Positions 1 to 64,000 of a DNA stretch of 64,000 bases are shown here, in pieces. The notes under the pieces were generated by a model. It made no database searches and was not told the DNA's origin. It saw only the letters and a list, made by a program, of their open reading frames with translations. The stretch is from positions 23,246,345 to 23,310,344 of the forward strand of contig NC_134028.1 of NCBI RefSeq assembly GCF_964204645.1, in the 5' to 3' direction. This DNA comes from Tubulanus polymorphus. Lineage: Eukaryota > Animalia > Nemertea. The position numbers were made by a program, and so were the translations under genes. The number at the start of each line of letters is the position of its first letter. Position 1 is the first letter of the stretch.

Positions 1-183
1 ATCATCAGAACAATTTCGATATACAGAAAATATATCTTAGATACGAAAATACATTGGAGAATGGGAGAGGGATGGGGCGCTGTAACTGGTCCATACAGAT
101 CAGATCACTGTTGAAAGTTTCCGAAAAGCGCGCATTTCACAATGAAACCTGATCCCATCATGCAGTAGTGCCGATTACTGTAC

Positions 184-322
184 CTGGAACACTGTAATAA
201 TCGCCCATAGTAATGTATCAAAATTCTTCCTATCACAACGACGATGTCGACGAGTATTGGTCAGGCGAAACGACATGTCTTTCTCACAGAATTTACATCC
301 AAACAGGTTCATTCCCAGAATA
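184..322 (-). CDS. Cav3: Cav3 domain II turret exon, three-cysteine exon 12a-like ([46 protein letters not shown]), 139 nt
   Basis: tgtacag| acceptor, CAG|gtacag donor, CxxC...C pattern before DRKNFD. Confidence 0.93.
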
Positions 323-1310
323 CTGTACATTAAAATAAAACAATCGTACGATAAAGGTGCGAAGTTTGGGATTGAGTGATTGTCGCGCTGCAGACGTCCG
401 AATCCGCGGCACCGAATGAAGTCGATCCGTCCGGTCATGCAGTTATATTCAAACATTCCGAGTGTTTCGAGGAGGGTAAAGAAACCATAAAAACTATCGC
501 CAATACAAAAAACCCGTAATAACGATGAATACAAGTAATAATAATAAAACGAATATTAAAGATTGTCGATTTTACGGACGAACAAACGCGCACAAACATG
601 ACAAAAAGCCTGAAATATATCTCGAAGCGGAATCAGTGCAGAAAAAGATCTAGCGACCACCACATGAAAAATCATTAATTAGTATAAAAAGACAACTTCA
701 TGATCGGAAAAAATGGTTCATTTTATCCCCAAATCATTCCAACATGGCGAGTATATGGAAATTGAATATTTTGATTTTCATATTTGAGTGCATATCATAT
801 TAAAATGTTGGAATGATTCGTTGATAACATGAGGGGAGAAAGAGAGAGAGAGAGAACGCACACGATTACAAGTACCACATTATTACAAATGGACCACGGT
901 AGAAGGAAGGACTGAGGAAAGGTAGAAGACTGTGGTGTGTTACGAGTGAAAATGTAACATAGACGCGAACGCAATCATCGAGGTCATAACAGCCATCAAC
1001 TACAGGGTATCAAACCTTAGATTATTAAGGTATGAAACCCGTCCGAATCTAACGATTGAAAATCGACTAATTTTCATAAAACTGACTGCTGCAGTAGTTT
1101 CAATATGGTTTAAGGCATATTCTCAAAACTCCAGACCTTCTTGTGACAGGGTTAATTAGGATTTTCGGGGTTAACATTAAAAAAACAGGTCACTCCAACA
1201 TTCTGAAATAGATCTTTTCGTCATTTAACATTTAAGCGGAATTGATTATTTTGAATTAGAATATTCTAAGTTCGGTAAGTAAATCGTATTCTATTTCATT
1301 CGAGACTCAC

Positions 1311-1496
1311 CTAAATATAAACATAAACAGAACCAATAGCGCAAAAAATGTAGCCACATTGTCCATAGTTCTGAGCATCACAACTAGCTGGCGCCTGAGC
1401 GCAGGCATGAATCGTACCAGTTTCAATATACGCAATAGACGGAATGTTCGTAATACGGAAAGACCTCCTTCTCCACCCTGTGCTAACTCAACAAGA
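1311..1496 (-). CDS. Cav3: Cav3 exon, IIS4-IIS5 ([51 protein letters not shown]...), 186 nt
   Basis: tatttcag| acceptor, AG|gtgagt donor, S4 basic repeat. Confidence 0.97.
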
Positions 1497-1704
1497 CTGA
1501 AATACATCAAATACATCTTCATTAATTCACGCTTTTATCGTTTGTCCCAGTCCGTTGTCTCGCGGTCGTTATTCATAAATTCATTATAGATATACATAGC
1601 ATTTATACAAATACATCTCGGTCCCGGGAGTGATACATATATGCAACATCAGCGACTTGTTTATTACTGTTCGGTATAAAAAATGGCTGTCCGCATACAC
1701 CTAC

Positions 1705-1856
1705 CTAAGTATCACAATAAAACCATCGAAAACATTGAAACCGTTGCTTATGTAACCGAACACACCGTCGGCTAGGATTTTCATCAACATTTCAGTCGCG
1801 AACAAGGCGCTAAAGAACAAGTTGCTGTTTTCTAAGATATCGGTTAGGTACGGAGG
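1705..1856 (-). CDS. Cav3: Cav3 exon, IIS2-IIS3 ([23 protein letters not shown]...[11 protein letters not shown]), 152 nt
   Basis: tctcttcag| acceptor, AG|gtaggt donor, preceded by an 88-nt intron. Confidence 0.96.
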
Positions 1857-1944
1857 CTGAAGAGAAATATTGAAAATATATATACATAGTCCTAAATAGG
1901 AGACGAAATGGACGGAAAATTTTGCTACGATTTTCGAAAAATAC

Positions 1945-2129
1945 CTGGTTATGGTATTCAATGCCCATGCTCATCGTATTCACGAGAATAGCCATCAAAA
2001 TTCCGCGTTGAAAATAGTTATGGTCCACGAGAACTTTGATTTTTTGACGGAACATCGAGAAACATCCTGAAAAACAGTCGATGCAACCTACCGTAGATAT
2101 TATTGGCATATTACTGCCCTTATCGCAAA
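1945..2129 (-). CDS. Cav3: Cav3 exon, pre-IIS1 and IIS1 (...[36 protein letters not shown])
   Basis: CAG|gtattt donor. Start set at the first AG after a T-rich tract (gaatag|); in-frame alternatives start at 2087 and 2066. Confidence 0.88.
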
Positions 2130-2638
2130 CTATTCAACGCAAAATAAAAACACGAAGACACGAACAAAACGAAGCTTTACTGAATACAACATATATATTC
2201 AAGATAGATTCCGATTAGAAAAAAAAGGAAGAGCAAAGCGAGGAATTTTCTCATCGGGAGAAAAGTCACTGAACTTCGATGTATGAGGCCCAGGCACGGC
2301 GTAAATTTCGCTACTTTCGCTATATACATATGATTATTTTTTACAAACAAATTTTTAAATTCTTTATTTATTTGTGGTCATCAACAGCGAAAGAACAAAA
2401 TGCGTTGTGCCACTAGCCATTGTGAATTGAAACACTTTAAAAGTAAAATCTGTTTTTGAGTTTAAAGAAATAAATTTCAAGAAAAGAAAACCGACGAAAT
2501 CAATCATCATTTCAGTAATGTTGTTATCTTGATAACCGTATCGCCGTTAAAAAATTTCGCTAGATATAAAACGTGACAACAATTCATACCCAGTGATGGC
2601 TCGCGATGTTACCTTATCCATATAATAGACGAGGTACA

Positions 2639-2682
2639 TAAAATCCTGTTTTATGGTAAATAAAATCCTGTTTTATGGTAAA
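2639..2682. repeat. Perfect 22-bp tandem duplication
   Basis: TAAAATCCTGTTTTATGGTAAA twice. Confidence 0.9.
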
Positions 2683-3614
2683 ATATGCGGATGGCGAGGA
2701 ACAATTCCTATTTCACTGTTCCCCCTGAGCAAAACATGAGACATATACTTCTCAGAACTAGAAAAATGCACCACTTTTGATCTCTACCTGAGAGTTCACG
2801 TTTCTCTTGTCATGCTATAAGAATGATACCAAAGTATATCGCATTATTTGCAAGCTGGTCTTCATCCACTAGTGGAAGATAGATCTCGCTAAGCAAATTT
2901 ATCAAATTGTTTATGTCGTTTAACATGGTATTTCATGCGGCATTTTATAATGTGTATATTCACGAATGTCTTGTAATGTATCCGATATGAATTTGTAAAC
3001 GTAAGGAACAATCAAGTTTTTTAATCTTTTTTTTGTTAAAGGCATTTCTGAGATCTCATATTTATGAATACTAAACTTCATGTCGGAAATCAAGTTATGA
3101 TATAAAACACTTTTTTACGGAGCAATGCTCGCGTTTTTTCGTTATATAGTCTGAGAATAATCATCGATTTATAGCGAATCTATCGTATTTGTTTAAAGCC
3201 GAGTCGTTCTTTTTTCTACGCAGAATTCCGATAACGACGGCTTCTGAAAATGTATTCGCACCGACTGATACCGAAACAAAATCCATTAAAGATAAGCTCG
3301 CAGTAACCACCGACAACAAATAACAGTTGTTTTTGGGACAAATCATGAAAATTGCATCAAAGCAGTGATTCTTACATCTTGTTTTTTTATTATTGATAAG
3401 GAATTCGAGGTATGCAGTGCGTCTGCGTATGAATTCACCTGAGCAGACGGTGATTCTTCTTACTATCAACAGATGGCGCTGATTGAATTTAGTGGCAATG
3501 ACACAATAACGCACACGCGAGCCATTATTGGGAAAAATTGTTATCGCACTTTTCTCGAGATATAATTTTTTTCATAATCCATTAGACAATTAGAAAGTCT
3601 GAAATGAAACCGAC

Positions 3615-3764
3615 CTGGTGGATGTTGTGGAATATCTAAAGACTCATCTTTCCAATCGCTCGAAGATACATCATCATCGCTGTCACTCCACTCATATTCA
3701 GAATGTTGCGTATCATAATCTGGTAATGTACATGTTATATGGGGTGCTGAAAGACCTTTCTCCC
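3615..3764 (-). CDS. Cav3: Cav3 exon, acidic distal I-II linker (GEKGLSAPHITCTLPDYDTQHSEYEWSDSDDDVSSSDWKDESLDIPQHPP), 150 nt
   Basis: Pyrimidine tract plus ctctag| acceptor, CCAG|gtcggt donor, phase 1/1. YEWSDSD resembles the acidic YEFTQD-type segment before Cav3 domain II. Confidence 0.8.
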
Positions 3765-4184
3765 CTAGAGAAAAATAGAACAAAAAAGTCCAAACTAGTG
3801 TGAGTTTTACATGAGTTTCAGTTGGGACTCTTTTTTCAACCTCAGCCAGACACAGTTTGTATGTTCCCATATTGTTCCAAGATTATAGATACGGATTTAT
3901 ATCGATGTAGGAACTACTAGCAATTATTTCTACTAGCAGTTTGTGGTTTGTGGTTGCAAGTTATGCCTTACAGTATCACATTTCGTAAATCAAGATGCTC
4001 CAATGTTGTTAAATGAATAAATGAATGATAATGATAAAAAACAGTAATAAACATAGCTGCAAAGCTGCGATAACGGATTTTTGGCAGAAAACCCTATTGA
4101 TGTGTTATGGATCAGTATGGTATATCACATATCAATTAGGATCTGTGTTTACTGGAAAGAATTGGGAAAGATGCATTTTTATAC

Positions 4185-4953
4185 CTGCATTTTTAGTGCC
4201 GTCCACATTTGGATTTAACTTATTCATATCATTGTAATCCATATTCAGCAGTGAGTTAGGAGCAGCGAGCGTATTTTTAGCACCATGGAGACTAGTAGTG
4301 TCGGGCACGTTTAGTTGTCGCGAACTGCCCGTGCCGTTTAATGACGATGATAGCGGAACTAGATGATTAGGGGAAGACTGTTGTGATTTGATCACGGCGT
4401 CCATAGGGGGCGCTAGCGTATTATCCGATACAAACGCGCTACTGTGAAGAGATTCTGATGATGGGTTTAGACTGTTGTTGCTCGGCAACATAAGGTGATT
4501 CGGCCGCCGCGGCGACGAAACAGGGTCGATATCGGATACCTCGGGACTCGCCCTCGGAGCCTGTTGACCCGGATCCATGTAGGCCCTCTGAGTTATGAAT
4601 GTACACGCCATGCGATGCGCGTGTTGTAACTGCACGGATTGTTTCGGTGTTTTCCAGCGTCCGCGCTTGCGACGCAACGATATCGCTTTTTCCGGTTTCA
4701 CTTTGCACTGACGTTTTCCCTGCGCGCGCTTGAACGTTCGCACAATTCGTCGTTTGAGTCTGCGCGCCAGATGAGCAAGGTATTTGAGTATTTCGTCGTA
4801 ACAGCCGCCCGGCTCCGAGTTACTCGCCAGAGTGCTGCTCGATTGGAAGCGTTTTCGTTCCTGCATCATGCGTTCGGTCTCGCGCTTTTTCGTTTCGGAA
4901 AACTGCGTCGCGATTACAACTAGACAGAGGTTGATCATAAAAAATGAACCGAT
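4185..4953 (-). CDS. Cav3: Cav3 exon, IS6, gating brake and proximal I-II linker ([23 protein letters not shown]...APRASPE...DGTKNA), 769 nt
   Basis: tttcag| acceptor at 4954. Gating-brake helix-loop-helix ([21 protein letters not shown]); APRASPE at 4560-4540. The 3' end uses the phase-compatible GCAG|gtataa donor and is less certain than the start. Confidence 0.9.
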
Positions 4954-6591
4954 CTGAAAGAAAAAAAAAACTGCATTTCATTGATAAGATATAAAAAAGA
5001 TATCAATTAAACCACTTTCTAGATCGTTTGGGCTGCTTAACATCGTTCAACATTATCAGTTAAGTTCGCGCGGAGCTGATAATTCATTCTTCGCTATGAT
5101 CAGTTGTCGGGGAGAGGAGAGAACTATCGTTGACAATCATACCTTATAGAGCTTGAAAGGAAAAAAATCATTAAGTAATTGAAAGACCTATTGACAGATT
5201 ACGACTAAAAGCAGATGACAGACATTAGATTTTCGCCTGAAAGTAATTCGATTCAATTTGGTATTGATGTTTTCAAGAGTAGGACGCATTAACTGCTTAT
5301 ATCCTTGATTTGTCAAACGCTCAATTAATAGGCAAAAGTCCTAATAATCGCCTTTCTTTTTTTTCTTTACTCCTACAAGTGACATCATGATGTATGTAAC
5401 TTGCCACATTATCACCTCACAATGTGTAGAAATGTTACCCTCGGGCCTGATACGAATTACGTGCTAGCAACTGTTAGACACATTATATGAAATCCCTGCT
5501 ATCATCGGGGGGACATTCAATCATTATTTATTATCTGTTTTGTTAAGAAGTCCGTACAATTATATCAGATTATCTCCTCATCTACGCATTGGCGATTTCC
5601 AATTATATCTCAAAGCAACAATCGGTAGTAATAATGTTGATCATTGATATCCGAGCGTCCGAAAACCCAAACTCTCTTAGCAGACAGACAACGTCTATAA
5701 TAGATTCACAGTTGAACATTTTGACAATGTCACAAGAGAATTCCTTTCTTTTTAGTAACAATTCCCGAAGTAATCGCTGTTATTTTCGATCTGATGAAAT
5801 TCGAAATGTTTTGACATGTGCGTAAATTGTATTGACTTTTCAATAACCAGAGATGTCAAAACTAGATGATACCGACTCGTTCAGCTGCTGCGGCTGCTGC
5901 TGGTTGTGGTTACTGTGATATTAACATTCATCTAGCCTACCAGGACCAAATGTGGAACTAATGTGAGTGACAAGTTAATTGCTTGTTCTACGATCGCATA
6001 ATTAAGACCAACCTCCGAAGGCGAACTAAACTAATTTGGTGAACACAGCGGGTAACAGTAAGAATAGCAAATGGTATCTTATGATTAGTGACTTTACACG
6101 AGGTATCTTCAAAATGGCGAAGCTCACGTATTGATCTGCCACATATCCATATTCATAATTCAATAACATATGAGATATATTTCTAACCCTGGTGCAGATA
6201 GCTCTAGTAGTGCTATCGTATAAATACAAAGGAAGAATGAAGAGAAGAATTGAATGCTTTATTTTGTTTTGTTCATCGAATCAGTTTTGGATGTTACCTG
6301 TTCATATGTTTTTTTTAAATCAAACAACATTTATCAAAAACCACATGCAACAGAATATTGAAACGTATCAGATTTTCGATAAAAAGAGATTTTCTAAAAA
6401 TCAAAAGTTGCGTGCAAAAAGTTTCCATCGACGGCGTATTGAATAATCGAATCGATCGAGGGATAGCTTCACGAAGATAACAGCTCGAAATTAGATGAAC
6501 TATACGTTATTTTACTTTTTTTGTCGAGTTCGTTTCGAGAGAAAATGTGCAAAAAATCCAGATTTCAAAATTATTTTCACACATGCAAAAA

Positions 6592-6625
6592 AGTAGTAGT
6601 AGTAGTAGTAATAGTAGTAATAGTA
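6592..6625. repeat. Imperfect (AGT)n microsatellite
   Basis: AGT repeats with AAT interruptions. Confidence 0.8.
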
Positions 6626-8028
6626 GGAAGTGCATCTGTTTGCTAAGATAAAATATACGAAATATTCACTCATGAGAAAAGAATCACACAAATTTCTTCA
6701 AAACATTATCTATCGGAGGTTTAGGGAGGGAAAACACACGAAGTCCGTCCGGTCTGTTGGTGGTTTTGGCCGATTTGTCGATTCGTTTTGTTGTTGTTAA
6801 GTTGTTAAGGGCAGAACAAATAGCCGAATTGAAATGCAATTATCTAATAAAGCTTTCCACGTTGAAGAGACAAAATTACGATTGCACGAATAGTTGAGAT
6901 ATCGTCTTATGGTGGGAGGAGTATTTTTTTAGAGTTTGCCGCGGGTGGAATGTTACGTTATGTTTATATTTCAAAATATCTCCTCGCCGGGCGCCGTAAG
7001 AACCGAGAACGGGGGAAAATTGATCGTGAAAACTATCTGAAAATCGAAAGGAATAAAGAAATCGTGCGTCTTGAAAAAAGAAGATTTTTTTCTTTTAAAG
7101 TACAGGTGAACTGTACTGTTAGGAGATTCGGTTCGTTATTATCGGAACTGAACCGAAGTACAGATAATGCAGTAAATTGTAAGAACAACCTGAAGAAAAG
7201 AAGATTAAAATCATTCACTCGAGTTTGATTCATATTTGCAGAGTTTTGTTCGCGGCGTCACCTGATCATATCGAGTGCACTTCACTTCAGAAACCTTTGA
7301 CATTCGCTTTATTTTGCGAACAGATTTCCCTCAAGAAAATTCGAGACGACGAAAGAGATGCGATCTTTTGAAGTGCAGTAGCAATAATTCGCTTAAACAA
7401 GTTGTCTGCCATGAAATGGTTACGCGACCAAAGACAATCAATCAAAGATCTTCATTTTATGAAGCCCGTGGTTTAGTTTTTCTGACAAGGCTGTCAAGTT
7501 TCCGCAACCACAGACAGTCGCGAGCGCCAAACGCTAATTGTGCGTGGAATATCCGCGTGACGAGAAATTACTTTTTAACGGAATTATGAAAAATTATGAA
7601 AATCGCGGTCGTCTCCGTAGTATATCGAATTATCTTGCGTTTTACATTAAAAACAAAACGAATTGACAAACAGAAGGCTTAAGAAGGCGCAAAAATATCC
7701 CCGAAATAAAAATCAACCCGATTGCATGCAGAAGGGTCCAAATTCATTTACAGGGAATAAAAAAACTCGTTTCTTTTTTAAATTTTCTCAAAATTCTGCA
7801 AATATAAATGGTTCCGAAATCCTGTGCCATTTTTTTTTGCTGACAATGAAAGCAGATGTAAATATGAAAATCATCCAGTCGTAGTCAAGGCGCGGCTTTT
7901 TCGAGGAAATGGCAAAGAATTCCGGTGTAAAAAAACACAAGAGGAGATAGCAATAAAAATGGAAGGTAATGGAAAGACAGGCAATGAATGAGATCACTAG
8001 GGGTGGCAAACCAGTACCACCCACTTAC

Positions 8029-8121
8029 CACTATCAACAATACAAAGTAAATCCAATCCCAAAATGTATGGGCATCTTGAACATAATACATGATGTCTAC
8101 CCAGCCTTCAAGGCTGATCAC
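8029..8121 (-). CDS. Cav3: Cav3 domain I pore exon, copy B with canonical Glu: [31 protein letters not shown], 93 nt
   Basis: tatttacag| acceptor, GTG|gtaagt donor, phase 0/0. Filter codon GAA at 8109-8107. Confidence 0.96.
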
Positions 8122-8186
8122 CTGTAAATATAGAGAAGCAGGGAAACGGGTTATCGGGGACGTGAAGCTAAAGAAAATGAACTTAC

Positions 8187-8279
8187 CACAATTAACAATA
8201 CAAAATAGATCCAATCCCAAAATGAATGAGCATCTTGAACATAATACATGATGTCTACCCAGCCTCCGAGGCTTATTAC
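8187..8279 (-). CDS. Cav3: Cav3 domain I pore exon, copy A with Gly at the filter position: [31 protein letters not shown], 93 nt
   Basis: ttgcatttcag| acceptor, GTG|gtaagt donor, phase 0/0, no stop or indel. Filter codon GGA at 8267-8265. Not shown in frame in the ORF track. Confidence 0.85.
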
Positions 8280-8532
8280 CTGAAATGCAATAACGAACAT
8301 GTACAAAATAAAAACGAGCCTTTTTGTTGTTTTTTTTTCGCCGTGATTATCGCAGACGAGATGCTTCTATTTAACGCATGTCTTGATACCGCTGTATACA
8401 GCTAGTAAGAATTGATATGACCCGCAGGGATCGCGTAGAGTGACTGTAATAAATCTAATTTGTGGTATAAAAACCATAGCGTATATCGATATAACATACG
8501 CTAAACGCGTACGAACTGTATAACCTTTTGCG

Positions 8533-8823
8533 AGTAACGGGTTAGCGACGGACAAAAAAGATTAAAATAGGATTAATAGAAGAATTCAAAAATTCGTCGT
8601 ATGAGTGTAAACCCTAATGATAGACGTGTGGGGGTAAACCTGGGAAGCCGGGTTTCGAAACCTAACCTAACTAAACCTGCCCTAACTTAAGAAACCGAAG
8701 ATAACCACTCGGCCAAACGCTGATCTACTGCCGAGCATGAACAGTTACTCGTGACGTCATATCGGGCGTGGAGAATTGTGGGAAGTATAGGAATGTAGTA
8801 CGTTGTGAATACTACGTATTTTC
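8533..8823 (+). mobile_element. Non-autonomous interspersed repeat, Helentron/HINE-like, copy 1
   Basis: Aligns in reverse complement to 61057-61322 (GAAACCGAAGATAACC, CAGTTACTCGTGACGTCATA, GAATTGTGGGAAGT). Has a CCTAACCT tract and a short terminal stem-loop. Family assignment is inference. Confidence 0.75.
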
Positions 8824-11800
8824 GACACGGTCAAAATGTGTTTTAGAATAATTTTGCATATGATACGCAGCTTTTTTGTTGAGCGCATCGTTTAGCCACA
8901 TATGCGGTGGACTCACGTGACAGAGTCTCCGCACGTGACAGAGTCTCGCGATACCATCAGTTTCGAATCCCTGCCGGAGGACGATGTTCCACGTAGAATA
9001 CGTTGTCGAACCTGCTACGTAATTTTGAAACATGTGTACACTGTGGTTAACTTAAGTTCCTTAGCCATCAGCCAATTCGGAGCAACATCAAACAAACCGT
9101 AGTCATTTAAAACCTTCTCTAATATCACGAGTGAATGATACATAAATTTCTTTATCAAATATGTCAAAGCCCCATCAAATTATTAGCAAAAATTACGCAG
9201 AACGTAATTGAGACTTGAGAACTTTGTCGGCGCGCCATAGATGCCATAATCGAATAGTGGCACGCGAATATCACATAATTTCATCGTCGATACTCGTTGT
9301 GGCTGTAACTACAAAAATACCGGGATCAAGTTACCTAGCAACCGCAGGTAAATAAACCTGTTATACGGTTCACAGAAAGCGTTGGCATAATGATCTAAAA
9401 ACTCAGAAAAACAGGCTTCGGATAAATGAAAAAGTCTATGTATAAAACGCTTTTGAATTGTTTGGTCGAAATTGAAAACCAACAGCAGCTGAAACAGAAA
9501 TTCAAGTTTAACTTTTTATAGAAATCGGGGTCAGGGCATAGTGACCGAGCACTTTACCTGGTGGTATTACATCAGGTCATTAACAAGAATATAGATTGAT
9601 CTGATCTGACTCAGTAAAGGAACAAGCCTTCATAGTCAGATCATAGGCTCAGTAATGGAGCCTTGGCCCGATCAAAATCGGCTCAGTAGGGTAAAAAGAC
9701 ATCTTGGCAGGACCCGACTTGGGTAAGGTAACAAAACGTCGTGGACTGCACCTAGATAAACTCTTACTAAGGTAACAGAACTTCGAAGGGGAAGAGCAGC
9801 TAGTAAATAAGGTAAAAGGTAGGAATCGACCAGCAGCGTGGTAGATATTCAACTGCAAATGAAGCTGAAATGTCAAATGTATACACCCATACTGTGAGTA
9901 AATTGAATATCCATTATTTGGTTGAGTTCACGCTGAAAAACGACGCGGCCACAAATAGATCAGATAACGCCAAGTCTGGTGGATCGCTTATTACTCTTCA
10001 TCACAGAACTAGCGAAAGAAATGCGGCGCCAATAATCCTGCGCAAATAATATTTCCAACGAATTATTGGCAATCGCAGGTTTCATAAAGATGATCGGATG
10101 ATGGAAAAGAAATGGCAATAAACACCCCACATATCCTTTACTCGTATGTGTATATATATGTACATCAATCAATGGCTGTGTGGGTAGGTCGGTTCGGGGA
10201 GCCTACAGCGATATCCAAAATCCAGCATCTCTCTAGATTGATATCCTTATTGGAAAAAAGCAAAATGGAAATTGACGGGAAACGACGAATCGATTTGTTT
10301 ATTTTTGCAGAAACGAAAACACGTTTTGCCTAAAGAAATTCCAGGGTGCTAGGAAACTATACTAACTGCCCATTCCTGACAAAAGGATGAAAGTCAATTT
10401 TTTCGAAATTCAGATTTTGATCGACCATTACTGGTGCAACTACTGGTGCATTCCGTTCGGTGCAATCCTCACATCGGTATCTCTAACCGTGCTTAGACCC
10501 TAGTATGCAGTACGGTTAAAGCACGATATTTAGAGTGAATAAACATCTATGTATTTGAACAGATTGGCGCATGTATACGGGCTGATAATCGCAACTAATC
10601 TCATTGCTTTCATGTCGCTGACCATCAATGCGACGTTAATGCATCCGATTAAGCTCGGCTTCAGAACGGCAGACGTGTTCGCAGGATACATTCAATCAGA
10701 CCCAATAGAAAACTCTACAGCAATGAATCCGCTGCCGCTCGCTGCAATTCATATTGATATTGATGCATCAGTCGCAATGATGGTATTATATACACGTGAA
10801 TATGATACATTTCGGCGGGCAATTACGCCATGATGGGGTCATCAAGAACCGGCATAACAGACCGCGGTCTGAGTAATAATCCAGCGCTTAACTCGGCTGA
10901 TTATGTCGTCAGTATTTCAAATCCTCTCCAAATTCCCGGTGAAATGGCTGTGTCTGATGACCAATCTATTCACGCAGAAGCTAGTTAGCACAAAGTGCAT
11001 CTAAGCTCAGGGGCATGTGACCCGTATCTTCTTCAGACACACGGGTTTCAGGTTTTAAATATGATAATCTTATTCACGACAGAATATCAGTTCACAGTCT
11101 TGAAGTCTTGAATTCTAAGATGATTACGTTGTTAAAAAATCAATTCGATTTCCGATTTCTGATCTAAGCTCCCTGGTTTGTACCTACTGCTGGCTATGCT
11201 GGCTTTGATAGAGGATTCTACTCGTGGCAAGTGAGGATCCACCAGGTGTCGCTAGCACTAATATTAGTTGGTGATCTGCAGGGTTTAGATATCATTAATA
11301 ATTGATCGGTCTAGCTTTATTCAGCAAAGCATCACACAAAGCAGTGAAAAAAACCCATAATGGGACACGAGTTGAGTTCCTGTGAAAGATTATTTAATCA
11401 AGCAATCGACGCGTGAGATTTTGTTATCATGCCGACGTGTTTGCGACGAATGATTTTTCAGCCATCATTTCTCATTATGAAACCGCTGACAACCCGTACA
11501 AATCAGTTGCCCGCGACAACGACGACGGTGTTTACGGGGAGTTGTATAATGTATCGGCGGCGGCGACGCCGACATCGCAGTGAACGAAACGATACCGACA
11601 CGTCGACATCGTCACGAAATGCAAAAGACAAGCCGACAGACGGTAACGCGATGGAGGCGCACGGCGACGACGAGAAATATCGCGTCCATAATCGCTACAG
11701 GAAATGGTCTATGAATACGCGACAGATCGGTGACAGTCGCTGGAAGCACGACGCCCCTATTTTCAGCCAACCAAATTACGATATTGTCACGCACCCAGGA

Positions 11801-14664
11801 TATGCCTCAACCTTGACGCGTTCAATAGACGCGAGCGACTGAAATCCGACGAAGCCGGCGAGAAAATTGAATACTGATTCTTACAGAATTTTCCCAATAG
11901 TCTCGCTTATTCGCGACGCAAGATGACATTAACACCCTGTGATGCTATTAAAAAAGAAGCTCATACGTATTTATCTAAAAGCAATTTTTTCCATTTACGG
12001 TCAAAATTACGTTTAATATTAGGAAGTGAAGCAGATACCGCTTAGTTTTGCTCACTCATCTGAAGGCAATAAACAATGGCATAAAGGAAGTTATAATCGA
12101 GAGCGCGATGTTAACGCCGTTCGCGACCGAGAGACATTAAATCATCCGACTGTCCACTGTCCATATCCCATAAAGCTTCTTAACAGCTTCTAAAGAGCTT
12201 AACTGAATCAGCTTTAACCCTGGCGAACTGACGAACTGATGTATAAAATGAGGTGAAGGGCATCGGCTATATGAATATGCGCTAAAGCCTGGATGTCGGG
12301 AACGTCGGATGAAGCTAGATAGAAACAAAACTGTAAAGATTTTTAAGAAACTGGTTTTCAAAGTTCATTCAATTGTTCATGAGAGTTTTAGATGTGTCTC
12401 GTTGACCTGGTGTCAAACGGTTTGAACCGTGAAAACCGACGGTACTTTGTAGGGTTACCAGATTTTAGTTTAAGTATGAATCGTTCTGATACTTCTTAAT
12501 CGGATACTTCTCAAGACAGAAGCATCACGGTGACAATGACCATCTTAGTAGAATTCGTCCACTAATCGTAGATCTTATACATAACAGGAAATCTCATTCA
12601 TATTTCCGTAGTTCTATAACAAACAGCAATCACTCAGGATATGTAATCTACACATATTCTGCATGACTGCTTCATAAATATCCCGGCTATTCTTTTCCTT
12701 CGGATAGAAAAAGACCTCTCATGCACTCTCCATCCGCTAACATAATGATAGCCGACTGAGCAAATAAACTTTAAGTGTGTCTGCTATGTAGTATAGCGAC
12801 TCAGTCGCAGACATTATCGATTACGCCGTTTGAGAATCGAGCTGTAAAATAAGTTCATTTCTTGACATCATGTGCTACGGGACTAGTAACTTCTAGTCGT
12901 AGTCTGACACAATATCGATTTGCTCATCAAACTCTGAACGATCATCAATACCCGAGTGAGGTGCTGGTAGGTCTATACTCGAGTCTTACCAGTCAGACAG
13001 ATTTCATCATTGCAAGTTGAAAAAGAGCGCAATTTTATGCGTGGCATGTTACATTATACCAGATTTTCGGACACGTTTTGGAAGCCGTTTGATTTTATTT
13101 GGGGAAATTTAGGGGTTGATACCCCTGCCTCCCCATTGAGGTTGGACTTGTCCCCTCTCGGAAATTGCAACGACAAAGGAGCACCCGCTTGCGACCTGTT
13201 CGGCTTGACTGCTCTCCTCCTTTTCTTTATTGGAGCTCGCCTCCCAAATCTCCTAGATCCGCAGTCCCTGTGATTTTGTTCAATCATTTATATATGCATT
13301 AGTTTGTTAGTACAGTAAGCGTTTATATGTTTTGCGTTACGCCAGGTATTTGATTAATGATAAAAAATCAATGAAATCACGTTTTATGCGTCTACGCCAA
13401 CATTCTTGTTGCCTGGGAAATAGATTGTGTAATATCGCGGTTGGCTCTTTCAGCTGATATGCAATATCGAAATCTGTTACCAGCTCTGTACTTACTACAG
13501 CGTTGCGGTTACTTACTACGCAACACAAAGCAAGATGCACATTTCTCACAAGTTTAAAGATATAGTTTGGCTTTGAGCAAGTGAAAAATGGCTTTCACAA
13601 AGCAGAATCCAAAGAAGTCTTAGAATGAGCCAAGAGGGCTCCAATAGAATTTGGCATAGTTCTACAAATAGGAAAAGTTATGACAAAAACTGTTACGTGT
13701 AGTCTGTGGATCTTGAGAGACAAATTGATGATGGAATAGAGGATTCCTATTTTCCATCGAGTGGGCGATCCCCTGCAATATTCGGCCCGTCATTATCGAC
13801 ATATTTGTACTGATACCACCCTCCTTTCTAAAGATTTTATTGGTCGTGTGTGGCGAAAACCAAATCAATGCGTAGTTAAGATGCTGGCCTAACATGTCGT
13901 TAGCAGGATTTCCCATGGATTTAAGCGATTATGAACTTGAATTCTCGAATTTCTTATTTCAAAAGCCGCATGCAGGATTTTGGTTGGTCTGAGCGCTGGT
14001 CATGGGGTGGATCCGGAGGCAAGTTCAAGTGTCAACATTTGGGACCTGTAAGAACACACGTAAAGCCTATCGGATATTCAGTCTTCATTACGCCGGAATC
14101 AACGAGACGTAAAACTTGGAAAGATCGATTTCGCTGGGAGAGATTTCTCCAAGTCATAACTCGAAAAGATTCAATTACAGGAAACTGAGAAATAAATAAC
14201 CGCAACGCATATGTCGTAGCCGGCTCAATCAGGGAACGTTATCTGTGTAAATTATGAATAGTGAATTACCAGAATACAGACAGAAGCCGATTTGTTGTCT
14301 CAGAGCTAACAGCTTCTAGACATTTCAACGATTAATCATTTTTATCGATCTGCCGACGAAAATATGACGACGGGCCGCCTAAAAATCAATATGAGATCTA
14401 CGAGAATTGACGAATGAAATAAAATTCGCTACGAGAAATGATGATGGACTCCGCCGATTCCACCAGGAAATGGGCGTCTGAACTACGGGTAATGTTTAGA
14501 ATGAATTCATGAATGACAATTGTCATTTGCCAAATACGCCTACGCTATCGGCAGTGTGGTCTTGGCTACGCATGTTATGTCTCTTTCCAAATGTGATAAC
14601 AACATTCTTGAGATTATTATCAAAACACGGCGAGTCTTCTGCGATGACTGTTTACTCATAAGCT

Positions 14665-14825
14665 GGCTCATTCTGGTGTTTATAGCAAATCTACATCAAG
14701 ACCATTCGGATCTCATTCTAGTTCTATAGCCAATCCAGTCTAACATTGGTTCTATAGCCAATCTAACATTTTAACCTAAGCTCATTTTAGTTCTTTAGCC
14801 AATCTATTAACTGAAGACCATTTCG
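14665..14825. repeat. Degenerate minisatellite, about 4 units with core GTTCTATAGCCAATC
   Basis: Recurring variants of CTCATTCTAGTTCTATAGCCAATCTA. Confidence 0.65.
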
Positions 14826-15928
14826 AACTCTCAAGCCGTCGCAAGGCCGACCTACGCCCGCCTATTAAGCCATGACCGAGCAACTCTTGGCCCAAGATTA
14901 TGTTTTATGTTGAGATTAGATTGGAGAAGTGATTATGATTGACGGTTTACTTTTAGCTCTTCCTTCATTCATTTTCGGTGAGATGTTTTTTAATCAATGA
15001 CAGTTAACGCTTCGTTGCAGGAGAGAATAACCGAATTAGTCAGTTAACTGTCTCCCCACTGCGTGGTAGCGGTGTTAGCCCGTCGTCACACTGCCATTCA
15101 CACTTTATATTCCAGACTCCGTCAACGCGGTTATCAGGATTCGGTGCAATCTCTGAAACCTTACTCGAAATGAACGACCTTTCCACTGGAGCAGTCATTA
15201 TCTCTCACGACATTCATCTCGAGTATATACTACAGTGAGAATTCCGCGCGAGTCGGCGAGTATTGTGTAACAGATACAGACAGTGTAAACAAAGATGAGA
15301 CGAGTATCAATAGCAGTTTCAACGGCGGTCGTATATCAGCTAAGGCGTCATGTTTCGTCTGAATTTTCTGCATGTCTCTCTCCGAGGGGTGAATTCGTAA
15401 TCCTGTATAATCTATGACATATGTGAAACCAAAAATAAAATTCTCTCCGCGGTGAAACTTCAAAACCATTTGGGTCTGTGTAAAATGAAGACATATGCAA
15501 ATCTAATGAAGCAATGGCACATCCGCTGCACAACTGGAAGTGTGTATATCATGCGGGTTTAACAAGAAACCCAGTTTGCTGGTTAAAAATAATGAACTTA
15601 ATACTGTAAGGTAGATGATTAGAATAGTCCCGTTATAGAAGTTTACATGATAAAATCTTGAAGATCTATTGAAACTAGATAACGACATTTCGGCTGCTGA
15701 CAAACAGCAATAATCAGCTGAAATGACCATCAGAAGCTACATTGTGGTTTCACTTTGACACGTTGCATGAAATTCTATTGTTAGACTTTTTATTTATCTA
15801 TACAGTCACACGAAGCCATATGGGATGCTTTATTTGACTAGAGTTTAATTCTAACCCGAAACCCGAAAAGGTGACACCTTATTATCATCAGTGGCCATAT
15901 TAGTAAAACAATAGCCATTTTGACTTAC

Positions 15929-16247
15929 CTGGAATATAGCGACCCATGCTAATCCTATGTTATCGAATGAGATTGCGCCTTGGAAGGGATTTTTATCTCC
16001 GGGTTGACAAGTCGTATAATACTGATTCCAATTGATACACGATGTTGAGTTTCTAATTGAAGTATTGTTCACATAATTATTGCTATACGCATCTACGGTA
16101 TCGTTACACAGATTGCCGTGCACATTTCGAAGTTCTTTGATCCCCGAGCAATGTCTCATACCCGAATCCTTGTGCATGCTACAGATAAAATCGTGTTGAT
16201 CGCTGCCGTGTTCGATCACCGGTACGTAATACGGGTTCAGATAAAAC
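15929..16247 (-). CDS. Cav3: Cav3 exon, domain I extracellular turret and P1 helix (FYLNPYY...SFDNIGLAWVAIFQ), 319 nt
   Basis: ttttttctag| acceptor, CAG|gtaagt donor. Contains the CINWNQYYTTC and NPFQGAISFDNIG motifs. Confidence 0.97.
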
Positions 16248-17515
16248 CTAGAAAAAATCGAAGACAAATTTCTTATCTTATTTCATATCTTATGGCATAT
16301 TATAATACATCATACATATCTTAATGAACCCATACAAGAACGAACTTCGAATGTCGGAGAAATTTTTGCGAACTAAATGAAATCGAATGTCAGATAGTCG
16401 AAATGACTATATTATGGTCCGGAAATAACGAACCACGTCGCTGTAGTTTAGACTATAGTTCCAAGATGGCCGACACTGTGAAATGCATTTTGACCACTAT
16501 AGTCGACAAATTAGAAATCTGAAGTTCGCCAGGGCTGGTTACATCATGGGGCACAAGTTAATCCGACTGATTTGGTATCGAGTTAGAATATTTGATAGTT
16601 TTTATTGTTCTTACAAGAGACATATATTTAGAATCTTAACGATGACTGCGAAATGAAATCGATGCTATTCTAGGGGTAGGACAATTCAGGCTACTACAAA
16701 TCTAGAATCTCCCGTATACACTCAAACACTGGAGAATATGTTAAAAAGGTTAAACCCGACGGCTCACAAATTAAAAAGACTAAAAAATGAAATTCATCTA
16801 TATCGAGAATTAGAAATTAAAGGACATGACCATCGTTTAGGTTTTAATCTCGCCATCGTAGATACCACGATCCAATAGTAGGACTTATAGTAGCAATTCG
16901 AAGCGAAATATGACGTACGGGTCAACTGAGACGTCATACGTTTCTGACACTTACAGAGACAGCCACACCCGAAAATGGTCTCTAGCAAAACGTTGTGTCT
17001 TCTGATTCTAATTCGTGATATATGAATTTCGTTTTTAAAATCTTGTAAATTTTTTCAGAATGGGTTTTGATCTTATTTCTTTAAATGCTTTAATTCAAGC
17101 AGGGTTCAGCTATCGAAAACCTCGAAAAATACATCATATTATTAGCACACTCTCTAGATTCCGGAGCATTTTTTTAGTTATGTTAAGAGTTAATGCTCAG
17201 AAATAAATCCGGAAAATTATTTGCGGCTTAGGAAATAGTTGCTGCAAGTAGCACTTCGGAAAACACGGTCAGAAAAAAAGAATTATCATTATTTCATAGC
17301 AGGTTATCACCCATGCCGTCACCACCTGCCAACAACCATAGTAGCGAGGATACAGGACATGCAAAATGTAGTGATTTGCAAATCCTGATAATCGTGAATG
17401 CGTTTTAGTCAGTTGATTGCTGAAAAGCTGCTGAGGTATTTCAAAAACAAGACATTCGCATTATTAAGTCAGGGATGAAATTTTCCGGGGTATGAAAGTC
17501 TCCGCCCAATGCAGC

Positions 17516-17516
<1 letters not shown>

Positions 17517-17570
<54 letters not shown>
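17517..17570. repeat. (CAG)18 microsatellite, read as (CUG)18 in the pre-mRNA
   Basis: 54 nt of uninterrupted CAG. Confidence 0.97.
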
Positions 17571-17576
<6 letters not shown>

Positions 17577-19576
17577 AATGAACATGAGCGCGTATGTCTC
17601 AACGATGCACTTTAAAAAAAATACCGAGTAAAACAATAAGGATACAACAGTCACGGAAACCACATTTGGTGCAAATATACCCTGCCTAACGAAGCGTGTG
17701 AATCATCAAACATAGCCTTTCATGGTCGAAAATAATCAATTCAGACTAATCTCTGTTTTATTGACTATGTTAAAGTACACATAGAAAACCACAATGTTAC
17801 ACTGACGTTTCCAATAGATGACTTCTATCCATCACCAGAGATTTATCCAATATTCTTGTAAACAATTCTCCGAAGATGGATCTCGCCGAAATGTCAGCGT
17901 AACTGATTTTTAAATTGTTGGTCGTTAAATATCGTGGCTTTTTGTACCTTTTCGTCATTATTCCCTCTAAACCTCTTCCTACAAACACCGATTACATAAT
18001 CCCTTCATCTCCTCAAAGATCGACCGTAATCCGAGTGGAAAAATAAAACAACGATTCATATTCCATCGACCATTTTAGAATTCTAGTACGAATAATGAGC
18101 ATGCATTTCTTCTTTTTTTTGCGCCACCGAAAATGTGTCGAACATACTGTATATATATAAATATACATATACTTACAAACCATGAACATAGGATTTATTC
18201 TCATTAATGTCATGAGTCCAAAGGCTGAAAAAAGTGCCAAATAAATAGAAACATAACGGGAAAAAGAACGAAGAAAATAAGCAAGGAATGAACAAGATCG
18301 CTGATGTCGTAGTGTTTACATTGCCGTAGGTAATGATTTCGGTAAAAGGGCTTTCAAGTTATTCTATTCTATGGACGAATTTTGTCTTTAGCAGAAAATT
18401 GTCTCCTTTCTGCGATGGAATTTCATTACGCGTTTCGTGTAAAAAAAGTTCAATTCTTTTAGCGAGTTTCCTCATGCGTTGTCAGAAGGTATCTTTCCGA
18501 TGAACGAAACGGTAATTTCTAGAAAGCGATGTTTTTTTAGGAATGGCATTTCTTAGACAGTTTACTGCCGATCGTTGGAGGGAAATCGGGCTAATATTAC
18601 AACCGAATCAAACATCGCTTTATTCTAACAAATCGCATATTTCAGCTGTTAAACTAGCGTATAGATTAGCCTTAAGTCATATAAAAATCTAGTTTCTATG
18701 GATTAAGAGATCATTTATCTATGCTTGATTTTTGAGATACTGATTGAATAACGTAATCCTTTATAAAATGAAGTAGTTAGAGTATATATCTATATCAGTT
18801 GGCTTTAAATTGGGCTGGATGAACAAGACAGGCAACATGTAATACAAAAAAAAACTATGATCTAAACTATATTGTAAATGAAGTTATTGCATATGAAGTT
18901 AGACAGATAATTTTATGCAATTAATATTTCAAAACATTCTGATTGCTTTGATAAATTTGTAGTGATTGGTACAGTGATATGGCCACGCTATGATTGATAG
19001 TTTACTGGCAAAGGTATCATACGATGTGCATAAATGTTGCATTGTTTTGTTACAAGCCCTAGTCAAACCTAGATCAGTTTGTTTATGTTTGGAAAACATT
19101 CTTAAGGTTTCAAAAGAGTGAGATATAAACAAAAAATTAAGAAAAAAAAAAATATATATATATATACCTATAGAGATAAAGAAAGGATTTCACGAAAGAA
19201 TGATAAAATAAAAGCTAATGCAAAACTGAACGAGACTGGTTAACTGTAAATGGCACTAGAAAAACATTTTCACTTTTATATCTGGAGCAACAGTGCACCA
19301 AATAGTATAATAAACCCTATGAAACAATTCTGAGACCGTATTGAGACGATGATACGATTTAGATCCAACAATAAAGAAAAGAAACACGTCCGAAAATGTT
19401 TGCTTTGGCTAATGACTTATTTCAACGTGTCGAATGTATAGACATTTTCAGGAAAGGTTATTCCCGCATATTAGTCAAAACGTTGAAATATACTTTTAGC
19501 TCCAGGAAACGTTTACGGACTCGTCTTTTATTTGTATATCGCGGGATTTTTACCGGTACAAAAAAGCGTTACTTAC

Positions 19577-19748
19577 CCGGGGTATGAAAAATTCTGCCTA
19601 TTATCCATAAAACAGCGTTGACGCAACAGGCCGGCCCAGAGCTGTACGCCGACGATACCAAAAATGAAGAAAACAAAGAAACACAACAGAAGCACATTTC
19701 CCAACATCGGTAACGTGTCCAATAACAGCATCACCAATATACGCATAC
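19577..19748 (-). CDS. Cav3: Cav3 exon, IS4-S5 linker and IS5 ([18 protein letters not shown]...QNFSYPG), 172 nt
   Basis: ttttcag| acceptor, |gtaagt donor, highly conserved Cav3 sequence. Confidence 0.97.
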
Positions 19749-21389
19749 CTGAAAATATACAAAACAAAACTCCAGTTGAAATTGACTTATTGGACTCGAA
19801 GCTTATAGAGCGATATAGTGTGATATACAAATATATAGAATATTTTTCTTGAAAAAAAAATGTAGCAGATCTTCAATTCACTCTCCAAGCATATCTGAAA
19901 TTCAGTTAGCCTCAGCGTGTACCACGATAGAGGATTAAAGAGTATGTCGTTTGAAGTCCCAAGTCGGGACAGCATTTAGCAATTCGAATTTCAGTCACCC
20001 GACGCTGGTTAGGATTACGAACGACCATATTTGTCAAGAAAGAGGGACAGCACATGAGAGCCGATGACTGAAGCAGGGATGAGAAGAGCTGATATCTGCA
20101 GAGATGGAAGAGCTTAATCAAGTTACCAGTAACTCACGCATCAGCGAACAGACGAAAAGAAATGAAATATTCATTGTTGAAAAAACCGTTGCGAGGAGAG
20201 AGAACACGATGACATAATAATGAGGTCTCCTACAATGCGGTATTGTTCGGAAAACGTTGCGCATCCCGTGAGCGCGCATAGGAGAGATCAACATGTCTAT
20301 AAAACGAGGAAATGGAATCAATTCACGGTTCGCACTAGTTGCAGTCTCTTTCCAGGGCAAACTATCCACATTTCCATAGCTACTAAATGAGGAACTCACT
20401 AAGGCAGAAATAAAAGTCTATAAAGTTAAATACTAAGCCTACAGGAATAAAACCACACGAACAATCCAGACCACGTTTCTAAAATTCCGTAGCTTTTTCA
20501 TATAGCTCCCTAGACATAACTGAATAGTTCATACTTTTACCAAGCCTTGAAAAAATGATTATATACTAATTCCCTAACCTTTTTAACAGACCCTGAATGC
20601 ACTTAGAAATATTGTTGATACAGTATAAGACATGATAGTAGTAATGTCGGTGGATTCTGGGGGTCCGGTAACAGCTAGAATAGAGGGGCGCAATTGATTC
20701 TAAAATCCCTAGTTGTAGAACCAGTCTGTAAAACAGGCCCCTGGGGATGACTTGCAGACAGTTCAACCAGTCACGCATATCTGCGGAGCATTGCTTAAGC
20801 AAAGCGTCCATAAATGAACTGAACATTGTGGATCACCCGCCAAACAATTTGAGGCGTTTGAGACAATGAAAAGAGATCAAATATGACAGTTTTTCGATGC
20901 TTAAGGATTATTACTAATTCAAATTATACCATCGAACAAATGATACCTTCGCACAGGAACATCAGTATATATCGTAATAGGGCATTTATTTTCAATTATG
21001 TAAACCGAAAGCCGGTCGAAACCAGCAGAAAATAACGTGGATCAATCGATAAATGGTTCGACGACTAAGTCGGCCGTCTTCGGAAAAAATGTCCATCAAA
21101 TTATGTTTCATACATAGACGCATTCACAAAAATGATTGATATCCATTCATAACTAAACTGTCATGGTATAATTGAATCTAACGCTTTTCATTCACGAGTC
21201 AAAAGTGACAGATAGAAAAAGACGGATCGCGGAAAAATGGCCAGTTTTTATCATATATATATATACGATGTGATGTCGTGTGCCTTATCGGGAATTATTC
21301 CACGAATTCAGACAGGAATAGCTACTTCATTCGGGATATTTGTCGTTGTTGAAATTGTAAGAATTCCCTTGAAATGTCTTCGGGGTGAG

Positions 21390-21620
21390 CAGGGCGAATG
21401 CCGGAATTTAGAAAGGGGGAGCAAAACATTTCCTACACGAAGAGCGATCACCGCAGGCGATCACCGCAAGTCTCATAAGAGGAATTTGGGGTCCTCTTCG
21501 AAGAAAAATCTGAAAAAATTGGGATCATTTTCTGATCAGAGCAATTCCAGATTTAAAATGCTGCGCAATAATGCTATGTCGGCAAAAATAGGTGGCGCCA
21601 CCTCCCTAAATCCGACCCTG
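21390..21620. mobile_element. Degenerate MITE-like element with CAGGG...CCCTG termini
   Basis: The 5' end CAGGGCGAATGCCGGAATTTAGAAAGG partly matches the reverse complement of the 3' end, CAGGGTCGGATTTAGGGAGG. No clear target-site duplication. Confidence 0.4.
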
Positions 21621-24600
21621 ATGAGTGAATGACCGCAGAGAAAAGAATCGTAAAATAGACGAAATAAAGATTCGAGATTCGAGCTCGCACTGCTGTATGG
21701 TAATCATAGTCAGCGATGTCTTATTAGTCAAACATGCCGCAAAGGAGATGATGCAACATACACAAATTTGTCATATCTTCCAGGAGCTTATCCATCAATA
21801 AAGCTGACTGCCTTCTGTCCAGACATTCGGCAGACTCGATAGATAAAATCATAACCAGTGACAAGACCGACTTAAAGAGTCGGAAGACAAATTGTTATGT
21901 AAAGAATGTAAGGCTTCGTATTTCGTTGAATTGCTAGTCATGTGTGGTTGTGGACCCGGCTTTCATTAGCCAGATATGAATCAAGGAGAGTGATCCATAT
22001 ACAGTGTAGATGTACATTGTTATTTACCATGTCGATGGTCACGAGGGGTTTCTCAGAAATCGACTCACAGCGCGCGGCGCCGTCTCGGGTACGAACACGT
22101 TAAGTCGCCAGTAAGACTTTCACATTCAAACTAAATAGCGTTTGAATGAACTTTCCCAAGAATCTTATCAGCGGATGTTCAGTATTTGTAACAGCTTCAG
22201 CGTCATCGGTTTTCTCAGAAGTACAACGGCGCACCATCCCAAAATGCTTACCCTGCCCCATTACGTAGCGCCGAATCCTCGAGGATTGTTCATTCAGTAA
22301 GCTTTAGACACGGCCAAAATGATCTACCGCGTTCATTCCGATGTTGTAACTGTCTTGATTGACAATAAAAACTCGGTTTCAGCGCATTCGAACGCGACCG
22401 ACGAAAAAAGAGACCGACGCGAATTTCGATGGATATCAAGGAAAATGCGATCGTAAATTATCGAGAAAAGAATCGTTTACTTCAAGTAGTCCGTGATTTC
22501 AGGCGTCGCAAAAAAGAGCAAAAAAAACTTTCAATTCATCGCATCGGACTGATAGAACTAAACGAGTCATATCGTCGCTGGAAGTGAAACCGATGTTAAC
22601 GATCCTAATTAGCTAAAACATGTGTCCCAGATCCAATAAAACCAATCTATTCTACGACTAATCTGTGAACACAGCTTCTAATTCTTAACGATGTCAGTCA
22701 AAGTAATCGAGCTAATCACAGCGAAAAATAAACGGGACGGTAAAACTAGATTTTTTAGTGTACCTTCCTCGTCCTTCTTGCACCTGACTCCATACCCCAC
22801 ACGACTCCAGAGTTGAGGAGCTAGCAGAGCGATATTTTGTGCAAAAATGATTGTTTCATTCACTGAAATCGGTTCTACGGATCTTAGAGCTTTAAAGTGG
22901 ATCATCTACACTGATTGCTTTCTGTAAACAAGTGACTTTCTAATTCAATTAAAGAAAACCCCGAAAGACGAGCCATTTTCAAAACTGATTTGTTATTCAA
23001 GAGCTTACGACGGGCTTCTTTTGTATAAAAGATCAGCCTTGAAAATGACTCATATAATTAAGTCGAAACGTTAGTCAATCAGTTTCAAATCAGTTTTATA
23101 TTATTTGTATTTGGCTTTGTTTACTTTTGGATCTTCTTGAGATTTTAATCAGGGGTTAAACATGAAGGCTACAGGCACACCATTGTGCAATAGCAAACCG
23201 ATGGCTTTTATTGCTTCTAAAATGCCAAACGGTAGAATATCCCGCGCACTCTGCAAGGAGAACAGAGGATTTTGAAATCCGCTTATAAACAGGATTTTAA
23301 AGATTGAAATCAAATTTTATATCTAATAAGCTAAGAGGTCTAGAGTATCTTAACAATTCAACAAGATGAAAATTCAATTTTCCAAATGTATTCACAGCAA
23401 AAACTGTTCTACTTTCATATTATTGTATCGTACGGATTAAACAATTTCTAGTTTGTTACCTGTCACCTGCCAGTCTGTCACGTGTCTGTCTGTTTGTTAG
23501 TACTGTAACCGTAGATAACTTGTAAGACTCAGAAGATTTACTACACGTTCGTAAAGTCAACTTCTTGGAGTCTGTATCAAATTCAGACACAAACCAAGAG
23601 CGTCGAAAATAAAATCATCGTCAACTGTAAAATCCGAAATCCTAGTCTTCGTCATGTATATCGAGTGAGCTAGTTCCCGAAACAATGCGTCAACTCGTCG
23701 TCAGAAATTCATTTCGCGTTATTAAATATTCGCCATCATTTTGGTGGCGTTTGTTATTCAAGAGGACATCATAATTTGATAGCTCTGACATCGTCAATTT
23801 CAAGAGAAATACATATCTTCTTCACGAAGACTATGAATAGTAAGTAAAATGTTAATTTGGATTGTTGATCGGATGATAAAAATGTATCGGAAATGTAATA
23901 AAACGCTTATTAAAGATCATCAAAGTAAAGGTAAAGACTAAGCAATCGATATTAGGCATGTATATATAGATAATATGCGGGTTATTTCTATCTGATGATT
24001 GGTTTTATACAAACAACACGGTTTAAAAATATCCGATATTGCGACTATAAATAACTTTTACACTCGATTGAAACTCGTAAAATACGTGGAATAGACTCTC
24101 CTAAAAGCGAATATACACTGAGGAATGGAATGGCGCGATATAAACATCAAATGTCATCAAAGTCAAAACATTTACGCAGACTGGCAGACGGGGATACGTA
24201 CGTATGCAAGAATAAGAAATGGTGTATATCTTAGGAACACGGAATATTATTTAGTTTGAAGTTACGATTTGCTTAAAAGAACCTTGAAATCATTTCTCAT
24301 TGTCTGAGACCTCGCCTCCTCGGTATCTCTACCTTTGTCACAATATTCACATTAAGAATAGTAGTTTAATTGAAAATGAATACGAAGCCATTCCGAGTTT
24401 AGGCATACTTTGATATATTATCGGGAGAAATCGGGGTATAGCAACTACTCTGAAATAGTAGTGGTTATAGTAGTCAGGTCTTCGCGAGAAACACGAAAGT
24501 AAGGGAATTCATGGTCGAATCTGTAAGAAAGCCCAGACAAGTGTGTCGTGTGCACAGACGATCATCGATTCGCAGACGACATAATCAACCCCTATCAGTA

Positions 24601-27589
24601 AGAGGCGGTTGTGGCGTACACAGCATCATCAAATCTGATACATCAATTTAAAGTATGGATATATACTTCTTCTTTACGGGTGTCTAGGAATAAATTGACT
24701 GGGCCGTCGATGCCTAATCAACATTGATCACGATCGATTCCACCTGATTATAGATCACATTTTATTGATAGGCCGCTCGCTGCGCGCCGCAAAAATGTCA
24801 AACGGTTATTTTGCAAAACCGCGAGCGCCTAGAAATGTCACGTCATAAACAAACAATGCTGAAATCGCGGTACAGTAAATAACCTCGGAGCCAAAATCCT
24901 ATTTCCGATATAAGAATTGGTTCATAAGAGAAATAACCGATACTGATGTTTTGTTTTAATGTACATACACTTATAATTAATCTACACTATGAAATAAGAT
25001 CATTTTGATTCACTGATAATGTAAACGTTTGCACGATATATATCTATCTCCTTTTTTCATCAATGCATTTGTTTTTTCATGTTTTGTCGCTGAATTTCCT
25101 GAAGGAATTTCGGATAAACAGCCTTTATGGCTCTGCTCAGGCTCCTGTCATCTGTATATATGTACTTCACTGTTGGTAATCAAATTTGTTATTATCAATT
25201 TTGTAAATATTCACGCTGACAAATATTTTACTTACTTACAAAAATAGAAGCGTTATGAATATAATTCGTAAAATTCGATAGGATTAATTTTCTATAAAAA
25301 AAAAAATATCGATGATTGATGATTTTAATCAATCAGCGCTTCAGGCATATTGTATATCGGGTATAGATTGAGGTGTCGTAATCATCATGTTTTTCTAATA
25401 AATCAGGAATTACGCGAGGGAATGATTGATTCGCAGCAGTGAGAAAATACTAGGTGTAGATAACGAGAGACAGCAAATTGAAGAGAGTCTTCTAATGTAT
25501 CTTCACTCATCTTTATGCTAAATATTAATGTAATGTAATGTTTATTTCGTCAATAAAAATAATTAACAGTTATATGCAAACAAAATGGATAGTATATGAT
25601 AATCTATTGAGTCAAAAAAGACTGTAACCCTGAGAGATGGGATGGTACCTGGATAAAAAGGAGGGCAAGTTCTAATCATTCTAATCTAATTCCTTTCTTT
25701 GTTTGCACGCATTCATCCTATTTGTTTGGAAGCGTCATTTTTTTCTCTGTATCAATTTAACTCGTTGCTCAACTCATTTTGTCGTATGAAATCTTTATAT
25801 ACTGTTCTTCAGCCTCAGTCATTAATTTCATATTCATTGCGCCGTAATTTATGGATAACATTATTGGCTTTTTTTTACAATAAAGGGGAGGAAAAGAAAA
25901 CAGGAATTAAGTGTTAAAAACAAGAATGCAAAATTTATGGTTATTTGCTGGATGAATTTTGAATTGAATTGAATCGAATCTAAAATAAGGAAATACTGTA
26001 CGACGTTCAGCTATAACGTATTTTCAGACGCAACTGCGCGTATCAGTATAGAGCGGAGGAGTCAAATTGATACTATTACTGATAAGTCTTTCCGGTTGAC
26101 ATTCTATAAATGACTTAAGTGTAAATTTATTTCTCTCTATTTCCATCATATATTGAGTTACTGGAATGAAGATTCAGTAAGCTGATTATCAGCCATGCCT
26201 GTCCGTTGTTTGCGAAAATTCAATTCTACTTGTATCCCACCGATTGGTCTTTCAGTGCATCTGACCGGCACATTTGAATAGAAATTGATAATCGAATGTT
26301 TGGTTTGCCGCGCGTGATTTGGCGCGACAATGAACACATTCTCCGGAGATGTCGCTGCAGAGGCGACGCCCGAGGGTTGAGTATTGATCATACGCTGCAG
26401 AGGATGCAATAAACCTACATGTTCTTCCCTTGTTGAAGTTATGAAATTATGTATAGTGCATCAACTGGAGGCGGATCTATAGATAGATAGATAGATAGAT
26501 ACGTAGCTTTAATTTTCTGAAAAATTGTAACAAAATATATAAAATCATTCATCAGATACATAATGGGTGATCACTATCTCCCTGATCCTACACAAGAGCA
26601 CAGTTCACCCAGCCCTGGCAGAGGTTGCCTCCACAGTGATCTCCGTCACTCTCCGTCCTAGTGTTGTAACCAACTGTGGTACATTAGACACTAAGGTTCT
26701 TGGCGAAGAGCACAGATGCCAAACTCAGAGAGCTTGGAAACATACAGTGGTGTCAGGTGGTCCGCGTAGAACATTGACACTTATTCAGCGTAGCTGTCCT
26801 TTCTCATAGACAGCTTCTGGTGACACTGCCAGTGACCTATTAACTCAAACAGTTGTTACACTAACATATTTCAAAGTGACGAAGGTCTCTCTTTCCCTCT
26901 CTCTCCAGGCGGTCAGAACAAACTCGCTGATTGTCCCCGACTTTTCGAACTGATTGACAGAATCAAATGTACTTTTCACTGTTTTCTATCTCACCGTTGA
27001 CGCGTGTTTGCTTACTCGAGATAACCTTGTCACCGATGATTGCCTATTACCGAATCAAAACAGACTTCAGATTGTTTACCGCTCATCTGGAATAGGAAAC
27101 CAATCAACCGCGAATGTATCTGCGCGATTCAGTATTATCGTGTCTGGTGTTCGGTGATTGCAAACCTGTGGCTCTTAAATCCACCAACTTTTACGAGTTA
27201 AGCCTCTTATTTCAGTAGCGAGGCCCTGCTGTGGTCTGTTCCATTATACAAACTTCGTAGACTCTTAACGACATCGGGCGGCGCCGTTTAACCGAAGTAA
27301 TTGGCTTTTTAAATCGGAAAATTTCGCATCGGAAATCGTTAGATCTCTACGTACAGTAAGTCTGTATCAGATAATACAAAGCATGGATCTAGGGAAAATT
27401 GGACGGTGGGGGTCTATAAGGAAAGAAAGGGCATTCATTGGATAACGCAGCCACCAATACGACAGGTCCCCCCTCACAAGTTTTAGAAATTTGCGAATAA
27501 GATATTCGAAAAGATATAAATTCGAGAGAATGAGTGTCAAATTTTAAGGCGTTCATGATCTTCGTCCTGATGTTCAAAGGGTATAACCT

Positions 27590-27725
27590 CGATGGAAAGG
27601 CGGTGTTCTGGAGGATCCCGAACATACCCTCAGATCACCAGGGATTCGAACCCGATGGTTTCGAGACTGCCGCAGCACGATATCTGAGTAGTCTAGCGAT
27701 GCCATTCGAATACCTGCCGAGGAAC
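27590..27725 (-). mobile_element. Possible tRNA-derived SINE remnant
   Basis: Pol III B-box GGTTCGAATCCC on the minus strand (~27641-27652). No complete cloverleaf; boundaries approximate. Confidence 0.35.
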
Positions 27726-29074
27726 GGATACCCCCATTATGAAATGCTTTGACCTTGAAATGTTCGAGCGGTTCCACCCACTTCATTCTAAACAGTTACA
27801 GAAAAACCGATAATATTGACATTTTCACGAACTCTTGAATGTTGTATTTTGACATTTGACAGACGGAAATGATTTCTATTTAATCTACGGATTATTAAGC
27901 GTTCGTTCTTTTTAATGTCGATTTTCACCGACAATCAATGCAGACCCGTCTGTCAAAGTAACGATTTCAAATCCGAAATCGATACGGCAAATTGACGATC
28001 GAAAAATGTAATCTTTTCCTAAGTCGAAACGCGCGAATTCGAATTTGCGCCGATTCATCAATGGACTCGAGACGCTTCTTAGAAAACCAATTGTTTGCGT
28101 GGAATTTGGAGTGAACCCTTTCATATTTATACCCCCTTGGATGGTGAGTATTCTGAGCGCCCCGAAAATGGAAGAACTATTATCAAAGACGCTCTCCAGA
28201 AACAGGTGATGACTTGCAAAGGATGTCTTGAGCTGTGCTGATGGGAGTCGATATCATGGAGGGGTTGGGGTTGGGTGGATTTCACGTGATGGGTCGAAAC
28301 GTCCCAGATGCACTGATAAATCCACTATACATAAAGCGAAGTCGGGGCCGAAATCTTCGTTATCGAAACAAAAACATTTCGAAATGATAACAAAATAGCG
28401 TCACACAAACGCCATAACTTGAGTAGATATTGGTTTGTTCATCAAAGCAGGACTGTTGAATATCAGATCAAAGAACCTAGATCCATTTTACTGCGACAGG
28501 TACGTATATATGTACAATTACTTCCATTTGCAGACAGGTTGCGACCAGTCTGACCACAGAGGTCGTCCGCCCAAGGTGATACGGATAATCAATAGTCGTC
28601 TGGGATGATGGACTAAAAGATGTTCCGAATGGCCACGAAGAGCTATAATTGTCACCTCGACGTGATAAACTGCCTTCTGATGAACGCTTTTCTGCAACGA
28701 TCATGTGCACTAGCCTAGTATTACAAGAACTATGGATTCGATATCTATTTCTAGACAGACGTATGTATTTGGTATCTCTGCTGGTGAATTTGGTGTTAGG
28801 TGTCATTGAAAATGCGAAACACAATCCTGACGGGGTTTCAATAAGGTGAATCTATGTGTTATTACATGTGCTAGATATCGAGTATTGTAACTGCTGGTGA
28901 CACTAACTAATCACCACCGAGGATTTGCCACAAGTCGCATATCAAGGCTACTTCATGAAATCGATGTTGAATTCCAGCTCCGCGAACTAAATAAACCAAC
29001 GCATCAACGATGATACCAGCGACAAATATCGAAAGCGTCTAAAACGCGGTTCGGTGTGTGTTTGTAATACTTAC

Positions 29075-29172
29075 TCGGTATTCGATTGATCGCCCTCAAA
29101 GGTCTCAGCACGCGAATCGTTCTTATCGCTGACAAACTCAAGTTTTCGGTATCGATCGTATATTCCACCGTG
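29075..29172 (-). CDS. Cav3: Cav3 exon, IS3-S4 loop and IS4 voltage sensor ([33 protein letters not shown]), 98 nt
   Basis: atttacag| acceptor, |gtaagt donor, Arg at every third position, phases fit both neighbours. Confidence 0.97.
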
Positions 29173-32100
29173 CTGTAAATAAACAAGCATCCGACAGTTA
29201 GTTGAAACACAATTCATGAATATGACGAAGAGGTTGTTTGGGGATTTAAAAGATGCTCGGGGAGGGGGATGGGGCGAATATATATATATATATCGTATAT
29301 AGTTAGAGTAAGCTTTTTTTGTGGGAATCAAGGCCGCGGAAATGTTTACGAACAACAGTAAAACATCGTCAAAGCAGTTCATTGTAGGCATAGATTAGAA
29401 TCGATTAAGCTTCGACACAACATTTCATTTTATAAAGTCAGCGTTTTGAAGTTTGAAGATTTAAGAGTTTCAGTTTGAAGAACACGATGAGGCCCTGCGG
29501 ACATCGTTTAATGAAAAAGAGAAGAGAGTTTGTGAGAAGAGAAGAAGAAGGAGGAACGGGTAAACGGTATGTAGGTGTAATCAATTCCGCACGAGGCAAA
29601 TTTTAAGGGTTCGTTCCTTTTTTATTCTAAATCGGCTAAAAGTCATCATGCATATACGTCGTTGGTGCAATCCACTGCAAGAAAAGCCAACACGCTACAA
29701 CACGAATGGTTGGTGGTAACCCCCGAGGAAATAATATCCCGCTATTTTTACACAAAGGTGCAAAAAAACCATCAAAAATGTGAGAATCTTCCTGAAAATT
29801 CATTGAAAATGACATATATTACTGTATGAACTATGGTTGAATTTGTTGTGTATGGGATTGCAGTGCTGTTCGGCGGCTACATATTCTATCAGATATATAA
29901 CACTCAATGTAACGTTTCGTTTATACACGTAAAGATATGTCAACATTTCTTGAGAAATGGAGTGCACTCAGTCGTAAATCCATCACCAAGAGGACATATT
30001 CTTAAAATCGATGACACGAATGCTCCTTTGATAGCGAAACAAGTACCATTGCGATCTCTTCAGTGCTAGACAGTGAATCCAGCACAATTTTTACCGAAAT
30101 CATCATCATCATCATCATCATCGTCATTGTTGAATAAGCATCTTTTTAATCTGTCACTTGTTGAAAAGAGAAATCACTCATTTAACCTAAAAAAACGTGT
30201 TTAGATTGCATCACGAGCAAGATTCGCCATAGTTTATAGAATAAGATGATTGAGGTGTATTGATGCTATCCGTGAAAAATGGCCGATTGTTTTTATCTCG
30301 ATTCCCAAAAGCTGCTGAAGTCGGGTAACAATAATAAGCAAAGAGCACATCTGCTAGAAGGTCAAGGTCATTTTAGTATGTATACCAGTATATACAAAGC
30401 AGGACGAGCGAGCCAAAATGCAAGCTGATTTTAAGTCATTTTGTCATCAAGAAATTGATCGATTATTATTTTTGCTTTATTTAGATTCATCTGTTTCATC
30501 TGTTTTACAATACGTCAATTGGAGTTCATACATTATGATGCATGAATGTTGAGAAATATGATACGAATGCAACATGTAAGTAGGAAGAGTGACTGACTTA
30601 TCTGCCGATGCATTATGGGCTCATTAGATAGCTGTTAATGTTAAATTACCAATATCCTGGACAATGCTACATTATATACAACACGATACCATATGCCTTT
30701 ATCATAATTGTATTATATATACATTATCATGATGATGGATACACAAATTAAACAATTTCCTGAACCATGCTTCATAAATACTGATTATTAAGTTTCCAGT
30801 CGCTGCGAACATAATCTATATCTATACGCTTTAGAACCTTGGTGCTCGAATATATCGTGTTATACTTGTAATGAGTGTATTAAGTTAAAAGACGAAAACT
30901 TTTACGTCAAAATTTTAGAAAAAAAGAAGTCAAAGAATGATAAAATCTGAATTAAGTGAGATAAAAGGATTCGGTAATTGAAAAATTCATTTGAAAATTA
31001 CGTTTAAAAAAGCGAAATTTGAGGTAAAATCATCTTTTTTTAGATATTTTAATTATCGAAGAAATGTCGATAAAAATTCATGCAAAAAATTCAATTATAT
31101 CAAAAGAAATATTTATAGTATTTATAGTAAAAAACGATTTATTTGAAAAATATTCAGTTTAGTTTTTTTTTTCATTTTGACCACCATAGCCATTAAACAT
31201 GTAAAGCCATAGTTTGTTATCATTTCATCGCCCGGTAAACAACACCGTTTAAAGATATAGAGAGATAGAGAGGGAGAGAGAGCAAGTATATCATAGATAT
31301 AAGTATCAACAAATACCATCGAATTTCCAGTTATAATTATTGCATATAATGATTAAAAGCGAGCGTATCCGTTGAAAATATTACCATAACAGCAAAATAT
31401 TAAAACAAAAATCTGGTAATTTTTTTTGGATTTTTTATTGTACCTGAAAATTGGTGAACAGAAATTATCAATTAGTACATAGTACGATGTATAGGAAATG
31501 AATACAGGATGAATGACCGGTTGAAATGGACGCGGAGGTTTCACAAGATTATACGTCGCTATGTATGGTGGAAATAATCACTGAATACGCTCATATCGAA
31601 GTATGGCGACATGCAAGGTGTAAAGAACGCCATGCAGCGAAGAAGCATGCAAACATTTAGGAATGAATATAACTGGAAGAAATAATAGGCTAAAACCTTA
31701 CTTGTTGACTACATACTCAGCCACGCTTCATTAAAAGGAAAAAATCAACAAATTATAAAAGACGCTCCAAAAAAACCTCAGCACCGCCGGTAGGGTATTC
31801 TACACTATAGCGTTTGGGTTGGATTCGGTTCTAAAAGCCCAAACACGACATCAGTGTCTCGATTGATGGACGTTTCACGTACGTCCAGTCCATCAATCTA
31901 ACACTGTCTAAATTCCGAAAAGCAGAGCGCTGTGCTGGATCTTTTAGAAGAAAACTGCCTCGTAATTAAACTTAATTCTGAAAATCAAACCATAATTTGA
32001 ATGGATTATTTGATTGCTCATAATTTTCCTCGCAATTTCGTTTCTGACACGGGTCATCTTTGAAATATCCAGCCTTTATGTAACATTTACTAATCAGTAA

Positions 32101-33486
32101 ATATCTATCTATCAAATATATGACACAGTGCTGCTTTCTAAAAACTCAGATCATTTCAAGTAAGTAGAAAAACAGTTGAAGAAATCATAAATATGACAAA
32201 TTCAGAAAGTGTCGTTCGGATATTGAATATATTCATAAGCATTGATCATTGCATTACACATAAAAATGTGACGATTAACTAGAAATCAAAATCGATGACA
32301 TTATCTCGAGTGAAGTTTTGGATCCTCGCCAGAAAATAAGTCAAAAATGTGTTCAAAATTAATATAATATAATGATAATAACCAAGAGATTTTAGTAATA
32401 AATATATCGATAAATGATAATGATATTGATTATATTAAAACATAGAAAATGAATTGATTTTCACTATCGATGAATGTCTACAGAAATTGTTGGTTGGTGA
32501 CGTAAATGGTGGGTTATATTCGGTCATGAAGACGTTTTCTTTTGTATTGACAAAGATGATAAAGACACGAGGAGCTAATGATGGATGATTACGCGAATAA
32601 TCGCTATAATGACCACAATGATGACTTCAACATGATGTCTCGTCTCCACTGTTTGTTACATAATGGAGATAGTGGCAAAGTTACTGTGGCAATTGACGAT
32701 CCACTAGGGGCGCTAGTGTCGAGTTTTCTCACACAATTCGATTGAAATCGATCCAAACTTTTCTGAATAAATCATGCATCGTATTAGCGCTTGAAGCTTG
32801 TATATCTATGTGATATGAACTAGTCTCAAGACCTGCGGTATGACTGACTTTCCAGCAACTCTATATGGTAGAATTGGTGGTGCTGCCACAACCCCATTAT
32901 TGAGAAAGGATTTACCGATGTTCCCGGGGACAAAAATGATTCGTTGATGGGATGATTAAAAAGAGCTCCAATGTGACTGAATATTCTAGAAAAGACGTAG
33001 GATTTTGATAGGATTAGATCTATGTAGTATGAAATAAACTGTATGTCAGTCTGACAAGTAAAATTCTGCCTTGTCCTTCAAGTGGACACCATCACCACCA
33101 ACATACATAATATAAGGGCTAATATAATGATAAAGTGCAACTCTAACACAAACATGTGTGACCATATATTCGGTGATTATCCCAACCACAAAAAAAACAT
33201 CGGGATCAATGTCATTTTTCATCAATTGTTTCTACAACAGTTGACCAATTTATAAGAAAGATCTGGAATATTTCATCAGATGTAATAACTGTTGTGAATG
33301 TATATACATGTATCTTCACACACATAAATCATGGATTCGCCTCGCTAAAAACAGAACAGACACATACATACATAACGCATCGTGTTCCCTTATGATTTTT
33401 AGAAAAAGACTATTCTTAAAATCTCTTAGTGTATATATATTCTATTAACCACCCTGTAGCATGCAAATTAAATGGCATGGCAGGTC

Positions 33487-33875
33487 CGGCCACGGTACGA
33501 AACCTGCGCATCTCGACCTCGCTTTCCACGCCAACCCAAACCCTGGCCGCAAACCCTTCGTTGGTCTATTACATTTAAGATTTCTTAGGCGGAGGTTGCT
33601 GCTAAACGGTCACCAGTCAATTAAAACACCAACGTGTTATGCCAATCAGATGAGTTCACCTACACATTCGCTACGCATCTGATTGGCTAGACTTATTGCT
33701 GGTGGCCGCTTAGCGGCAACTTGTCCGCCCAAGAAATCTTGGTCAATATAATACACCAATGAAGGGTTTGCGGCCAGAGTTTGTATTGGCGTGAGCTCCG
33801 GCTGTCGAACCCTGACAAATGAGGGCGGCGCATCTGCGCACTCGGCTATTCGGGCAGGGTTTCGTGCCATGGCCG
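33487..33875. mobile_element. Long foldback (imperfect palindromic) element, MITE-like
   Basis: Arms pair across most of the element: 33543-33571 vs 33749-33777 (27/29) and 33641-33655 vs 33673-33687 (14/15). Loop about 33656-33672. Confidence 0.85.
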
Positions 33876-36800
33876 AGGGAGGATGGCAAATATATGGCAT
33901 TGCACAAATCGATACATGCTCAATAAACTTCTTTATATCTACCACTCTGACTGTAAGACAGAACTGCCAATCAATTGGTTGTCATATTCTCGTAGAAACA
34001 CTAAATATATGGACACATACACGGTTTTCTGTGTCAGGTTTGTTCGTAAGGACTGACATTTAAGAAAGAAAGATCCGGCCATTATTCACATCAGCTCGAA
34101 AACTGGGATGCCCTAGCGAACAAACCTGATCGAATCAATGTGATTGTTGCACTATAAACTACTAAGATCTAACTAACACTTTATAATATATAAACTGATA
34201 TCATTATCAATAACGTAAAAGTGCGCATTCAGGTGCCGTTTGGTGATAGCTGATAGTTCAGACAGTCATCGACGGGGAGTCGGGGATATCATCAACATCG
34301 GGTAACACCAACTTCATTTGAAAAACTGTAGTGGGGATTGATTTGACATTGGAAATGATAAAAATCATGAACGAGTTGAGAGATAGTTTTGCTAGAAATT
34401 AAAACTGAAAAAAAATAAAACCGATTTGATGTTTGACATAAAAACAATTTCGGGTGAAAAGTTGCTTGACTTTCAGGGTTAGGAGTCCATGCTCGAAACG
34501 GAATGAATTTTTCTGATAATGGCGGATCAACATGCAAAATACCATGCTATGAGTAGACTACAGTTAGGGCTGAAATCCATCAGCTGCAACGATACAAGGT
34601 TCGGTCGATCCGAAACTAGCACAATAAAACAAAACAACGATGTTTTTGCTCCGTGGTTTCGTTAACTGCAACTTGTATCATCTTGAAAGAGTTAATTCAT
34701 CCCTCTTATCAATGATTTAATTGATTCGATGTCTAATTGTGTCCCTCAAAGACACCTACTGGGAACGTATCAGGTGGTTTGATTTTGAAATCGGGAAGAA
34801 TAAATTAAGTTTGATGATATTAAACAAATCCGTTGACGTCGAAATATTACATTACATATAATAGTTGAGCCAATGATCTGATGACGAATGATAACACGTC
34901 TAAATCATGCAATAATATGGAAAATTCGTTAATTTTGACGGTAAATGCAACATCAAGAAGTTTGACCGAATCAAAAAACTTAAGAAAAAAGAAAAAAACA
35001 CAGGATGAGTAATAAATGCATTGCGATGAATTCTAAAAAATAAGTTGTATGACATTTACATCAAAAACGGACATCGAAGCCTTAGGGAAAGCAGTACAAC
35101 AGACATGTCGTATAGAAACTAAGTTCAAGAAACAGATACAAAAATATATTATATCAACATCTATGAAAACATGGACAGCACTGTAGCATATATGAAAAAC
35201 AAAACATGGGACATTTCAGATTAGAAATTTCATGCTGGGATTTTAAAAACTTCGGGATGCAGAAAAACACATTATCATAGATACTTTATCGGTTTATGAG
35301 TTCATTGAGTTTTATTAATCAGTTCAATCCGATATTGTAACCTAAATGGTCTTTTTAAAACGAATTTATGTATTTTAGCTTTTAGCAGGCGCGCGTAAGC
35401 CATCGCGTCAATGAGCATTGCGTTTTATTGCCACGACGGCCTCATGGGCAAAATCTCATGACGACGACTTTCTCAAATTGTTGATGTTAATCGAGTAACC
35501 ATGGAAACCAGGAAAATCGCGGCTAGGGAATCCGTTTGTTGAAATAATTTTCGTCAATTTTTAACGTTATTTTCAAATTGAAACCCGACACATTCAGCGC
35601 TAATAAATCGCTGAAAGACGTTCCTTATTCATAATTTAAGGCAGTCTTAATTAGCATTATATCAATGGCTTCGACAATCCCTTTGAATGCTGCAAGAAAT
35701 CTAAGAAATGAATAGCATTTTCATTAACAATGATACTCGAGTTGAGAAATGCCAATGGATGCCGAGTGAGTTTCTTAGATAGATCTCGCAAATCGACGAA
35801 AACTAACATTAAGCTTTTATTGCGCATATTCTCGAAATACGGTCTATACTTTCGAAAACAATTTCAAATCATACAATCGTATACAAGTGACGTAATCGTA
35901 TCGTGCAAAGCGGTTGAATCGACCCGGTAGAATCTGTAAAGTACATTTGACTCCTGCAAGGAAAAATATCTAATTCTACTTTGTATCATGCATATGAAAT
36001 AGTAAATGTATATATATATATATACATATATATAAAGAGTGATAAAACTATAAAAGCCGCTTTTATTTGAAAACATGATCATCACAATCCATGCATTATA
36101 AATTGTATGAAATGCTATGTTACTAAAATTGTGCAGATTAAAGGGTGAAATGTTATCGAAGAGGTCCGTGTGCAAATAAATATTCCTTCTAAATGTCTCC
36201 TAAAATGTGTTAGCGAATACGCGGTTAAAATCGACGATAAACTGGAATGAATTGAATTTTAAGTCACTGTTCTTTTCTTTCTCGCTGTTTTTTATCTTTA
36301 AATAGGGATTGACTCTGTTATTTGTTTGATTGGTAGATTTCAATTGATCTTTTTTTTTATTTGGTGCACCTTATAAACCCACCACACCTGCCGGGATCGA
36401 AACAGGGAGTTTGGTTTTGAAGTCGGAAATCGAAGTACAGATATAGTTGTATGATCGGCGGTCGAGTTTTTTTTTGTTTCAGACACTGCTCTTGTGGAGA
36501 AAAATGGCTGCCGAAACTGGTCATCTAGACTAAGTATTGGTTCGTACAAAGCCTATCGAAAACTGTAGCAGACGAAATTATGGAGATAATATTGACTCAA
36601 TTTATACGTAACATTGTTCCAACGTATGATGATTAAGTTTAAGATGTTGGCAATCATGATCATATTGTGTCTAGAATAACGGATGTGTCGTCGTAGAAAC
36701 CGAATAGATATATAGTTATATATATGCATGGTCATAAATCGCGTTGACACCTGCAAAAGTCGAAACGCAGGTGACTTTGAACAGTGATCTAAAATTTCAT

Positions 36801-37860
36801 TAGAACAATACAGGAGCTTATAGAATATAGTTTGAATATTTATTTATACGACGCTCGCTAACAATTGCACACGACATAAGCTACGCTTTAATATTCAGGG
36901 GGGGGGGGCTATGAAATAATCAGTTTTTGTATACATAGTCATTCATTCATTCATATATACGTATTAGGTATTATTTATCGTTTTTAAACTGCTGTGAAGT
37001 TAATAGAAATTACTTTGAATAAAATTAGATTAGCTACTTTGAAATGAATCTGAAATCGGTCAACCAGTCAGAACGTTACTTCGTTTCATTTTCTTTCTTA
37101 ATTTTCTATTATCTTCACGTTTTCGCCCGGTCACAACAGTCACATAAGATAAACATTGAAATATTCGTCAAACATTCCTTGCTGAAATCGTGGTCTGATA
37201 TTCATGGCCGTAGGTCTGATATCTAGTTGATAGACCAGCCTGAAACCGGTTGTAGTTAGAATGGCAATAACGAGCTGGAATCTCATTTTAATTCCAATTT
37301 CATCGCATGTAGTCAGAAGTAGATTATTCAATGAAAGTGCCGATGATGGCTCAGTGGATAACTGCGCAGCTGTATTGACACCTTCTACTAGTCAATTTGA
37401 ATAAGTATTCGTTCCTTCGCGTTGACTACCGATATCTGCTGCTTAGAGAGAGAATTGCTTCTGCAGCCTAGTTAATCTAAATTTTCATTAGATACGAGGT
37501 GATATAATTAACACTTCTAATAGTTGTATGTATATATTACACTTCGTAATCAATAATTCGAGAGATCGAATTCATTCAAATACCGCTTGAAGATGTTATA
37601 GGATATGTAATTCAGAAGTACATTAAAGTCTTAATAGGCCTACGATACAATTTCAGCAAAGAATGTCCTAATGTTTTTCACATGCTGATACAGCCTTCAA
37701 TGCTTGTCAAGAAGAGAAAGATTGTTACGCACAATAGTCAGATAGATTCCCAGAGTTGACTTCGAGGTTTGGAAGGCACTAAAACCTTTCAGAATTTCAT
37801 TTTGGTTTAGAAGAATAAGTGATTTTGGGTTAGAACTGAAAGATTAGATAGGTACACTGG

Positions 37861-37909
37861 TCAGTCTGACCTTGGAGTAATCAGACTGATTACTCCAAGG
37901 TCTGACTGA
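37861..37909. repeat. Near-perfect 49-nt palindrome between two diverged ~90-bp direct repeats
   Basis: TCAGTCTGACCTTGGAGTAATCAG-A-CTGATTACTCCAAGGTCTGACTGA, arms match 23/24. Confidence 0.9.
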
Positions 37910-40900
37910 AAGATTCCCAGAGGCGACGCAAAGATTTGGAAGCCACTAGACCCTTTCAGAATTTCATTTTGATTTAGATGAGTAAACGATTTTATGGCTT
38001 TTAATATGATATCCAATACATGGCAACAGGAAGGCTGTAAATATGTCTAAGTTGAATATTGATAAATATCGGATATATTTTATAATATACATGAATATTT
38101 TATGATACATTTCACGGAAAATAAAGTATACGCTAAGGATCGGTATATGATGATGGTTATCATTATTAAATATGTATTATTCATTACGGATAATGTAAAT
38201 TTCATTCTTACCAGCCAAAAAACCTGCAACATACGCAACGGTTAGATAACAGAATGTAGAAAAATTCGCAACGAAAATCAGATGATGAAAGCGATTATCG
38301 GATTAAAAATTGTATAGGTTTAGATAAACGAAAAGAAATGAAAAGAACGTATAATGAAATACTGAACAGATCTTTCGTCGTTTTTAATTTGAGATTATTT
38401 AAAGTAGAAAAGCAAAACTGAAGATTAGTAAAAACATGAGGACAATAGAATGACATTTTGCGGAACCTCCACTGGTAAAACTAGAACAGCACAACTGCAT
38501 ACGTATCTGAATGAAAGGTTTATACTGAATACTAACATTTCTGGTCCGTCTATTGCTGGGCCGAATATGTATTCTTTCTTTCTCTCTCTCCTCTCTCTCT
38601 ATTTCAATGAAACACTCAATAAGAAGATAAGTGGGAATAATGACGAATATTGACTGGTACTGGAAGCTGAGAGAGGTTGTTTTACTCGGCGAGTAGACCA
38701 CATTTATCATGTAATTAGATCTACTCCAGCATGACCAACATCGACATCTGTGAGAAACATCAATACCCGGGCAGATACTATATGAAAAAAGTCAGAAGCA
38801 TGTCAAGAGTCGGGTGCAAGTAGCTGGATCATAATCCACGGCTCGACGGGCATCAGTACGGAACAACACGCACTCAGCATCCAACCATCATAACTGTCAG
38901 ACTTTTTATTAATTCCTGCCAACGCGATATTACAGACGTTTCTCGCTCCGTGATGAAGCAGCTGACAAGCGTTTGGTCAAACAGAAGTCTTAACTGTACC
39001 GTGACCGAGGAAGCGATGAACGATATTCTCAAAATATACCCCATTCGCCGAAGTCGACACGTAAAATATAGATGTCACAGATTCATCGGAATTTAAAGAA
39101 AATACAAAAAATCGTTCGAACATTGAAATTTGGAGGAACAATTTGAACTTTTCCATGTGAGGGGGTGCTTCGTTAACTGAATCGCCGAAGACGACATCGA
39201 GAGATGCCAGATTCATCAACGTACAAAATACAAATCGTCCAAACAATTACATTTTAGACAATTCATTCATTTTGACGCGAAGGGATATTTCCGAATCTGC
39301 ATCCACTCCTTACACACCAGTACAGTTCTTAGAACTGATGTCTCTATGGTGAATATACAAACCTTGACCAGGAAATGACACCGACAACATGCTTGTCGTA
39401 ACACACCCCGTCATCGGCGTTAATGAGCTTGGTTTAAAAGGTAACGTTTCGATCATTGGTAATTATATTCCTGCAGATTACGAAACCACTAAGGCGAATC
39501 AAACCGACGCTTTATCATCAATTCATACCAAGTGAGTCTCATCGTCAATTAAGCAAATGTCGTTAGTAGCTGCAGTTTTGAAAACCATAAATTTCAATTC
39601 ACTGACCCGTTGCCTCCATTAGAGCTGGGGCGATTAATCACATCACCGAGATGACAACTATGGAATATTGAATTCATTGGAATAAAGGAAGTTCCTCTGT
39701 TCACTGAAGTCTATCTGTGTGCGTGTGTGCGTGTATGTGGTATTTGCTATATTTTTTACACACGCGCGGAGGTGAAGGTCACGTGGTGAGTGGTAAACCT
39801 GACAATGACGAATGAAGTTCTTTTCACTTTTCCTAATCGCTCTTTTCAGCTAACGGTCGAAGAGAATGCGAGATGCGCGCGAAACGCATGATCGAAAAAA
39901 AAATGGAAAATCGTTCATTTCCTCAACGGACATTATAGGATGTTTAAGTAGCGCTATTAGCAGCAATGAGCGGTTTGTCCATCCATTTAGACAAGGGATC
40001 TTAACGAATATCGACTTTTCGAAACAATCCGCAATAGAACGACGTCCTTGAGTCCAAGATACCGTTGGCAACCTTGTGTACATATATGTGTTATGCAAAA
40101 ACGACCTCAACATCGATGGAAATCCCAAAGCGATTTCGGTTATGTCTCGTCCCGAATGGGCAACAGAATATAAGATGATATAACATAATACATAATGATG
40201 TAAACCGACTGATATCGACCGAGCAGTGACGTATCCTTCATTTTTCTACTGTTCAAACATCAGGAAAAAGGACATACGCCGGGCTTCTGCCTGCTGAAAA
40301 ATCAGAGGCATCCACATTTTAATGTATTCTAACAACAGGATTGGTACTACATACATATTACAGTTTTTGGATTATTTCTTCCAGTACTCAGGATCAAAAG
40401 ATCTATGTTTTTCATTATTGGCCCTGTGGGACCTGTGGCGACGTCACTGCTGAGCTACTGACCCAGTGGGCTAGTTCTAGTGCATTGCGTGCACGGCGTC
40501 CCCCGTGCATTTCTCTGTCACTTACTAATGGGCTCAATTCAGAAGAACTTTTGTTGTCTCGGCAAATCCTAGTACTAAACACCCAGTATTGATAATATTG
40601 TCAATAGCTGAAAGCGGTAAGACATAAACTTGATTTATAAGTCCACCAGCTACATTTAATAGCTCAATTAATAAAAGTTTTAATGAGACGTCTCTCAATA
40701 GCTCAATACTGATCGCTTGTCGTTAAATATGAGATAGCAAATCTCATTTCAACAAACTGCAAGTGAAGAATGATGAAGTAGTGTAAGTTGAGTCTACGAG
40801 CAATCTGGCTAGTAGGTTGAGTGAAGCATAGCTCTCCCTCGCTCTCTCGCTCTTCGCACAATGGCTTTAGTTTCCGCTCTGAGGCGAATAATTTGTAACC

Positions 40901-43900
40901 TGTTGAATAAAGGCTAAGACCATCAAGACAGCTACAATTTTCTCCTAATCATTGTCCCCGAAGTAAAAGTAAACCAACACGGAACCAGCCACCAGTGACT
41001 GCTTGCGATAAATTAGATAAACTGCTTAGTTGATAAATCATCCTTCTGTTTCCCGCGGCAACGGGCAAAAACTGCGTCTTAATACGAACGCCGTGAGAGG
41101 AGGTTCCATTGCAAACGCAATATTTGATTTAGAGAAATCGTCAGCGTGTCTTTATCTGTGATAAATCATTGTGTCGGTGAAGGTATAATCTGTACCGCTG
41201 ATTAACAGGTAAAAATCACTATAATCTACAGCCCGTGAACGAGTGTTTTATTAAACATCTTTTTTCTCGATTTTCGCTTTACGCTCTCGTGTTCTGATAA
41301 TCGGCTGCGGAAATTATTCATCGAATATTTCGCGCGTATACGGAAAATCGTCTGCATAAAGTTCAAGGTCACGTTCAGTCTGGAAAACTGAGATGTGTGC
41401 GGTTATGGTAATACTAGTACTCTCCGTCAGAAAAGTCGAGTTTTGCTGGCCTTGAAATTTACTCGTCGAGGATTTCCTGCTTTTACCGATGTCTGTTTGA
41501 AGTTTATCTGCTCGTGGTTCATAATAACATCGTTAGTAAATGAAGTCAGCCTCAATCTGCGCTATTCGAACTAATTTATCTGAAATTGAAACTCGGGCTT
41601 CCAGCGAATGATTCAAGAACGGGAGCATTCCCAGTCAGGAAAAAGATTTCATTCTTAAAATCAAGCATTAGGAACTCTTTGAAGATTACTAGTGCTAGAT
41701 GTTCCCAGATGTCGTACATGTCATTATTTGTATCGCTCGATTGATTCACGTAAACTCTGAGAGACGAAATAAAGTAACATTTCTTGTAACGAAGTGACAC
41801 TGGGGTAATTCATTCATCAACTCTATCATAGTACGAGACAAGATGTTCAGCGGCATCGTCTACGACGTTTGCCATTTATTGCAGAGAAGAATTCAGTTTG
41901 TCGTAAAGAGGACAATACATCATGTTTCCGAACAACAATCATACGCTTTGCTTCTACCAACTGACATCTGTAATCATACGATTAGGTCACGGGACGAACC
42001 TTGCCGAATAATCGATCGCATTATATGACAAATGGCAAACATCCAACAGTCCCAGTAACATTTCTTATACATGTATTATTGCCGTTTTTCAAGTACGACC
42101 AGTTTCGAAAGAGTTTGCTCGGGTCAAAATGAGTTGGTCGTTAGCCGAGTTGAATTAACTGATCGGAGATCTGCGAAATTGGCGAATCGTGTTAAATTCC
42201 TCACGGAAATCACTGCGAAAAAAGTTGATGCTGACGAGGGTTGTTGTCGGCGGCAATCTGACGTTAACTCGGTTAGTCGACGGCTGAACCGACAGATCAA
42301 ACCGGATTATCTGCATAATCTCGGTAATCACCCAGATCATCACGGCTTCAACAAACACCGCAGTCAGCACAATACCAACATGTCCATCAAAATCATTTTG
42401 AACTCGTTCCAGTACAATACAACATATTCCCCTTCTTCAGAGCTGCTGTGTCCATAAGATATTCTCAAAGTTACAACTATAGTGCATTACAATCTCGGCA
42501 CTTTTAAAGTGAAATAGCAGCATTTCTTCTTGAATCTAAAGACGAATTTCCGACGTTTTTCTTTATCAATGATCAAGCCATAGAATAGGAAAATGTATTT
42601 GCATTCAAATCTAGAAATCCTTTTGAAAAAAAAGACAACCATAGATTTTGATTACGTTGTAACTCTGGGAATAGACTGCGATATAGCTTCTCTGCAGAAA
42701 ATCATCTGATGACATTGGGTCCAAAACCTACAAAAAGCTCTTTTCAACACTCTCAGGATTTCGCCTGAAAAGTAACTGCTAACCAGGGCCTTTCCTTGAT
42801 TTTTCCATTGGCAAGTTCTTTTCAGAATTTGCTCTAGACTTTTTTGCAGCTTTGTCTCCTGCACAGGATGACGATCTAACGTCATCAAACGGACAAAACT
42901 GAATGACGTTTAAATCATTCCACTCATCGAATAGTACGAAATAATGGTTGAATGTAACCGCATGTCATATGCAGCAAACCAAGACCCATATCAACCTTTA
43001 CAGCATCGCCAAGGACATTTACAGTCGCATTATGAAAACCATCGGCAATTCGTGTTACTAGTCATGCGCGATACTAGTTTGATTACATCCATAACTGCCG
43101 TGGTCAAATCGCTCACTTCTTTCAACTAGTATCAAAAGGTTGTAAGCGAGTCATGATGCCAAGTTCAGTTTCTCTGCGAATGTTTCAGAATTGAGACGAG
43201 CGAAAGTTAGCTCAATTCTGCATCAGAAAGAAGTCTTGATAGTTCTGAGCAGAATATTTGCTAATCATAATCAGGAGGTTTCTATCAAAATTCCTCCATT
43301 TTTGTCTAGGCACACTTTTTCTTTTTCTACCTACAGAAAAATGTGTCGAGAAGGAATGATTAGCAAACGCCGAGACAGCGACTAACAAAGCCAATATTTA
43401 GAATTTTTAAGAGCTCAACTAGCCGACAAAGTCACACAGTCGATGGAGTGGACATAAGATCAACGCATGAATAGTAAGCCAATGAACGAGTGCAGCACAA
43501 TTAGCTTAATTCTTCATATGAGTCAAGTACAGACACAGTTTGCCCCAGCGGTTGTCTATTTCATAATCAAATAATAACTGTCTGACCAACAGAATATCAA
43601 GAGCGTAATGCTCCCAACACGAATGAGCCTTCGGGATGCGAGCAAATCAAATCAGTTACCAGCGAGGAAAACAATCCTAGACTGCTGCTAAAGGAAACTG
43701 AGTTAGTTAAACTCAAAATTTTGAGTCAGTTGCCAATTACGAGTCGAATTTCTAAGAATGTTCTACATCATTCCGTGTCCAGTCACAAGCAAATCATAGG
43801 GCCGTACGGTGAGAATAGAATCAGAGACCTCACGAGCCCGTTGACAATAATTTGTTGACCCCTGACTGTTTCGGCTTGTTCTGACCAGGGTAAATACCAC

Positions 43901-46232
43901 TCGGTCTTAATACTCAATGTGACCTCGGTAACCCGGTATCTTATAACAGATAATAGATTAAATTGAAGGTAATTTCTTCAAACCTAGTATTTTTCAATCA
44001 GCGGTATTGACTTGGCAACTACAGGCTGCATACATTTTGCAAACATGAGCACATAATAAGACATATACACTGTAGCTGCCTTGACAAATTAATTTCACTT
44101 GACAACTTGCTAAACACGTGTGCAAAAATAGCACTGTCTACTAGTGATCACACGTCTAAAACATGATTGATTGATTTACAAAGACCGTCCTTAAACAAAT
44201 GTATCTCAATGAGACAATTCTGACAAGTAAAGATATATATCAAACGTTCAAATATCCATTCATCTTATGCACCTCTTGTCAATAGAATTGCAATGCCATT
44301 CAGTGACACATGTATTCCAGACCGGCGCTGTTCTGGATGTGCTGATGTAACAGAATTCAAAAGCAAAGGAAAATTAAAGCGAACTGAATGAAAATGATGA
44401 TGATCAAAATGAAGTATAGTTTGTTCAATTAGGGGGGGGGGCAGGTATAAAACGCCAGATTACAAATAGAGAATAAATATGAATAATTGAAACATATATT
44501 TAAGTCCCTCTGGGTAAAAGTAAGTTATTTGGTAAACACAATATGGTTAAGTTTGATAAAAACTTATTTTAGTCGATGTTTAAACAATTCATATGAAACA
44601 AATGAATGTGTACCAACCGCTTTTTAACTACGAGAATGATCAAAAACCGAAACTTAAGGAAATTGAAAACGTAATTATTGAATTTGTAAAAATGACGAGT
44701 TCTAGTATTTAGGTATACTGTATACACACGAAGTATTAATCGGTGGTATTTGTACAAATCGAACGGAACTGTAAACCACAGCGAAATGGTCAATGTAAGG
44801 AAATTAACACTGGTTGTTAACACGGCCAAAAGAGACATAAAATGCAGGCAATAAACGCTGCAATACGTCGATACCACGCAAGCTGCTGCTGTGCTCGTGA
44901 TTTAAGAAATATAAGATCCACCGCTAACAGGTTAAACTGTACTTAACTGTTATATCAATGGCTTTTATGAAATCATTCACACATTCAAATCGAATTGGTA
45001 CTCATTCATTTGCGTTCACTTTGGTTATTAACGCGTAAATGTTATCAACAGAGCTTTTACCATAATCATTATTAATATCTAGATTAGCAGTGGTGATGGT
45101 ATTATTCATTTACAGGACAAGACAAATATTGAGCGTCTTCTGTCATCGTCTGGTTATTACCATAATTATATATTGTCAGACAGATAAAGTGCAACAAGAA
45201 GCGAAGTGCGGTTTTTCCATAATTAATAGAACGACATGCAGATCATTATCGATAAACAGTCATAACGATGTTTTTTTTTTTCTGGATAGGAGTTTCTCGA
45301 GTGAAGTCAACTTGTTTCGGAGGATTCTGATAGAATGCGACGTGGCAGCCGATGACGTCGAAATGATGCGAATCAGTATAAGATCAAAGATTTCGAATCA
45401 TAAATGGCTTACGACGTCGGGGAGCTCTATGCGAGATGGAAGCACGCAGATCTGCTCTAGTATAGCGTATGCGTCCTTTTTCTTTATATTAGCCATTTTA
45501 TGATCGTATTTTCTTTTCTGACATAAGCCGATGAACCCTGCGGCGATTGTACTGCGCAAACAACATTGACATGAGCATCGGAACCAACTAACAAAATATG
45601 GCAATTAAGCCGGGACTTGGTCGAATGACAGCCGTATTTCTAAAACGTCATAAAATGGATGTATTTTCGGAGACGTTTGTAGAATATGGGGATAGAAAAA
45701 AATTTCTTTATATGCTAGTCATTTTCACTTGAGAGCGATTCGAAAGAAATATACGGCAATAAAACAGCGACAAGGAAATTCCCTTAAACGCGATATTATG
45801 GAGCGCGTTGAGCTTGGCATCGAGATAACAGTGTTTCGACGACTATAAGTCAACGGTCATCAAATGTAAAACGCAGTTCAATTAGTGCTTAATGGCAGTA
45901 GAATTCTCGGACGGACAGTTTTAGTATTTGCATAAATAGATTCGAAGTCTCGAGTAATTTCAGATAAGATTTTTGGACGATTTTGATACTCAGAACGGAT
46001 GCTATCAGAGAAAAAAAACTAACTCGACAAGTTGATTTCACTTAAGAAAAAAAAACTTCATTTCTTCATTATTTAAATCTTAGCATATTCGTGAAGATTG
46101 AAAAACGGACGCCATTAAACAATGTACTTTACACGGTTCGCGTGTTTTAAATCACGTATAATGACAAACAAAAGGCGGTTGTGAAAAAAAAGCTTTCGGA
46201 TAGGATAGAAAGAACTGTCGAATGTAACTTAC

Positions 46233-46478
46233 CCCGCTATGACAATGAACATATCCAGTCGATTCCACGTCTCGGCGAGGTACCGGTCCTTGCCAAACAC
46301 GCCCATCGCGCAACACTTGGCAAACATTTCAAACGCGAAAAACGCAAAAATGAAATGGTCGAATCCTTCGAGGACCTGGCATCGGGTGTTGTCGCAGATT
46401 TCATCTTCGCACGGTCGGTACATACCGAGAGTAACGCAGTTCAATAGGATAACAGCCATGCTCAGGCGCTCGAACCAT
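46233..46478 (-). CDS. Cav3: Cav3 exon, IS1-IS3 ([19 protein letters not shown]...[12 protein letters not shown]), 246 nt
   Basis: Translation matches Cav3 IS1-S3. Acceptor is ...TCCTTAACTTCGTTGTAC|ATGG (AC-ending). Donor GG|gtaagt at 46232. Confidence 0.95.
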
Positions 46479-46496
46479 GTACAACGAAGTTAAGGA
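46479..46496 (-). promoter_or_regulatory. U12-type (minor spliceosome) branch point and AC 3' splice site
   Basis: TCCTTAAC at 46496-46489, then AC at 46480-46479 directly before the (P)WFE codons. No AG acceptor at this boundary. Confidence 0.9.
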
Positions 46497-49400
46497 TAAT
46501 ATTCATGAATGTTTCGAATGAAAACTATGAAAAAAATCAGGAATTTTCTACTCCTGCGCTAACGGTAACATGTTAAAATGTTTCCGTCATGAACATTGGA
46601 AGAAAATGTACAAATCAATCAACATTCAGGACAAGACACATCATACTAAAAATCAGTATTCCAGGCGATTACTCTCTGAGTATTTCTAGGGTCAAAAGTT
46701 TGGCGAATACAGAAAATCAGGAACACTCGAGGAAGCTCTAGCTGTTTGTATTTTCTTTAAAAATTTTCACTAAAAAGTAGTGGATAGCAAGGTTTCGGAA
46801 CGCAGAATAAGTCTTAGCAGAATTTTATTTATCGTTTTGAAGGCAGAATCGAATGACATGTCTTAAAACGGTGATACTATACTGTCAGCTTTTGATAAAT
46901 GAACCATTAAGCAGCTGGAGACGCCCAGCGAGTGAGGTTATCGATGATACAAAACGTAACCTCGGTGACCCCTTATTCATGACTGTCTGCACCCGTAGTA
47001 AAAACGTGACGAGAAAATAGAGGCATAAATCAAGTAGACTCGTAACTTACGAGATGACATGACGCGTACACGATGGTTATCAGCCGTGGTCATCATCTGG
47101 AATTAACCAATCATGAAGAACGCTTATCATAATCGGGCACCGAATCTTTGCGGTCGAGTGCTTCAATGGATATATCAAGATAGCAACATTGCGTACACGC
47201 TTCATCGCACATCAGTAATCAGTTCAATTAGACTTATTTAATAGTATCAATCATCGGACTATCAGCGGAGTTTATACATCACTGATCAACGTGACGTAGT
47301 GTTTAACATTTTAGAGTATGACGCAGGTCGCCGTACACTCGTACTCCGTCGGTACTACGGGTGGTGGACTTTTGCTTGAAATATAGGATCGATTCATCCC
47401 CTGGAGTTAAAGTAAAATCGATAATCAACAGAACCTGCCAGTGACTGATATATCTGTCACTAGTACTGAATCAAAACCCGAATCATATATCACATATTTA
47501 GATGACATTTCCCTAGCCATGATATCGCGCGTGTATTTGATTCACCTGCCACAGCGCCAGGAGTCTCGCAGTTTATACCAGGGCTTCCATTGATTAATCA
47601 ATGCTCCATATTCGGAAATACGATATATCATTTCAATATCGGACAGTCTGGTGTTTTTTGCTTTTTTTATCAAATGATGAAGCGAAGTAACATGTTTATA
47701 TCAATACGGCAAACCAAACACGATTACTTCACAAGATTCCTTACAAAATCCACTTAGATTTTCCAGTCATAACACATATCACATCGCCCCCTGATATCAT
47801 ATCTCAACTAGTATCTAGTTACACACTAGTACAAGAAAGAATGTTCAGCCGTTAATATATAGTAAATTTTCTGAGAGTGAATGTCTGGACGAGTTGCTTC
47901 CGTATACATATTTATATATCTATACAACTCCGAGTAAATACAAACATGCAGAATTTTCTGACAAAACGCCAACATCTCCGGGCAATTAATCAAAGCATAT
48001 TCATCACACCTACAAACCATCGCTCCTAATGATGTTGCACCATCAAACATGCGCAGAATGCATTTCATTATTGTTAATAGTGTGCGTGTGTTTGCGCATT
48101 GGCTGTTTACAGACCTTTGGCAGTAAGTAACTTTTCTCGCTGATTAATACGAATTTACTATTAATAATAGCTGATTTTTAATTAGTGATAATGTACAGGA
48201 CGTGTGCATTGAATTAGATATTCCATCACTGCGGAATATTCGAAACATGCCGAAAAAATTATACGTCTCAATTATTTTTTTTAGCCAATTTACACATCAT
48301 TTAGAAGCCTAATTACAATAAATATTCTACGGTTTGAATGTGATTATATATAATCGAAATAAACCAGATGCTATGTAATGAATTATAGCCGTGTCAGTTA
48401 ATGCTATAATCTACATTTAACTGTTTAAAACCACCAGTGTGATAACAAAGAAATCTATGATTTTTTGTCGGGCATTTCATATTGGTAAACTATCAAATGA
48501 ATGTAAACGTTAGTTTGGTTTCAAAGTGGCTGTCCATAATCCAATTGAAGAATAAACCCATATTAAAGATATCAACAAAAATGTTTTGAAAATGGCTCAT
48601 AGAATTGAATTGAAACGTCACTACTCTTAGTTTTTCTTCAATACACATTGTAAAAGTAGAATAGTATTTAGTAGATTAGCCCTTACACTCAGACGTGGAG
48701 AGCAGATAATAGATTAGAACCAACTAAACACAAATTTAAATGATTAGAAACGAAATTTACTTAACAAAAATGAAAAATAAAACCAAAAGACACAATGGTT
48801 TTGGACTCCCCATAAAAACCATCGTTAGATACAATATACCCGCGTGGCGAAACAAAACGCTAAAATATCAATAACTGAAACATGAATGCAGTTAATTTTA
48901 GAAAAATCGAATCTGATTTTTTTAGAGCTATACGCGCACTGTTCTATATACACGCAGCTATTACACCTTCGCCTGGGGTAATTCACAAGAATTCACTACG
49001 TATACTAAATGATCAGGTTTTTTTGCCGAAATCCAAGTACGCGGGTACTGCGAATACTGCGGGAGTGCTGTATGAGAAAGTTATCAGGAAGTGAGGCAGT
49101 AACAGGTAGAACGGATAAGAATGTGGGATTGTTTGCGGTTTACCGTGCAGAGCTCCTGCCGGTTATGCAACTTGTTACTTTCGTTGTGGAACTCCATTCA
49201 ACGGAATCAACGTAAATATCAGCAAACAAACTACAGACGAACCGTCAGTTTGATGAATCTATTTGGGGCGTAGATAGAATGCAATACTGTAAAGAATCGG
49301 ACCTACTCATATTTTGGCCAAGTCATCATTTTCAAAATCCCTTCAATTCATATCCATACACTTGCCGGCAGAATTTAAGAGTCTACATATCAACTCCTTT

Positions 49401-49625
49401 GTTTTCTACTGACATTCGCTTCACTTAGTTCGACTATAGTCGACTAGCTCAGATAACCGAAGTTGGCCCAGAGAGGCCTCAAGGCTTGTTATGCCCTGGG
49501 TACCGGATATATGGTTCCAGACCAGATACATTCCCCACTGGGATAGATCCTGAAGACACCGGTGTAGCAAACCGCATTAGAACTTGTTCTTAGAATTTAT
49601 CATTTCTTATCATTGATTTATCATA

Positions 49626-49691
49626 GAAGTTTTCATTGTTTTATACTCGTGAAGACGGGAAGTTTTCATTGTTTTATACTCGTGGAGACGG
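49626..49691. repeat. 33-bp tandem duplication, one mismatch
   Basis: GAAGTTTTCATTGTTTTATACTCGTG(A/G)AGACGG twice. Confidence 0.9.
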
Positions 49692-50784
49692 GAGACAACT
49701 TTCAACGATCTCGCCAAATATCCGGGTTTTTCAAACGTGTTCTTCGCAGCCTTGATCAACATGTTCAATGTTCATCGAGATGATTAAAATCGAGGCATTC
49801 CTGACTGAAGTCTTACGAACATTTGATCAATATGACCTTTGAAGTTTACTCGCGATGTTACGGAGAGATATGCATAACCGTGATGCGCCTAGGTAATTGA
49901 CCTCAACGCACTTTTACCCCGAACTGTATAGAATAGGCTTCGGTAGAACTTCCCATCCGAGTTGACAAAACAATAACTGAATGTTGTATCGTCAAAATCA
50001 AATCCGCGGAAGTATTTACAAGTACGATAGCGAAATATTCATGCGAAGAAATAATGAAGGAAACATCGAAGAAATGGCTAATGGAGGGAGCAAAGGCTGG
50101 CAAATACTAAATAGCCGTTTATTGATCAAAGCCATATGTGATCATCTCACGCCGAGTCTGAAATCGCGACATGAAGTCCAAGAATTCAATCATTCCTAAA
50201 ATCCATATCACGCATATACCTAAGTAAATGAGCTATTGATTTTGCCAGGCTTCCAGTCACGTATCATCAATCAAATTCTGAAATATCTTAAACTCGCGAT
50301 AAGGCTATACCGAGTCAATAAGCCGGCAAGTTGAATTAAACACATTTTGGCATTTCTCACCATGTCTTAATCGATCAGTTACAGTTCAATCCGCAGCCGG
50401 CACATCGACAGCATTCAAACTACGAAAGTTGATAATGATTTTTCTGTAAGAATTGCATTTTCCCCGTACACCATTGTGTACGTGAGCCATACCCATATAC
50501 CGACGGAATTCTAATCGAGTGATGGAAAGAATTTGCGCGGCTCGAAACGTGTAACCTTCTGATCGGTGTCGCGAAGTAGGCTCATCATTCTTCTGGTAAG
50601 TCAACAGTTTGCCAATTATGAAACTATCCTGGGAAACATAACGGCTCTCCAGACATTTGCAATCGTTTATGCGCGTTGATGTAATGAAAACACAAGCATC
50701 GCAGCGGTGGTGCTGGTGGTGGTCGCAGCACAGACTACAGTATGGAAATTACACTGTACGATGACAGTAAATTGTAAATGCCAT

Positions 50785-50828
50785 AGCAGAAGAGATGCTT
50801 CTTTAAATAAAGAAGTATCTCTTCTGCT
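50785..50828. repeat. 44-nt near-perfect palindrome
   Basis: AGCAGAAGAGATGCTTCTTTA-AA-TAAAGAAGTATCTCTTCTGCT, arms match 20/21. Confidence 0.85.
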
Positions 50829-51535
50829 TCTTTATTTCCATTTTGTGACACCGCTATCGATTGCAGTCAACCTTTCGAACTTACAAACTCAGTAGTGCAG
50901 TGGTAAGCATGTAATCAGGGAATGATGACGTGTTGATAGTGAATGCAGCATTTGGCAATCAGTTCCCACAATATTCAATATTGACTGGTCACACAACACC
51001 TGACAGGTAACCACCCTGAACACTAAACTAGTCCCATACCGTTCACAATTCCTAGCAGTGTCAGTCTCAGTGGTCCAGCATGTTGGATGTGCCAGATCAA
51101 GTCACTTTTCACTTTTCATTCCTTTTCACACAGAATTACATATTGACCAAAATACTTTTTTTAAAGTTTGATTTCAGTCTTTTTTACATCAGAGTACTGT
51201 CCTTTCATTGAACTATTGTTTTCATTGGTGCGTTCAAAAGAACACTGCTGAAATCATGAAAACCTACGAACCCGAGGCTAAGAAATGAAATCAGCTCCTA
51301 ATCAGCTGGGTCGTTTTCTAAATCGCAATAAAATTTGTAATAAACTAATTTCTATGGCTGCTGGGTCTGTTATGGTTCGCTTGATCATGATTTTAATAAG
51401 GTAATGTACAGTGTAGCTTTTCAAAGGGTCAACTTTTATGCTCAGCAGAAATGAAAAACAAGGTATCAATTTTCTTTTTAGCCTAAATAGAATTTTTGGG
51501 AAAGGTGACTTTTCATTTCAATTCCAATGTGAATT

Positions 51536-51699
<164 letters not shown>

Positions 51700-52694
51700 G
51701 AAATTGTATGACGGATTGTATTGCTTGACGGATAATTCAGTAATACGCCGCTGACAGAGTCATTTAGTGACGGCGCATTTATATTGTTTATGGCTTCAAT
51801 CACGAGGAAATGTCGTTTAATGAAATATACTTTTAAACTGTGCTCCATTATCAATTGTCTCTATATTCGTCATCTCTCTAAGTCTTCGTCGATGTGAAAA
51901 AGTGTCAAACTTGTTGAGCAGAATGAAATTTATGCTCACAATTTCATAATGTGAAGTTACTCATCGAAATTGCTTCTTCCAAGTTATTATGAAATTACAG
52001 ATTAACGACTCTTTAAAGACTTAAAGTTCATGATAAGGATGTTAGCTTTAATAAAACCCAAATTATCAATGTTCCCAGCGCATCATCGGATGATTCATTC
52101 TTAAATGAAAAAATAAATGCTTCATCAAAAAATTAATGTTTATTCCAGATCCGAACCTGAGATTTCTCAAGGATAAATCCAAACTGAAAACGGCAATTCC
52201 ACCCTTGAATAAGACGGCAAAGGGCAAGAGTTATTTATCGTAGCCCGATGAGCGCAGCCCTTTTTGTCAATACGGCGCAGAATAAGTGCAATTGTCGATA
52301 AGAAACTACTAGGCCTTTGTTCTAAAATCGCATATGGACGAAGCTTCGAAAAAAACCTAGAAAACCACAACGTCGACGACTGGACGAATTCTTAAAACCG
52401 GCATCTCTTCCAACGTTGCCTCTCATCTGACTGTTTCCATGGTATCGGTTTGAACGGAGGAATTTAAGTAGAACATGATGAATTACGAACGAGACACTGC
52501 AGCCGGCGGCGGTCGCGTTTTCACCGGACAACACGACAAACAGATTTTTTTGCCACAATTCGATATCTCCTTCACCTCAGTCCCCAAAGTGATAGTGGTA
52601 TCCGTAGTGCACTACGATGCACCTTTTGTGCCAAACTCGATCGTATATACTGGTGACTCTAAGGATCTTTTTAATGAAGGGAGAAGGGGAAGGA

Positions 52695-52790
52695 ATAAGC
52701 CCTCCCCGGGCTGGGATTCGAACCTGATAGGCATCGCTAAACCGTCAGGTTTGCCGGTGTCAGAGAATCAGATGTATGCCTCCACAATAA
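52695..52790 (-). mobile_element. Possible tRNA-derived SINE remnant
   Basis: B-box GGTTCGAATCCC on the minus strand (~52713-52724). T-stem imperfect; boundaries approximate. Confidence 0.35.
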
Positions 52791-54020
52791 TAGATTGACG
52801 GATGCAGAGTCATGGGGCTACTGATTCTAACCCTAAATCCTGAGATCTATTGTGGGGCTTGAATATAAGGGGACGCATTTCATTCTATGACACTGGTGCC
52901 AATCAGATTGCCCGTTGTGTAATCGTTGAGCCAAATTTCTCGGATGAACAATGAATAGAAAAACCCGGGCTAAAATACAACGAGATTTCTGATTGGCTTT
53001 TAATGGCATCATCTTAGCTGCGCACTCAGTCTTTCGTCACGTGCCGAGAGAGGATGAGGGGAATAAATGTGTTTTAGAAATTGTAACCTGGCTTAAAAGG
53101 TTTTGGGCCCCAGTGCTACATATTGGCTACGCTTCTTACTTACAATATTTTCGTGATACGCGTCTAGTCATTGTATACCCGACGTGAAAAAAAATCGAAT
53201 CTGAAGGAGTTTTTAAACACGATAGACAAAACGCTTCGCGAGTTAACGGATAGCAGACTCGCAGAAGATGAAATTGAATTTTATGAATAGCTCGCAGGTA
53301 TTTTTTTCCAGCATCGCGAGGTAATTTGAATACGGATCGGTTTTCGGATGACCACCCAGGTATGATTTCGTTCCCAGGTATACAAACGTCAAGCTGGCGC
53401 AAACAATGCGTAAGGTGACTGTGGATGATATTCCAGAATCGGAACTGTAAACAATACGTAATCTGTATTAGCAACAAGGCAAACCTAGCCAACAGAATTC
53501 AAATTAACGATAAATAATTAGTTTAGAGCTATCACAGAGCTAGGCAGAATTTGATTTGATTAGAGAGAGGGAGTTGTTGACAATTTCAAATAAAATTGTT
53601 TTGAAAAACAACCCAGCTATCATGACAAGAAAATCGAGTGAAATTATAAGTCTATTTACGCGTCGTATCCAAAACGAGACGGCAGTTAAATGTCACCATT
53701 AGCCCAAGGTCTCGGAACCTCACTCATTCTCAATCAACATACAAGTCAACCAGTATTTTCAGAAAGCTAGACTCTCATTAGCCTCCGTTGAGAGACAGAC
53801 AAAACCATTTCAACGTCTCGTAAACAAAACAGAAAGAACATCCAGTACACGGCTTTTAAGTACACCGAAGAATGGAAGAAACAGTTCCCCATAAGCGTCT
53901 TGTTGAATCACGAAATAGAAACGATGGTTTAATTCTATGAATGAGTTCTTCAGGAAACAAGAACTTCGGTGGTTTTTGAGATTTCCAACAACTGATAATA
54001 AAACTGCAGGAACCCTAAAC

Positions 54021-54357
54021 TAGGCCTGTACCGAACTTTTTGGGTGGCAGTTCTATTTCAAGAAAAATGACACTTTTTCACCGTGAAAAGGGGCACTTTT
54101 CTATTGAAAAAGGACAGATCTTAGATTTCGCTTTGGTCTCTTGATTCATGTCCAATAATCAGCGATAACATATCTATAAGTAATTGAACACTTGCGGAGT
54201 GATTTAACAATCAAGGTTGACCCTTTACGGTTGACCATTTTCCCAAATAGAATTGTATCCAAATTTCTAATAATCTTGACCCGAATTTTTTCACACTAAC
54301 TTTTCAAAGGGCACTTTGAAAAGTTTAGGGGTTTCGTTCGCTACCCCCGACGCCCTG
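54021..54357 (+). mobile_element. Interspersed ~330-bp repeat, MITE-like, copy 1
   Basis: Shares TTCTATTTCAAGAAA, ACTTTTTCACCGTGAA and CAGATCTTA in the same order with 63391-63710, plus a similar AAAGGG...GCTRCCCCC right end. Boundaries approximate. Confidence 0.65.
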
Positions 54358-56862
54358 CAAGTTATTACACAACGCACTGACAGGTAGGGAAATCATCATC
54401 TAAAGTTTGTACGCCTGCAGTATTGTTTAAAAGCGTCATATCGTACGTCAGAGGGCCGTAGTGATTTTCTACTTCAGTCAGCAGCTGCGCTTGACGGCCA
54501 TAATGACGCGCTCAGAATATCGAAGTTACAGTTTCAAGAACTGGTCACCCGTCATTTCAAACATAATTATCACACAGCACCGCGCGGGCAACACAACAAC
54601 ATCCGAATGGTAACGTAACTTCCGTTGTTAGCGACCTGTAACCTATCCTTAAAAATCAGAGGGAAGCGTCGTCATAATTAGCCTAATGGAGTCAGTCGCC
54701 TTCATCAATGCACTCACATAATGAGCACGGGACATAAGATATATTTTCAATCAGTATGCAGGAATATAAGCCTCTAGTGATCGCATTAGCGTTCCTGTCT
54801 TAAAAACGAACGCGCGGAAGTTGACTGCTCCCAGTAGGTCCTCGGTCCATTCGCGCACCTGATCGCATATTACATATCTGAGTGAAGCAAAAACACCAAT
54901 TACGAAAATCCACCAAGCGCCAAGTCGAGTATTCGCAAAAAGAGGCATTCTTTCTTCGATCGTCAAGGCTTTTCCAGAAGTTTGTTTCCCATCACTCCGA
55001 TCAAGAGCTTCATGTATACACGCAGTCATAAGTTTTCGTTGCTGAAGTTTTGTTACGAAATATTCAGGGAAGGTGCATAAATTGTATGGTAGAGATTGTT
55101 CCGCGTTCAGTCGGAACGCGCTTCGATATTTTTCTTACGAAAAGAAACTATCGTTTTCTCTCGTCGGTTTACTAAGTGGAATCTTCGATTAGTTAGTATT
55201 ATTACTTCTGTAACAATAGCGCTGGTATTCTAGACCCGAATCGCGAACAACACTGGCGAATATCAGATCTTTTTTTCCATTCCATCGCATCCATATCTCT
55301 TAATAAATATTGTTCGCTGTTTACAGAAAACACGGCAGTTCGAGTTGGATTTTTAATCGGTCGAACGCGCGCACCTTCGGAATTCCATCGGGAAGTATAT
55401 AATTGAGCTTTCGGAATTCTCTTACAACGAGCTTTACGTAATGTTTGTGTTCGCTGCGCGCGTATCAATAGGTTACTGTGTGAAATGTGAATATAATCCG
55501 GCGTTATCTGCTCAACACACATTTCTCTCTACGAGCGATCTAAAAAAAAATATACAAGACACTTTTCTTTTCGGCTAATCAGTCGCGCCTGGAGTTCGGT
55601 TACCAGAAATTTGTAGAAACCGACCGGAACCGAAGACACTGAAAACCAACGAATATCGAATGAGTTGACGGTTGATGTTTTCGTTCGTTCGTTCGTGCGC
55701 AAACAAAATTCCCATCTGAAATATCTTTTTGTAACGATAAGATCCCACGATACAAAAGAAATAACGATAAGGCCTAAAAGTTGAACCGGTCGTCGGCCGC
55801 CTATCTACCCGACATTAATTGAAACAAAATCATGATCAGGCTAGTCATTACAGATTCGGTAACTAGAGAAATGAATTGTAATGCAGTTTACAAAAGAAAG
55901 TGACCGGGCCGATTAGGAGAAATAAAGTATCAGTTTTTTTCTTGAGCTAGTCGTTCATGTCGAAGTTTCTACGCGTATCCTAGCATTCAACTTCAGGAAT
56001 ACTAAATTTCTAACAAAATAATGAAATATATATATATACAGTCCAGAGAATAAAGAGAATAAAGAGGATAATCTTTAGAGAGAATGATTTTGTTGTAACT
56101 TAAGTATTTCAGATTGGTTTTCCTTTTCTATCGTGTAATTTCTTATCGTGTATCGTTACTACGCGATTTTTCCAAAATCCTATCATCAGAGTGACGATAA
56201 ACAATGCCAATCATCTTTAGAACTTTCATGCAAAATATAAACATTTTTTTCTATTAGAAAATAAATAAGATTTTTCATCGATTGTTTGATTTTTATTTCA
56301 CCAATTTAGCTGTATCTGCTGTCGGATATTTGACACGCGGCCAAAATCTATCTATTTTCGCGATATTAAAATTTTCTATGAATCAAACATATCTCAAATA
56401 ATGCTTATCAAAAATTCTCGCTGCTTCGCGCTGACAATCTACATGAAATCATAAAGTGCTAATTACATTGATTTAGATCTAGAACGCCAGACTTGACAAG
56501 ACCCTAATTTCCCGTTGTTCAAAGGCTGACGACGTCATTGAGCCTTCCTCGGCACATAATTTCCGTATCTCAGCTGGAACTTCTCAACGAATCTTTAGTC
56601 TCTCGTCGAATTCTGAATCTCGAGATATTACTGATACAGACGCCGAAATTATGAGCGGTAATCATTTCTTTCCTGTCTCTAAATTCCTGTTTTTCATTAC
56701 CAACAAATTCTTCAAACTGAACGGGATTGAAAATGTCATTTTCAGTGATGTATACTCACCACTAGTTTGTATCACTCCTAATTTTGCTGTAACTTAAGTA
56801 TTCCTGAAGAAGATGACTAGGATAAAGTCTAACGAAATGTTGAAATAAACTTTAGCGCTGAA

Positions 56863-57162
56863 GGAAACCGTACCGCCAATTTCCCCTTCCCTCAACCATT
56901 TTCGCTGCAGCGCGCGGTCATCCCCCACCCCTGGCAAAATATAATAAGCATGATTTATCACTGGTTTCTGTTGACATCATTTATGAAAAGGATTGTAGAT
57001 CATTTATACAATACACTACAGTTTAGAAATACAATTAAGCTCGTAGGGTTAGGATTAGGAGTAAAGGAACTAGGTTCGGGTTCAAATGAATTTTTTTTCA
57101 GGAGGGAAAATGAAAATGTCCGGGTGTTGGAGGGAAATGGGTGAGGGAACATGACCTGGTTC
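56863..57162. mobile_element. Degenerate non-autonomous element with subterminal inverted repeats and a TAGGGTTAGG-like tract
   Basis: TTCCCTCAACCATTTT (~56887) vs GAAATGGGTGAGGGAA (~57134), 14/16 as an inverted repeat. Internal TAGGGTTAGGATTAGG. Confidence 0.4.
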
Positions 57163-60100
57163 ATTACGTCGCGCTATGTAACAACTCGAAATGGAAATTT
57201 AGAATGCAGAAACTATATAAGAATCGCGAAGGTTATCGCTGAGCTTGAATTGATGTAAAATCCATTTAGCGACTTAAAAGGACTTGAAGACGACAGACAA
57301 TCAAATCAATTACACGTAGGTAACAGTGAAATATGTGTCTACTCCAGATTCCATTTCCATAAACATATCATAACTATGAATATAGATGGACAGCAACTTT
57401 ACAGAGAGACACTTCTGGAATGAAGCGAAACTTCAATATATTCGCATTACGCGGAGCTGCGACGGGATAAGATGATTGCCAATATTAACTGTATTTCACC
57501 GACGAATAATGGAACAATCTTGTAAACTGTTCGCGGTAACTCAGCCATATGTGACGCGGTAATCTGGCCCCTCGTGCACCCTAACCATCCCCTAACAACC
57601 GCGCGTCATTGCTGGAAATAGCCATTTCAGACGCTATCATCATCCCGAATCCCGAGTCAACATTTCACGCTGCCATCATTATCGGCTTGTCTCAGACACT
57701 TGTGAATTCGTCTTTTATTGCGATTAGATTTGATGAAACATATTTCGATTTATAACGGGGTCACAGACCGGTTAGATATTTCATTCGCACAGCAATAACG
57801 TTCGTTGTTTATGAATATGTCGCACGTGGAATGAAATGATTCTATTCAAAATAAGACGATACAATATGATATAATAATGTGAAAAAAAAGTCCGAACGCT
57901 TCAATTTAATATGAATAATATGAATAATTAATTTAAAATAAATAATTTTCTATAATAATATATATATTTCATAATTTTCTAGTAACCTTACTAATGCTTG
58001 ATATGATAAGTATGAGTCGAAAATAAGTCATTAGCTAAAGGAAACTTTTTCGGACACTTTTTTTCCTTTTTTTTAGTGTAGGATTTCTTCGTTAAAACAA
58101 AGCATGTTTCACCGATGGTTAACAATACATAATATGTATTATGCATATATTTGTATTGTGTCCTGTGTCAGGATCAATTACTGAAGGTGTATATGAATAC
58201 GACTCGAGATGCAATATAGGCTATGAATAAAACGTCGGATAAAAAAGCTTCTCTTAATGCGTTTTCCCTGTAATCACTTCGGGCGCGCCACAAACCGTCT
58301 TTCAGGTTAAATAACAATCCCCGCATAAAAAGAAAATCAAATCGAAAATAACGAAAGTAAAGTTAGCGAAAAAATTAGTTATAATCACAGAATACGGTGG
58401 AATAACACCAGAATAACACCAGAGAGCAGGGAACTGCCAACGCTACTGTGGCAATAGAGGATTTCGCGTATGGCAAGCGAGGATCCGCCAGGTTCGCTAG
58501 TAGTTACACGTTCTTACGCATCCAATTTCTTCTACATTTCAGTTGAAATCGAATGCACCTATCTCATAAATAAAACGATTATTAATGAAAACAAATACCA
58601 AACAGTGAGAAGATGAATCGATTCAATGTATAGATATTAGGCGTGTCTTGATTCGGGAGCCTAAAAACCTCGTTCAAACTTGATTGAAACGCCAATATCG
58701 ATGACGTGGTGCACATCGACTCGACTAACGCGTATATAGCAGTTATCGATACGTATATATAGAAACGCTTGTCACGGCGTCAAAAAAAACTCACTTGAAT
58801 TAACTACCAGTCTGCGTTTGATGATGGATTGAATTATTTTTTCTTTGCAAACGACGTTCGATCGGATTATGGCGAATGTCGATATAAATGTAATTAATAG
58901 ATGCTGTAACATGTGGGCTCAGATTCCGTGTATATACATATACATACATACACAGATATAAGCATAAAGCCAAACGTAACTGAGTGCTAATAACATTTAT
59001 ATCATATAATACTGATAATCGATTTGAACGTAGAATGCAAGCTAATGGAATTTATAGACGGAAATTTAAGGTACACTCCACCCTTATTGCCTTTTATATG
59101 TAACGACGAATGATCTTGATCAATTGCGGAGTCCAGCGGCGGTCCCCGCGGTGACAAGCTCAAATCAGTGTTTACTATCTGTAATGTGGCGATTGAACGA
59201 CGCGAAGTCCGGGCCGCTTGGGAGCCGTATATCTCGACTAACGCAGTCAAAACAAGGCGTAAATCATAACCACAGTAACTTTCCCAGTTTATATCCGACT
59301 CGATATACCCTATGAATAGAACATACTTGACTCAAGAATTCATTTTTCAGCCATTTTACGTCTAAAGGAACTAAACCTTTCTGACTGTTTTCAAGGATGA
59401 ATTATGAACTTTACGAAGTGTCCGGGCCGCATCGCGATGATGAACTACCCGATACTCCGAACAAACTGTAGTTGATGTACCTTGTCTTACTACGTGTTGG
59501 AATGCAATGACTCAACGCCCGATGACCCCGCATATACGCAATGTAACATTCAACTTGATTTCCCAAGAGATTCCCAACGGTCAACTAAAGTAAGCTTTCT
59601 TGCACCTTCTCGCATCTTATGTATATACAAGATGATTAATATATGTAAGGATTTTATGAAGGGGCAAGGGGAACTATATGCCATATTTAGTATCCGACGA
59701 GCGCCGAAGACAAACAAGCATTTCTGAATCCTTTGAATTGCTCGAATGTTCTTGAATAGTTTTAATTTCTGAAACTTGAAGTTGGAGAGGAGCATTTTCT
59801 GAACCTTTTGAGGTCAAATATTCGTGAAATTTTCGGAATGTGAAAATCAAAATTCGGAATTTAGAAATGTGGAACTTGGATTCAAAAAGGGATCTTCCGC
59901 ACCCCCGACAGGGCCCCCTCTGGTGACGCCCCTGCAGAATTCAGCATTTATGATGTCCCGAACGTCAGTTCGGCGCAACTCAAATTTTCCTCTCGATGTT
60001 AAATTCCGCAGTTGAATAACGGTGATGTAAGTAATGACGTCATGTGTGTATTGCACACGAGCTGAGCTCTCTCACAACTCTCTCTCTCTCAGAATACGTA

Positions 60101-61056
60101 CTTCAATATAATATGCACATCTTACATAAGTTACCGCAAACTACAGCTGATATTGACAAAATAGTGATTAGTTAACTGCATCCTTACACACCTACACCTT
60201 GACCTTACAGTAATCATTCCAGAATGATTACACCGAGACCCAACCCCGGCGTAAGGAAGCAACGCACATTAACGCACACTAATTGTGCCATTTTGAATGT
60301 GAAAATCTTCATTTTCGCACAAAATCTATACCCAATACCTATTGAACATTCAAAACAGTGCTCTCAGTATTAACTAGCAACTAGATCGAAAAACAGATAC
60401 TAAGGAAGAAAAAAGAGTCATGTATCGTATGATGAAATACTCCTTAAGATGACTATTAAACTCACTGACTCAAGGAAACCTTTCAGGCCCAATTTTCCGG
60501 GATTTTACTGATCCTTACACCGTAGACTCCGAGTTTGTCCCCGATACTTATCCAGAAGTATTCTCTTAAAGATATTGCCCCCTCAATCTTTCCTGGCTTC
60601 AACTATGAGGGAGAAGATTACCATTGAGCTGAAAATCAAGTCAGTCAGACGAACGAGCGAACGGTAAACTGTTTTTCACAGCTGGGGTCCTGATTGAATT
60701 AAGAGTCTGAATAACACCCCAGAACAGATCGCATATGTTTCCTCATTGAACATATTCGAGAAATACCTGCCGTTAATTACCTGTAAACATTATAATGAAA
60801 CAATAGAAGCCTGCAGACTGATTACAACATTCCATCTTTAATAGTAAACAACAGATAACCGCGGATTATCTGCGATCAGGTGGATATATCTATATCGCAA
60901 GGTCTGCAATGATACACGTATCAGTTTAGGGAGGAAGCGAAGTAAACATCCCGACAGGATACCCGACACTTGGCGAAAAACTACGCCCAACAAAGGAGCT
61001 GCGGCAAGCGTGTTTGAATAATGAGATAATAATTTTGAAACATACTTTGACCGTAT

Positions 61057-61322
61057 TGAGAATACGTAGTATTCACAATTTACATTTCTACACTTCCCAC
61101 AATTCACCCCGCCCGGTATGACGTCACGAGTAACTGGTCATGCTCGGGGGTGAATCAGCCGTCTGGCCGAGCGGGTTATCTTCGGTTTCTAAAGTTAGGT
61201 CTGGTTGGGTTAGGTTTACACACACCCATAAAACTAGAAATCCATGAATTACTATTATGATTTACTATCAACTTTTGTCATATTGGGATTTATCTTTTCT
61301 GTTTATTTCCAACCCGTTACCC
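61057..61322 (-). mobile_element. Non-autonomous interspersed repeat, Helentron/HINE-like, copy 2 (inverted relative to copy 1)
   Basis: Reverse complement of 8533-8823. Terminal hairpin GAATAC-GTA-GTATTC at 61060-61074. Confidence 0.75.
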
Positions 61323-63390
61323 AGTGCGTCAAACGTGCTCGAACTTGTGAAGGACCTTAACAAGTAGCGCCAAAGAACACGGTCTCTCTTCAGATGCGAT
61401 CTTTAGAAGAACGACCATTTCGATATCATAGAGGCGGCTTCACACAACATAAGCATGATAAACGTAAAGTTGCTATAATTGAAGACATACATTACTGATT
61501 GTTATAAGGAAAAAAAGTTCCCGCGGTATCAATAATCGCTCAGTAAGTGCTGCCAGGTACCTTACACTGAAGAATGAGACGTATCGATTTTGTAATCAAT
61601 CAACGCTTTCGGAAAGTGATCTCCTGAATAGACTGCGGTCATTAATAAAAAAATTTAAGAGCAACACAACGTTATGACAATTGTGTATCAATCATGGCAG
61701 CTGAACGGTGTTTCTTTAAAGCCATTAGCCAGCCAACAAATTATACGCATACCGACTAGCGTGGATATTAATTCACGCGTTGGATATTGCGTGTTAACCT
61801 GCGTTAGGCACGGTCTGAAATCCGTGACGCATACCCAGTCACGTAAACTAGACCGTCGTACGTATAAACCACTCGTTACAAGGCAGTCTACGAAACGAAA
61901 CATGCGAAAGTCAGTTTTTGAAGCTGTTGTAAGATTTTTTATCATATATACATGTCATGGAATCAGTCACAGAATTGGTTTTGTTTTGGGTGTTCGTCTA
62001 CTGTTCAATTACTTTTTGCGACAGCGACTCGGCAGGAGATGGGAACAACTATCATATAGTTAGCCTTGATTCCGTCTGTCAGCGAAAAGCCTTAACCTCA
62101 CTCTCGGTCTTGACCAACACCACCACCTGGCGGGTTGACTGACTGATAAAGAAAATATCAACTGCTGAAACCACGACGCCCCAGAGTTCCGGAATGATCA
62201 ATACTATTTTAGATTTCACAATCACAGAACTACTCAAATATCGAATAATTTGAATACTGTTATGCATCAATATGTGCTAATCTTGAAATGTTATGCAAAT
62301 AATTCCAAAACAAATCAATTTGTCGCGGAAGATTTCTCCTAGGAATTAATCGTGTTTGCTATTCATCCAACTAGCAACAGAATGACCCTAAAATCAGTGC
62401 AGAACCGAAGCATTACGTAGATGCGTCGAAATGTTTGAAGACGCCTCGGAGAACATCGATCTTACGACACGCAGCAGATAGGTTCCACGTTTCAAAATAA
62501 ATGCCGCAAAAAAAACCGATCGAAGAGGCTCAACGTCTTGAAATGAGAAGATTTCTCGATAAAAACAAAGTACCGCGCGTCAATAATGACGGGATAAACA
62601 ACGGAGGCAGAATAGACTAGATTCAATGAAATGGAAATAAGCATCGAACACTCGATGAATGCAAGGTCTGATACGGTTGTTTGTTTGGGTGTGGTCAGCA
62701 ACATACCAGCACACGCGCTTTCTCTCTCCCGAGTCCTCCCACATCAGCGCGTTTCAATAGTGACAAATATCAACATTCAGAATCGATGGCACAACCAGAA
62801 TCTTAGTTTGTGGCATCGATTCATATCTGTGCGGAGTGTACCCGCGCGCCCGCTGTATAATCAACTGCGAATCGAGGTTCGAAGATATGGCTTCGAGCGA
62901 AATTAATTGCTCCTCTCTCTCTCTTCTCTCCTGAACGACCGAGGAATGAATGACAAGCCACAATTAACACAGCTCTCGGGTCAACATGTCATCGTATGGC
63001 GCCCGGAACATCTTGCATACACTCAGGTGAAATGTAAATATCAATATGCATACATTCAATATTTCCGTATGTCTCAGTAACGAGGGATTTGATGGCGTAT
63101 TACATTACCGAGTTCTTCCTCTGCAACCGGGTACAATTTACATGAATCATTAACAGCAGAAGCAAATCGCAATTGAAGTCAGAGAATGTCTCGAACTCCC
63201 AACGGAGCTGACATTTCTTTGATCAAACAGATATACCTGCCTCACGGAGGGGGGGACATAACCCATGAATTATGAAATTAAAGCGTATTCGCATTTGCTG
63301 CGAACGATGTGAAAATGGAACGTCAATGAATGGTTGAGACGATTTGTAGAACGTAGCATGGAACATATTGATGACAAAATTAATCCGCAT

Positions 63391-63710
63391 GCAGGCTGAG
63401 CTTTTTTGATTGGCAATTCTATTTCAAGAAAGAGGTAACTTTTTCACCGTGAAGAAGGCACTTTCCTTCGAAAAGGCCAGATCTTAAACCTGTGATGAGA
63501 ATGATTTTTTTGATACCCTAAACTTAAAACAGCGTCTCGTTCATAATCTTCATGATTAAGTTGTTTTAGGTTTTAAGATTGCTTCTAATTTTCGCAAAAT
63601 ATCGAAAAATATCCAGATATCGAAAAAACATGACCCGGATATTTTTACACAGGCTTTTTAAAGGGAGCTTTTAGTTGGTCCGTTTAGCTGCCCCCTTACA
63701 ACCGCCGGAG
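63391..63710 (+). mobile_element. Interspersed ~320-bp repeat, MITE-like, copy 2
   Basis: Same-orientation similarity to 54021-54357. Confidence 0.65.
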
Positions 63711-63725
63711 TAGAACTACCAAATA

Positions 63726-63887
63726 CAGTAGAACCTCGTTACAAAGAACTTCAGAGGGATCAAAAAATCTGTTATAACCGAAAGTTAGTTACATCCAGTA
63801 TGAAATTATTGATTTTGGGATAAAATTCTAGATTTGTAAGAACTGATAAATCGTGACCTGCGAGGTCGTTATAACGAAGTTCCCCTG
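63726..63887. mobile_element. Tc1/mariner (pogo/Tigger-like) MITE, 162 bp
   Basis: TA|CAGTAGAACCTCGTTACAAAGA ... TCGTTATAACGAAGTTCCCCTG|TA: imperfect ~22-bp terminal inverted repeats flanked by TA. Confidence 0.75.
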
Positions 63888-64000
63888 TATCAAGACAGTG
63901 ACATCGAGTTTTCGTTTCTCAGTAAGGACTGATTTGACTCCATTTGCACCGAAGCCGCGCGGAGAAACATAATTCCGTTGCGCAGTAATTTTTTTGGTAC

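Follow-up and report, generated by a model that had tools for sequence, protein, structure and literature searches.

The Cav3 gene in the window

The window, the whole 64-kb stretch of Tubulanus polymorphus DNA that was analysed, carries on its minus strand a gene that, judged by its sequence, is a Cav3 T-type channel gene. Its mapped part, from S1 of domain I to the turret of domain II, comprises twelve exons, all of them on the minus strand. The domain I S1-S2, S3-S4 and S5 exons are located at 46233-46478, 29075-29172 and 19577-19748, respectively, followed by an exon that encodes the domain I turret and pore helix 1 and ends in phase 0 (15929-16247). Downstream of the two pore exons described below, an exon starting in phase 0 (4185-4953) encodes the rest of IS6, the gating-brake region and the I-II linker. 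The remaining exons are a I-II linker exon (3615-3764), whose placement relies on splice signals and frame only, three exons for S1-S5 of domain II (2066-1945, 1856-1705 and 1496-1311, spanning 1311-2066) and the domain II turret exon (184-322). Position 184, where this last exon ends, is just short of the exon for the domain II filter, so the filter exons of domains II-IV lie outside the window, as the initial annotation had stated.

The window exons tile named invertebrate Cav3 proteins in order. One of the two pore exons (copy B, see below) scored 37.9-40.5 bits with Cav3.1-3.3 versus 28.6 bits or less with Cav1/Cav2, and the gating-brake region after IS6 (4938-4645) is 77.6% identical to Capitella Cav3 over 98 amino acids. 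Overall the window protein is closest to Capitella Cav3 (69-70% identity). In the protein tree it falls outside the arthropod clade (98/95 and 100/99), although a topology test did not reject a forced arthropod grouping (p-AU 0.19), and also outside a group made up of Capitella, Helobdella and the gene model P0125 (91/93), which it adjoins (73/85); a spiralian source is therefore probable. A short tree of the flanking exons placed the window with one mollusc and one flatworm instead (SH-aLRT 90). A protein atlas search with the window protein returned weak chordate clusters only.

Several other features of the locus were recorded. The domain I S1-S2 exon is preceded by an AC acceptor with the branch motif TCCTTAAC (intron end at 46479-46496, minus strand), the signature of a U12-type AT-AC intron; a matching donor was not found upstream in the window. 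Nav and Cav genes are known to contain introns of this type (PMC3557258). Three cysteines of the domain II turret exon are arranged as in exon 12a (CxxC...C; PMC7382465), which is the Na+-permeable form in snails, and an exon 12b may follow beyond the window. The intron upstream of the pore exons contains short interspersed repeats, seen as very high depth in the DNA runs, at 11208-11255, 8621-9031 and 13553-15196. Simple repeats were also noted: (CTG)n at about 17515-17572, and a long stretch of (AT)n at about 51520-51690.

Two copies of the domain I pore exon

Two 93-nt copies of this exon, 65 nt apart, are present in the gene. Copy A (8187-8279, minus strand) comes first in the direction of transcription and has Gly at the filter position (codon GGA, 8267-8265); copy B (8029-8121, minus strand) has the canonical Glu of the domain I ring position (codon GAA, 8109-8107). 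Each copy encodes the end of pore helix 1, the filter, pore helix 2 and the start of S6, is in phase 0, and is bordered by a CAG acceptor and a GTAAGT donor. The copies differ at ten nucleotides. Eight of the differences are synonymous and two cause replacements: GGA/GAA at codon 5 (Gly in copy A, Glu in copy B) and TCA/ACA at codon 19 (Ser in copy A, Thr in copy B). In an alignment with human Cav3.1, codon 5 coincides with the filter Glu of its domain I. The coordinates, exon length, phase, splice signals and translations, the tally of differences and the identity of the site had all been given in the initial annotation, and every one of them was reproduced here.

The repeat unit comprises 105 nt, that is, the exon and its splice signals, with a spacing of 158 nt and 90% identity, and ends at the splice signals. 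The flanking introns had been said not to align; their ungapped agreement, splice consensus included, proved to be only 27-45%. The 64-kb window does not contain a third copy: the next-best score was 32, compared to 166-170. The intron between the copies (8122-8186, minus strand) is a GT-AG intron of 65 nt and is the shortest among the 11 introns mapped.

Tandem homologous exons of equal length and phase, with intact splice sites, are the marks of a mutually exclusive exon pair. Copies A and B are tandem, homologous, and equal in length and phase; they encode the same structural part, and their splice sites are intact.

Selection on the copies

Between the copies dS was 0.48-0.72 and dN 0.03, giving a dN/dS of 0.04-0.06 that derives from only ten changes. 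Neutral evolution of copy A since the duplication had a P value of 0.0006-0.011, depending on which of three transition weights and of two ways of assigning the replacements was used. These values point to purifying selection on the two intact copies, although in part of the exon the same pattern could be produced by gene conversion. The initial annotation had favoured purifying selection over a dead duplicate, and the dN/dS of about 0.05, next to decayed copies of the adjoining intron, bears it out.

Copy A might instead be a silent or rarely used duplicate, in which Gly is the first mutation of decay and which has stayed intact through its youth and through conversion from copy B. The excess of eight synonymous over one or two replacement changes speaks against this, as do the perfect splice sites of both copies beside intron copies that no longer align. 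Since relatives commonly have Ser at codon 19, Thr is a change of copy B, and copy A has only one replacement of its own, at the filter codon; this one codon of 31 specifies the very residue that is neutral in 54 distinct related exons among the loci listed (see below). What can be said for a silent duplicate is that the copies are sisters with 90% identity, and that they share an identical tract of 36 nt (8230-8265, matching 8072-8107, minus strand), which begins directly after the Gly/Glu base. The tract reached borderline significance in a permutation analysis (P 0.052) and is a possible trace of gene conversion. Taken with the observations on RNA and on relatives reported in the next sections, we consider a silent copy A unlikely.

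Independent sequencing runs

Three runs bearing the same species label (X15-X17) cover the introns and exons of the locus alike, so these runs are DNA. The initial annotation had proposed checking the GGA codon in raw genomic reads, and the codon is there in contigs of two runs from two samples: unchanged in an X15 contig covering 8236-8652, whose two differences from the window are at 8464 and 8518, and in an X16 contig covering 8230-8433, which has no differences. Elsewhere X15 differs from the window at dozens of positions, well under 1% of sites, so it likely represents another individual or haplotype.

An error of the assembly, either a joining of two haplotypes into a false tandem or a wrong base in the GGA codon, is most improbable. 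The two copies are 10% apart and have unaligned flanks, whereas X15 and the window differ by well under 1%; in addition, 0.90 of the sampled words are present in X15, with the introns on both sides at even depth, and GGA recurs in the second sample. The one observation in favour of an error is that none of the listed contigs of X15-X17 spans both copies. The contigs of X15 break at the shared 36-nt tract, and the depth over the middle is 44.9 compared to 28.8 in the flanking contig.

In X16 one contig joins 8071 to 8230 and skips 158 nt, exactly one repeat unit. The join would leave a single hybrid exon with Gly, and 8072-8209 is not covered by any other contig of X16 or X17 (one sample, with very uneven cover). 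The skip is either a short-cut taken by the assembler through the shared tract or a deletion allele. If it were an allele, the locus could be in transit to a Gly-only state, with unequal crossing-over deleting one repeat unit and the hybrid Gly exon segregating in the species. That such an end state exists is shown by the Ala-only genes described below. Nevertheless, the join crosses precisely the 36-nt identical tract, the cover of X16 and X17 is very uneven, and X15 has the raised middle depth given above; we regard a segregating deletion as very unlikely, and it would also be compatible with the explanation that we prefer, either/or use of the two copies.

Run X18, the only run of the same species guessed to be RNA, yielded 0 contigs at the locus. 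This fits a silent copy A, but does not prove absence of the transcript.

Glu and Ala exons in related genes

Related proteins were collected with three word-based searches and one profile-free full scan. Among the 280 proteins, which include the two of the window, the domain I filter residue was Glu in 233 and Ala in 30; six were read-through ORFs with a Glu copy followed by an Ala copy, three had two Glu-type matches, one had Gly and seven were unmatched. The queries had been picked to find such forms, so these counts are not frequencies. The single Gly protein is the window's own. Two double hits were rejected as probable assembly or annotation artefacts: in P0008 (Zophobas) about 240 residues are repeated exactly, and in P0006 (Ephemera) the two Glu copies are identical and the end of the spacer is unlike an acceptor.

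Metagenome contigs were scanned with a pattern that left the filter codon open and required Val three codons further on, and at least 120 loci were obtained. Of the 120 listed, 87 passed a filter for an intron-bounded exon: 49 with a single Ala exon, 20 with a single Glu exon and 18 with Glu then Ala. Among the 33 dropped, six had no domain I exon and others were distant or lacked introns; the rest were L074 and L046, the latter a genuine Glu locus lost to the donor filter. Mis-assembly is suspected in L074, whose Ala copies overlap, and in L065, where the second copy is truncated, and neither is counted in the 17 intact tandem pairs among the loci listed. In all 17 the Glu copy precedes the Ala copy; the copies are 69-80% identical and the introns between them are 78-149 nt long. 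The six read-through ORFs, which belong to four clusters, have the same order, with inferred introns of 42-81 nt.

The loci listed contain 85 distinct exons, 54 with Ala and 31 with Glu, and none with Gly. The absence of Gly here and in the collected proteins other than the window's own counts in favour of a silent copy A. On the other side, the same swap occurs elsewhere, in Glu/Ala pairs and Ala-only genes, which makes a dead duplicate much less likely. The Ala codons of the 54 exons are GCC (23), GCG (16), GCA (10) and GCT (5). Pooled pS of the Ala exons listed was 0.79 compared to a pN of 0.058, in a set with many close kin whose pairs are not independent. Position +4 is Asn in 54/54 Ala exons and Asp in 30/31 Glu exons among the loci listed.

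Eight loci were checked that have both flanking exons and one pore exon between them. Five have Ala only (L004, L005, L006, L015, L061) and three Glu only (L002, L046, L078), and a decayed second copy was found in none of the eight. With only an Ala exon between both flanks, a neutral filter is the sole option in the five former loci. Ala was also found in the full-length P0125, a gene model of 1916 aa on a 514-kb contig, which lacks the domain I Glu and whose ring reads Ala, Glu, Asp, Asp. Its best solved matches are Cav3.1-3.3, with Cav3.1 first, it is the protein that groups with Capitella and Helobdella (91/93), and its domain II turret resembles Capitella exon 12b. Domains II-IV read E, D, D in P0125 and in 5/5 named relatives checked.

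The related Glu/Ala genes are likely to come from annelid worms; in the short tree of flanking exons the Ala and pair loci are placed, weakly, with the annelids. At the domain I filter, Glu is the residue of the named proteins of Capitella and Helobdella. Spliced Gly or Ala sequence was not seen among the loci or proteins.

Different exon types occur under one dataset prefix (L015, L064, L068; L063, L070, L105), which suggests paralogues in one host, although a dataset may hold several animals. The occurrence of Glu-only, Ala-only and pair loci under one prefix (within L004-L120) points to an expanded Cav3 family in the hosts; invertebrates normally have one Cav3 gene (PMC9694082).

In 15 loci (L003, L014, L030, L047, L050, L054, L056, L064, L065, L066, L071, L076, L082, L088, L105) the intron between the copies contains, before the acceptor of the Ala exon, a conserved TTTCGTGA and behind it a few GTGAC-like repeats in a short array. 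The motif and the repeats are likely to be a splicing control element. L007, L049, L115 and the window lack this element.

Three further observations concern the collected sequences. In three Ala loci (L006, L045, L070) the upstream exon has SFDDIGHAW in pore helix 1 where the others have SFDNIGLAW. The +1 residue of the domain I filter is Ser (or Asn, Ala) instead of Gly in flatworm, scallop and some rotifer-like sequences, including P0023, P0104, P0124 and L046. P0101, a Cav3 fragment filed under Enterococcus faecium, probably stems from animal DNA that contaminated the bacterial assembly.

Origin of the window's pair

The pair of the window does not fit the Glu/Ala type. The relatives' pairs are old, have Glu first and Ala second, carry Asn at +4 and are about 73% identical, whereas in the window the neutral copy comes first, the neutral residue is Gly, +4 is Asp, and the copies are 89% identical sisters. 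In an exon tree built without the filter codon copies A and B were sisters (95), in an alignment of 90 columns that left many forks open. The simplest reading of these differences is that the window pair arose by a separate, younger duplication and one A-to-G change. An old pair homogenised by conversion would also need a reversal of the order, and separate duplication is therefore the simpler alternative.

A wider scheme can be drawn from these data: the domain I Glu would have been neutralised at least twice in animals, by a Gly exon in the lineage of the window and by an Ala exon in an annelid-like lineage, after which some gene duplicates would have fixed Glu, some Ala, and others would have retained the two exons. 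Channels with AEDD or GEDD rings would then form a widespread class that is low-threshold, poorly Ca2+-selective and splice-switchable. We find the arguments for and against this scheme evenly balanced.

Proposed use of the two copies

We think it probable that transcripts include one copy or the other, that the Glu isoform is a normal channel, and that the Gly isoform binds Ca2+ more weakly and passes more monovalent current. Copies A and B would form a candidate mutually exclusive pair, of which a transcript takes either one and not both. With the Gly or the Glu copy the reading frame comprises 815 codons and has no stop. It is also open with both copies (846 codons) or neither (784), so no frameshift enforces the choice of copy. 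We infer either/or use because inclusion of both copies would double the pore loop and half a helix, and omission of both would delete them. Channel architecture is such that two pore exons in one domain, or none, would wreck the pore.

Exclusion would be at least partly steric, the distance from donor to branch point being too short for splicing between the copies. The 65-nt intron contains a branch-point-like ATAAC (a motif match only), with its A at 8151, 36 nt from the donor. In human genes 50 nt between donor and branch point was given as the limit for steric exclusion (PMC5740500), so the distance in the window is below the approximately 50-nt limit, which, deriving from human data, may fail in an animal with short introns. 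In some Glu/Ala pairs the intron, as deduced from the read-through ORFs, would measure no more than 42-45 nt. The splice sites of both window copies are of the U2 type.

Base pairing between RNA elements gained no support as the excluding mechanism. Docking/selector pairings better than those of shuffled controls were not found: the best joint duplexes had energies of -25.4 and -26.1 kcal/mol, inside the shuffled ranges of -24.7 to -27.4 and -21.0 to -33.9, respectively, and the fold had a z-score of 0.49 versus shuffles.

Predicted effect on the selectivity filter

Domains II-IV of the window's channel would read E-D-D, as in every full-length relative checked. Inclusion of copy A would remove one of the four ring carboxylates and thereby weaken Ca2+ binding. 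The resulting ring of three acids and one small neutral residue would have the make-up of the non-selective Nav2 rings DEEA and DEEG. The Gly isoform is expected to carry a mixed current with a larger monovalent share.

This prediction draws on mutagenesis of Cav1.2 and Cav3 in print. In Cav1.2, single Glu-to-Ala changes in the ring weaken the Ca2+ block of Li+ current 10-50-fold (PMC2233694, citing Ellinor 1995). In Cav3.1 the narrowest constriction of the pore is made by E354, which is the Glu of domain I, together with the Asp of domain III (PMC7382465). When one outer-pore Asp was neutralised, Na+ current rose from 2.3-fold to 8.6-fold in the snail Cav3 channel and from 1.3-fold to 6.5-fold in the human one (PMC9694082). 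T-type channels with an engineered EEEE ring became more Na+ permeable (PMC4436565), which means that Cav3 selectivity does not simply follow the ring. A measurement on a Cav3 channel with a domain I Glu-to-Gly or Glu-to-Ala change was not found in the literature searched.

It is also conceivable, with a probability that we rate as low, that copy A is spliced in but yields a channel with hardly any current or none, or one whose main differences concern gating, trafficking or block by protons or metals. The splice choice would then turn the T-current down or reshape it, leaving the ion unchanged. The two consecutive Gly residues at the filter turn may loosen the narrowest point, and Cav3 filter mutants have defied prediction from charge count (PMC4436565). 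Against such a channel stand the Ala-only genes, which have intact flanks and are saturated at synonymous sites, so that a channel with a neutral residue in the filter seems to work, the natural occurrence of Ala and Gly in Nav2 rings (PMC6259924), and the finding that Cav1.2 with an Ala substitution still conducts (PMC2233694).

Relation to known filter switches

The nearest precedent for either/or use of the two copies is NALCN, where exons 15a/15b (EEEE/EKEE) and 31a/31b (EEEE/EEKE) are mutually exclusive pore exons (PMC3557258). As in NALCN, the duplicated exon of the window lies in tandem and carries one filter residue and the start of S6 (PMC3557258). The NALCN pairs arose more than once, and one form was lost in some lineages (PMC3557258). 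The pair of the window differs from them in channel family, in affecting domain I rather than II or III, and in exchanging Glu for a small neutral residue rather than Lys. It differs also in order: the Glu copy is upstream in the NALCN pairs, as in the Glu/Ala pairs, whereas in the window the upstream copy is the non-Glu one. The window pair would work like the NALCN switch, but does not belong to that system.

A second comparison is with the turret exons 12a/12b of protostome Cav3, which belong to the same gene, are used in an either/or manner and tune Na+ versus Ca2+ permeation (PMC9694082, PMC7382465, PMC4436565). These exons spare the EEDD ring (also PMC5379919); their influence is exerted on the +1 Asp by way of the domain II loop, whereas the window pair changes the domain I ring residue itself. 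In the second Cav3 of cnidarians a pore carboxylate is lost in a separate gene, with Asn replacing the domain II +1 Asp (PMC9694082, PMC10120453). That gene resembles the Ala-only loci, but the change is at the +1 position rather than in the ring and there is no exon pair. The Nav2 rings DEEA and DEEG combine three acids with Ala or Gly, and these channels are described as calcium- or non-selective (PMC6259924); they belong to another family, have their neutral residue in domain IV and lack a +1 Asp in domain II. The likeness is one of make-up only.

Three reviews give EEDD as the invariable Cav3 ring of all animals known so far (PMC10120453, PMC4436565, PMC6259924). A GEDD or AEDD T-type channel was not found in the literature searched. 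Nor was a domain I exception found in the accessible part of the literature on Cav3, filters, splicing and annelids, most subscription papers and supplements lying beyond reach; to this extent the view of the initial annotation, that no such Cav3 report was known, holds. The supplement of PMC7382465 gave no hits for filter motifs, a weak blank, since its sequences are letter-spaced, and the accessible text of PMC7992859 does not mention Cav3. What would be new is filter swapping of the NALCN style in Cav3, the kind of switch being known from another family.

In the sequences described here the EEDD rule is broken at the narrowest residue of the pore, and in many natural genes under purifying selection rather than in a single aberrant genome. 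If the scheme of repeated neutralisation is true, AEDD and GEDD channels form a class that has been unrecognised until now, with a filter make-up like that of Nav2 and combinable with exons 12a/12b. Ring mutants behave unexpectedly, and an isoform pair that differs in Glu/Gly and Ser/Thr would be a natural experiment on the part played by the domain I carboxylate in T-type Ca2+ selectivity. Either/or use of the two copies would change how low-threshold currents in worms are read, and would add a case of convergent filter swapping beside NALCN.
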